DNA of 64,000 bases from Amoebophrya sp. A120 (Eukaryota; Protista; Dinoflagellata), in contig CAJINV010000005.1 in assembly GCA_905178155.1 (NCBI GenBank), forward strand, positions 8,182,515 through 8,246,514. The letters are read 5' to 3'. Numbering within the stretch: the first letter of the stretch is position 1; each line of letters begins with the position of its first letter. Under the pieces are notes generated by a model. It worked only from the letters and a program-made list of their open reading frames with translations. It did no database searches and had not been told where the DNA came from. Below are positions 1-64,000 of this stretch, in pieces. The translations under genes and the position numbers were made by a program.

Positions 1-188
1 GGCATGCAAGCCCCAGCGACACAGATTTTGAGCAGGTTTCTCAATGCCTAATCCGCATGACAAATCCCTTCTTTCGGAGACCAGAAAAAGGACTGCTTTT
101 GCTCCCCGTGCATGACAGATTTTTTCATGATCTAAAAGGCGCATAACGAGCTGCATCTTTCCAGACCCAGACACTGCTGCAATCCATA
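1..188. mobile_element. Introner family A (partial, right end)
   Basis: Ends CCAGACCCAGACACTGCTGCAATCCATA. Confidence 0.85.
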
Positions 189-481
189 TGACGCAGGCGA
201 CGTTTTTGTCGCGCGCAATCGTGGCGACGACGATAACCGGAACGATAAACAAGTGGCTGATGCCGTTTGAAGTGCAGAAAATTCAAATCCCCTACGCGAA
301 ATTCCGGCTGAAGGGGAATGAGTGCCCCATGGACGCGGCGTTTTTACATCCGGTGCACAGCGAGGCGATGGAGGTGATGGACTACTACAACCAGCCAAAC
401 GAGCCGCCCTGCTCGGTGTTTTACCGGGACCAGGGGGATCTACCGGGAGCACCACAGGGTGGCGGTCGGGCGGAGCTCTGA
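189..481 (+). CDS. Last exon of a gene entering from the left edge; protein ends ...GGGRAEL* (possible ER-retention-like signal)
   Basis: Open frame follows an introner end at 188; stop TGA at 479-481; C-terminal xxEL. Confidence 0.7.
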
Positions 482-1333
482 TTGATTCCCTCCTCGCATC
501 TGGTGCAGCCGTGTGGTGTCGCTGCTGCTACAATGAGTTTCAATAGTTCTTTGTGCGTCGAGTTATATTCTTCATTCTAGCATCAAAGCCAAAAGCAACG
601 ACAGGTGAACAGTTTCAAAGGATCCAATCAAGCGACCAAGGATGATTTTCCAATGAGAATACAGAACACGTGGTGATGATGTGTAAACAAGGAAGTACTA
701 GCCGGGAGCAGGCCAGTGAAAAAGGAAAGCGCACGACACATGGCGCACTTTGATTTTCCGGTGTAGCTTGTGGTACTATGAGGTTTTTGTTTTCGAGGCT
801 GAAACTAATGCGCTGGATCCAGATCTGATTGAACTTAGATCCGGGATTGTGGAAGAGGACGGTATGATCAGCGAACTAGTCCTGTCCATGCCGGCGACGC
901 AGGAGCAGCGCGAGGCTTATTTTCACTTGCGGTATGATTCTGTCGTTTTTTGTACATGTTGGTTCATAATAGCAATATGTGGTGCGTAGGCGCTCGTTTT
1001 TGTGGCAGGTCATCTAGGTTATACCCCTTTGGCGTGTCGCGGGTAGAGAGATGATCCGGCAGTCGTGGGTCATAAGTAGTGAGATCACGAACGAGTTCCG
1101 CAATCTGCACTGTAATACATGATTATCCCCAGGATCTTCCACTAGATTCCCACGTAGAAGAGGCCATCAGTGAGGTAGGTGCTTAGGCTACTCTGCGCTT
1201 AGTGAAAACTGACAAATGCATGTGCGCGAATTTTTCTGAGCTGTGAAAACAGCTGCATATGTTGTTTTTCCCTGGCGTCCAACCTTCTTAAAAGCCTTTA
1301 GTAGTTTCTCGAAGAACCGCCTCTGTACAAAAG

Positions 1334-4300
1334 ATGGCTGCTTTTAGAAAGTCGAAAGCTCCTTCCCGGGGCTTCATGCCAGGATCTTCCTCATCATTCC
1401 TGCGCCGGCTGAGCACGAGCATTTTGCTGTTATTTTTCTCATTCAGCAGTTCACTTCTTTCAACCACATCAACCACCGTCCACGCCTTCTTCCTGACCAA
1501 AACCATCGACACCGCCGTTGACGACGCCTTGCAACTTTTCGAGTACTGTGCGAAGTGGGATGACCGGGAATACGTGAAACTTTTGATTTTCGACCGAATG
1601 CAGAAGCAAAGGAAGGTCATGCGAAGCTGTCTATTCCACTTACTGGAGCGGGTGAAGCGAACCGCCAGGATTGTCTACGCCGCGTACCACCACCCGATTC
1701 TGAAGCCGAAACTCGACCCCTATTTCGTCGACCTAGCGGAGGACTTTTGGCTCCAGGTGGTCGAATTAAGTAAAACCCCCCGCATGCACAAGGAGTGGTA
1801 CTACTGGCACGGACCGAAGGTGCAAATGCCGCTGATATTACAATGAAAAATCTCCCTCCCCCTACTCAAATGGAGATTTGTGTAGCGTGATTTGTGATCA
1901 TAAATCTTGCTGTCATGCTACAAGGGAAGAGATGCAGACCATAGTGCTGGCTGGCGTGGGTAAGCCTTGCGTCTTCAGCATGACAGGAAGCAACTGGAAG
2001 CGGGAAACAGCATGACAAATTGCCTGCAAACGGGTCCGCGCCTGCGTCTCTTGGCCTTCTAGGAATACAAGTAGATTTGTGTATATCAAATCCAGCACCA
2101 GCACAAATCTCCTTCGCGATATGGGGAGGGTGGATTTTGCCTTGCAATAGCTGAATCTGAAACTGTTGAAGGCGCACTTTGACACCACCTTCCACGACAA
2201 TATTTTAGTGAAGCCCCACAGTGCGGATTTACATCTACATCACGAAATGGACATATAACAGTGCACATCAACTCCCTCTCCCCCTCATTTGTGTTGCCTG
2301 AACAGCAACACAAGCGCTGGCAAAGATGCAGCTTTTGCATGACAAATTCCTAGTGGAGTGCAGTGCTGTTTCGGATTCCGGAATCTGTCATGCAAACAGT
2401 ACTAACAGGCAAAGGGTGGATTTGGAATTTTGCATGACAAATGAGGGGGAGGGGGAGTTGTGCACTTTCATAGGACATGGCCGAAAAGATGATCGTGCGG
2501 TCCGCGGAAATGCTGGCGCAGATCGAGTATTCATTGCAAAAATGTCTGGGTCTGGAAATGTGTGATGCTGCATTGAGCATCATTGAAGCGCTTGCAATGG
2601 CAGCCAGGCATGACAAGTTTTAGAGACGCCTGCTGATGCCTACCACGCATTACAAATTGCTTTTTTGCATGACAAAGCAAGCTCCCATTTTGTGGGTCAT
2701 GCAGCACAGATTTTCCAATTCCAGGATTGCAAGACACGCATCACAAGTTCAACTGTTCCAGACGACCCAGGCATTTTTGCACTCCATATCGAGGAAATGG
2801 AGACAAATAGGACCGCTTTCGCGGACAAAGCGAAGGCGAAGGTGTTACATCTCACCGAGGAGGAGCGGAAATTGGTCTCGACCATGGAGTGGACCAACGT
2901 TTCCCATCTAACGGAAAACACCACGGATGGGGAGATTCCAACAACAGAACCGCTACCGCATATGAGAATGCACAATTTCCCTTCGTCACCCTCATTTGTC
3001 ATGCAAAACATGCAAATGCACCCATTTCGCCTTCTGGCACTGCTAGCATGACAGGGTCGTCAAGAACATCCGGATGAATCCGACGCAGCACGGGAACAAT
3101 CGGTCGGAAATTTGTCATGCGAAAGTTCCAACTTTGCCCGAGCTTCTGTTGCTGTGAATGGGATCCCAAAAAATGAGGGGAACAAGGGGGAGTCGTGCAC
3201 TTTCATACCGCATCTAGAAGATCTTCTCGGAACCCACCACTACGGAAAGCGACGGACGTTGCGGATTGCGCGCAGGATCACGGACGATTTTATATGACCT
3301 GCTCAAACGTTCCAATCTCAAGCGTTGCGATAGAGTGTGGGTTTTGTATTTTGCATGATGAGCATGACAAACTCGGACAGAATGCCACTTTCTGCAATAC
3401 AAATTTCGCCAGATTGTAGCGCGGATTGTGACCACTCCAGAACTTGTCATGCGCAATCCACCTATGACAGTTGGCGAGAACATGCATTGTTGCATCACAG
3501 ATTTCCATATTCTATGGTAACCGATTTGAGATTGTAACATCTGAGCGGGTTATATTTTATCCACCTGGAGGACAAGTCGGAGGAAGAGATCCTGAAGCAT
3601 TGGGGGATTACCAAGGAGGAAGCGATGGAGAACAGGAAACGGTACGAAGAGGAAAAAGTGAAACTGAAGGAGTGGGAGGAAACGGAGCTTCCCCAGCAGG
3701 AGGTGGAGGAGCAGCGGCGCTACTGGTACGAGAAGCATTTGGAAGAGGAGGAGGCGTTCGGCATATGCATTGCAAACGGGTCTGAAAGTTGGAACTTGTG
3801 ATGCTGTATGTGGATTCTAAAAAAATCTGTATTGCATGACCAGCAAGAGGAGGGCTGTTTGTGCTACGCGCACCAGAGGGCTTTTTTCATGCGTGATATA
3901 AAGCATCAAGAAGCTCATCTGAAACAGTCAGTGCTGCTGGGACCTGCATCACAGACCTCGTGAGTCATGAAAAATATGCATGACAAGCTTCCAGAACTAC
4001 ACCAGATTTCGGTCCTTGCGCTGCATACGGCAACTCGTTTAACGATACCGAAAACAAGTGGATGCCCTTTATCCTGATGAAAAACGTGCCCACACCAGAG
4101 TTGTCATGCAGATTTGCAATGACAAAGACATTTGTGATGCGCATACCCATGGTAGACATTTCCAATCGTGTTTTGGAATTTGTGATGCTGAGAACAGGAT
4201 GAGCAGATGGATCTGCGACGCGGCTGCTCTTGCTACCCTGCACTACACTACGGAGTGCAACTTGTCATGCGCGACTCCCAAAACTCCTAGGTTTGCGTTG

Positions 4301-7300
4301 CAGAATCCCCATCTTGACTATGGGGCGGGGACGTTTTTACACAGGATACCCTTTGCTCCGGATTTCCGAATGGCCTACTATTTGAAGGACCATGAGGCTT
4401 CGGCGATGACGCTATGCAGTGCAAAACTGTTTCGTGGTCGTACTAATTCTAGTAATTGCGTTTTTGCATTACAAATCTGTTTCTTAAGGCAAACCCGCAT
4501 TACAAATTTAGTTGGTAATGCTGATTCAATTTGTGATGCAATGTATACTAGTACGATGTTTATGTTTTTGCAATGCATAGACGATGTATCATGGCGGTAA
4601 ACACTACAAGGACGAGGACGGCATGCGTCAGGTGAAATATCGCGAGGAAAAATGCCCCCACCCCCAAAGTTGCAAAGATTTGTGATGCGAAGTTTCCAAA
4701 TGAAAACTTTTTGTCATGCATAAAAGGAGTGTGAACCTTTCTGATGCAGAGTCTAGCTGCGTGTCGCATCGCTTGCATGACAAGCGCCGCTCTTGCTGGG
4801 GTCTTTTGCAATGCAAATTTTTGCTACTCACGATCGGAAATCTGTGATGCTGATAGATGCAAGAGGGCGAGTGTTTGATTTGGAAAGATTTGCAATGCAA
4901 ATGCTCCCAACGATTCGGGGGTGGGGGCATTTTTCATTGTAATATGAAACACGTGATCTTCTCGCCCTCCCTCATGGACGACAGGCCGTTACTCGGCATC
5001 TACGCCTCCTATCAGGGTGCACAAGAACTCCCCCTCCCCCGCATCTGTCATGCGAAAACCCAAATTATCCAGTTGCTGCTTTATGGTACTGCGTGCATGA
5101 CGAATTTCAGAATGATCCCAAGCAGTACTAATATGCTCGACTACACATGAATTTGTCATGCGCCGGCTCCACATGTACTGGTGTTTGTATTGCTGTCCAT
5201 GCCATACTGCAAATGAGGGGGAGGAAGAGTTCTTGCGCACTCTCATACCCCCCTTGCGCCGTATAAAACTCTCGTGTTGGAAAACTCCTACGTGCAGTGG
5301 AAAGAGGCGAAGTTCGATTTACTCGCGTTTGAAGCCACCATCCGAGACACGTGGGAACGGTACGAGGCGAACTTGATCATTTTTATCACAGCGCACAACG
5401 ACCCCCCTCGTCCCCTTCATTTGTCATGCAAAAAACTACCAAAGGCACCCTCTACCTCTTGGCACTTTTCGCATTGCAAGTTCTGAAAGCTTAAGCAGCA
5501 CGACAATTATCCTGGGTCGTGGATCTGTCATGTAAGACCTGCATGCTTGCCGACGCTTGTGTTGCTGTTTCTGCCATAGTAAAAATGAGGGGGAGGGGGT
5601 GGACTTGTGCACTCTCATAGTTTTCCCCAAGAAGTTATTGGACCGCATCGCGAACCAGCTGGAACGGGAAGTGGTCAAGATTAAAGAACACGACGGCCAC
5701 GAGGAAAAGGACCCGATTAAGAAGTACTTTCGGATTCTGCAGAAGCACGTCACCCGGATCGACCTACCGTGGGTGGATAGGCATGGAAAAAGTTGTACTT
5801 GTTCTATCGGATTGGACATTGGCTGCCCTGGAGGTCTTCTGCAAAATTTTTCAACGACCGAATGGGAGGAGCAGCTTGTCATGCTGTTTTCGGTAATATG
5901 AGAGAGAGAATCTGTGTTGCATGATTTCCAATCGCTAAAACAACTTTTGCGCCACTGCATAGTACAGTTTGGGATCCAATTATCGAAGAAAAAAACTGTG
6001 TAAGTGTAACTTTTTTGCAGGAACAGCATCACAGATTTGTTTTCCATGACAGAAAACTTGTCATGCGTAGCTAGTATGCGAAAACACGTACCAAAATAGC
6101 CTCTGATGCATATCCGGCATGACAAGTGTAACTGTGTTGCAACATCTGCAAGACAAAGTTACACTTACACAGTCTTTTTCTTGCATACCAATTCGCGCAC
6201 ATGGACACGGACATGATAGGAAGATCCATCACCGGCACCGACATATCCACTGCAAATACGTCTGGGTACAGACTTGTGATGCAGACTCTGCATAACAGAC
6301 AAATATCTGTATTGCGTAGTCAGCAAAAGATGTTGTGCGCGTCTTGTCTCCAGAAGAGGTGGGCATTTCTCATGCAGACCAGGCAGCGTTTTGTGATGCT
6401 CCATGTGCATGGCAGATCTTTCTTCAGATGCAAAAATTGCATGACATTCTCGTCCCAGACCCAGACATACTCGCAATGCATACGACATCAACACACATAA
6501 CTTCTGCCCGAGCGAGAAAGTGCTGGCCAAGTACGCGAAGAAGTTCCGCGGGTTTTTGACCTACGCTATGGTTCGGCACGACATGGCGAAGCCGTGCACG
6601 GTGGACGCAGGGAAGTACGGGATGACGCTGTTCGCGGTGCCCGGCTCGGCGCACCCAGATTTGAAGTACGAGACCCACGAAACTGCAAACGGGAAACCGA
6701 AAAACAGAAAGCACCACGGACGTAGTTTGTTTTGAATAACAATTTCGATGCAGATATGATAAAATGGTCTGCGCCTGCAGGAATTATTACTTCTCATGCT
6801 GGAGCTGTAGACGCACCACTAATTGCTCGTTATTACGTTTTTACATCTTACCACAGGTCCGCCCTTCCCGGAAGATCCTTTCCTCTCACCAGACAAGTAC
6901 GGTGCGGGGCTGCAAGAATCTTTGATCGCGGAGGTACAGGGCATCCCGGTGGTGCTTCGGGAGGAAGTTATCTGGCAGCAGGAGCATTTGAGACCACGAA
7001 TCACCGAGAACGACACTTCCATTCACTGGGAACCGCTGAACAGCTATTACAGTGAAAAATGCCCCCTCCCCAGAACTTGGCAGCATTTGTATTGCAAACC
7101 TTTCCAATGGAAACATTCCCCGTCTTGCGTATCTTAGCGTCACAAATTTTCCCTGCTGAATAGCTCAAATTTGTGTTGCAAAGGAGCCCAACAGCAGGCG
7201 GATCTGTTATGCAGCGGATACTTTGCGCGTCTAGATTCTGCATCATAAAGGCTCGTAGTCTTTTCATGCAAGACAAAAAGCTGTCATTTGGAAACTTTGC

Positions 7301-9349
7301 ATGAGAAACGTTTGCGACTTCCGGGATGGGGGCATTTTTCACTGTAATACCAGCACGAAAATTTTGGAGGAGGCCGACCCGGATTTGCTGCGGTCCGCCG
7401 GGTATCCTGTGCAAAAGTATCGTACTCGTAGCACTTGCATTTATGCATTACAAATCTCTTTTTCAAGGTAAATCAGCATTACAAAGTTTATTTTGTAATG
7501 CTGGGCTAATTTGTAGTGCAATTTATACTAGTACGATGCTTTTGCAATCCATACCGGGCTGCTGTTACGGGGCGACTACGTGATATCGTACGAAGAAAGT
7601 ATCTCAGTCTCGAGCCTTTGCGGTTTCAGCATTACAAAAAATTCCCTCCGCATGACGCGCAAAATCTGTGATGCGTCGCACGCAAGAGAAAACACGTATG
7701 GAGTGCCCTTCTCTTGCATGTCGAGCATGACAAAAAACTGCGTCAAGGAAGTTCCGCATGACAAGTTGAGACTGAGACAGTTTTTTCTTGCGATACGTGA
7801 ATAATTTACCCTGGAAGACGAAGAAATTGGCGCAGATAGAGCAACAGGCTGAAGAGACGGAAGAGGGTGGTAGTCTATCCTGTGCAAAAATAAAAGTATT
7901 GTGCTTGTACGAGTTGCAGTCTTGCATGACAGATCTCTGTGCTTCACCTGTTTCTGCATGACAAATTTCATAATTTTTCCTCTGACGAAAGCTGTGATGC
8001 AATCACTACTAGTACACGATGCTTTTGCGATGCATATAGTCCAACAGGAGCGTACAACATGTTCACGCCGGAGTTTTCTTTTCCGAAGGATTTAGTAGCG
8101 GAAGAATACGACGCAGAGGAGAAATTGGAAGCGGCGGCGGCGAGCGGGAGCAGCGGAGAAACAGCTGCAGGAGCTGCTGCTGCAACGAGAGTCGAGAAAC
8201 TACAAAGTAGTACAAGTACAGCAGCGGTGAACGTAACGAATCTCGCGTTCAAGCTTCCGGGGATCAATCCGAAGCATCTGAAGTTGCTTCCGGAGTACAA
8301 AAAGCAATTTGTAGACAACTACGACTTGGTCATCGCGGAGGATTTCTTTGACGAGGAGACCTTTGCCAAAATCGAGCAGGAGTCGCACCGGCTCTGGCAG
8401 GCCAGCGAAATGGAGCCGAACTGCAATCTAGATGGCCGGGATCGGCTGGGGGGTTACGTTTTGGACGATTTAGATTATAAAAACACGTTTTACCAGCTGA
8501 TCTACCGGAATCCCTCCCTCCAGTACTGGGTTTCTTACATCTACGGCAAACGCATGTGGGCGTCCGACTTCCCCCTGGAGCTGCGGGAATATGGGGACGG
8601 GTCCAATGGTATGCGGTGTCACCGCGACTTGGCACTCTACGCGGACGACTCTATTGACGCCGAGTTTGCCTTTACCGTGGCCAGCAACAGTCCCAGCCAC
8701 GTTGTGTCTTTCACTGACAGAGCAGGTAAAAACTCACATTTAAGTTGTACTACTTGTGGGTGCGAGTCCGAGTTGTAAAGGCTTCATCTTGTTAGCCTGT
8801 GATAGGATAGAACTTTTTTCTACAAAACGATAATTAATGAGTGTAGTCGTGTTTTAGTTTTATTGATGCCTTAAGTATTCAGAGCAAATGTTCACACCAT
8901 CATAAAAATCCAGGCGTCGAGCACAAAATCAATCCGAAGCCCAACACACTCCTCATGGTCCGGCCCAACGCGAGTCTGCACTGCGCATCTGGGGTGGATC
9001 CAGGGACGAGCAGACAGATGATGAAGTGGATCTTCACTGGGAGTTACAAAAAACACGAAAACTTTGAAATGTTATCCTGTGGTGCAGCAGACTATCGTAC
9101 TATCTGATACTTAAATCGCAATCTTGCATATGACAGAGCAGTTCTTTTCCATACCTGTTTGACCGCATGACAAACTCTATTTCTCCTTCTAACGATGAAA
9201 CAAATTTGTGATGCAAGTTTTTCCACTAGTATAGTACGATAAACTTTTGCCCCAATGCATAAATGTACGCAAAGAACAATTGCGGCGAGACGTCGCTAAG
9301 CTGGAAGGCGCTGATGGCGAAAAAGGAATCGACGAAACAGGAGCTGTAG
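1334..9349 (+). CDS. Large secretory-pathway protein with C-terminal 2OG-Fe(II) oxygenase-like domain, ending KQEL*; 19 introners + 2 GT-AG introns (6722-6856, 8726-8913)
   Basis: Hydrophobic N-terminal segment (ILLLFFSFSSSLLS). Frame continuous after removing each element plus one TSD copy. Motifs LELREYG..MRCHRD ... LHC ... R fit HxD...H...R. TAG at 9347-9349. Confidence 0.8.
1836..2149. mobile_element. Introner family C
   Basis: TIR; TSD GCTGA. Confidence 0.9.
2254..2472. mobile_element. Introner family D
   Basis: TIR; TSD GGACA. Confidence 0.9.
2528..2788. mobile_element. Introner family A
   Basis: TIR; TSD TCGAG. Confidence 0.9.
2961..3207. mobile_element. Introner family D
   Basis: TIR; TSD CCGCA. 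Confidence 0.9.
3293..3554. mobile_element. Introner family F
   Basis: TIR; TSD TTTTA. Confidence 0.9.
3764..4027. mobile_element. Introner family A (degenerate)
   Basis: TSD CGGCA. Confidence 0.85.
4070..4348. mobile_element. Introner family B
   Basis: TIR; TSD CCCTT. Confidence 0.9.
4413..4579. mobile_element. Introner family E
   Basis: TIR; TSD GACGC/GACGA. Confidence 0.85.
4638..4944. mobile_element. Introner family C
   Basis: TIR; TSD TGAAA. Confidence 0.9.
5010..5247. mobile_element. Introner family D
   Basis: TIR; TSD CCTCC/CCCCC. Confidence 0.85.
5384..5619. mobile_element. Introner family D
   Basis: TIR; TSD ATTTT/GTTTT. Confidence 0.85.
5778..5961. mobile_element. Degenerate singleton introner
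   Basis: Weak TIR; TSD GTGGA/GTACA; removal restores frame. Confidence 0.65.
5981..6187. mobile_element. Introner family H
   Basis: TIR; TSD CCAAT. Confidence 0.9.
6244..6482. mobile_element. Introner family A
   Basis: TIR; TSD CGACA. Confidence 0.9.
7045..7349. mobile_element. Introner family C
   Basis: TIR; TSD ACAGC/CCAGC. Confidence 0.9.
7403..7553. mobile_element. Introner family E
   Basis: TIR; TSD CCGGG. Confidence 0.9.
7584..7795. mobile_element. Singleton introner
   Basis: TIR; TSD CGTGA. Confidence 0.85.
7876..8036. mobile_element. Introner family E
   Basis: TSD TAGTC. Confidence 0.85.
9073..9261. mobile_element. Introner family E-like
   Basis: TSD AATGT. Confidence 0.85.
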
Positions 9350-10344
9350 ATAGGTGGTGCAGCATGACAAATTGATGCTGCGCTTCTCTATAGCATGACA
9401 AACTTGGATACTTACTTCTATTTTTGCGAAAGTACAACTATGAACACAAACATCAAAACAAACACAAATACAAATACTGAAGTCAGATCATCACATCGAA
9501 AAGTAAAATCGTGCAGATTTGTCCGAATAGCTCAAGGCCCAGTAGTTCGAGATTGGCGGCAACTACAAGTAAATAGAGTTGATAAAGCAGAGGTTGTGCT
9601 GCTATGTATATGTATTAGAAAGTAGAGAGTAGATGAGGCGATACTTCAGGCAAGAAGTAGAAGGATTTTTGTACACATTATAGCATACCGGTTTTCCTCT
9701 CTGGTGTGATTGGCGCGCCGTCAAAGTGTGGCGCACTAGTTACTTTCCAAGAACTTGTTGTGACGGAGATTTATTGCAGTGAACAACGGCAGTCAAAAGT
9801 ACACAAAATATTAAAGGTAGCACTCCTCAGCAGACTATCAATTGCGAGGAGGCATTCCTGTCCGGCAGGTGATCTTCGGACTGCATAGTGTAGTCTTCAC
9901 AGCACTGCTGGTGCTTTGTCTGCTATTTCACCGGAAGACGCGCTCCGTCGTCGTGGTCAACTATTCATTCTGAGAGCGACGAACAAACTCATTTTCAGGA
10001 GCCGGTATCCGGGAAAAACGAGGGCCCAAGCAGCTCGGGCACCTTCAACCGGCAGAGAGTGAGGGTGAGAGGGTCACCAGGGTGCAGTGCCGCGTGTGCG
10101 TAGTTGTATGAAGTGCCACGTACGAACATTTCTGCCTCCGAGAGTGGTGCCAAGCGCTACCTTGTTTTCGTTGCGTTTTTTTCGTTTCGTCTTTACGGCG
10201 TCTTGTTTCGTTGAGTTCCGAATACAATGCTGGTGCGGAACCTGTAGGGAGAGTACACGCAGTTTGTTTCTGTCACAGAGAAGCTTTGTTCAACATCATG
10301 ATGCTTCGCCATTATTCTGATTAGAAAAAAACACTTCCACCAAG

Positions 10345-13300
10345 ATGTACAAGCTGAACCCGGTGGAGAGTCTGCGCGCGCAGATTCTCGTGGAAAATGC
10401 TTTGAAAAAGCTTTCTTTCCTGACAAACCTCGGTGGCGCATCCACGGGAGAGGAACTGACGCAATTTATGGGCGACGAAATATCAAGGATCATCGAGGTA
10501 TACATAGATACGTAAATAGGTTGCAGCTTTGTCATGCACAAATTGCTATCACTTCCGCAACGGCTCATGCAAAAAACCGCATGACAAATAAAATCTCATC
10601 ACTACAGGAACAACGCGGGCTCGAGAAGCAGTATGAGTCTCTGATCCACAAGCGCGGTACTTTGAAGGGGTTGATGAACAAATCGGAGTTTGAAAAAGTA
10701 CAGAAGAACATCGTGGAAGTTTCCTCCAAGCTCCGGGAGTCCAACCAGGCGCTGTGCCGAAATTTAAAAGAAAACCCCAACGCGCAGGGAAATTTGCTGA
10801 AAATGATGCAGGAGCGGGCGCGGGTGCATACGCTCCTGGATGACAGCAAGAAAGAGTTGTTGCGGCCACCCGGGGAGCAAGGGTTTTCCCATCTAGTAGC
10901 GAAAGCAGAGGCAGAAAGGAAGGATCAGGTACTTTTGCCTGGTTGAGATTTTTGTAATGCACGAACATGGACCACTAGTAGCTGTTTTTTCTTGCAGACA
11001 ACATTGCTTTTCTAGGGGAATCAATGCTGAATGTGGGGGCGGGGTTGTCGTTTGCGGCAACTTTACGCGAGCCCGTGTCTACCTCGCTGATCGAGGGCAG
11101 CTGACTTTTGGCTATCCAAATCTTGGCTATCCAAATTTTGGCTACCCAAATCTTGGCTATCCAAATTTTGGCTATCCAAACTGGTTTAGCTATCCAAACT
11201 GGTTTGGCTATCCAAATTTTGGCTATCCAAAGTTTGGCTATCCAAATTTTGGCTATCCAAAATCTTGGCTATCCAAATTTTGGCTATCCAAACTGGTTTG
11301 GCTATCCAAATTTTGGCTATCCAAAATCTTGGCTATCCAAAATTTGGCTATCCGACTTTTGGCTATCCAAATTTTGGCTATCCAACTGCTGTTGGCTATC
11401 CAACTTTTGGCTATCCAAATTTTGGCTATCCAAATTTTGGCTATCCAAATTTTGGCTATCCAACATTTAGCTATCCAAATTTTGGCTATCCAAATTTTGG
11501 CTATCCAACTTTTAGCTATCCAACTTTTAGCTATCCAATTCTTGACTACCCAAATCTTACACTGCTGAAAAGAATTATCAGGGACAAAAATCTACTTTAT
11601 CAGGACCTACTTTTCGAAGTGAAGAAACGGGAGAAGGAGGTTTCGCTCACCGTGAAGAGGCTGGAGCATATCAAATGCAAAAGTGTCTGGGTCCGGAACT
11701 TTGCGCGACTTGTCATGCAGGTTTTCCATGACCCATATGATCTGTAATGGAGGACCGAGCATAACAGATTCCGTGAGATCACTGTCATGCCTATCCTGCA
11801 TGAGAAACTGCCCCTCAACTTGAACAAAAGTGGACAGCATTTGGTAATCATGCAACGCAGATTTTTGCGTGATTCAGATTTAGCATGACAAGTTCCAACC
11901 TTCCAGACCCAGACACTTTTGCATTTGATAGAGCAGGAGCTGGCACAAGAGTATTCCGAGTACGACAAGGAGGTGAAATACACGATGCAGGAGATCTACG
12001 CAAGAGAAAAACTGTGTAGGTGTAAGTTTGTAATGCATAAGTACGTAACACAATTATCACTTGTCATGCTGGCCAACCACGAGGCCCTATTTCACTTGAG
12101 TTTTCACGTGCTAGCTGTGCATGACAGGTGGATTTCTTTCGTCATGTAGAACAAGTTTCTGATGCTGTCACCCTAGACACCTACACGGACACAGTTTTTT
12201 CTTGGATAAGATCCGGACCCTGAAGGAAGAGCTCACGAAACACAAAGCGGAGTCAAGAATACTGCTCAACACCGAGGAGAAAAAGTTGAAAGCACAGGAA
12301 CAGGGGCTGGCAAGAATGCTGGGGCAGAAAGAGGTACTACGAGAGGTTCTACTTGTTATGAGGGTAGTAGAAGTTTCAACATCTTCCGTTGGCATTGTGA
12401 TGGTTCTACTTCTTATTTCGCATGACAAGAAATATAACACCATTTCAACATCTTCCGTTGGCATTGTGATGGTTCTACTTGTTATTTCGCATGACAAGAA
12501 ATAAAACACCTTGAAGATTCAAATTTATTTAACCTCAGGGCACACTGTCCACCGAAGTGGAAGATTTGGAGAGGACAAGAAGAGACGAGCAGCTCGCGCA
12601 CGACAAGAGCCACGATTTCTTGGCAAAGAAGTTAGAAGACCTGACGGCGCAGCGAGTGGAATGGGCGGAGAAGTATAGTTTTGTGACGTACTTCTACAAC
12701 TACATCTTCATTCTGGCCGCGAGAAGTTCTTGTGATGCAAAAACTATTACTACACCGATGATCAATATCTCTGATGCTTCAACATAAACACCAGCATCGA
12801 GAGCGACACAAATGAACTACAGGTACGACAAAGACTACGCGGAGAAGCAGGAAGTGCTGACCAAAATCCGGGACGAATCACATACGACCAGAACGTATCG
12901 AATGCAAATATCTCTGGGTCTGGAAGATTCCGAACATTTGTGATGCAGTTTATCCAAGCTCCACCAAGTCTGGAGTGCAGGGTCTAGCATCACAGGATCT
13001 GCAGCCCCTTGGTGATGCCTGTTCTGCATGAGAAACGCCCTCTCAGCATGGTCAGAAATGGGCACCTTTTGCAAGTCACGCAACACAGATTTTTGTACGA
13101 TCCGCAACATGCATCACAAGTTCGCATCCTTCCAGACCCAGACATATTTGCAATGCATAGAACGCGCCTACACGAACTCCGGGAGCTATGAAAGGAAAAA
13201 ACTGTTTGACTTTGAATTTGTGAAGATGTAGTTGCAGAGCATTTTTTGCAATACACGATGACCGGCTGTGTAGTTGCTAGAATAAATATGCAAGTCTGAC

Positions 13301-14380
13301 AGTGGATGTGGAATTTTGAATTTGATGCCCGTGTTTCATCTCTCTAGGAAGTAGCACGCATGTTGCCAGATACAGATTTACTTCTCTGGTGTCACGTAGA
13401 ATGAGAAACTTGTCATGCCAGAACTCCTACTTCATAAGCAGCACGGTGGAAGACCTGAAAATTCGTCATGCGCGCTTCCCAAGGGAAAACACGCTTGGAA
13501 ATGCAATGTCTTGCAGGTGTAGCAAGACAGATAGTTCTTTGTTCCATTTTCTGCATCACAAGTTCACAGTGAAGCAGTTTTTTCCTCGCGATACCAGCGG
13601 CTTGTTGCGGAAGAAAAGAAGAAGGAGGAGGTCGAGAAGGAGCAGAAATTTCTGTTGCAGGTTATGCATTGCAAATATCGAGCTGGGTCGTCTGGAAGGA
13701 CGCAAGGTGTGTCATACTTGTCTGGCATGACTGAAGAGTTTGTGATGCGTGTCCAAGCAGAGTAGACCCTTTGGCCACTTGTCGTGCAAAAACGCAACTT
13801 GTCATGTGGAAAACGCAACACGAAGCCGCGCAACTATTTTTCATCTTCATGCTTGGCTGTGCATAATACAGAGCATTCACGATTCACAGCTCAGCATTAC
13901 AAGTTATTCCAGATGAACCAGACGTATTTGCAATGCATACAGGTCGAGAAGTGGCGCTCCGGACAGGAATTGGACATGGCGAAGGGGATTTTGTTATCCT
14001 GTGTAAAAACGTCCCCATCCCGTAGTTGTCATGCAAATCTGCATGCTTACAATGTCTCGCATGCGGAGCTCCATGAGACGTACTTATTTTCTAGTTTTGT
14101 TTTGAAATTTGTGATGCTCGAATCAGCATGAGGTGCTAGATTTGTGATGCTGCTGCACTAGCTGAACAGGATTAATACCCTGCGAACTGAAACTTGTCAT
14201 GCGCAACAGCCAAAGCTTAGTAATTTGCGTTGCAGATTTCCCAACTTGACTCTGTGGTGGGGACGTTTTTACATATGACATTCTTTTCTCCAGGCGGAAG
14301 GCCGCGCGTATATTGCCAAAATGGCGGCGCTCAATGCGGGGAAGAAGGGAAAGAAAGGGAAAAAGGGAAAGAAAAAGTAA
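10345..14380 (+). CDS. DRC9: Dynein regulatory complex subunit 9 / IQCG-like coiled-coil protein; 6 introners + 4 GT-AG introns (10498-10607, 10929-11603, 12334-12538, 12673-12822)
   Basis: Spliced protein MYKLNPVESLRAQILVENALKKLSFL...ELTQFMGDEISRIIEEQRGLEKQYESLIHKRGTLKGL...LCRNLKENPNAQGNLLK; IQ-like LQAEGRAYIAK; terminal KKGKKGKKGKKK*. Recognised from family memory. Confidence 0.8.
11106..11558. repeat. 15-bp minisatellite (TTTTGGCTATCCAAA), about 30 units, inside DRC9 intron 2
   Basis: Directly visible tandem array. Confidence 0.95.
11669..11930. mobile_element. Introner family A
   Basis: TIR; TSD GAGCA. Confidence 0.9.
11997..12208. mobile_element. Introner family H
   Basis: TIR; TSD AGATC. 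Confidence 0.9.
12374..12510. repeat. About 69-bp tandem duplication inside a DRC9 GT-AG intron
   Basis: TTTCAACATCTTCCGTTGGCATTGTGATGGTTCTACTT...GCATGACAAGAAAT occurs twice. Confidence 0.9.
12896..13159. mobile_element. Introner family A
   Basis: TIR; TSD GAACG. Confidence 0.9.
13187..13593. mobile_element. Long singleton introner (407 bp)
   Basis: TIR GGAAAAAACTG/CAGTTTTTTCC; TSD GGAGC/CCAGC. Confidence 0.8.
13663..13939. mobile_element. Introner family A
   Basis: TIR; TSD CAGGT (also gives GT-AG ends). Confidence 0.9.
13995..14280. mobile_element. Introner family B (degenerate right end)
   Basis: TIR; TSD TTTGT/TTCTT. Confidence 0.8.
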
Positions 14381-15452
14381 GTGATGTACTACTTCTAGGG
14401 GGCTTTGTTAGTAGTAGTCTTTTGGTGAAGATTTCTATGGTACTCGTCGGTATTAATAAGCTACTGTTTCATCTAGAAGTGGAACAAAAATTCTGCTCGT
14501 TAGTACTTGTTTAAAACTTGTTCAAGGCATGGTGCTTCCGAGCACTATACTACACCATTTTATTTCGTTTTAATGACAACTGCATCATGTCGAGCTGTTA
14601 ATTGTACAGCTTTCGTCGTGGTCGATATTTTGTTTCGAAATCGGTTTGTTTTTTCACTGGAAAATAGAAAAAACCAGAATCATTTTCGTACACTAAGCGT
14701 CTTGGGGAATTGGCTGGAGATTCGACAAAAATTTGAGTTTTTGTTAAAACCAAAACAACAGCAAGAGAAATAAGTACAACACAAGCGAGTTTTATTGGCC
14801 AGACGTAGGCTGATGTATCGGGCGCCAAAGTTCACGGAAATGTGGTAGGCGCGTGCAAGATGAGAATGGAGAGGTTGCCGGTGCAGTGTTTACTGTAAGG
14901 CTCGCTGAAAATGTTTTCTATTAATTTCTTGTCAGCTTTATTGTTGCACCATCGTCATTTAAAAACTTTCCTTTGTCGTTTTTTTCATCACAATCGATTT
15001 TTTCATGGTCGGTCGTGGTTCTGGTTTTTTTTAAATACTTTTTTCTCGGCGCGGCACCCACAGGTCCGGTCTAGTCGTCTGTCATCGAAAGATCTTTATG
15101 TCGTTGTCGTCTGTGGTTGCACCTTCCGCAAAGAAATAAATCTTCTGCAGGCTACGGGGTGTAGTTTTTGTGAAGTAGGTGTAATCTTCTTCTTTATCCC
15201 AGCTTTACTAGACCGTTCCTGTTTATTTGTACGTTTTCATAAATTTTGGCAGCAATTTTTTCGTTTTGGCCTGTTAGTGTGTAATCAAAAATTTTTTGTC
15301 TGCAATTTTGACGGCGCGGTGAAGTGAGCCTTGTCTGTGTAAAATCGCCTACAATTTTTCCAGGATTTTGAGTAGAGCTTTCATGTTCTTAGCCAACAAG
15401 TGTTGATGTGAAAGAACGGAGTAGTTGTACTAGCTTGAAAAGAAAAATAAAA

Positions 15453-15904
15453 ATGAACGACTACATGCGCCACCGTGCGGGTCAGCTGCACCCCAATCCG
15501 CACGTGCACGCCATGTGGTGGAGTAAACAGCTGTCGAAGCACAGATTGAAAACCAAGACCCTGGCTTCTATGCATGGCAAATTTGTCTGGGTCTGGAAGA
15601 TTGCCAGGTTTGTCATGGACATTTTGCATGACCAATGACACCTGTAATGCGTGCCCTAGCATCACAGACTCTTAGAGGGCTTCGCGATGCTTATTCCGCA
15701 TGAGAAATGCCCTCCCCGCGTAGCACAGACTGGACGCCTCTTGCTAGTCATGCAATGCAGATTTTTTTGGAATTCAAAGACAGCATCTTCACAAATTACC
15801 ACCTTCCAGACATCCAGGGATATTTGCATTTGATAGCTTCCCCGGTGAAACAAATGATGACCTCTGGTACGCCGATATGCGCGCGCAGGCCGAGCACGGC
15901 ATGA
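15453..15904 (+). pseudogene. Truncated 5' duplicate (about 60 aa after introner removal) of the gene starting at 16523
   Basis: Same MNDYMRHRAGQLHPNPHVHAMWWSK start; stops at TGA 15902-15904 at the duplication junction. Confidence 0.65.
15569..15835. mobile_element. Introner family A
   Basis: TSD GCTTC; empty site in the paralogous copy at 16865-16869. Confidence 0.95.
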
Positions 15905-16522
15905 CGTGTCGGCGCCAAAGTTCACGGAAATGTGGTAGGCGCGTGCAAGATGAGAATGCAGAGGCCGGTTCAGTGTTTAATACTGTAAGCCTCGCTGAAA
16001 ATGCTTTCTATTTCTTGTCAGTTTCTTTGTTGCACCATCGTCGTCTCAAAACTCTCCTTTGTCGTTTTTTTCATCGCAATCGATTTTGTCATGGTCGGTC
16101 GTGGTTTTTTTTGATGTTTTTTTCTCTGCGCGGCACCCACAGGTCCGGTCTTTTCGTCTTTCATCGCAAGATCTTCATATCGGCGTCGTCTGTGGTTGCA
16201 CCTTCCGCAAAGAAAATCTTCTGCAGGCTACGGGGTGTAGTTTTTGTGAAGTAGGTGTAATGTTCTTAATATCCCAGTTTTACTAGACCGGTCCTGTTTT
16301 GTACGTTTTCATCAAGTTATTTTGGCAGCAATTTATTTTTCGTTTTGCTTTTGGCCTGTTAGTGTGTAATCAAAAATTTGTGTGCAATTTTGACCGCCCG
16401 GCATTGAGCCTTGTGTGTAAAACTAAAATCGCCTATAATTCCAGCTTTTATGTTGTTAGCCAACAAGTGTTGTTGATGTGAAACGGAGTAGTTGATTGTA
16501 CTAGTTTGAAAAAAAGAAAAAA

Positions 16523-18717
16523 ATGAACGACTACATGCGCCACCGTGCGGGGCAGCTGCACCCCAACCCGCATGTGCACGCCATATGAAATGCAAACATG
16601 TCTGGGTCTGGAAGCATGGAACTTGTAATGCTAGTCCTGCATTTCTTAAAAATCTGTGTTGCATGACTAGCAAAAAGACGCCCTTTTTTGTCATACAAAA
16701 GCGCAGTGTCTGCGGCAAACTTGTCATGCTTGGCTGCATTGGGAAGTATTTCAGTTATCCACACTTCAGCATCACAAGTTTCCAGACACAGACATATTTG
16801 CAATGCATACGCCATGTGGTGGAGTAAACAGCTGTCGAAGCACAGATTGAAAACCAAGACCCTGGCTTCCCCGGTGAAACAAATGATGACCTCCGGCACA
16901 CCGATATGCGCGCGCAGGCCGAGCACGATTTTGCAAACGGGGATCGATACGTCGCACCGTGCGACCATTGCAAATACGCTTTTGCAGGATGGTGAAGACT
17001 TTGCGGACTTCGATACCGAGATGAACGGGGGTATCCACCATGCAGGAAAGAATTCTTCAAGGAGAACGGTGAGTACAGATGGGGTCAGGAAAACGATTAG
17101 ACCGAGCAGTATTTGTTCTTTTTTGAGATGAAGGTTTGTTGACTTTGCTTGTTGTATTCACATTCGATTTTATTCGAGCAGGCTATTGCGAGCCGGATTT
17201 TTTTGTCATGCAAAAACCACGACTGAATGTACCAGGTGCCTCTGCCGCGGTGAATAAAGCGCCCTCCGCACGGGGACCGCGACCAACGAGCTCTTCCGCC
17301 CGCGCAACGGTACATCCGGCGGCAAGATCCGAAATGGAAAACCGGTCGAATTCATCTGCTTCGGCAAGGAGAACACGCGCCGTGGTGGGGGGAACACAGC
17401 AACAGCAGCAGCAACGGCAGGGTGGATCGTCAAAGACAATCGCGTTCGCAGAAGGTAATATACAGAGGTTTTTTCGATTCTGCTCAACATGCATGGTATT
17501 CACACTACTTTGACTTGATTGCAATCGCTGATCATCTAGATCTACATTTTCAACAACTCCGCGTCTGCATGCGAAATGTCGAAAAATGATCTATCAGATA
17601 CCATGAAAGACCTACCCCTACCGGTCGATCGACGGGCAACGGAAGATAACTACGAGGGACCAGATATGGAAGTGGCAGAATCGAAATTGACAAAACCGAA
17701 ATAAAATTTGTGATGCATAAAATGGATTCCAGTTCGAAGCCAGTTTCTAAGTGGCGCATCACAAATTCTGCTGGTGCCTAAATCCAGTTTGCAATGCTGT
17801 TTAGGCAAAGAAGAGGAAGACTGATTCTCTCATGGTGCTTTAGCAGCTCGAGCTATAACCCCAAACAGGCTACTTACAATCGGCCTCACTTGCCTGCTCT
17901 GCAACACATGTATTTCGCGTCATGCATTTTATGCATCACAAATGTTTCGACTTTGTCAATTTCGATCCTGACAGGTCCATACCAGAAGCATCATCTTCTT
18001 CCTTTGCGACAAGAGCAGCTTCAACCAAACCAGGTAACAACGTGTTCGCAAAAGTAGAGGAGGAGAATAAACCGTCGTCATCAACAGAGTCGTCCTCTAC
18101 TGTCGACGCCCGGCTACGTATGACAGTGCACAACTTCCCCTCCCCCTCATTTGCATTGCATGAACAGCAATACAAACACCAGCACACGCGGAGCTTGCGC
18201 ATGACAAATTCATGCGCCTAGTGTAGGACTGTTTGGGCTTCCGGAATCTGTCATGCATAACAGTGATACAAGGAAACTGCAACTGGAATTGGGTATTTGC
18301 ATGAGAAATGAGAACGAGGGGGAGTTGTGCACTCTCATACTACGGAAGGTCGAGGAAGTTTTTCTGCAGTGCCTGGAGGAAATCGATGCGGTTGAGAAGG
18401 ACGTTTTTGAAAAAGAAATGATATGCATTGCAACATCATCGTACTCGTAGTACTTGCAAGCCTGCATGACAAATGTTCTTCTTAATCTCAAGCAGCATCA
18501 CAAATTTAAGTTTTCATGCTGAGTAAAGTTGTAATGCAAGGAAGTACTACGAGTGCGATGCTTCTGCAATGCATAAATGAACGATCAGGACAACAGTAGT
18601 TCCAGTACGAGGTTGCTCCGCAGATTTGCGATGATGAAGATGACGGTGGGGACTTGTGCGAGGGAAACGGATTTTCTCCGGGAGGAGATTTCACATTTAT
18701 TGCAGAGGAAAAAGTAG
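16523..18717 (+). CDS. Hypothetical protein; 4 introners, a GT-AG intron 17455-17597, and an intron ending at 17235 with uncertain donor
   Basis: Frame restored across the introners; ends ...EISHLLQRKK* at TAG 18715-18717; one junction unresolved. Confidence 0.6.
16584..16809. mobile_element. Introner family A
   Basis: TSD CGCCA; empty site in the paralogous copy at 15509-15513. Confidence 0.95.
17665..17981. mobile_element. Introner family G
   Basis: TIR; TSD CCAGA. Confidence 0.9.
18119..18339. mobile_element. Introner family D
   Basis: TIR; TSD CTACG. Confidence 0.9.
18422..18575. mobile_element. Introner family E
   Basis: TIR; TSD AATGA. Confidence 0.9.
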
Positions 18718-19983
18718 GATGATGATCTTCTTCACGCTTCGATAGTATCGTTACAGGATACCCTCCTGAGTCACTGCATATGTTGATTTGCCTTGAATGA
18801 ATTTTCTTTGTTGACTAGAAGTAGACATCAAATAGAAATAAACTGCACAGCTAACCGCAATTGCATCAAGTACGAGTCCAGCATAATTCTGAGTAAACAA
18901 ATAGCGATCCCATAAGTTTCTTAGCACCTCCACGATACGGTATCTTTCTTTTGCATCACACATAGTACCAGCTAAATTTTTGTCACAAGTGTATTGAACA
19001 TGTAGTCTGAGTTTTGTTTCGCGTATGCTATGATGCGGAAGACGAGCAGAAAGGACATAGAACAGCAGCTGTAGATTAAGAAAACGGCACAGAACAAATA
19101 ACGAAAGAAAAAATGACTGTCGCTGAAGATCTTCACCGTCATGAGAAATTGTAAAAATTTTCGTAGCTACAAAATATCCGATCCGATGCTGCCTCTGCGT
19201 ATCAAGCCGTGTGTGTTCCTTGTTGGGCCTGTTGTTCAACAAGGATGCAAAAATTGTTGCAAGGCCAGGCAAGGAGGCTCTATGTTCCCCCAAAGTGGCG
19301 ACTCTCAACGCTGCAGCGCTTAGTAGCCTCCTTCTTCGGGGATGTCAGTCACACTACTGCACAACACCTGCGCTGTAAAGACGCAGAGAAACTTTGAAAT
19401 TTTTTCTGGTCTCTACTTTCACTCACGAGACCGCAAACCACTGCGCAGGGAAGATTTTTCGGGCTCACACTAGCATCCGTAATTTTTCTTGGCGCACTGA
19501 AAGGATCTGAATTGTCTGAAATTCAGGACCGCAAATGTCTTTTTCGCGACAGATGTGCTACAGCAGGCTGCTACTTACCCCAGATCATTGCTTTCTGTTC
19601 TAAACGCCAGGCTTGAGTACTTAAATGTCCGCGGAATATAATTTTGGCGCATTTTGCGTTCGCAACGTGGCAACGATATCAACCCAAATAGAACCTCCAA
19701 AAACAGGGCCGGTTTCAAAACGACGAAAGACAGAAAATTTTTCTCCTTCCGTAAGACTCCAAAAGAACGGATTTTGGGTACAGGAACCACGACCTGGCTC
19801 ACAAACTAGTGGCTCCATCGAACAAAAATAGGGAATCAAATCTTACACCCCCCGTGGAAGCTTCTGAATATTGTACAGTTCCCATTTTGTGCTGTTCCCT
19901 GATAAAAACCACCCTGGGCTGTTTCTTTTCTTTTTCCTGACGACACACATTTATCCTTTCCTTTCCCACCAGCTCGCGACAAA

Positions 19984-22851
19984 ATGTCAAATCTTTTTGG
20001 CTCATCCCCCGGTGGCGACCACAAGGGGAAAAGAGACCACGGCGGTAAGGCCAAAGATGGGTTGAAAACAAGCCGTATCAAATGTAAAAATGTCTGGGTC
20101 TGGAAGATTCTGAGATTTGTCATGCATGTTTTGCATGACCCAGGATGTCTGTAATGCACGACCGCGCATCACAGATTTTGTGCGGGCTTCCTGATGCCTA
20201 CTCCGCATGACAAATGCCCTCCCCGCGTAGCACAAATTAGACTCCTCTTGCTGGTCATGCAATACAGATTTTTCTAGAGTCCAAAGTTAGCATCACAAGT
20301 TCCAATCTTCCAGACCCAGACATTTTTACATTTGATAAGCCGGGGGACCAAGCCGAGCTCCGGTGCCGCCGCCGGCACGACCGGGAGAAGTGGAGCTGTG
20401 GGGGTATAGAATTCGATCTCTTTTTAATATGCTGTTTGGGATTTTTTGACCGTTTTCTTGACCTTTGTCGGGGGTTTGTGCAATCACATGCTGTCGTTTT
20501 CGCAATACAAATCACAAAATCCTTCTTTTCAGGCAAAGGGCCGGGGAAAGGACGCGGGGGTTAGAAAGGAAAATGACAAGAAGAAGCAGGAAAATAAGGT
20601 GGATATGACCTGCTGGGAATACAAGAAATCAGGTATAGGGAAGAGATTTTTGTCATGTGTATTTCCCATCATGGTACCAACGAGATAGAAGAAATATGTG
20701 ATGCAGTGGATTCAAGCCAGCATCAAGCATCTTTCTACTTGTACGCACAAACCAATACAACTGGCTTCACTTTATACACTCACAGGTGTCTGCCCCCGTG
20801 GGGGTCCGCCCAAGTGCAAATGGGACCACAACGTGCCTTTGGATTTGAGTCTTTCCCCCCGCAATACCTCCAGCAACGACAGTAACGGGATGAATAAAAA
20901 CGAGGTGGGAGGTGGTGCTGCTCCCCCCGCAAAAAGACAGTATCCCGTGTAAAAACGTCCCCACCCCAGAGTCAAGATGGGGATTTTGCAACACAAACCT
21001 AAAACTTTTGGGGGTCACGCATGACAAGTTGCGGGCTGTACTGTAGTGCAGCTTAGCAAGGGAATTCGCATAGCAAATCCGTCTCGTTATCCTGTTTACA
21101 GCATTACAAGTTTCAAAACACGATGGGGGGTGCCTCTCATGGGGATGCGCATTACAAATGCTCTTGTGCTTGCAAATCTGCATGACAACTCTGGGGTGGG
21201 GACGTTTTTGCGTAGGATAGACAGAAGGCCGACGTGATTCGCCCCCCACCGGCCGTGATGAGGTATGGATTGCAAAAATGTCTGGGTCTGGAAGAATGCA
21301 ACTTGTCATGCTGTCTTTGGATTCCAAAAAAGTCTGTATTGCGTGACCAACAACAGGAATCCAGTTTGTGTTACGCGGAGAAGGCATTTCTCATGCGGTA
21401 GACGTATCGCAAATCCCTCTAGAAGAAATATCCGATGCTATGGCATGCATCACAGACATCATGGCTCATGGAAGATGTGCATCACAAATCCCGGAATCTT
21501 CCAGACCCAGACCTATTTGCATTTGATATGAGGTCAGGGGAGAGGACAATCCGAGCGCCACCGGGAAAGAACAAGGCGGGTGGTGCCGGAGGCGGTGCTA
21601 ACACCCCGAACGGGCCAGCACTAGTGCCCTTGAACGTGAACAAAAATCTCCCCCCGGGGTTTCCCCCATCAAGTGGAATGACGACGACAACAAACAGTGG
21701 AAAAAATAATAGCAATGAAAAAGGAAAAGGAAAGAAAATCAAGCCAGTAGGGAACAACGCAAACAACCCCTTCGCGAACAGTACAGCCGATCATGACCTT
21801 TTTGGTTCTACCACTGTGAGAAAAGATAACGACAAACAAAAAACAACTTCCACAGGAGGCGGTAGAACACTCGCTCAGGTGAACAGTGTTAATGCAGGCA
21901 AAGGTGCGGCGGGGAAAACACTAGCGCAGATCAATGCGAGTGCTGTGGCCCCCGCTGCTGGTCGTGTGACAACAAAGGGAGCGCCTTCTCTTGATGGGAA
22001 GAACACTACTTCGAAAGGTGCCCCCCCAAAGACTCTCGCACAAATCAACGCCGACGCAGCCGCTGCCACAGCAGTGCCACCAGCTCCACTTGGCGGTGCA
22101 ACTACTTCTAAGGGAGGTCACAAAACTCTGGCACAGATCAATGCTGCTGCGGTTACTGGGGCGCCGGTCAACAGCTCCGGGACGGTAGGCGTCTCCAAGG
22201 GAAATAGTAATTCCAAGGGCGGTCCAGGTCCATCTTATGATCTGTTGTCCAATTTCAAAGGTAAATTCAACTCCGTACAGCAGTTCGCACCCCCAGTTGC
22301 TCCTGCAATGACGTACCAACCGCCAATACAGCACAAGGGTTTGCAGCAACTTACGCCGAATCTGGTGCATGGTGCAACAACTTCTACGGTCATGGGTGAG
22401 CAGTTTCAACATAAGGGCGCAGGTGTAAACTTTGGCAAGGGAAGTAAAGGACAAGACTTGCTGAACTCCTTCAAGGGGAAGTTCGGGAAATCAAATTCCG
22501 ACGGCAAAGGAGCTGGAAAACAACAGGACGGCAAGCTTGGAGCTGGATCCAAGTGGGGTTACGGGCGGACGTGGGAGAAAAGACCATTACTCGGCCCAGA
22601 CGGCGAGCCGGCGGACGATCCGACGTGCTGGGATTTTGTGCGCGGCGGATGCAGACGAGGTATTGATTTAATATTCCTCTTCTTGCATGGTTCGTCACAA
22701 GAAATAGAACAGAAACTATGTGGGAAAATTATTTTTGTCTATGTTTTTCTCGCTGCAAGGAAGGTTGTCACAAGTTCTGATTATCTCTTGTTCAAAAATT
22801 ACAACAGGCGACAAGTGCAAATGGCTGCACGAGGTGCCGGCGGATTGCTGA
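19984..22851 (+). CDS. CCCH zinc-finger protein (two fingers flanking a G/K/T-rich low-complexity region); 3 introners + GT-AG introns 20404-20532, about 20633-20785, 22660-22807
   Basis: Spliced motifs TCWEYKKSGVCPRGGPPKCKWDH and TCWDFVRGGCRRGDKCKWLH; TGA 22849-22851. Confidence 0.8.
20076..20337. mobile_element. Introner family A
   Basis: Perfect long TIR; TSD AGCCG. Confidence 0.95.
20941..21219. mobile_element. Introner family B
   Basis: TIR; TSD GACAG. Confidence 0.9.
21264..21528. mobile_element. Introner family A
   Basis: TIR; TSD TGAGG. Confidence 0.9.
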
Positions 22852-23740
22852 GAAGCTTCGCTACAGCAGCGCGCTTTTTCGGTACGGCCACGACGGGAAA
22901 AGTGCTAACGTCACCAAACATTTTCACGGATTTCCCACTAGAGGCATATTTCGCTTTTCATTCTGAGAATACACCGAATTGTGATATCGATTCAAAAAGT
23001 AGATTTTTCCATACCGACGACAAGTTGTACTAAAACTCATTTTTATAATTTTCACCTCGATCTTCGCAAGAGAACAATTATCGAAGAAACAGCAACTCTG
23101 TAATATGAGGAGCCAGTACCTTAGTATCGTTTTCCTGTTCACCGTTATTTTCAACTACAGGTCGCTTCTCCGTCAGGAGCTCCTTCTACTTCGGACTTCG
23201 CAGAATTCTTTTTCGTCTCTGTTTTGTCTGTAGCACCGAGAGTAGAAATGAGCGCAATACAACTCCCCAAATGGACGCAAACTGGCCAGCCGTAGTTTTG
23301 AGTGCTACGTACTAGAGGGACTACAACCTTGAGAGGTAAGAACCACGAGTGGAGCGGCTTGATGATAGCGCAGTTGCAATTTGGTAGTTTTTCATCTATT
23401 TTGTCGTGCGACTTCCATGTTGCTTTGGTCGTGAATCTCTTCCGACCTCCTGGTTGCAGATGTTTTTGTACTGCTCTAGTGTAGTTTGGTTTACAACAGC
23501 AAATGTGCGAAGATCTCGATAAGAAATAGCACTTGTAGGGTCTGGCGCGTAAGAACAAAATGGTAGATAGTGAAGAAGTATCACGCGGCTCTAATCACCC
23601 AGTATCTTGAGTAGAGATTTCTGGGGTGAGAAGAGAACTAGAAGTTCTAAGCGGAAGATTTTGTCACCATCGTTTCTTTGTCATTTCTAGCCGCCTCGCC
23701 AACGCCATCCTAAATTCCAATTCGGAACTGTACAGACAAA

Positions 23741-26700
23741 ATGATAATCCACAACCCGGAGACGTTCATCGTCAAGAAGACGCTGCAGTCTCTCTCCTCC
23801 GCCGACTCCGAATTTTCCACTTTTTGCACCCTCGCCGGGATCGGGAAGAAGGACCTCCTATTACAATGAAAAATGCCCCCTCCCCATATCGAAAGGCATG
23901 TTTCCGAAAATTTGCGTTGCTGATTTGTGACCACAAATCGGGTCTGTCTTGCAAGCAGGCACACTCAGGCTGTTCGCCACATGATGCAGGCGATTTGTCA
24001 TGCTGTATGGCCTATAGGGTCGCCATCTACTATGCTAGGCGCCTACACCAAAAAGCCCCCGCCTATGCTCAGGATCTGTGTGCATTCCTCTACTGCAACA
24101 CAAATTTGATTTGTGTATCCAAATCCAGCATCAGAAATTTCGTTTTGATGTGGGGAGGGGGGATTTTTCCTTTTGATACCTCCAGGAGCCGCTGAATCTG
24201 CAGAAAATCACGGTTTATGCATGGCAAATCTGTTTGCGTCTGGAAAGTTGTGATGCAAGTCATTGAATAGATGAGGAAAGTGTCATGCAGCACCGTCAAG
24301 CGTGCCACTAGTTTTTTCGTTGCTCTGTGTTGCGTAGTCTGCATTAGAAACTGCGTTCTAGCATGACAGGCAACAGGGGCCCGTTGCGGCCACGCGATAC
24401 AGTGCTCAGGGTCATGCCAGACTAGCATAAGAAATCTCGCAATCTTATAGACCCGGACACAGTTGCAATGCATACGGTTTTTGGCAACACGGACTCTGCA
24501 ACGGAAGATGTGGACCCCAAGAGTCTGTTTGGGCAATTGCTGCGGAGCAGCGAGTCTAATGCGAACATCGGAAGTGGTGCTTCTGCGAGCCATGACGCCG
24601 GATCGTCTACTTCCCATAACAACAACAACCCAGGGCAACTCACCCTACCGTTGCAGGGCTCCCAGTCCGTCGGGAACATTCTCGGGAGCAGTGCTGCAGC
24701 GCCCCATCCCAACGACGCGGCGGGGACCCTCACCGCGAAGAAAAATTTCCAAAACGCGGTCGCCAGTTTGAAGGAGTATCGCGTGAAAATCCCGCCGTTG
24801 AGGGAGATAGCACAGTTTAAGAATTTAAAGGAGTTGACGATTGTACAGCAGAATTTATCGACGATCAACAGCTCGACACTGCAGCACAACAACAACTCAA
24901 CTTCGCCCTCTGCCGGCGCATCTTCCGCCGCAGCTTCTTCAACCGACCAGTTACTACCCCATCTGCAGAAGTTAGTTTTGAATGAGAACAATCTGACGAA
25001 TCTGAAAGGGTTGCATTTGTTGACACGGCAATCGTTGAAACACCTTTACGTTTCGCACAACAAGATTCGGAATTTACATTCCGACTGGCATATCAAATGC
25101 AAAAGTGTCTGGGTCTGGATTGTTGCCGGGTTTGTCATGCATATTTTGCATGACCCAGGATGTCTGCAATGCACAACCTAGCATCACAGATGTTTAGAGG
25201 GCCCTCTGATGCCTGCTCCGCATGACAAATGCCCTCCCCGCGTAGCACAAAATAAACTCATCTTGCTGGTCATGCAATGCAGATTTTTTTAGAATCCAAA
25301 AACAGCATGAGAAGTTTCGATCCTTCCAGACGCAGACATGTTTGCAATGCATATGGCATCTAAAACTGATGACGCGGCTGGAGACCTTTTGGATTATTAC
25401 AATGAAAAATGCCCCCACGGCCCCCAAAGTTGCAATAATTTGTGATGCAAAGCTTCCACATGCAAACTTTTTGTCATGCATGAAAGGACAATGAATCTTT
25501 CTGATGCAGAGTGTAGGCGTATATCGCATCGCTTGCATGACAAGCGCCACTCTTGCTGGGATCTTGCGCAATACAAATTTTTTCTATTCACGATTGGAAA
25601 TGATCTGTGATGCTGATAGATGCAAGAGGGCGAATGTTTCGTTTGCAAAGGTTTGCAATACAAATGCTCCCAAATTCGGGGGTGGGGGTATTTGTCATTG
25701 TAATATGGATCGCGGATAATCTACTGACGAGCTTAGCTGGAACACACTATTTCCCCCAACTCCAGTATGCAAGAAAAACACTGTGTAAGTGTAAATCTGT
25801 GGTGCAGAAAATGCAAAACAGTTACACTTGTCATGCTCAACATGCATGATCGGGTTGCTTCCTATGTGTTTTCCCTTCCTATCTGCGCATAACAAGTTTT
25901 TCCTGTCATGGCAGACAAACTTGTGATGCTGTTTTCCCAAAAGACTTACACTTACACAGTTTTTTTCCTGGATATCCAGGACCTGAACGTGGCCGGGAAC
26001 ATGATCGACAACATCAACATTCTTTTCCTGTCCAAAACGGTGAAGAAGCTGAATTTGAGTGGGAACTTACTCTACAACTTCGCGGATTTGATTGAACTCT
26101 CGAAATTTTATCCCGCACAAAAACGCCCCCATGCCCATAATCAAGTTGGAAACTCTGCAACACAAATCCAGAAGTCTTTGTCTTGGGAGGCACGCATGAC
26201 AAGTTTGGGTAAGTAGTTCTCAGTGTAGTCGGGTTTGGCTGGTGCAGCGGCATCACAAATCTATCAGCTGATGCTGATTAGAGGATCACAAGTTCTTCCC
26301 GGATAGCATTAGAAAAAGATCGTCATGGGGATGCGCATGAGAAACATTTTAGGCGTGCGGATTTGCATTACAGCTCGAGAAGGGTGGGGACGTTTTTACA
26401 CACGATAAATTCCCGGGGCAGTTCACGGAATTGTCGTTTTCAAGTCCGGATTGGGGCCGGAACCCGATTTGCTTATTATATGCAAAAACGTGCCCACCCC
26501 ATAGTCAAGTTGAGAACGTAGCAACACAAATCCAGAAGTCTTGGGAGCCACGCATGACAAGTTGCAGTCCGTAGTGTAGTGCATATAATTAGCAAGGACA
26601 GCCGCATCACAAATCCATCTGCTTATTCTGTTTGCAGCATTACAAATGCCAAATCACGACTGGAAGTGCCTCCCTTGGGGACGCGCATTGCAAATGTTCC

Positions 26701-29700
26701 TGCAATTGCAAATCTGCATGGCAACTCTGGGGTGGGGACGTTTTTACACAGGATATCGCCTACTGCAGAACTACGAGATGTTCGTCTTGCGGTATCTGGG
26801 GTGGCAGCTACAGTTTTTGGACGAGATCAAAGTGGCGGATGTGGTGGCTTCGGGGTCAAGTGGTGGGAATGCGGGAGGGACAGTGAAAGAGAATAACAAA
26901 TCCGGTGAGCAAGGGAGTGGGTCTACTACTGCAGGAACAGCGGGTACTAGTGCTGACACGACGACCAAGGAAGCCAGAAGTTCTACTTCGACCTCCAGCT
27001 CTAGCAGCACAACAACAACTGGAGCGAATCAAGACGGGACCACTACTGCATCTTCTGTCGCAAACAACCAAGCAGCAGTTGTGTCCTCCTCCGCGACCTT
27101 GCGCCAAGCGGAGATTGCGTATTTGAAGAAGCGGCTGTTTTACTCCATGCGGGACAATTTAGATTCTTCCGCGATCGCGGAGCTGAACGCCAATATTCTG
27201 CCGCTGTTCCGGCGTATAGAAGCGGAGATTCTGCAGCAGAACAAAGGGCCGCAGGTGACTTCTTCTTTTAGCAACGACAGGCAACACCGAACCAGCAGCG
27301 GCACCGTATTGACGAAAGAGCTGTGCAAGGATTTGCAGCAGCTCCGGGTTCTATACAAGTTCCTGCAGTCGAAATTGTCCGATTTGGCCAGGCGGGATAC
27401 CATCGCGAAGCTTTTGGAGCTCGAATCCGTCGCGTTGTGTGCTATGGAGCCAATCGCGAACCAGGATCACGCGTTTAAAAAAACTTTGAACGATTTATGA
27501 CCTGCTCAAACGTTACAATCCCAAACGTTACAGTAGACTCCGGATTTTGTCTTGCATAAAGAGCATGAGGACGTTATGTAGAGTTGCGCCGTTCGCAATA
27601 CAAATTTTGCCGGATATCAATGGGGTTTGGGTGCCGAAACTTGTCATGCGCAAACCTATGGGGCTACGGTAGATCATGCACTTTCTGCATCACAGATTTC
27701 CATATTCTATTGTAACGTTTGAGATTGTAACACCTGAGCAAGTTATACGATTTGTTCCTCTCCAAAGTTTTCCCGCAGAGCTCCTCAAAAACGTGTCTCG
27801 CGGTGTTGCCAGTACAGATCTCTCGGGTGCGGAACCGGTTTTGGCAAATGCGGGTGGAGTGTGCACAGGAAAAGATGCACGCTGAGAAGGAGACAGCGGG
27901 GTGGCTGAAGGTATAGAAACTGTTTCATTTTTGTCATGCTGGATAATTTCTATTTGAGTGCAACATGCGCAGAGCGATACGAATGTGCAACGAGCATGTG
28001 TCATGCTGTGCGGCGCACGAGAGGCTAATTTTGTGATGCACAAAACCGCACTATATATACCAAACCAAACTACAGGGCGTCGTCTTCACTTCCCACGGCC
28101 CCGTTTGGCCCAAGCAGAAAAACGAAGACGAGCAGCCGACCATTGCCATCCCCGCACCTTCTGCTGTGGAGAATAGCAATACAACAAACACGGACGCAAC
28201 TACGAACAACCAGAACCAAGATGCGACTGGGGGTACGAAAGTGTACAACAGAGCTGCCACGATAACTTTACCCCCAGAAGTATCCTGTGTAAAAACGTCT
28301 CCACCCCATCTTCAAGATGGAAAATCTGCTACACAAATCAACAGGCTTTGGCTGTTGCGCATGACAAGTTTGTCCTCGTAGTGCAATAGTGTGTAGCTAG
28401 CTCAGCAGCATCACAGACCAGCGCGCCGTGCTTGTTGGACCATCACAAGTTCCGAAACGCGACTGGTTTATGCTTCTCATGGGGCTCCGCATGACAAACA
28501 CTTTCAGCATGCAGCTCTGCATTACAAATATGGGGTGGGAACGTTTTTACCGAGGATGAGAAGAGCCGGAGTACCTATTCCTTTCCTGCGGGGATTCGGG
28601 GACGATAGAAACTATGCATTGCAAGAATGTTTTGGCCTGGAAGGATGCAACTTGTAATGCCAATTCTGGATCGTACAAAAATCTGTGTTGCATGAATGCC
28701 AAAGAACAGTTGTCCACTTTTGACCAAGTTGCGAGGAGGTTTCTCGTGCAGGGTAGGCATGTTAGGGATCATCATCATCATCTCACGGAATCTGTCATGC
28801 TAGGATCCTGCATTCCAGACGACATGGATCATGGAAAATCTGCATGACAAGTCTCGGAATCTTCCAGACGCAGACATGTTTGCATTTGATAGAGACGGTT
28901 TTGCGGCATTTCTCTGCCTGTTTAGACCATCAGAGTTGGATATCAAATGCAAAAATGTCTGGGTCTGGAAACTTGTAATGCTGTGCTGGGAATAGTGAAT
29001 GCTCTGTAATGCACAGCCAAGCATGAGAAATATGCGCACTTCTTTGTGTTGCGTTTTTCCCATCAGAAACTGCGTTTCTGCATGACAGGCAAAAGGGTCT
29101 CTTCTTGGACACGCATCACAAACTTTTTTCTCATGCCAGACAAGCATGACATGCTTCCAGACCCAGACATTTTTACATTTGATATTGGACCGCATTGGCG
29201 AACGTGTCGGGTAGTGGTGGTGGAGGGAGTAGCACAGCTAGCAGCTCTAGTACAACTTCTGCTACTGCAAGCGCCGCGTCACAAACTACTTTATTTCCCC
29301 CACCTACCACTGCGGGGAACTGCTCAACCACCAGCTCTAGCTCCTACCATCTCCACTCGAGTTTCTTCAGTTCGCAAGCCTTACCCCCCACCCTCTCCGT
29401 CTCCGCTGTGCAGCAGGTGGAGAATTATGCGAAGACGAGGCCGCCATATGCATTGCAAATATGTCTGGGTCCTCTGGAAAGTTGTGATGCTAATGTCCCC
29501 GAATGATACGTTGCAACCTGTATCAGGGGGTCGCGCATGACAAGTTTCTGAGCGGCTATGTCTAGTGTGAAGCGCATGACAAATGGCCTTTTGGCATAAA
29601 CAGGGACGCCCTGCCCTTAGTCTCCCAACATGACACACAAGTGGTACTGTAGCGGCGCACCAAGCATGGCAGACTTTTCTGTCTTGTCGGCCACGCATGA

Positions 29701-32700
29701 CAGACTTGCATTCTTCCAGACATCCAGGGATAGTTGCAGTGGATACGCCACAAGCAAATGGAACAATGAATAAAAGCAATAGTAGAACCCCGTCGATTTC
29801 CCCGACGCGGAATATCAAGAGGAAAAATCCCCCCTCCCCATATCGAAACTGAATTTCTGATGCTGGATGTGCGTACACAAATCAGCTTTGTATTGCAGAG
29901 AGGCATTGCGGCCAGATCTCCAGGCTAGGTAGGGGCGTATCGGTCTAGTTGTTCAGCATGGCAAACGGCTCCCCTTTAGGCCCAACAGCATGACAAACCG
30001 CTTCCGGAATGGGGCGGAGGCTTCTGCCCTTGTCTTCTTGCAAGACAAACGTGATTTGTGGCCTCAAATCAGCAACGCAAATTTTCGGAAACCTACCTTT
30101 TCAATATGGGGAGGGGGGATCTTTCTTTGCAATACGGAACACACCGTATCAACCGCAAATATGTAGTCTGGGTTTGCTGGAAATTTGTGATGCTGAATCG
30201 TCATGATGGAGTGTGTCTTAAAGTGTAGGGAGGGGGGTGACGAGTTTGTTTCTCGAACGCGTATTTCTCATGCGTAGTGCGAATTACAAACTGCGACTTT
30301 GCATAACGGAAGTGTCGTGGCCGCACTTCTGCTGCTTATGCAACACAGATTTTTATTCAGGAATGCAAGACACGCAATACAGGTTGTACTTCGACCTTTA
30401 TTCCAGACCCGGATCGATTTTTGCAAGGCATACACCGGTCGTCTCGCCGACTAGAGGATCTGCGAGTAATTCCGCCTACACCCCGAGAAGGCCCTTTCTC
30501 GGGGGATCTCCCGGGAGTCAGCAGTACGGGCAATCCACTTCGACCTACACAACGAACATGCTGAATTCCAACCGCCCGGAGTTTCTCTACTTGACAAACT
30601 CCCTCGAACTTATCGCGAAGGAGCGGATGGAAGCGGAGCGGATGGAGTATGAGCCTGTACAGATCCCCGTCCCCCTCATTTGTCATGCAAAGTGCCAAGA
30701 CTACCCAGTGCCTCTTCGCACTGCTTGCATGACAAGTGCCGGAACATTAATCCGGAACAGCACTAAGATTATCGGTCGGCGATTTGTCATGCCAAGGCTG
30801 CACACTTGCCAGAGCTTGTGTTGCTGTAAGTGCCATCCAAATTAATGAGTGGCAGGGGCAGTTGTGCGCTCCCATATGGAGCAGCAGCAATCGACAAGTG
30901 GGGCGAACACCACCAATCCGGGGATCAATCCGAGTGGGATGCTGATTGATGTGATCGTCTGCAAGGTCTTCACGAAGCAAATGGAGGAGTTAGAACCGTT
31001 ACAGATCCCTACCTCGAAGAACATCGAGAGATGTTTCCACCGCGAATTCGACAATTGGGAGCCGCCCGGGATGAAAAACACGAAACCGCGGTACACAACG
31101 CCAACCATCTCCGCCGCGAAATTGAATCGGTCGCACATTTCCTATATGCTCTGCAAAAGTATCGCACTTGTGAATATGTTGCGATTTTGCATGACAAAGG
31201 TCTTGTCCAAGCTGAATCAGCATTACAAGTCGCACTTGTGATCTTCTTGCCGAAAAAATTTGTGATGCAAGCTATACTAGTGCCATGCTTTTGCAATGCA
31301 TATCCTACAAGGGAGTGTCTGGTGTTTCTCCCGTGAGCCGCGCGACCGGGTCCCCCGAGGTGCAGTTGCCACGGGGGGCGGTGACTTCTCTGTCAGGAGG
31401 AGTGGTTTCTGGAGGTGCAATAAATTCGACGGTTTCTGCTGCTTCTGTCGTGGATTCTCAGCCGGTGCACCACCAGAACTTCGCTTCGGGCTCTGGCCGG
31501 CCAATGGCCGAGCACGCGATCGGGAACAGCAACGAAAGGAGCGGTATGAATTGCAAATATGTCTGGGTCTGGAAGAATGCAAACTTGTGATGCGCATTTC
31601 ACAACACACAGGAATCTCTCATGCATAGTCAGCAACAGCTGCCTACTTTCTGTCACCAAAGTCGGGCATTTGTGATGCAGATTCGGCATTGCGGAGGCTT
31701 GTCGAAACCTGTGATGCTAGAGCTTCCATGCCAGACCTTCTTTGTCATACAAAAGCAGCATGACTCTTCCAGACCCAGACACTTTTGCATTTGATAAGCG
31801 GTTCTAGGCCAGAATTGGTGAGCTCGCACTTAATCCCGACAACCTCCAGTTTGATCCCGCAGACGAGCAGCAGTTTCCGTATGAAAGCCTCAGGTCGGAA
31901 ATCCTCAAAGTGAAAATAATTTGTAATGCAAAAAAACGACTCCACTTGGAGCACCATTTATAGTCGGCGCATGACAAATTTCCCGGGCACTCAAAACGTG
32001 TCTGTCATGCTAGTTAGGCAAAGGGGTGCCCTTCTCTCATGCTAATCAGCAGCCCAATTCTGAACCCATAGAAGCACAATAGTCGACCTCCATCGCGTTC
32101 TCTGCAATACAGCCTTTTTGGTGTCGCATTTCATGCATCACAAATTATTTCCACTTTGAGGATTTCCATTCTGAGGGTGTCATATTCCGGGAGTTACTAG
32201 CAGGATCCGCGTTGGCGCACAAAGCTACCGTGAAGGGAAGCGGAAGTAGTGCGAGTCAACTTTCGCAGAGTCCAGGAGGAACTACGGGCTCTTCTGCAAC
32301 GGGAGGGCAAGGACAACAGCAACAACCCCTGGGTGTGCGGCGTTGGTACGAATCGAGCAGCAGTGGGCAGAACGCGTCTTCCTCCAGTTCCGCAGCGGAG
32401 TATCCTGAGTAAAAATGTTCCCACCCCATAGTCGAGATGGGAAATCTGCTAGACAAATCTGCCACCTTTGGTTGTTGCGCATGACAGGTTTTGCCTCGTA
32501 GTGTAATCCTGTTCAGTTTTTTCAGCAGCGTCACGCATCTAGCCTATTATTCTAGCTGGAGCAACACAAATGCCAAAACGTGACGAGAAAACGCTTCTCA
32601 TGGGGCTCCGCATGAGAAACATGCAGCTATGGAGTGGGGACGTTTTTGCGCAGGATACGGAGGATGAGGGATCCAGGCCGACGACCAGCCCGATGGTATC

Positions 32701-35700
32701 GGGGAACAAGGATGGACAGCCCGGAGGACAGGGGCAGAGGCCGAGGTTCTCGGCCACCGCGGGTAGGGGCGGGAGCTCCCGGTTTTGCGCAGTCGATGAG
32801 AAAACCGGGAAGACGATAAGCAACGTGAATGCTTTGCGAAAATTCCTCCCCACAAGTCCTTCGCAAAGACTTTTATCCGCGCAGAGTCGGGGTATGTCCG
32901 CCGGAAGCAACAAAGCAGCGTCGAAAAATAAGGGGAACAAAAATAATGCGAACAATAATTCGAGCAACGAAAACACTTTGTCCGATGAATCCTCTTCAGA
33001 GTCTTCCGACGAGCGGGGGAGGGCGTCTGGCGTGGAGAAAGAGGCGAAGCGGCTGGAGAGGGAGAAAAAGAAGAAGCAAGAGCTTTTAGCAGCGAAAAAA
33101 CGGCAGCAGGAAAGACGGGCGGCCGGGTTGTCAAATTCAAATTCGCCGAAGCAGAAAGGGAACAGCCCAGACGGAACAACCGCTGGTGGAGTAAATAGCC
33201 AAGACTTGAATGATTTATCCAACTGCTCGCCAGGGGGAACTACACAGTCCAACTTCCGCGCTACAACGGATGAGCAGTATGAGTGTTCCCCAAGGTTGTT
33301 GAATGAAGGACCTCGGTCCAAGTTTTTCTACAAGACCCGGGACCGGGTTCTGCTTTACCGGGCCAGAATGAAGGACGTGGTGCCCTGTTACATCGTGACG
33401 ATGCTCGCGGATGTGAAGTACAGTGATTTGAACACGCGGGGAATGGCCAATACCGCCAACAGCTACAGTAGCCAACTGCAACTCCAGCAACAGCAACTGC
33501 CGCAGTTGCCGAAAGAGATGCCTGGGCTAAATCCTTTGTTGGGGTTTTCCTCCATCCACTACGATTACCACTTAACTAACGCGTGGAAAGCGTTAAGAAG
33601 TTTCTGGACAGCGAATTCAGGGGTGATGTCTTCACCGTCGAAAGGCGGTCTGAGAACAAATAGAAGCTTGTCACCACCACAGGCAACATCTTTGTCTCCG
33701 TCACGACGTGCTCACCAAAACCGAGCGAATCAGGTGTCCTCGAGCAGCTCCAGTTCTTCTGCTTCTTCTGGCACAGAAGGCGTTTCTGGCGCCGGTGGTA
33801 GAGCGAATGACCAGTTTGGAAGTAGTGGGTCGAAGTTATTACAATGAAAAATGCCCCCACCCCCGAACTTAGGAGCATTTGTATTGCAAATCTTTCAAAA
33901 AGAAACATTCGCCCTCTTGCATCTATCAGCATCACAGATTTCCAATCGTGAATAGCAAAAATTTGTATTGCAAAAGATCCCAGCAAGCGCGGCGCTTGTC
34001 ATGCAAGCGATGCGATATACGCCTAGACCCTGCATCAGAAAGATTCATACTCCTTTCATGCATGACAAAAAGTTTTCATTTGGAAACTTCGCATCACAAA
34101 TGTTTGCAACTGTGGGGGTGGGGGCATTTTTCACTCTAATAGAAGTCTCCCTCAAAATCCACCATCAGCACGACAGATAGAGTGAACACGGGTTCGGGAG
34201 ATCGTGGGAGTGGGGGTGATTATAACAGTAGCACACCAACAACAACGACGACAGGGGGGACCGCAGTTTCGGCCAGCGGTTTTATTCCGGGCGGCGGGGG
34301 CGCGAGTGCAACGACGCAAGCCGCCGATAGTAACCACGGGATCGTGAATACGGACACGAAGTTGGTCGGGTTGTGGAGCAGCTCGTCAAGTGAGGAAGAG
34401 ACGGAAATGCTGTTCGGCGAAGTAAATACCAGCAATGCAAATCACAACTCTGCTGCTCGTGACAACCAGAACTTTGCCCGGTTAAAGGAAAAGGAAATCT
34501 TGCGCGACGAAGTTGGTACCACTAACAAGCCGGAAAAAGTACAAATCGTGGAAGAGCTCGTCCTCGATGAGAACAAATCGAACACCTTCTACGCTTCGGG
34601 TAATATCTGCAACTTGAGTAAGTTGAAAATCTTTAAACTCTCCTTCTATCAAATGCAAAAATGTCTGGGTCTGGAATGTTGCCGGGTTTGTCATGCATAT
34701 TTTGCATGACTCCTGACGTCTGTGATGGATGCCCTAGCTTCACAGATTTTGTGAGGGCTTCCTGATGCCTATGCCGCATGAGAAATGCCCTCTCGCCGGG
34801 GCAAAAGCTGGACCGCTTCTGCTGTTCATGCAATACAGATTTTTGTAGCATCCAAATGCAGCATCACAAGTTCGCATCCTTCCAGACCCAGACACTTTTG
34901 CAGTTCATACCTTCTCCGACGCAGCCATCCTCTCCTTCAAGCACGTGAAGCGGTTGATATCAAATGCAAAAGTGTCTCTGTCTGGAAGATTGCGAGACTT
35001 GCCCTGTCAGCCTGGCATGACTCTGCACTCTGTATTGCGTGACCACCAAGAGCAGGTCCTGTCGCCTTTCATGCAAAAGCGCAGTTTCTCATGCGAAATA
35101 CGCAGCACAGAAACTACACGAAAACACTTGTCATGCTTGGCGGCGCATAATTACATAGCAATTATTGTTCACGGAATTTTTGCATCACAAGGTTCCAGAC
35201 CCAGGCACTTTTGCACTTGATAGTTGAGTTTGGCGAACAATTTGCTCGAAACGGTTTTCGACGCGATCCCGTTTGAGGTTCTTTTATGACACTGCACAAC
35301 TCCCCCTCCCCCTCATTTGTATTGCATGAACAGCAATTATACAAGCATCAGAAAGAATGCCGGTTTTGCATGACAAAGCTGCACTGGAGTGTAGTGCTGT
35401 TTGGGCTTCGAGGATTTGTCATGCAAACAGTGCTACGAGGCAGCAGCTGGATTTGGGATTTTGCATTACAAATGAGGGAGAGGGTGAGTTGTGCACTGTC
35501 ATATCTTTTACACCTAGAGCAGCTGGATTTGTCCGGAAATAGAATCCAGTTCGTGACGAGAAGGGAGTCCTGTCTGAAAAAAATCTACTTCCCGGTGGCG
35601 TGCGGGTTGCAGGGTAGTTCTTGCGGAAGTGGTATCAAAATGAAAAATCCCCCCTCCCCATATCAAAGCGGAAATTTGTGATGCTGATTTGTGACCACAA

Positions 35701-38700
35701 ATCAGCTTTGTATTGCACAGAGGCACTGCGGCCAGATCCCCAGGCTAAGCAGGGGCGTATGGGTCTAGTAGTTCAGCATGGCAAACGGCCCCCCTTTAGG
35801 CCAGACAGCATGACAAATCGCTTCCATAATGGGGCGGAAGCTTCTGCCCTTGTCTTCTTGCAAGACAGATGTGATTTGTGACCTCAAATCCGCAACACAA
35901 ATTTTTGGACACATACCTTTTCAATATGGGGAGGGGGGATTGTTCCTCTCAATAAGTGGCGCAAGAAAGAAAGCGCCGTCTATCACTTCTGAGCAAAATA
36001 GGACAGATGAGGAACAGCAATCCACCGCGGGGAACGATGAAACTGCAGAAGACGCAGGTGGACCTCCGTCCATCGATTTGGACAAACCGCTGCCGGATTT
36101 TTTCGTGTTTGAGAAGATGAAGAAGTTGAACTTATCCTCGAACTACATTGATCGGTTTGAGGAAGTGATAACTTTGTCGAACGTTTTCCCCCGGTTGACG
36201 GACTTGCTGGTCGAGGGGAATTATCCTGTGTAGAGGTATCGTACTCGTAGTAATTGCATTTACGCATTACAAATCCCTTTCTCAAGGAAAATCAGCATTA
36301 CAAATTCAATTTGCAGCGCTGGGCTAATTTGTAATGCAATTCATACTAGTACGATGCTTTTGCATTGCATAGGAATCCATTGGTGAAGTTGGACGGTACT
36401 AGTCACGCAGGTTCGACCACGAATCATCCTGGTTTAGCATCACAAACTACCTCAAGTAATACTATCAACCCGAACTCCAACACGGTCCGGCAAGACATCG
36501 TTTTCCTTTTCGAGGAGCTTCAGCATTTAGACTTGCAGAAGATCCCGGTGGTGGGAACGGGGGCCGCCGTGGTGACCAACGCCGCTGCAGCCGGAAGGGA
36601 GGTGGTAGCGCAGAAAACCTGTTCTGTGGGGAACGAGGCGATGCAAAGTTACGCACGGTATTTGACCAGTGATAGAAGGATTTTCAAAAATGCGATGGTC
36701 GTGAAGGAGGACAGTGAAGGGGAAATGTCTCATCTGGCGGGGGCGAAGAACGAAGGCGGTAATGCTGGAGCTTCAGGAATAAAGGAAACAGCAGAACAGG
36801 AGCAGAAAGCTGTTTCTGATGCAGGTGCAGCTGCTTCACAACCACCACCGCCGGCAACTTCTAGCAAGGAAAAAGAGCGGCAAAATTTAAAAGACAAGTT
36901 CAACGAATTAGAATTTTTCGAGAACCGGATTTTCGCCATCAACCCGAGATGTCGTGCGACCATGGACAGTCTGTTCTTACTTCCTGGTTTACGAGCGGGG
37001 GCGATGGAGCGGCTTTTCCAGTATTCGCAGACGGCATTGGAGAATGCCTCTGCAGCTACAACATCGAATGTTCCGCCGAGCGGGGCCGCTTCGGAACAAA
37101 CTGGGGGGTCTAGTAGCACCGCGGGAATAACACCAGGAACGGGTAAAAGTGGGGCAGGTGCTGCTACTGCATCCACTTTCTCCAGCCCGGACAAGAAAGA
37201 CACTACAAATGCAACGACGTCCTCTACTTCACAGCAAACCGCGCAAGCTCTGTCCGTGTGGAAGAAGGGGGTAAATGTTCTCGATTTGTCGAACCTGAAT
37301 CTCCAGACCGGGCCGAATCCAGAGAACCATCAAGGGGTGTTGGGGGCACAAAATAAGTCTTCGAGAAATCACAATATCATCAACCAGGAGGTGGGGAAGA
37401 GGTTGCGGAATTGCGCGGAACATTTGTTCGCCTGTTTGAAGAGCAGCAGCTTTATGCCGTGGATGAGTACTAATTCAGCGAGCGGAAGTAGTAGCAGTTC
37501 TAATACTACTGCACCAGATTGGGATCATCATCTCAAAGACGATGCAGGTTCATCCGCATTGCAAATTTTCCAGCACGCCAAGGTCTGGTGGGATCGGCTC
37601 TCGCTTTGCTGCGAAGACGAGGGGGAAGAGGAGGACGGTGTAAAAGACGAAACGAGAAATGCCATTTCAATCGCGCCGAACAAAGCAGCAACCGCAACAG
37701 CAGCACCCTCTCAACATCTACTCAAGCCGCTCAAAACCACGACCCAACTGCTTCTTATGGATTGCAAAAATGTCTGGGTCTGGAAGCATGCATGTTTGTC
37801 ATGCTTGTCTGGCATGACTCTCAAATCTGTGATGCACGTTACCCAAGAGCGCCATTTTTCTGTCATGCAGAAACGCAGTCTGTCATGCAGAATAGGCAAC
37901 ACCTAGAAACTCAGAAACTTGTCATGCTAAGGCAGCACTTGTGGCTTCCTCATGATACGCCACCCAGCATCACAAGTTTCCAGACCCAGACACTTTTGCA
38001 ATGCATACTTCTCAACGTGACGCAGATTCTCGTAGATTTCAAAAATGTCTTGAAGATCAATCTCTGTAGCAACAAGCTCACCAACCTGCTCTTCCTCCGG
38101 TACGGATTTCCAATTTTGGAGGAATTGATTTTCGACGACAATAGGATATCATCTCTTTCCGGTCTGGAATCGAAGTGCCAGACGCTGATCCGGGTTAGAG
38201 GGAACAACAATTGCGTGAAGGAAATTACGCATTTATTTTCCCACACACAAATTGTACAGAACAATTCTGCGGACAATAAGGAGAACAACAGCAAAGCTAC
38301 TTCACAAGAGCCGAAAGACACACAACAAGCTGCGAAGGAAAAAGAGCAGAAGACTAGGGAATACGTCGTCGTCTACTCTCGGTTGCAGTATTTTTGCTTG
38401 CAAAGGAACCCGTTGGAGTCCTTCATTATCTGCAAGGTCGGTGGGAACCACGTGGCGCAAAAATTGCTCCCAAGTCTCGTCTATGGATTGCAAATATGTC
38501 TGGGTCTGGAATAAACTTGTGATGCAAGGAAGGCAATACTTAGCACGTGGTTCCGAGTTTTTCCGTGGTTCTGAGTTGCCTACTCCGCATGAGAATCTCC
38601 ATTTTTGCCTGACAGGCAGGAGGAGCTCTTCGAGGCCACGCAATACAGCGTTCGGAGTCATCCCAGACTAGCATGACAAGTCTCACAATCTCCCAGACCG

Positions 38701-41700
38701 AGACATCCTTGCAGTTGATATCGTCGAACTTTACATTGATTTGATCCGGGTCGAGCCGTACAAGTTATCAAATGTAAAAATGTCTGGGTCTGGAAACTTG
38801 TGATGCTGTGTGGCATATCATGAGGAGGCCACAATTGCTGGCTCGGCATGACAAGTTTCTGACCTTCTAGGTGTTGCCTATTCTGCATGACAAACTACGT
38901 TTCTGCATGACAGAAAAGTGGGGCTCTTTGGTAATGTGCATGACAGATTTAAGAGTCATGCCAGACAAGCATGACAAACTTGCATTCTTCCAGACCCAGA
39001 CATTTTTACATTTGATACAAGTTCTACGAATCCTATTCCGTCGCGAAGAACACTTCGGTTCATAACTCTCTCGCGAATTCCGAAACCGAAAGCTCCTCCT
39101 CCTCTGCTTCTTCTGGTGAAAATAAGAACGGTAATCATGGGAGTGGCGAACAGACCACGAATGAATCCGGATCCAGTTCGGGTGAGCAAAGTGGATCGTC
39201 TTCAGGAGATAGTACTAGCGGAACAAATTCCTCCTCCACTTTAAATCTAGACGGGATCAGGCACACGAGAAGCAAAACGCGGAACCACTGGACCGCCTCG
39301 ATGCTGATTGAGGACGAGCCGGATAACTTTTTGAAACGGAATGTTTTGGTCTATTTGAAAAACTTACCAAGACTGTGGGTGTTGCAACTAAACGTCTACT
39401 ACCCGAGCAGGAGGACGGGGGTTTTCTCAGTCGAGGATTTCAAGAGTGGTGGGGGGAATGTCAACAGCGGGATTGGTGGGGCGAACAGCTCAACATCGTC
39501 TCCGAACAAAGGCGGTCCTTTCATCTCGCCTGCGAAAGGAGGCGGGCAGAATCTACTTCAGAAGCCGACCGGCGTGATCAGTCCGGGCAAGATGAAAGCG
39601 GGTTCTACTTGTTCTTTTCAGACATCTATGGATTGTAAAAATGTCTGGGTCTGGAAAGACGCGAACTTGTCATGCTAAGTCTGGATAATACAAAAATTTG
39701 TGTTGCATGATTGCCAATAGGTGTCCACTTTTGAACAAGTTTAGAGGCAGTTTGTCATGCAGGATAGACATGATACAGACTTCGAAGAACCTGTCAGGCT
39801 AGGTCCTGCATTGCAGACCTCAAGGGGCATGGAAAACCTGCATGACAAGTTTAACACTCTTCCCGACCCAGACATTTTTACATTTGATAACATCCCTATT
39901 AGACGAGATGTACGTCTCCTCGAACGCGTATGGAAGTGTCAGGATCGAATGCGACAGAGTTCAAATGATTTGCGATGCATAAAATCGATACCAGTTGGAC
40001 CCTCTGTTTCCAAGTGGCGCATGACAAGTTTTGGCATTGCCGAAATTCAGTCTGTCATGCTGCTTGGGCAAAGACAGTTGCTTCTGTCGTGCTACTTCGG
40101 CAGCTCTATGGTCTCTACCCACAAGCAGGCTTTGAATCCGGCCCCACTTGCCGTTGCCACTTCGCAAGACAGGCACTTTGTTCCTTGTGTTTTATGCATT
40201 ACAGATTATTCAAGTTATTTGCCGCTTTCGATCCTGACGCTTCCATAGCGCGAACCTCAGCCCAAGTTCCTCCCCCTCGAAGACCTCCTTAACCACGGCG
40301 AGGAGCAACTTTTTACTGAGTTACGAGAAAGTCACGAAAAGGCGGCAGTGCATTCACGTGAGGGACGAGGAGGACGAGGGGATTTTGTCCGAGTACAACT
40401 CCATGCTGCAGCAAGCAAATCTCGCGGAACTAGATTATCTAGGGCAAGGGGTTGGCGGCGCGCCGGGGTCGAATTCATCTACCGCGCAAGCACGGTCCTC
40501 TGCCAGAAGGAACAGCGCGGGGTCAAAGAACGACTTGACTGGGAATGACAGTTCTGCTTCAAGCTCTTCTAGCGGAATAACCGGCTTCACCAACGTCGCG
40601 GCAACCCCGATGTTTTCTACTGGTGTGATGAAGAACCAAAATACTAGCGCTGGAAATGCTGCATCGGGTACTAGTGGCACCGCGACTGGATCAGGAACAT
40701 CGAAGGGCCCCTCGAAGAACCTTCGCAGTACTCTCCTCCGCAGTCAGCAGGCCGCGTTGCATCAGCCGCAGACACTCTACAGCCAAGAGGAAAAATCCTA
40801 TCCTGAGTAAAAACATTCGCACCCCAGAGTCAAGATGGGGATTCTGCAACACAAACCTTGAAGTTTTGGGAGTCACGCATGACAAGTTGCAGGCTGTACT
40901 GTAGTGCTAGTGCAGCTTAGCAAGGAGAGCCGCATAACAAATCCGTCTCCTCATCCTGTTTACAGCATTACAAGTTCCGAAACACAATGGGAAGTGCCAA
41001 TGCCTCTCATGGGGATTCGCATTACAAATGCTCTTGTGCTTGCAAATCTGCATGACAACTCTGGGCTGGGGATGTTTTTACATGGGATAAATCCCGCTTG
41101 TTAACCATCTTCTACCTGAAGCAACTCAAAGTTCTCAACGGGATCTCTGTCACGACAGAGGAGCAGCACCGGTCGAATCACTTGTTCGCGTCAAAGCTAC
41201 AAGTGGAATTAGTGGAGGAACTGTTGAATTGCGAACTCCACCCGTTAGCGAACTCGGTGTTGCAGCAGATGAAGGTGCTGGACTTGTCGAACCAAAGGTT
41301 GAGGGATTTATGAACTTCAAAAGCATCCTACTCGTAGTAATTGCAGTCATGCATTACAAATCTTTTTCGTAAGGTAAATCCGCATTGCAAATTTTATTTC
41401 TCATGCTGAGAAAATTTGTAATGTATTTATTCAAGTGCGACGCTTTTGCATTTCATAAGATTTGTCGGAGATCAAATTTGCCCAACTCTTCCCCCACTTG
41501 AGAAAACTGGTTTTGGACAACAACCCCGGTTTGCTAGAGTTGGACTTTTCCAACAAAGCACTCGGGATACTAGCGCCGCCGGCAACGGCGAATCAAGCAG
41601 GTGGCACGGAAAGTTCTACTTCGAACGGTGAAACGAGTAAAGAGATAAAGCAAGACCAACAACAGGGCCCACAGTCGCTCCAACAGGTAGCGAACCAAAC

Positions 41701-44700
41701 CGGAATAAACAAGCGAAAGGAATCCATCGCCGTTTCCATCCACGGGCAACCCCTGCAAAAACTGGTGAAGCTCTGTCTCAACGGGTGCACGAAACTTTCT
41801 CCGGCTAAATTAGATTTATCTGGGGTCCAGCACTTGGAAACTTTGGAACTGTCCAATATGAACCTGACCGATTTGTTTTTCATCCCGGATTCCTTGCAAA
41901 ACCAGAAATCCTTGAAGATTCTCCGCCTCGCCAGGAACGAATTCCAGTCCGTGCCCGACGGTTGCTTTGCGCACTTGGCGTCGCTGCAGTTTCTGGACTT
42001 GAGCCAGAACAAGATAAAGCTAGTGGAGCCGGACAAGTCGTTCCGCGGGCTGACGGAACTACGGGAATTGCATTTAGAGGAGAACCGGTTGCCCTCGTTT
42101 GGACAATCAGATGCGATTGCGACGCAGGGATACATTGTGACGAAGAACGGCGTGATAAATTACTTTGCGGAAGATAAGCCAAGATACAAACTTAACTTAT
42201 GGTCAGCGTTTTATTTGCGCATTTCTAGTTGTACTCATACTGCATGTAAAGAAGTTCAAGTTGAAGTATTGTCCAGTGCACTGATGTTATTTCTCGAAAA
42301 ATAAATCCGCATGACCATGAGAAATCGAAATGCAACACTTCCACCAGCATCGAGTTAATTATTATTCCCCCCTCAGTGACTGACCAGTAGGTTTTGTGAC
42401 TGCATAATAAACGGGAAGAACCAGATGCCGCAATCTCCGTTGAAAGGGCAAAATACCGCGAATTTGAATTGGTTCCGGTCGGTGAGGCTGAAAGTGTTGA
42501 ACCTTGCGTTCAACCGGATCCAGGAGCTGCGCGATGTCGGTAGGATAAACGAACTTCGGGGGTTGCACACAGTTTCTCTGATCAACAATCCGTTCGCGCG
42601 TATGGAAGCGTCAGGATCAAAATCGACAAAGTTGAAAAAATTTGTGATGCATAAAACGGATAACAGTTGGCGGCCAGTTTCCAAGTGGCGCACGACAAAT
42701 TTGGGTAGAGCCTAAATCCAGTCTGTCATGCTGTTCAGGTAAGGAAGACGCCTTTTGTCATGCTACTTTAGCAGCTCACGTTCTGCCCGTCAATAAGCTT
42801 ACAATCTGCCTCACTTGCCTACTCTGCAAGACAGGTTTTTTGTGGCTTGCATTTTATGCATGACAAATTATTTCGACTCTGACGATTTCGATCCTGGCGC
42901 GTCCATAGCGCGGAAGCACTGGTACCGCTACCAGTTGATAAACCACGTCCCGTATCAACTGCAAAAATGTCTGGGTCTGGAAAAATGCAACGTCTTTCAT
43001 GCATATTTTGCATGACCCATGATGTCTGTGATGCATGCTGTGGCATCACAGAGTTTGTAAATGCTTTCTGATGGCCACACAGCATGAGAAATTCCCTCTC
43101 CGCGTAGCGAAAACTGGACCCCTTTTGCAGTTCATGCAATACAGATTTCATGTAGAATCCAAAAACAGCATCACAAGTTTCAATCTTCCAGACCCAGACA
43201 TAGTTGCATTTGATATCCCGAACTTGAAAGCGATCGATTCCGTTGCGGTTACGATTATCCCGAGTAAAAACGACCCACGCCAGAGTCACGGTGCGCATTT
43301 TGCTACACAAACCAACAGGTTTTGCATGTTGCGCATGACAAGTTTGGGGTCGCAGTGTAGTAAATCTGCGTAGTCAATAGTGCAGCCGCATCAGAAATGT
43401 ATCACTTTATTCTAACTTCAGCATGACAAAGTCCTAGACAGCATTAGAGAATGCTTCTAATGTGGCGGCGCATGAGAAACATTTTGGTCTTGCAGATTCG
43501 CATTACAAGTCTGTTGGGGTGGGGACGTTTTTACGTTGGATAACGCTCGAAGAGACGGAAAGAGTAGCGGTATCAAAAGGAAAAATCCCCCCTCCCCATA
43601 TCAAAACGGAAATCTGTGATGCAGATTTGGGGTCACAAATCAGCTTTGTGATGCTAGAAGGCAAAAGATGCGGACTGTAGTGCTGTCCAGCGTGGGAAAG
43701 CCTTGCAGCTCCAGGATGACAGGAGGCAACTGGAAGTGGGAAACAGCATGACAGGCTGCCTGCAATTTTGGCCGCAGCTTCGTCTCTTGGCCTTCTAGCA
43801 ATACAAGTCGATTTGTGTACTCAAATACAGCATCACAAATTCGCGCATCTCCCGTTTCCGACATGGGGTGGGGGCTTTTTTCACTTTGATAAGCGGCTTT
43901 GGTTCGGCAGCATTTGGAAAACAACCCGCAGGCCGCGATGGCGGTTGTTACGGTATAATACATAGGTTTTAAAGTTGTTACTCTTTTACTTTTTGCCGAT
44001 AGAAGGTTTTTGTGTATGACAAGCGTTCCAGTTCATGTTGTTTCCGCATGACAAAATGAAAATCTTCTTCATCAAAGGTCGACGCGTTAATCGACGGTGG
44101 CAACGGGTCCACTCAACCTCCTTCCACCACCAATTCTACCACCCTGGACGGCTCGCAGCAACAGAACAACAACAGTAGCCGGAAGTCCAGCAACTTCGTG
44201 CTGGGCGCGAATCCCATGCTATCACACAGAAAAAAGCAGGCACGTCATACTTGAAATGCAAAAAGGAATACACAAAAAAGTCTGTATTGCGTGTCCCAAA
44301 CAGTATGATATGGGGCCGCCCATGACAGATTTTTCTGTGTATTTACTTTTGCATGGCAAGTATGCCCTGCCTGCTTTTTTCTCTGGAATACATGCTTCCC
44401 GGGAGTTTGTCCATTGCCCACCAATCGGGGGGCGGCGAAAAGGGAACAATGGGCCAAGGAATTACCGGTGGTAGTACAACGTCGACGCAGAAGGGGCGAC
44501 GGCCGATGTCGGGGAAGGTAAATCCGAACAATGCAAGTGGTGGACACAACATGCTAAATTACCTCCCCGCGAACATCGGAACGCCCACCCCAGCCGGAAA
44601 CTTGACAAGCACCGGGGGGAGAACGATAGGCCACTTACCTCTGACCGAAGGCGGACATTCCCAGGCAGCACCTCCTAATATGGGGCAACAGCAACATCAG

Positions 44701-46175
44701 CAATCAAATTCCGGAGGCAGTAGTACATCAACCGCGAGCATCGGAAATACCCCAACGGGCCTTCTCACCGGTCAGCACGTCTCCGGGGGCAGTAGCAGCA
44801 GTTCCAGCGCAACTGATAAGCGGAAGATCGTGAAGGGAAGCGTCGCGGCGAGCCAGAATAATTTCGCTGGAAGTACGTCAAACGGCATGACAAACACCGA
44901 GATGCTCGCGTCTGTCGCGAATGGAGCGGGAAACAGCAATAGCGCTTCCACGCCAACAACATCGGATGGCATGATGCAAATGGGTAGTATGGGAATCACC
45001 GCGAAGGCGATTACCACGACAAAACCACCTCTAGGCGGGACATTAATGCCAAACGGAGGTGGGTCTAGTTTGACGAGCACGCCTGGGTCGACTATGACAA
45101 CCCCTTCCGTTGAGTCCACTTCCGGCCGGCCGCCGCGGAATCCGACTGGGGGAACTACGGGAACAGCAAGTGCTGGCTCGCTAGTCACCGGACTGAGCTT
45201 GACGAACAAAAATCAACAACATCCGGGAGGCAGTGAACAAGCGGGAGGGTTCATCTCCTCCTCCACCACGTCCACCACCCACACGCCCGTCGGCGACATG
45301 TCCGAGAGGGAAAGCGCCTCTGCCTCTATGTCGGAGCGGGAGACGAGCACGACAGAAGGAGTAGCTGTTCCTCCTTCAAGCAGTAGAGATCACAACCAAA
45401 ATCAGCAAAGCAACAACGCTGGAAACACGATGGATTACGTGCAAGAACTGATCCGGCCGGGGGTGATCAATTTGTCCGCTTCCACCGCGTATCAAATGCA
45501 AATACGTTTGGATCTGGAAACGTGTAATGCTGAGTTGTGAATAGTGAATTCTCTGTAATGCACAGCCAAGCATGAGAAATATTTGCGCGGCTTGGTGTTG
45601 CGCTTTCCGCATGACAAACTGCGTTTTGCATGACAAGCAAAAGGGTCTCTTCATCTTGGACACGCATGACAAACTCTTCAGTCATGCCAGACAAGCATGA
45701 CAAACCTTCCAGCCTTCCAGACCCAGACATATTTGCAGTGCATACCGCGTCGAACAACAGTGTCTCCGGTGGGAGGAATTCCACCTCGAACCCGTCCCAA
45801 TTGAACAATATCGTCCACATGAGCAGTCTTTTGTCCAGCCGAATCAACCTGAATTCCGCCCCAACATCAAATAACCAATTCGGAGGTGTTCCAGGGCACA
45901 ACATGAACCAGTTTGGAGTTGAAGGGCTCTCTGCTGGAATAACCGGCAACGCAGTCATGACCCCGAGTCACGGGACCCGGCCGGGAAACAGCAACAGTGG
46001 CAGTAGAACGAGAGCGGAGTCCGGGATGGGTGGATCATCTGCGGGGGTGAACAATGGTCAGTTTGGGAATGATTTGCAGGCGGTGGGGCTGCAGGTGGTC
46101 GGGGGGACGGTGGTGACGAGTAAAAGACGAGCGAATTCGTTTGGGAACAGCATCGGCGGCGGGGGGAAGCGGTAG
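23741..46175 (+). CDS. LRRC9: Leucine-rich repeat-containing protein 9-like; 38 introners + GT-AG introns 27911-28075, 42202-42390, 43953-44077
   Basis: Continuous frame after excisions. Many LxxLxLxxNxI repeats; FSSPDWGRNPICLLQNY, LKKRLFYSMR, EYLF and NPFARKHWYRYQLINHVPNLKAIDSVAVT motifs resemble LRRC9 (from memory). Confidence 0.75.
23859..24178. mobile_element. Introner family C
   Basis: TIR; TSD CCTCC. Confidence 0.9.
24216..24474. mobile_element. Introner family A
   Basis: TSD CGGTT. Confidence 0.9.
25091..25353. mobile_element. Introner family A
   Basis: TIR; TSD TGGCA. Confidence 0.9.
25395..25705. mobile_element. Introner family C
   Basis: TIR; TSD TGGAT. Confidence 0.9.
25766..25974. 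mobile_element. Introner family H
   Basis: TIR; TSD TCCAG. Confidence 0.9.
26109..26407. mobile_element. Introner family B
   Basis: TIR; TSD AATTT/AATTC. Confidence 0.85.
26474..26755. mobile_element. Introner family B
   Basis: TIR; TSD TTGCT/TCGCC. Confidence 0.85.
27496..27747. mobile_element. Introner family F
   Basis: TIR; TSD CGATT. Confidence 0.9.
28281..28558. mobile_element. Introner family B
   Basis: TIR (ends ATG); TSD AGAAG. Confidence 0.9.
28613..28891. mobile_element. Introner family A
   Basis: TSD GAAAC/GAGAC. Confidence 0.9.
28941..29184. mobile_element. Introner family A
   Basis: TIR; TSD TTGGA. Confidence 0.9.
29447..29745. mobile_element. Introner family A
   Basis: TSD CGCCA. 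Confidence 0.9.
29813..30134. mobile_element. Introner family C
   Basis: TIR; TSD CGGAA. Confidence 0.9.
30147..30432. mobile_element. Introner family A (divergent)
   Basis: TSD CACCG. Confidence 0.85.
30648..30876. mobile_element. Introner family D
   Basis: TSD TGGAG. Confidence 0.85.
31145..31302. mobile_element. Introner family E
   Basis: TIR; TSD TCCTA. Confidence 0.9.
31545..31796. mobile_element. Introner family A
   Basis: TIR; TSD AGCGG. Confidence 0.9.
31880..32184. mobile_element. Introner family G-like
   Basis: TIR; TSD TTCCG. Confidence 0.9.
32401..32657. mobile_element. Introner family B
   Basis: TIR; TSD CGGAG. Confidence 0.9.
33837..34141. mobile_element. Introner family C
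   Basis: TIR; TSD GAAGT. Confidence 0.9.
34647..34909. mobile_element. Introner family A
   Basis: TIR; TSD CCTTC. Confidence 0.9.
34958..35222. mobile_element. Introner family A
   Basis: TIR; TSD GTTGA. Confidence 0.9.
35285..35503. mobile_element. Introner family D
   Basis: TIR; TSD TCTTT. Confidence 0.9.
35633..35954. mobile_element. Introner family C
   Basis: TIR; TSD AGTGG. Confidence 0.9.
36222..36371. mobile_element. Introner family E
   Basis: TSD GGAAT. Confidence 0.9.
37756..38007. mobile_element. Introner family A
   Basis: TIR; TSD CTTCT. Confidence 0.9.
38482..38720. mobile_element. Introner family A
   Basis: TIR; TSD TCGTC. Confidence 0.9.
38766..39017. mobile_element. Introner family A
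   Basis: Perfect long TIR; TSD CAAGT. Confidence 0.95.
39627..39889. mobile_element. Introner family A
   Basis: TIR; TSD ACATC. Confidence 0.9.
39929..40247. mobile_element. Introner family G
   Basis: TIR; TSD ACGCG/GCGCG. Confidence 0.9.
40799..41089. mobile_element. Introner family B
   Basis: TIR; TSD AATCC. Confidence 0.9.
41309..41457. mobile_element. Introner family E
   Basis: TSD GGATT/AGATT. Confidence 0.85.
42601..42907. mobile_element. Introner family G
   Basis: TIR; TSD GCGCG. Confidence 0.9.
42953..43215. mobile_element. Introner family A
   Basis: TIR; TSD TCCCG. Confidence 0.9.
43256..43542. mobile_element. Introner family B
   Basis: TIR; TSD ACGAT/ACGCT. Confidence 0.85.
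43571..43891. mobile_element. Introner family C
   Basis: TIR; TSD AGCGG. Confidence 0.9.
44220..44390. mobile_element. Singleton introner
   Basis: TIR AGAAAAAAGCAGGC/GCCTGCTTTTTTCT; TSD CATGC. Confidence 0.9.
45490..45744. mobile_element. Introner family A
   Basis: TIR; TSD CCGCG. Confidence 0.9.
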
Positions 46176-46749
46176 TTACTTGTTTGTAGGAAGAGGGAAC
46201 TACCCTGTGAGGGCGGGCACTGGAATTTTGTTTATGGAGGGCCGCAGGTGGTCAAGGTATCGCTAAAGAGGCGGAAATGGGATTGCAATTTGCAAAGCAA
46301 GCTATGAGAACTTGTATTATGAGAACTGCTGGTGAAATAGAAATTTGGATTTGCTGAACAAGTGTGGACTCTTTTTTTCTGTAAGATCGACTCTGTAAAC
46401 CTGCTATCTGTTTCGATTTTTCGTCATCTGATCGTCTCATGCTGTTTACGACTTTTGGTTCACGCGTAGCTAAAAATTTTGGGCACGCTACACCATTAAG
46501 ATGAAGTGTTACGTAATTTGATAGTTTGGTTTTTTGAATATAGCATCACGAATGCGATAGTTCGAATATTTCTTTTTTTGAGGCAAATTAAAGTCCGCTC
46601 TCGGAGTGACGAAGCCGATGACATGCTGAACTTTTCGATCCCATCAGGCGTAAAGGCAAGGTACGTGCCGGGACACAAAATCCATGTTGAATTTCTCAAA
46701 CGCGACAATGTTTTGGCGTTGCCCCTTGTGTCTTGGTCTTGCGAAGTGT

Positions 46750-48150
46750 TCTGGCTGCAATAAAGGGCGGTATGGCTTCCCCGCCGTTGCGTGACGTCGT
46801 TGCGGTGACAAGGGAGCTGGCCCAGACCCGTTTGGAAAGCATCCATCTACGCGCTGCTTCTAGCTGCGCGCCGCCGGCTAAAGCGTGCGCCGTTCGCGCG
46901 GCGTGCCCGCGTTTCGCCGGCTTGGCTGCGACGGCCGGCCGCGCTGCCAAGTGCGTAAGCCGCGGCGCCTATGCTGCCGTTGGCAGGCGGGAACTGCCAG
47001 GCGATCCGTTTCGACAATGGGTCGCACTTCGGGCGCAAGTTCCGGCGACAATTGGCCGCACTCTGGTGCCCAGCCGCCCAGGCCGAGGGCCATGGCTTCC
47101 GCCTGTCTGCCAGATGTGAGGGGTGGGGCAAGCAGCAGGGAGCAGTGTTTCGCCGGCGCTTGTCGCAGCGAGCCGCGCCGTTGTGCACAGGCGAAGAAAG
47201 GTGGCGGCGGCATGCTTCGGGGTTCCGGCCGGCGCCCGGTTTTCGGCTCTTGATTTAGCCACCGCAGCAGCGGCTGCAGTAGCTGGCGATGTGCGCCGCC
47301 ATATTCTTCGAGAGTGAGAATGGAGGGGCCCGCGGCGTGCCCCACTCGGCTCCTTTTTCAGGACCGGCCGAACTCAGTCACTGAGAATCGGTTGCCTTCA
47401 GCACTGCACGGCGTGCAGGGCTAGGCCCCGCATGATTGGGCGCCACTTTTGGTGAAAGACCGACGCCATGCAAGAATACTACACCCGGGGGAACAGATTC
47501 CAGGGCAGCGCCCAAAAAAGAACCGCGCGGCATTACATAGGCGCCAGAAGCCTGAGCCGGGCCGGGCGCACGTTCGCCGCAGCGGCAGCAGGTGGCGCAA
47601 AGCGGAAACAAGAGAGCTGCGGCGGTGCAAGCCCCACCGTTTCCGGTCGCGCAGCTAGCAGGCGCAATCTTGAAGGCCGCGCCGCGAAACGGCTGCCGCC
47701 CTCCGGCGCGGCGTACGTTTGCGCGAGAAGGTTTCGGCTCTGCTGCTGCAACGGCGGCAGCCAGGCCTTTCCCAGCAAAGTCTGTCTCGCGGCGCCCAGA
47801 GTGCTGGGGCCCCGGCCGTTGGACGGGCCGGCGCCAGCGCTGGCCCGCGTGGCCAAATTGCGCGGGGCGCCCGCGCGCGGCGGTAGGGGTGACACTTAGC
47901 CAGGCGCCGCAGGCAGCACGCGCCCGCGGCGCCTCTGTGTGATCCTGCGCCCCCACGGCAGTACTGCAGGGCGCAGGCCGCGCCGCCTTTTTCCTGTCCG
48001 GCGCGCGTGTTGGGCGCGTGCGGCCGAGATGCATACCCCATTCGGGGCGCTTGCAGACGAGATCGCCTGCGGGCGCCAGCACTGTTTCCCTGACTGGTAA
48101 AACAAATGGCGACAGGGACCGGACGTGGCCGCGTCGTGTGAACATATTTC
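46750..48150. other. GC-rich intergenic island of unknown nature
   Basis: Much higher GC than the flanks; no introners; no convincing ORF. Confidence 0.5.
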
Positions 48151-48847
48151 GCCGCTGGTCTCGCTATGCTGTTCGTATCAACGAGAGGTCACATAATGAT
48201 AGACCGGAAAGTACATTCACAAAAAAGCAGTGTCTACTATCTAACGTTGCCACAGCCAAAACCTCGCGATGAGTATCGCCTACAAGAGCTTATGTTTCTA
48301 TTCAGACCTGCTCTAATTATACTGTGACTCTACATACATTGCAATATAAAAGCGTATCGGTAAACGACCAGAGCGAAAATAAGTATAAACGATCATATCG
48401 GTTGCACGAATGAGAACTTGACTTCGAAATGCCTCGCTTAACTCGCCGTAGCAGGAACGAACTTGATTTCAACGATTGAGCACACAATCATGGCAGCACA
48501 ACCAGAATTTTTCCAATCAATGAATCATTTTCATCTCGCAGTCCCACCACCCCCCTGTTTTGACAGCAATTACTGTGGCCCAGTTTTTTGAAAATTTTCA
48601 TAGATTTTGGTAGCCTCGCTCTCTTTTCGACCAGTTTCATTGGTCCTCCACCGAGATGAATATGTGGCATGACACGACTTCGCAGAAGTTTTCTACATCC
48701 TAGTAGCACCAACTCCGAGTTGTAGCCAAGCGTTTGTATGCTTGGGCACAACTAACAGCAACTTCTAGCCTGTTCATAGAGCAAGAGTTTCAACTTCGCA
48801 ATTTTATTCTCGACCAATATCACAAGACCCTGATCAATAAAACGACC

Positions 48848-51800
48848 ATGGGCGAAAATCCCCCGGATAGTGGCAGCGCTGACACTTTACCGGCTGCGGA
48901 ACTAGCTCGTACAAGTCCGGAGCAAAATACAACTGCGAAAGTGGAGTTAATAAAGCCCCCGGTTGCTACAACTACAACAGCTGCAGCCGCAGCCGCTTCT
49001 CCAACATCACCCATGCAACCAAGTGCAGCTTCTCCACCTGCTCCAGGTGCTGCAGAGCAAGCTGCATCTCCACCCCCAGTTCAAATCCCCTCTCCGGGTG
49101 GAACAGCTGTAACAGCAACAAATCCCCCAGCACATCCAACAGCTGCCCTCAGTCCCGGCATGGCGGCCGCGTTGCCCATGGCTTTGTCTCCCCAGCACCA
49201 GGAAAAACTACAGTCGGATAACGAGTATAAGATGCAGATGATGAACCTGCTCTACGCGCAGAACGCGTACATGCTGACGACGATGGAATTGCTACAGTGG
49301 CAGAGTGTGTATGCGTTGCAAAAGTATCTATACTCGTATAAATGGCAAGGCTGCATGACAGGTTCGCTTTCTTAGCTGAATCTGCATGACAAATTGCATT
49401 TTTGTTCCTGCGAAAATTTGTAATGCAATTTATACAAAGTGCGATACTTTTGCAATGCATAATGTGTACCAGAACTTGCAAACCGCGTACAAAGAGGAGC
49501 AAATGATGCAGTCCATGAATCAATACTTCGCGTTGACGCAAAACACGGCCTACTACGCCGGAATGATGGCGCAGGCGGGGATTCTAGGCGGCGGCGGTGT
49601 AGTTCCTCCAATACAACACCCGGCCACAACCCCGCTTGGAGGTGTGCCTCCGTTGTACACGACTGGGGCATCTACCGCTTCACCGCTTGGCGGTCCACCA
49701 CCGCGAGCGGGATTATATCATCATCCTGGGGCGGGTGGTCTTCCTCCTGCTGGTACTCCGACGTCGCCGAGCGGAAATCATTCTGGTGCTGGCATTGCGG
49801 GGGCGAGTAGACCTGGCGTAGTAGGGGGGACGCAAAAATCGTCCAGCAGCAGTGGTGGGAAGGAGAAGAAATCGTATAAATTTATTTTCGATATTGATGG
49901 AGGTGGTTGTGTTTTTATTTCCTTGCAACTACACGATGAATCGGTGGTACTATGTGTGCAACAGCAACATGACAAGAAGTGTATGACTTGTAACTTTCGC
50001 ACCACAAATTTTCAAAAAATTGTTCAGTGTCTTCTGCCGTCACGCGCCACAGCACATGACGATCCCTTCCTACCGCGACGACCCACAGTATCGAGAGACC
50101 GTTTTTCAGCATGCAGGAAGTACCGGCAATACGCCCACAGCCGGCACAGGACCTCCAGGCGGAGTTTCATCTGCGAGTACCACTTCTAGAGGGTCGTCGT
50201 TCAGAAAGCAGCCCGTGACCAATCTCCGGGGGGAATTCGACGAAACGGGGAGACAGAAACGCCCCGCGTTTCTCCCGGCGGACCACATCCCTTTCTCCCC
50301 CAAATCTGGGAAGCACAAGATTCGGCTACCGGGCGAGTCGGAGGACGAGGAAAAGGAGGAAAAGCCGACCTTGAGACAGAGGATTTTTGGCGGAGGGAAG
50401 AAGAGTACTAGTAAAACGAAGACAGCTAGTAGTACTTCTTCCTCTACTGCGAGTAGAAGTGCAAGTGCCGCGACCTCTTCTGCAGATGGGAACGGATCGG
50501 GATCAACATCTTCGTCCCCACGGAAAGAAGGCAACGAAAATAACGGAGACCCCGATGGCCCTACTGCAGTTGAGGAGACAGCGGAAGAAAAAATGAAGCC
50601 GAACAGCAAGTACCACAAGCAATTGGAGGAGAAAAAAAAGCTCGGGGAGGTCTCCTTGACCGCGCAGGAGGAAAAGGATCTGAAGACGTTGAACGAAAAG
50701 AAGAAGAAAAACAGCTGGTGGAGGAGATACCGGGTCGGGTTCGTGCTCAAAATCGCGCTGATTATGGTGTTATCAAATGTAAAAATGTCTGGGTCTGCAA
50801 GACTGCGCGATTTGTCATGCAGCTTTTCCATGACCCATGAGGTCTGGAATGCAGGACCTAGCATGACAGAGTCTGTGTGATCTTTCTCATGCCTATCCTG
50901 CATGAGAAACTGCCTCCCGACTTCGTCAACACTACACGACTTTTGGTAATCATGCAACACAGATTTTTGCATGCTTCCGATTTAGCATGACAAGTTGCAT
51001 TCTTCCAGACCCAGACATTTTTACATTTGATAGGTGTTGCTGGAAGTGAAACTGGGCTGGTTTCTGGTCTACATGGTCGGCGTCGTGCTGTTCTTCCTCG
51101 GGTATTGTGTTTTGCTTTTGATCCGTACAACTCGATTATACGTGCATGTTTGCAAACAGAAATTTTTTGGTTTTGAGTTTTCTTTGTAATGCCGGTGCTC
51201 TGATGTACGTGAAAACATGCTCGGGTAGAGGTTTTGATGTGCAACATTTTTGCAATGCAGCAAAAACATCTATTATTTTCGCAATACAACAACCTAACAC
51301 ATCAGTTACCTCGATTTTTTCGAGTCCTGGGCGAACAACACGACGAAAAAATTTCCGCCTCTCTCCGAGCAACTTCTCATGTTGGCCTCCCTGCGGGAAA
51401 AGCTGCGTATGGACTCCATGAAAAATGAGGAGAGGGAGCGAAAGCGAAAGGGGTACAGAGAAGCCGGGGAGGAAGTATCAAAGAAAAAAGTGTTAACCTT
51501 ATACGGTTTCCAGAGATTGCAGCTATGCATGACAGATTTTTCCTAGAATGCATGCTATGCAATACGAATTCAGGTGGCACCGTTTCTGATGCGGTCCTGC
51601 ATCACAAATTTCGTTCACGTTAACGCTTTTTCCTGTGATAGCAAGTGCCGGAGTTTCTGCTGGAGAAGAACGATGAAAAAGAGTCGGCGCCAAAGTACCT
51701 TCCAGGGACAGAACCAGAGGGGGTGGAAAAGAAAAAGACAACAACTGAAAAAACAACTTCATTCTCTAGTACAACAACTTCAAGTTGTAACTCTGAAAGT

Positions 51801-52382
51801 CCGACGAAAGTAGAACCAGCAGCGAAAGATCCCCAAGGGGGATTGGAATTAACCGAGCAAAAGTCGTCGTCGTCAACATTAACTTCTGACCCCAATCCCA
51901 ACGAGCCCGAGCAAAATGCTTTCTCGCCGGAAGACGGGGCGAAGGGGGGTGCAGCTTCGAAGGCAGAAAACGACGGTTCTACTCCCTCTTTTAAAGAAGG
52001 AACAACCTCTACATCAAAGGAAAAGAACGAGGAGAAAAACAAGCCAGAGGAAGAGCCTGTGGAAAAGCCTTTCAACTACAAAGACCCCTGCCTCCTTGTC
52101 ATACCCGATAACCAATACGGGAAACACTTTTTCTATCAACTGGTCATCTGTTTCCTGTTCACCTTAAACCCCGCGTGGACACCCAATCCGGTAAGACTCG
52201 GGCTCTACTGCCCGGGTTGTCTGGGGGATGAGGAGCCCGGAGCGGAAAAGAAAGATGGAAATAACGCGAATAATGCCGGTGCTGATGCGAACAATGCTGG
52301 TAATGCCGAGGGCGGTGGCGACGATAACGACGGGGCTGGAGCGGGGCTGGCCGGGTTTCTGTTCGACGACGCGGCGGGCTAA
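48848..52382 (+). CDS. Membrane protein with Pro/Ala-rich N-terminus and hydrophobic C-terminal segments (weakly HERP/Usa1 C-terminus-like); 3 introners + GT-AG introns 49874-50027, 51102-51305
   Basis: Spliced FVLKIALIMVLLEVKLGWFLVYMVGVVLFFLGYLDFF and FFYQLVICFLFTLNPAWTP; TAA 52380-52382. Confidence 0.65.
49310..49461. mobile_element. Introner family E
   Basis: TIR; TSD GTGTG/ATGTG. Confidence 0.9.
50771..51032. mobile_element. Introner family A
   Basis: TIR; TSD GGTGT. Confidence 0.9.
51476..51640. mobile_element. Singleton introner
   Basis: TIR AAAAGTGTTAAC/GTTAACGCTTTT; TSD GGAAG/GCAAG. Confidence 0.85.
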
Positions 52383-53629
52383 AAATGAATAGGGAGAGGA
52401 GATGTTGGTCTACTTTTTCAGATGATGAAAACAACTACTGCCAAGGGGGTTTTTTGGTACTAGCAGATGAACTGGTTTCCTTTTACTAGTACAACTACCC
52501 CGTATATGTATGTTGAGAGTTGAGACCACCCCTCTAAGTTCAGCCCGAACGACAGATCGAGGTCGACTTCAAAGAAGTAACAGAGTCGAGAGTTTACCAC
52601 CTCAACACCACAGCGACCAAATCTTTATCTAAGTGTAGTACCACGTTTTTTCCAAAATAACTTGAAAGTATCGACGATGTCTAAAGTAGTATTCTATTCA
52701 CAGTTGTCACAGATGAAGATGAAACTTTATCTCAAGCCAAGAGTCTATGGCTGATTGACGAGACTAGACTTTTCCTTGAGCTACAGTCTGAAGATGGACT
52801 GAAAATACACCCAAAAACCGAAAGAAACCTGAAATAGTACAAGAGAGGTTGCTGCATCGCAGAACTTTTTCAAAAACGATAAAGCGACATCAAGTCATTT
52901 AAATACCAGAGCGACAAAATCAACAATAGAAGTAAAGGACAGCAGGAGCAGCACTTGTGGTGGTCTTTTTTCGGATGAATGCTGGCTGTTCCAAATGTTC
53001 AGAATGTTGTTGCGCTTGACCGACGCAGGTAAGTTGTATTGCGTGCAAAGGAAAACACGATCTATAGCGTCAATGTAAGTAGTACAATCGTAGAAGACGA
53101 GTTGGAGGAATGAGGAGTTCGCGGCGCAAAGATCACCTACAAGAAATCTAATCAGGGTTTGAGGCTTGCTGTAGCGGTAGGCAGCTTTTACTGGCGGAGA
53201 ATATTACAGACGAAGCTACAACAACACTCCGCATCTTCCCGCATAGTATCCTCCAGTCGTTGCTCTTGTCACAGAACAACAGTATCTGGCACACTACCAA
53301 AACCAATTATCCTCACAGGAAGCAAGTTAAGTGGCGGCTACCACCTTAGGCATTCGCAGCGACAGCTTTCTCAGTACAGTTTTCATTCAAATCGCTTGTA
53401 TTCGCGCTTTTAGTTGCTCATCCATTCTTCTAGATCAAGTAACCCCAAATAAGTATAAACAAAACCTAGCGAGACGTTCTTATACGATATACGAGTTTTT
53501 ATATCAACTGTACCCACCTCCAGTAGGCTAATCTAATGACAGCTCGGAGCGAGATCGTCGGATAGAAAGCGTTCCCATGGCAGTGAAAAGAACCCCGAGA
53601 AGCCAAAAAAAAACCCAAAATAAGTAAAA

Positions 53630-56600
53630 ATGTTCGTCCCCGGGCGGCGCATTGCGCCGAACACGAAGCAGGAGGCGCAGATTTTGCTGCAGTTTCAGAA
53701 AACCTTATTGAACGCCTCCTGTCCCGCTATGAACAACATTGGGAAGGAAATTTCCCGGAAAAAAAAGGAGTTCGTCTTAGCACTCCACGAATTAGACTAC
53801 GACGAGGGGAGGAAGATGGAATTTGTACAAAAGGAGAAAGAAGAGGAGGAGCGGAAACTATTAAACAGCAAAAACCTCGTCTCCTCGGTGGCCACCAGTT
53901 CTTGTGCCAGCCCTGGGGCGGGAGGAGAAGAACCTCCTCCTGTGAAAACGAAGACGAGCTCCTCGAGCAACGAGAATAACAGTCCCTCCTCGACGAAGTC
54001 CTCATTCCCCGAGACCTACCTGATCATGATCAAAGTGAACAAGGACGAAACGCTGCTCCGGTTAGCGAAAGAGCAGCAGTTCCCCCGCGGTTGCCCGTTT
54101 TTGTTCTTCCCGAAAGAGAACAGAGTACTCTCTTTCGGTTTCTACCCGAAATTTGGACACGACTACAACGTGGAGAAGGATCGAAAATCCGGGAAAAACA
54201 GAATCAAACCTGTCGTGCAAAAATCGAACGAATTTGCGGAGTTTTTTGAAGAAGCGTTGAAGCAGAAAACGGTCGACTCGGACGACGAAAATTTACGACT
54301 TTTAGTCGACCCGAGGGTTAAGCAGAATAAGGAGGAGGAGAAGAAGATCCGGATGTTTTGCCTGAAAAAATACTCGGGGTTTCTCTCCATTTTGATCGCG
54401 TGGGAGTGGAAAAAGGAATTCTTCTACACAGTGACCTCGAAGAACTCCGCGGATTTTTTCGTCGACACAAAACTCCAACAGCAATTCATCAACGGTTTTG
54501 ATAACAACACGAATTTCGTGAAAATCGGCCTAGAGCAGTGGCGGAATTACATGTCCGACGCGCGATGTAAGAATTCTTGGGTGAAGCGGGAGCAGTTGTT
54601 TATCCAACACCTCGCGAAGCAAAATCTCTGTTGCACGGCTATGACCCGCTCAGGTGTTACAATCTCAAGCGTTACAATAGAATCTGAGATCTGTCTTGCA
54701 TGATGAGCATGACAGACTCGCATAGCGTTCCACTTTCTGCAATACAGATTTCGCCAGATTGTAGTAGGGTTTGGGGCTCCGGAACTTCTCATGCGCAGTC
54801 CTATGAGGGTTGGCCAGATCATGCAATCTTGCATCACAGATTTCCATACTCTATTGTAACGTTTGAGATTGTAACACCTGAGCAGGTTATAACGGCGGAA
54901 GTGATGAGCAAGCAGGACGAGACCCACGGCACGAAGGTATCAACTGCAAATATGTCTGGGTCTGGAAAATAAATGCAAGCTTGTCATGCTTGTCTGGCAT
55001 AACTCAGAAATCTGTGCTGCATGAGCAGGAAAAGGGCCTCTTGCCTGTCATGGAAAAACGCAGTTTGTCATGCGGAGAGCGAAATATAAAGGAGCCCAGA
55101 AACTTGTCATGCGTTGCTGCGTATTGCAGTGCGCCCACCAGACACAGCCTAGCATCACAAGTTTCCAGACCCAGACATAATTGCAATGCATAGGAGGTGA
55201 AGCAGGACGATATGGTGATCACGGGCGTGTTTGAGGGTGCGAAAGATCACGAGAAGGAAAAACACAGGCTGTCCACCCCGAAATCGGTGTTAGACATGGT
55301 GAAATTCTGCAACGAATGGAATCTGCCGTGTCAAAAGGTGGTTGGGATCGGGGAGTCGTTAAATGAAATCAACCGGTTTTACAACAAATTGTGGGAAAAG
55401 AAGGACTTCATGACGGACGAGAAATTTGAGGAGTTTTTGGAAAAGGAGGCGAAAGCGACGCTCGGGTTTTACGAGAAATTTATCCTCGGGATGATGAACA
55501 TCAACAGTGGTAGCTGCAATAGTAATCTGAAAACAACCAGCGGCGCTGGTGCACAACAGAACAACAAGCAAGCCTCCTCCTCGTCCTCCAGTTCGAGAGT
55601 AAATCCGAATGATGGCAAAAATCCAGACCAGCAGAACAAAGTACAACTAGACAAGCACTGTTTCGTCCACCACAAGGACATTCTGGGCGATTGCCTAGAG
55701 GGGGTGATCATCATCGTTCAAACCACCACCGGCGACATCAAGTCCATGCGGAAGTTGAAGTTTCCGAATTACATGTGCCGGATCCAACTGCGGGAGTGGA
55801 TGAAAAACTTGAAACAGACGGCGAACTTCGCGCTGCAAAAGGGGAAAAATTCGCCGAATATGATAACTTCGTGTATCGCGAACAAAATCTATCCTGAGTA
55901 AAAATCCCCCCTCCCCATATCGAAAAGGTATGCTTCCGAAAATTTGCGTTGCTGATTTGAGGTCGCAAATCACATTTGTATTGCAAGAAGACAAGGGCAG
56001 AAGCTTCCGCCCCACTATGGAAGCGATTTGTCATGCTGCTGGCCCTAAAAGTGACCCGCTTGCCATGCTGAACAACTAGACACATACGCCCCTAACTAGC
56101 CTGGAGATCTGCCCGAAATGCCTCTCTGCAATACAAAGCTGATCTGTGTACGCAAATCCAGCATCAGAGACTTCCTTTTGATATGGGGAGGGGGGATTTT
56201 TCCTTTTGATAAAATCTCCACTTTCACCATGAAGTGGTGCGCCACGGAGATGGGCAGAAAGTACTGGCTATCCTGTGCAAAAGTATAGGATTCGTAGTAA
56301 TTGCAGTCATGCATTACAAGTTTCTTTCGTAAGGTAAATCCGCATGACAAATTTTATTTCTCATGCTAAGGGAATTTGTAATGCATTTATACGAGTACGA
56401 TACTTTTGCAATGCATACTGGCGGGCGTGGCTGTACCGGGCCTGTGTGTTGCACTACGAGAACAGCATCAGCAGTATCGTTTCGAGCGGGAATTCTTTGG
56501 TAAAAAACCACATCGCGCTGGCGGAAGCCACGGAACACCAGTGTCAGAAGGAACGGGAGGGAAAAGAGAAGGAAAGGGAAGAGAAAGAGAAAGAAAATAA

Positions 56601-59600
56601 ACAGAATCTACTTGATGTTCCAAGTAGTACTTTATCGGGTGATAAGAACAAAAGCAGCACAAATAAAGTCACAACTGTTGTTGTTCCGGCACCGAACACA
56701 GCCCTGGAGACGAAATTCCGGGCGATTTTCGAACAGAAGTTGAGGGACCCGAAGTTGTCGAAACTCCTGATCTTGGTTGTCGGCCCAGTCGGCTACGGGA
56801 AGTCGAGCTTTGCCCGTCAGATGGTGGAGAAGTTGAATAACAATATTTTTAATAACCAGAGAAGTTGCACTTCTTCTTCTGCCGATCAGAACAGCAAAGA
56901 CGACCAGAATTATTGTACCACAGCTTCTTATGGATGTGTCAGGATCGAAATCGACAAAATCGAAAAACTTGTGATGCATAAAATGTAGAGCACTGAAGGC
57001 CTGTATTGGGGAGCAGGCATATGAGGCCGATTGTAAGCCTGTTTAGGGGTATGCAATGCGCTGCCAGAGTAGCATGACAGGAGCAGTCTTCTTTCCCTAA
57101 ACAGCATGACAGACTGGATTTTGGTGCTCCCGAAATTTGTCATGCGCCACTCGAAAACTGAGGTTCCAACTGACATCGATTTTGTGCATCACAAATTTTT
57201 CGATTTTATTGTGAATTTCGATTTTGACACTCCCATACTTCTACTCTGATCCACATCGACGGTGATGATTTGGGGCTGGTGAACCACAATGTTAAAGCGG
57301 GGGCACCATCATCATCTGCAAGAACTTCATCAGACGACAACGGCGCTCCTGCAACAGCGAATTATGCAGCAGGGATAAAATCGACTTCTGGTTCTGCCTC
57401 GTCCGGAGGTTTATCCCTGTCCAAGATCGCCAACCGGCTGAAGCACGAGCGGCAGGAGCTCACTTTCTTCCGGTTAGTGCAAGCCATGACGGAAAAGAAA
57501 GTCCCGGTGCTCTCTTGCGGTGGCGTATCAAGTGCAAAAATGTCTGGGTCTGGACGGGTGCAACTTGTGATGCGCATTTCACAACACACAAAAATCTCTC
57601 ACGCATAGGCAGCAAAAGGCGCCCACCTCCTGTAACCAAACTAGTGGATTTGTCATGCGGATTGGGCAATGCGGAAGGTCCTCGAAATCTGTCATGCTAG
57701 GGCTTCCATGACAGACCTTCTGCGTCATGCAAAAACAGCATGACAAAAATCTGCATTCTTCCAGACCCAGACGTATTTGCATGTGATACGGCGGGGTGCT
57801 GTACGACACCGGCAGCTCGAACGGCAATGCGGGGTTGAACGCCCCTACGGCCGGCGGGCAGACCGGCTCCGTTTCCACGTTTGAAATGCGGCTGCGAAAC
57901 TGGTTTCGGTCCGTCTTGCCGCAGTTTGAATTGAAAATCGTGACATTTTTACCGGTATCAAATGCAAATATGTCTGGGTCTGGAAGGATGCAAGGTTTGT
58001 CATGCTTGTCTGGCATAACTGAAGAGTTTGTGATGCGTGTCCAAGAACAGACCCTTTTGCTTGTCATGCAAAACGCATTTTGTCATGCGGAAAGCGCAAC
58101 ATTAAGCAGCGCAAATATGATTTCTCATGCTTGGCTGTGGATTACAGAGAAATCACTACTCAAAACTCAGCTTTACAATACAAGTTTCCAGACCCTCGAG
58201 ACATATTTGCAATGCATAACCGGGCGGGTATTATTCCGAGCGGGTGTTGCAGCCGAAAGGGCCGAAAAGTGGTTCTACTTCGGTACATCAGGAAGTAGTG
58301 AACAACAACGCGTGGGAAATCATGCAGAAGGGCTTTGTCAAAGACTACGCGAATTCAAAAACCGTACAGGAGACGGTGCGGAGCCGGTTGGCTCGCGGGG
58401 AGTGGGAGTTGGAGGATAAGCACGACGAGGATCTTCACGAAGAAAGTGAGGAAGAAGCTCTTCCTGGTGTTTCTGTTGATTCAAGCAAGGACGAACGCAT
58501 GATGAGGACAAACAACTCGGAAAAGAACGACCAGCAACAAGGTGCACAACCTGTCCGCGTCAAAAGCTACGACAAAATCTCCACCTCGGCGTCTCACCGA
58601 ACGGAGCGGGATCGGGATAACGCTGCTCGTGACCACCGTGATAAAAATTATGCTCGTGACAATGCTCGTGACCACCACCGTGATAGAAATGCCCGTGAAG
58701 GCCGCGACCGGGACCGTGATCATACGTCTCGCGACCGTAGTCCGAGGAGGAACTACACCCGGTTTGCGATGGAGAATGACGAAAGGGAAAAGCCGGGGAC
58801 GAAAAGTGTGATCAGCTTCAGCAAAGCGTTGGAACAGGAATTCGTGAGCAAAATCGTGAAGCTCAGCTCCAAAAACGTGCGGTTCGCCAAGAAGTTGATG
58901 CTGGACTCGGATTTCGTCTATCATTTATGCATTGCAAAAGTATCGTGCTTCTAGTATAAATCGCATGACAAAGTTCCTCAGCATGAAAAATAGAACTTCT
59001 CATGCTGATTTACCCTTGGGAATCAGATTTGTCATGTATATCTGCGATTAGTACGAGCGCGATGCTTTTGCATTTGATATCACTACCCCCGGATCGAGTG
59101 GAACGAGAAGAAGAACAAATTGAGTCCCATCGACTGGGACGTGTGTCTGAAGGATGTATACGGCGAGTGTCAGCCGGTGGTGGTGGGAAATAAAAGGACT
59201 ACCTCAAGCAAAGAAAAGGAAAACAAAGAGGACGGAACGAAGAATAAGAACGAAAGCAAGGAGAAGGAGAACAATAAAGGGGATACAGCTAAATTTGAAG
59301 ATACAACTGTCCCGAAGTTGTACAACGGCGTGAAGGAGTTTGAGTTGAACCACCTAGCCCGGATTTTTAATACAGGAGCCGCGTCTAGAGGTAGAACCAC
59401 ATCCACGTTGCAGCAGCAGGGGAAGGACCTTCATAGTAAGACTGGGGCGACAACGTCTTCTCATGCAGGGGCTGCTGCAGCTGCATCAACAGCAACAGCA
59501 TCTAGTTCTTCTTCCAACAAAATCACCACCACTGAGAACACCAATTCCACCACCCTCTACCGCTTCCACCAGATCCGGTGCTTGGCCTATGTCGCTCCGC

Positions 59601-62292
59601 AATGTGCAGCAGCTGGGAAGAAGATAAAGAGCAAACCTGAGAATTTGGAGCACGAGAAGAAAACCCCCGTTGACCACCACGACAAGTTCAACTCGAACAC
59701 ATACCGCGACGAGCACTTCGACGTGTTACAACAATTCGGGCACATCACGCTGCACTTCGGCGATTTTTACCTCAACGAGAAACTCATCGAGAAATTTTTC
59801 AAACCCTTTGAAAGCTGCGGAAATTTCAATTTGGGGTCCTCGATGATGCCGACGGCCACTTCCTCCTCCGGGGCGGGGGAGATAGTGAGCAACAAGACGA
59901 ACAACCAAGGCTGTTTGAAGCTTCACGGGCTCTACTGCCGCTTTCCGAAGCAGATGAACTTGTCGTTCGTCGCGGTTTTTTTTCAGGACAAGGAACAAAG
60001 GGACACCAGCATGACAAACGCCAAAGGTCTTGCGGATTATCAAATGTAAAAATGTCTGGGTCTGGAACAATGCAACTTGTGATGCTGCGTCTGCATTATC
60101 CAAAAATCTGTATTGCATGAACAGCAAAAGAGGTCTGGTTTTGGCCACGGCAAGAGGGCATTTCTCATGCGGTATAGGCATCAGAAAGCCCTCACAAGAT
60201 CTGTGATGCTAGGGCATGCATCGCAGACATCAGGAGTCATGCAAAATGTGCATGACAAACCTTGCATCCTTCCAGACCCAGACATTTTTGCATTTGATAC
60301 GGAAAACGGCATGACAAATAGCCGTCTCTTCGGCCACATCACGGTCGACGTGGGGAAGTATTCACCGAAACACGTGGCGAAATTATCCGAGGCAATGTTC
60401 GGCGAGGATAAAGTCGCGGGGAGGAGTGTCGTCACGATTGATGGCGAGGAGTATGACGTGAAGGACATGCTGTCTTCCAACGTGATTGTGAACATCTACA
60501 CCTTGTTCTGCGTGGCGAGCAACCGAAAGCCGTCCTGTGCCCACTCGGGGATCGAAGCGCCGGGGAAGACGAAAATTGTGGCTGGATTACCGGGGAGTGT
60601 GGAGGAGAAAATTCAGCACTTGCTGGAATTTTTGGGGATGAACAAGAAGAACCTGATTTGTGCGAAGAGCGACAAAGACGACAAGGACAACGTTGAAGAA
60701 ACAGCTGCTGCTGGTGCTCCGGCTTCCTCTTCCAGCCATGCACAGGTATCGGTTGACAACAAGGTAGATAATGAATCTGTGCCGAAAGTAGAGCAGGAAA
60801 CCGTGGAAATAAACAAAGAGAAAGTAGAACCTCCTGCTTCGAGGGATGGAGAAAATAAAACCGAGGAGAAAGATCACAATACTTCCTCATCTCCACAACA
60901 ACAAAACTCGGGTAAAAAAGCTGACAACACCTCCTCATCTCCAGAACAGAACTCGGGTAAAAATAAAGCCAAACTACACGACCAGAGCTTACACGACAAA
61001 AATTTACTCGTCCAGAGTCCCTTAGCGAGTGAGAAGCAGAACCACGTGGACCATCATCTGGCGAATAGGAAGGCGGTATCACATGCAAAAATGTCTGGGT
61101 CTGGAAGAATGCGCGATCTGTCATGCTGCTTTTCCATGACCCATGGGGTCTGGAATGCAGGACCTAGCATGACAGATTCTGTGCGATCTCTCTCATGCCT
61201 ATCCTGCATGAGAAAGTCCCTCCCGACTTTGTCAAAACTGGACGACTTTTGGTACTTATGCAACACAGATTTTTGCATGTTTCAGATTTAGCATGACATC
61301 TTCCAGACCGAGACATTTTTACATTTGATAGGCGGAGCCACCAGCGTATGACGAATCGGTGTTGGATTTTGGGGAGGACGACGACTTGGACATGAACGAA
61401 TTTATCAGCAGCAATTTGGATCACAGCGCCCCGGTTTCCGGGAAGGTAGCGGAAAAGGAGAAGGGTCTGGAGGTGGAGAAACATCAAAAGCCGCGGCGGC
61501 ACAGCGACAGCATTGACAGTGACATGATCAGCAGTAAAATTCCACTAGTGTCCTCTTCCAAAAATCATAACCAGAAGAAAGACCAAGACGTATCAACTGT
61601 AAAAATGTCTGGGTCTGGAAGAATGCAAGATTTGTGATGCAGTTTTTCCATGACCCATGGGGTCTGGAATGCAGCACCTAGCATGACAAACGCTGTGAGG
61701 TGTCTATCATGCCTATTCTGCATGAGAAACTCGCTGCCAAACTGGTCAAAAGTGGCCATCTTTTGGTAATCATGCAACACAAATTTTTGCATGATCCAGA
61801 TTCAGCATGACAAGTTGCAATCTTCCAGACCCAGACATTTTTACATTTGATAAGACGACAGGGACGACGATATCCTGTCCTCCTCTCCGTCTCTGTCCCG
61901 AAACAACCGGGGCAAGCTGAGTCCACCGAACCTCTTATCCTGAGTAGAAAACGTCGCCGCCTAATATTCAAGATGGGGAATATCATGATAAGTGCAGATG
62001 TAATATGCCGTGTCGTGGTTCTTGCGGTGAGCTCGTCTAGCCGCATCACAAGCTGTTATACCGCCTTATCCTGACTAGCGCATCACAGATCTCCAAAGTC
62101 GATGTCAAGACGCTTTCTTATGTATGAGGCTGCGTACTATTACATAGATACACGCTATTGAGAGAGAGAGTTCAGATTTGCATGACAACAACTTTGGTAC
62201 TATCGTGGCGACGTTTTTGCGCAGGATACTTCTCCTCCGACTCGGAGCTCTCGAGGCAGATCAGGAAGAGACGAAAGATCGTGGAAAAGTGA
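53630..62292 (+). CDS. Trl1-like trifunctional RNA repair enzyme: ATP-dependent RNA ligase + P-loop polynucleotide kinase + 2H cyclic phosphodiesterase; 12 introners
   Basis: In order: KKYSG (54365), TSKNS (54434), AEVM (54895), EGVII (55698), KLKF (55752), GPVGYGKS (56782), HIDGD (57252), HITL (59741), HITV (60335). Frame continuous to TGA 62290-62292. Confidence 0.75.
54640..54891. mobile_element. Introner family F
   Basis: Long TIR; TSD ACGGC. Confidence 0.9.
54938..55192. mobile_element. Introner family A
   Basis: TIR; TSD GAAGG/GGAGG. Confidence 0.9.
55890..56211. mobile_element. Introner family C
   Basis: TIR; TSD AAATC. Confidence 0.9.
56269..56417. mobile_element. Introner family E
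   Basis: TIR; TSD CTGGC. Confidence 0.9.
56929..57237. mobile_element. Introner family G (opposite orientation)
   Basis: TIR; TSD CTTCT. Confidence 0.9.
57526..57788. mobile_element. Introner family A
   Basis: TIR; TSD TGGCG/CGGCG. Confidence 0.9.
57956..58218. mobile_element. Introner family A
   Basis: TIR; TSD ACCGG. Confidence 0.9.
58926..59079. mobile_element. Introner family E
   Basis: TIR; TSD TCATT/TCACT. Confidence 0.9.
60038..60299. mobile_element. Introner family A
   Basis: TIR; TSD CGGAT/CGGAA. Confidence 0.9.
61077..61330. mobile_element. Introner family A
   Basis: TIR; TSD GGCGG. Confidence 0.9.
61591..61852. mobile_element. Introner family A
   Basis: TIR; TSD AGACG. Confidence 0.9.
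61936..62228. mobile_element. Introner family B
   Basis: TIR; TSD CCTCT/CTTCT. Confidence 0.85.
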
Positions 62293-64000
62293 ACTGTTCC
62301 AGTACATCAACTCGACGGTTGTAAGATTTGTGGAACATTCAAGTACAGACGCTGCGACGCCCTAGCGGAATGGCGGAGGGACATCATCAGGGATGTATTT
62401 GTGAAGATGCGGGTAGTGGAGTACGAGTAGAACTAGAAGTACAAAATATTCAAGGATCGTTCCGCGGGGTTGGACCAGCACGCTGTACCGAAAGTCTTCA
62501 CGTCGTCGAGGACCACCATCAGATCTAAAGACTACAAGACTACACCAAGGAGGAGTTTTTGTTCTACCAGAAGATCCCGAGGATTTTTACACGAAAAAAT
62601 GCACATGTGTTTCAGCGTTTCATTTTGCAATGACGATTTTCGAGGGAAGCATGCGGCAGAGAAGAACATAGGATACCATCGGACAGGGGGGAGATGTGGC
62701 GGCGTCTGATGAACCGAATATAGAAAAGGAAGATACTTTTACATATGCGACGAAAAGTTTTTGTCGCCCTCTTCGCTCCATGATCTTCCTAGGAGGGCCA
62801 GCAGCGTGGACATTGTGGAATCAATTCTCCACGTTGTACTTACCTTTCATCGCAGCATACAGTTTCCAATAGACATTTCAATCTTGCCTGCATTGGTTTG
62901 CACTTGCAGGGGGGCGTACTACACACTCATGTACAACTACAACAGTGACGTCGTGTCAATCGCTGCGCGGTCTGCCCTCGACGCAAGAGCCATTGCGTAT
63001 TTGTACGAAAGTGCTGCAGCACCAAAGCTGCAGATCATATACTACTCACGCAGAAACCGAGGTCTTATTTGTTATTCGGGGCGACACAAGAACTTTTCGT
63101 TTGCATAGTGGGGTGAAAAACATTTGGAGATTTTTTTTACCAACGATAAACCGAAGAGAACGATACGGAGATAGAAAAACGATGAGTCGCCACGACCTGA
63201 AGAAGTGGACGTCGAATCTATATCGTCAGAGACGAGGTCATTTTCTACCACACCACAACATTTTGCAACATCGTCGAACAAACCGATATATGGATACCCC
63301 TGCTGTACAAAAAAATCCAGAACGACAGGCCGGTGATGGAGCGGTTTCGATTATGACACAGGAGGATTCAGCTCGTTTTTCCGCAAAAATACCCCGAAAA
63401 AAACAACCGCGACATACGTACTTCATGAAAATCACCACACTTTCGAAGACGTTATCTGTATTCACGAACAAGAATTTCTACGACCCATTGACACAATTTC
63501 TTACGCGCACAAAATGATTTTCTTTTTGAACATAATCTCACATGTCTTTCAAAAATAATATCCAAACGCCACTCTCATTGTTAAGGCCGCGGCTTCGTCG
63601 TGCGCTGGGTGCTAGTGGATTGTCTCTGGGAGAGGCTCGGGTTCATCTACTTTGTGTTCTACCCGTCCGAGGAAACAGAAGATCAGCGTACTCATGTGCT
63701 AAAAGCTGTAGTTTCATGACTACTTCTTTCACCCAAAATCGATGAAGAAGTTTTTACGATTTTGGATGCGGTTTTGCTACGCTTCGCAGAAGATCTACTA
63801 CTACTTCAGGATGATCCACGGCTTCCCTATGACAGGATATTTTTGTCAAGCAGGAAGATGGGGCTAAGAGCCCAAGGAATGTTGATATGCGTGCGGCGTG
63901 GTGGTTTGGTGAAATATGATGTTATCGTTGAGCTTCTGCTTCACCGATCCAGCAGAAAGTGTGGTGGTAGATTGCAAGTCGAAGACGTGCTGTAGGCGTG

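Follow-up and report, generated by a model that had tools for sequence, protein, structure and literature searches.

Gene structure and transcript evidence

The window, i.e., the whole stretch of 64,000 nucleotides from the parasite Amoebophrya sp. A120 that was analysed, contains a gene of 13 exons separated by 12 introners, which are introns derived from transposons (Table 1). All 13 exons are in phase and free of stop codons, and the frame ends at the stop codon at 62290-62292. Nine of the 12 introners (1 to 9) are removed exactly in a single transcript-like contig of 5.5 kb, which was recovered from runs X1 and X4 and covers exons 1/2 to 10. These runs are labelled only as 'RNA?', and 0.60-0.62 of the sampled words occur in them, approximately the fraction of the stretch that was estimated to be exonic. 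The raw RNA runs X9 and X10 provided only two to three reads on the whole stretch, with almost none on the ligase gene. Introners 10, 11 and 12, which lie outside the coverage of the contig, are inferred to be introns from the element-plus-5-nt geometry that they share with the others and from the unbroken frame. The ligase gene of A120 is a real, expressed and correctly spliced gene.

The preliminary description of this DNA, which was made from the letters alone, had proposed a ligase-kinase-phosphodiesterase whose motifs were hidden by 12 introners, and this proposal was borne out in several respects. Twelve introns bearing terminal inverted repeats (TIRs) were found, the motifs can be read only after their removal, and all nine of the ligase, kinase and HxT motifs that had been listed were located on the + strand in the order given. 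The presence of the ligase, kinase and cyclic phosphodiesterase (LIG-KIN-CPD) in one polypeptide is supported by the contig, by the continuous phase, and by an orthologue of 1065 aa (P0001) in Amoebophrya sp. AT5.2, which matches every exon in order and keeps all the catalytic motifs. The protein reaches 1854 aa in A120, where it is swollen with low-complexity inserts. One insert rich in RD, in exon 8, is missing from the orthologues of both AT5 and A25, and was for this reason rejected as a link to splicing.

Table 1. Exons, introners and catalytic motifs of the ligase gene, in positions of the window.
Feature	Position	Strand	Content or basis
Whole gene	53630..62292	+	13 exons and 12 introners; CDS 5565 nt (1854 aa plus stop); collinear with AT5 orthologue P0001
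Exon 1	53630..54638	+	N-terminal part of ligase domain; FPRGCP, FGFYPKF, motifs I and Ia; 106.5 bits, profile positions 49-161
Introner 1	54639..54895	+	257 nt; direct repeat ACGGC; 56-nt TIR; joint in X1/X4 contigs
Exon 2	54896..54936	+	motif III (introner 1 interrupts its first codon), conserved THG
Introner 2	54937..55196	+	260 nt; reads GT..AG; joint in X1/X4 contigs
Exon 3	55197..55888	+	motifs IV and V, PNYMCR; 84.4 bits, profile positions 202-349
Introner 3	55889..56215	+	327 nt; joint in X1/X4 contigs
Exon 4	56216..56267	+	52 nt
Introner 4	56268..56421	+	154 nt; family of introner 8, opposite orientation; joint in X1/X4 contigs
Exon 5	56422..56927	+	end of helical ligase C-terminal domain, linker, kinase P-loop; 33.1 bits
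Introner 5	56928..57241	+	314 nt; direct repeat CTTCT; joint in X1/X4 contigs
Exon 6	57242..57524	+	kinase HIDGD and ERQELT; 26.7 bits
Introner 6	57525..57792	+	268 nt; joint in X1/X4 contigs
Exon 7	57793..57954	+	conserved kinase GGG motif completed across junction
Introner 7	57955..58222	+	268 nt; direct repeat ACCGG; hairpin z -3.29; joint in X1/X4 contigs
Exon 8	58223..58924	+	kinase C-terminal part (RLARGEW, SKNVRFA); RD-rich insert ~58590-58760; 30.6 bits
Introner 8	58925..59083	+	159 nt; degenerate direct repeat; hairpin z -6.15; joint in X1/X4 contigs
Exon 9	59084..60036	+	low-complexity linker, FHQIR, first HxT motif
Introner 9	60037..60303	+	267 nt; joint in X1/X4 contigs
Exon 10	60304..61075	+	second HxT motif, 2H domain end, then low-complexity tail; 10.4 bits
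Introner 10	61076..61334	+	259 nt; direct repeat GGCGG; from geometry and frame
Exon 11	61335..61589	+	acidic low-complexity tail
Introner 11	61590..61856	+	267 nt; direct repeat AGACG; from geometry and frame
Exon 12	61857..61934	+	in-phase exon
Introner 12	61935..62232	+	298 nt; from geometry and frame
Exon 13	62233..62292	+	basic tail RKRRKIVEK and stop codon
KKYSG (motif I)	54365-54379	+	sequence
TSKNS (motif Ia)	54434-54448	+	sequence
AEVM (motif III)	54895-54906	+	sequence
EGVII (motif IV)	55698-55712	+	sequence
KLKF (motif V)	55752-55763	+	sequence
GPVGYGKS (P-loop)	56782-56805	+	sequence
HIDGD	57252-57266	+	sequence
GHITL (HxT)	59738-59752	+	sequence
GHITV (HxT)	60332-60346	+	sequence

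Catalytic motifs and the sequence family

The window gene was searched exon by exon, with the AT5 orthologue standing in for the whole protein. Exon 1 alone, used as the query against 1.84 billion proteins, retrieved 97 of them at E ≤ 1e-3, and a family profile built without any Amoebophrya sequence matched six of the exons collinearly (exons 1, 3, 5, 6, 8 and 10; Table 1). This family conserves the ligase lysine, the EG...KxK pattern, the P-loop, HIDGD and two HxT motifs. Residues that are invariant or at least 90% conserved are K167, S169, G170, K210, E250, H259, E420, G421, K460, K462, K615, D634, R751, H887/T889 and H956/T958, and the motifs that bear them are retained in the window exons. 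Motifs I, Ia, III, IV and V of a nucleotidyltransferase ligase all lie in exons 1-3 and are invariant in the family. Chance is far from sufficient to account for this pattern.

Conventional domain searches return little of this. The exon-wise Pfam scan of the window gene gave generic P-loop matches only, with no match to a ligase, tRNA_lig_kinase or tRNA_lig_CPD domain. PF08303 (tRNA_lig_kinase) had no match in the window exons, in the scan of the whole genome or in 52 family members, and PF08302 (tRNA_lig_CPD) had none in the window exons, at the genome locus or in the same 52 members; elsewhere in the genome, PF08302 matched a different gene on contig C3, whose two CPD exons showed no relation to the family profile in hhalign. 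The ligase domain PF09511 (RNA_lig_T4_1) was matched by eight of the 52 family members, one of them above the cut-off, and its scan of the whole genome gave no match, which is a weak null, given that the control genomes were blank too. Nothing relevant was found in PDB by phmmer with exons 1, 3 and 9, and the search of the ESM Atlas with exon 3 gave no usable match. When the family profile was compared with PDB by sequence, the best matches were shikimate kinases, and no Trl1 chain was present among the best 60 of the 126 matches at E ≤ 1.

Predicted domain structures

The full-length fold was taken from an AlphaFold (AF2) model of the AT5 orthologue, not of the window protein itself (pLDDT 78, pTM 0.80), and the comparison with Trl1 that the preliminary description had called for gave a positive result for the ligase and 2H folds, and for the kinase a P-loop fold that is not specifically that of Trl1. 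In Foldseek, this model has eight matches at E ≤ 1e-3, every one of them fungal Trl1, including LIG-KIN (9r3w, 1.9e-9), KIN-CPD (6u05, 4.8e-7) and LIG structures. In VIA, its ligase domain matches Trl1-LIG with Z 16.8 and an rmsd of 3.8 Å over 332 of 383 residues, and residues 44-555 of the model align to residues 37-405 of 6n0t, with the helical C-terminal domain included. The modelled ligase domain, including this helical part, is thus supported as closest to fungal Trl1-LIG.

The GPVGYGKS and HIDGD motifs of the window gene, which are conserved in the family, fall in a predicted P-loop kinase fold. In the VIA comparison of the AT5-orthologue model, Trl1-KIN (Z 10.8) is no closer to this fold than the adenylate kinases are (Z ~12); on the evidence of the model, the central domain is a P-loop kinase of generic type.

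The C-terminal domain was modelled separately, using a giant-virus member of the family (pLDDT 94.7). Foldseek placed 6u05 (Trl1 KIN-CPD) first and then CNPase, at a modest E of 0.03, and the only VIA match at Z ≥ 5 was CNPase (Z 6.8, also modest), with many other 2H proteins scoring lower. The HxT pairs, which are at least 90% conserved in the family, are both present in the window gene, and the C-terminal domain is predicted to adopt a 2H fold, with CNPase and Trl1-CPD as its nearest counterparts.

Proposed activity

The gene is probably the A120 copy of a tripartite, Trl1-like 'heal-and-seal' RNA ligase, with tRNA halves and other RNA breaks as its likeliest substrates, a reading to which we assign a probability of about 0.78. 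Beyond what is established, namely the structure and splicing of the gene, the family membership, the conserved catalytic residues and the predicted folds, we infer the activities, the end chemistry and the substrates as follows. The N-terminal domain would be an ATP-dependent ligase of the Rnl1/Trl1 fold, adenylylated at the lysine of KYSG and continuing through SKNS, AEVM and EG...KxK to a helical C-terminal domain that resembles the one in Trl1; the central domain would be akin to a P-loop polynucleotide kinase, marked by GYGKS, HIDGD and GGG, and the C-terminal domain would be a cyclic phosphodiesterase of the 2H type, with its pair of HxT motifs. If the enzyme works as Trl1 and AtRNL do, the 2',3'-cyclic phosphate would be opened to a 3'-OH/2'-PO4 end, the 5'-OH end would then be phosphorylated, and the ends would finally be sealed, leaving a junction 2'-phosphate for removal by Tpt1. 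The tRNA halves would be those produced by the tRNA splicing endonuclease, and the other breaks may be either programmed or accidental.

Relatives and other RNA-repair genes

The lineage of the ligase gene is retained in A120, A25 and AT5, and its Amoebophrya proteins stand in the databases as 'unnamed protein product', without any Pfam annotation. A homologue search with an alignment as the query returned only the two Amoebophrya proteins, and the search with exon 3 returned none on account of its length window. Further relatives are widespread in giant-virus MAGs and are also present in a choanoflagellate. The checks for viral homologues and for RtcB that had been suggested both gave positive results, with relatives on seven giant-virus contigs (GVMAG and IMG/VR, up to 404 kb), at least four of which carry all three motif sets, and a complete RtcB in the A120 genome. 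This genome also contains a second, more conservative paralogue of the tripartite ligase (C8), an extra kinase-CPD gene (contig C3), two loci for the catalytic subunit of the tRNA endonuclease, and at least seven Tpt1 loci; a Tpt1 ORF used as a homologue query had only two close matches. RtcB and the second paralogue could between them cover tRNA splicing, a point that weighs against a firm assignment of tRNA halves to the window copy.

Given the viral relatives, the gene might instead belong to an RNA-repair module that has been exchanged between giant viruses and marine protists, and that mainly mends RNA (e.g., tRNA) broken in conflicts between virus and host or of other biological kinds, rather than serving in constitutive tRNA or mRNA splicing. 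The viral relatives are dispersed over the family tree, and the Amoebophrya sequences are nested between them. Moreover, tRNA repair genes have been reported from a giant virus that infects a kinetoplastid (PMC5871332), and RtcB is on hand for tRNA splicing. On the other hand, the FastTree trees that show this nesting with weak support are unrooted, have long branches and compositional bias, and leave the question of whether the two A120 paralogues are sisters without resolution, and the family members are mostly unnamed metagenome proteins. Any transfer between virus and host would be old, given the 12 host introners and the conservation of the gene in three Amoebophrya strains, and the roles of repair and splicing can coexist. 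A module devoted mainly to such conflicts is considered unlikely.

Introner geometry and the remaining alternatives

All 12 introns have TAT...ATA terminal inverted repeats and flanking direct repeats of approximately 5 nt, and each reads N-TAT...ATA-NNNN, which places one cut 1 nt ahead of the hairpin and the other 4 nt beyond it. The splice register is fixed because the direct repeat of introner 8 is degenerate, and introns 6, 8 and 9 jointly permit the -1/+4 register only. Introners 4 and 8, which are members of one family in opposite orientations, are both spliced out, and the hairpins are strong, as in introners 8 and 7 (Table 1). Intron 2 was considered as a spliceosomal intron on account of its GT..AG ends and rejected, given that the G before TAT is a chance one and the -1/+4 register is the same as elsewhere.

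The introners might be removed without the spliceosome, with the window ligase or its paralogue healing and sealing the mRNA exons and Tpt1 clearing the junction 2'-phosphate, an alternative that we regard as decidedly unlikely. In its favour, splicing is signal-free and set by the shape of the element, with a single register and with removal in either orientation from strong hairpins, and the toolkit is rich, comprising two tripartite ligases, the extra kinase-CPD gene, RtcB and the Tpt1 loci, whose number is circumstantial and keeps the idea testable. In addition, the genome paper reports no U1 snRNA from either A25 or A120 and acknowledges that the mechanism is an open matter (PMC7789003). 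Nevertheless, almost the full set of spliceosomal proteins and the majority of snRNAs are in place, and the same paper favoured an altered spliceosome without U1 (PMC7789003). No candidate for the endonuclease was identified, and the asymmetric 1/4-nt cut would be unlike the two-fold symmetric bulge-helix-bulge cut of the tRNA endonucleases.

The distribution of the ligase also argues against this alternative. The preliminary description had proposed a phylogenetic profile linking the enzyme to introner-rich lineages, and this link failed, given the orthologue with all catalytic residues in AT5, whose introns are reported to be 99.98% canonical (PMC7789003), and the relatives in giant viruses and the choanoflagellate. 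Among the signs against a role in introner removal, it had also named equal conservation in relatives without introners together with binding to tRNA only, and the AT5 orthologue provides part of this sign. RtcB and the second paralogue are present in the genome, and therefore neither uniqueness nor co-occurrence points to introners; the ligase gene hosts 12 of these elements, and its role as their processing enzyme gains no specific support. In its full form, the idea is that the tens of thousands of signal-free introners of Amoebophrya are excised by an endonuclease that measures the hairpin and cuts 1 nt ahead of the TIR stem and 4 nt past it, that one of the two Trl1-like ligases rejoins the exons, and that the expanded Tpt1 family clears the 2'-phosphates. 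It is a long shot; were it true, splicing of the tRNA/HAC1 type would be the main route of mRNA splicing of a eukaryote.

Finally, it is highly improbable that the gene encodes a diverged and inactive paralogue that keeps the motifs for a structural or regulatory role, although it is much farther than the C8 paralogue from the consensus of the family (ligase exons at 105.6 and 89.9 bits, C8 at 304.7 bits) and is expanded by low-complexity inserts to 1854 aa, compared with 1065 aa in AT5. Its exons keep the motifs with the conserved catalytic residues, its lineage was retained in all three strains, and the gene is transcribed and correctly spliced.

Comparison with known systems

The preferred reading, that of a tripartite heal-and-seal ligase, can be compared with several known enzymes. 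The fungal Trl1 of S. cerevisiae, C. thermophilum and C. albicans (PDB 6n0t, 6n67, 9r3w and 6u05) has, like the A120 enzyme, LIG-KIN-CPD in one chain, and the two are alike in the KxxG lysine, the equal EG...KxK spacing, the P-loop followed by an aspartate, and the two HxT motifs. In sequence, however, the A120 family matches neither of the two tRNA_lig Pfam domains, nor any Trl1 chain among its best 60 PDB matches, and its kinase (HIDGD, GGG) resembles the shikimate and adenylate kinases at least as much as Trl1-KIN. Unlike fungal Trl1, the A120 family has a conserved N-terminal FPRGFP/FGFYPKF element, and the A120 protein itself has long low-complexity inserts. The plant ligase AtRNL likewise consists of three modules: it has the KxxG lysine that is adenylylated, a P-loop accompanied by an aspartate as general base, and a pair of HxT motifs (PMC3964908). 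In sequence, it too is far removed from fungal Trl1.

The T4 ligase Rnl1 (PDB 2c5u, 5tt6) shares the nucleotidyltransferase core with the AT5-orthologue model (Z 16.0), but it aligns over only 246 residues and its C-terminal domain differs, and healing in T4 falls to a distinct Pnkp, which has a 3'-phosphatase where the A120 family has a 2H CPD. The catalytic domain of mouse CNPase is the closest to the model of the C-terminal domain (123 residues aligned), with LigT, AKAP18, the Arabidopsis CPDase and Usb1 matching at Z 3-4. Unlike CNPase and the other 2H phosphoesterases, the 2H domain of the A120 family shares its chain with a ligase and a kinase.

The nonconventional introns of euglenids, which form hairpins and are signal-free, have been proposed to depend on a tRNA-type endonuclease for cutting and on a tRNA ligase for joining (Milanowski et al. 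2014, PMC3935182). This is the same proposal as that made in the preliminary description, for Euglena, where it is still hypothetical. In Amoebophrya, caution is needed with regard to non-canonical intron splicing, as the ligase is not specific to the introner-bearing strains; the ligase paralogues and the other repair genes of A120 nonetheless provide candidate parts for a non-spliceosomal model, together with a sharp geometric rule. The syndinean A120 carries both RNA-ligation pathways, i.e., RtcB and the 5'-phosphate pathway, the latter in duplicate. Naming the Amoebophrya proteins as Trl1-like heal-and-seal ligases fills a gap in annotation, and exposes a large family of tripartite ligases, invisible to Pfam, that is common to giant viruses and marine protists.

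A tripartite RNA ligase gene and its family

The gene studied here, situated in C5:8182515-8246514 of the 115.5-Mb genome of Amoebophrya sp. A120, is a new member, previously without a name, of the tripartite heal-and-seal kind of RNA ligase, and its family is both invisible to Pfam and common to giant viruses. Its open segments are interleaved with elements of 154-327 nt bearing terminal inverted repeats, and when its 12 introns are read as N-TAT...ATA-NNNN, i.e., the element plus 5 nt, which all of them fit, the 13 exons sum to 5565 nt, with the first stop codon at 62290-62292. A single 5.5-kb contig from the sequencing runs X1/X4, placed on 54500-60499, spans nine joints at which the elements are excised exactly (skips of 257, 260, 327, 154, 314, 268, 268, 159, and 267 nt); these runs, labelled only "RNA?", contain about 0.6 of the sampled words, which is near our estimate of the exon share. 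The remaining three introns are predicted, lying beyond the region covered by these contigs, and the raw RNA runs X9 and X10 placed only 2-3 reads on the gene.

The preliminary observation is confirmed, each of its motifs being found at its position in the gene, and its reading as a Trl1-like ligase-kinase-phosphodiesterase (LIG-KIN-CPD) gene is supported by a Trl1-like architecture and ligase fold. The exons retain the motifs that bear the residues conserved across the family. In the 52 members aligned, those residues that never vary or are kept in at least 90% are the lysine of motif I (KxSG), SKNS, the glutamate of motif III together with a histidine, EG, KxK, the lysine of the P-loop, D-G-D, GGG, both HxT motifs, and two arginines. 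With a profile from which Amoebophrya sequences were left out, the exons match singly and in collinear order (exons 1, 3, 5, 6, 8, and 10 at 106.5, 84.4, 33.1, 26.7, 30.6, and 10.4 bits). Pfam RNA_lig_T4_1 matches eight of the 52 members, one over the cut-off, no member is matched by either tRNA_lig_kinase or tRNA_lig_CPD, and exon-wise Pfam and PDB sequence searches of the A120 gene returned nothing beyond a generic P-loop.

When exon 1 was searched by phmmer against 1.84 billion representatives, 97 matches were obtained at E <= 1e-3, the best being P0001 (Amoebophrya sp. AT5.2 g7127.t1), which is collinear with every exon by tblastn and is thus the orthologue; the counterpart in strain A25 is a split model (P0002 and P0099). 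The A120 protein has 1854 aa versus 1065 aa in AT5, the surplus consisting of low-complexity inserts. Low-complexity stretches are found in exons 3, 5, 6, 8, 9, and 10, and an RD-rich block is missing from the A25 and AT5 orthologues alike. The other matches are mostly of 750-1000 aa and from marine metagenomes. One, from the choanoflagellate Didymoeca costata (P0076, 998 aa), has the same type of ligase domain joined to an AAA_33 kinase and a 2H-SAK "Swiss Army Knife" domain, so the ligase module recombines with alternative healing domains. Relatives are encoded at seven loci on giant-virus contigs, at least four of them with all three motif sets, and the giant-virus members are spread across the family tree (all family trees being FastTree only), a scatter which suggests that many of the metagenome relatives without names are viral. 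Our literature search found no description of this family in giant viruses.

Predicted folds

The fold evidence comes from models of the AT5 orthologue and of a giant-virus member, which stand in for the A120 protein. The AlphaFold model of P0001, made with the 52-member alignment (mean pLDDT 78, pTM 0.80), gave eight Foldseek matches in the PDB at E <= 1e-3, all fungal Trl1, including 9r3w LIG-KIN (1.9e-9), 6u05 (4.8e-7), and five LIG chains from four entries. The 413-residue entry 6u05, titled "Fungal RNA Kinase", is taken here as a Trl1 KIN-CPD fragment. In VIA structure comparison, Trl1-LIG aligned over 332 of 383 residues (Z 16.8, rmsd 3.8 A), helical C-terminal domain included, whereas T4 Rnl1 reached Z 16.0 over 246 residues only. 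Residues 598-849, the kinase region, have the fold of a P-loop kinase and show no particular leaning towards Trl1-KIN (Z 10.8, versus about 12 for adenylate kinases), and the family sequence profile places shikimate kinases nearest among the best 60 of 126 PDB matches. The C-terminal domain, modelled alone from the giant-virus member with the family alignment (pLDDT 94.7), had 6u05 as its top Foldseek match, with catalytic domains of CNPase next; when 48,161 chains were searched by VIA without preselection, CNPase alone reached Z >= 5 (6.8, 123 residues aligned), with LigT, Arabidopsis CPDase, AKAP18, Usb1, and viral 2H enzymes at Z 3-4.

Splice register of the introners

Given the degenerate direct repeats at introns 6, 8, and 9, each of which allows more than one offset, the register is pinned to -1/+4 (1 nt before TAT, 4 nt after ATA), the only one that fits the three together, and it is obeyed throughout the gene. 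The splice register is set by the element rather than by sequence signals. Introners 4 and 8 are of one family, in opposite orientations, and both are spliced out. Strong hairpins are formed by introners 8 (z -6.15) and 7 (z -3.29), folded with short flanks. Intron 2, considered as a GT..AG intron, has this appearance by chance only and fits the -1/+4 rule. The first two predicted introns and introns 6 and 9 are also of one family, in opposite orientations.

Other RNA-repair genes and the removal of introners

Features of the ligase gene, its giant-virus relatives, and the RNA-repair genes of the A120 genome (G000)
Feature	Location	Strand	Remarks
Ligase gene	window 53630-62292	+	
Introner 4	window 56268-56421		
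Intron 6	window 57525-57792		offsets of -4 to 0 from TAT possible
Intron 8	window 58925-59083		offsets -1 or 0 possible
Intron 9	window 60037-60303		offsets -5 to -1 possible
Predicted introns	window 61076-61334; 61590-61856; 61935-62232		
RD-rich block	window 58590-58760		
Second tripartite ligase paralogue	C8:3607762-3614113 (L031:2263-8614)	+	family profile
RtcB, full-length	C5:6115035-6117073	-	Pfam positions 1-426, five exon pieces
tRNA-intron endonuclease catalytic loci (n=2)	C1:5114900; C2:1929026		
KEN-domain match (n=1)	C5:130111		weak
P-loop + CPD gene	C3:2821298-2825246 (L002/L003)	-	Pfam tRNA_lig_CPD (PF08302), E 4e-10
Tpt1 loci	C9:1384852; C9:1423008; C2:6482105-6484944; C17:1241462-1242355; C5:6895525-6896359; C14:480781-481968; C10:3867860-3869082		PF01885
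Giant-virus loci	L020-L026		on contigs of up to 404 kb from IMG/VR and GVMAG; products are ligase-kinase-2H members of the family

The C8 paralogue is, judged by sequence, far nearer the family consensus than the gene studied here (ligase exon 304.7 bits versus 105.6 and 89.9 for the latter's two ligase exons). It has the full set of motifs (FFRKWSG, TSKNS, EGLV, KYKF, GYGKS, HIDGD, GGG, HMT, HVT), its kinase region is broken by three introner-like inverted-repeat elements, and whether it and the other lineage are sisters is not settled by the FastTree trees. With a full-length RtcB present, the genome has both RNA-ligation pathways. The C3 gene combines an RS-rich N-terminus, the P-loop GLPGSGKST, and a 2H domain in which HITL occurs twice; its product resembles a stand-alone kinase-CPD healing enzyme, and its CPD has no profile-level relation to that of the tripartite gene. 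At least seven separate loci score above the cut-off for the Tpt1/KptA RNA 2'-phosphotransferase domain; Tpt1, the enzyme required after Trl1-type ligation, is single in most eukaryotes.

It had been proposed that the tripartite enzyme seals the exons after a non-spliceosomal removal of the introners. The element-set register, the excision in both orientations, the hairpins, and the number of Tpt1 loci are in line with such a role, which is nonetheless speculation and, in our judgement, very improbable. The AT5 orthologue has every catalytic motif, and AT5 introns are reportedly 99.98% canonical, a figure from predicted gene models (PMC7789003); given this orthologue, the giant-virus relatives, RtcB, the C8 paralogue, and the C3 gene, the enzyme is neither unique nor limited to introner-rich strains. 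The 1-nt/4-nt asymmetry would also argue against a symmetric bulge-helix-bulge endonuclease.

Comparison with known systems

In the A25 and A120 genomes of this syndinean parasite, more than 60% of the introns are non-canonical, many being "introner elements" that carry direct as well as inverted repeats, and the mechanism by which the non-canonical introns are spliced is acknowledged as open (PMC7789003). An endonuclease acting together with a tRNA ligase has already been suggested for the nonconventional introns of euglenids (PMC3935182), so the idea is not new. As for fungal Trl1 itself, the enzyme resembles it in architecture and in the fold of the ligase, and its healing modules belong to the expected superfamilies without being recognisable as the fungal subfamilies.
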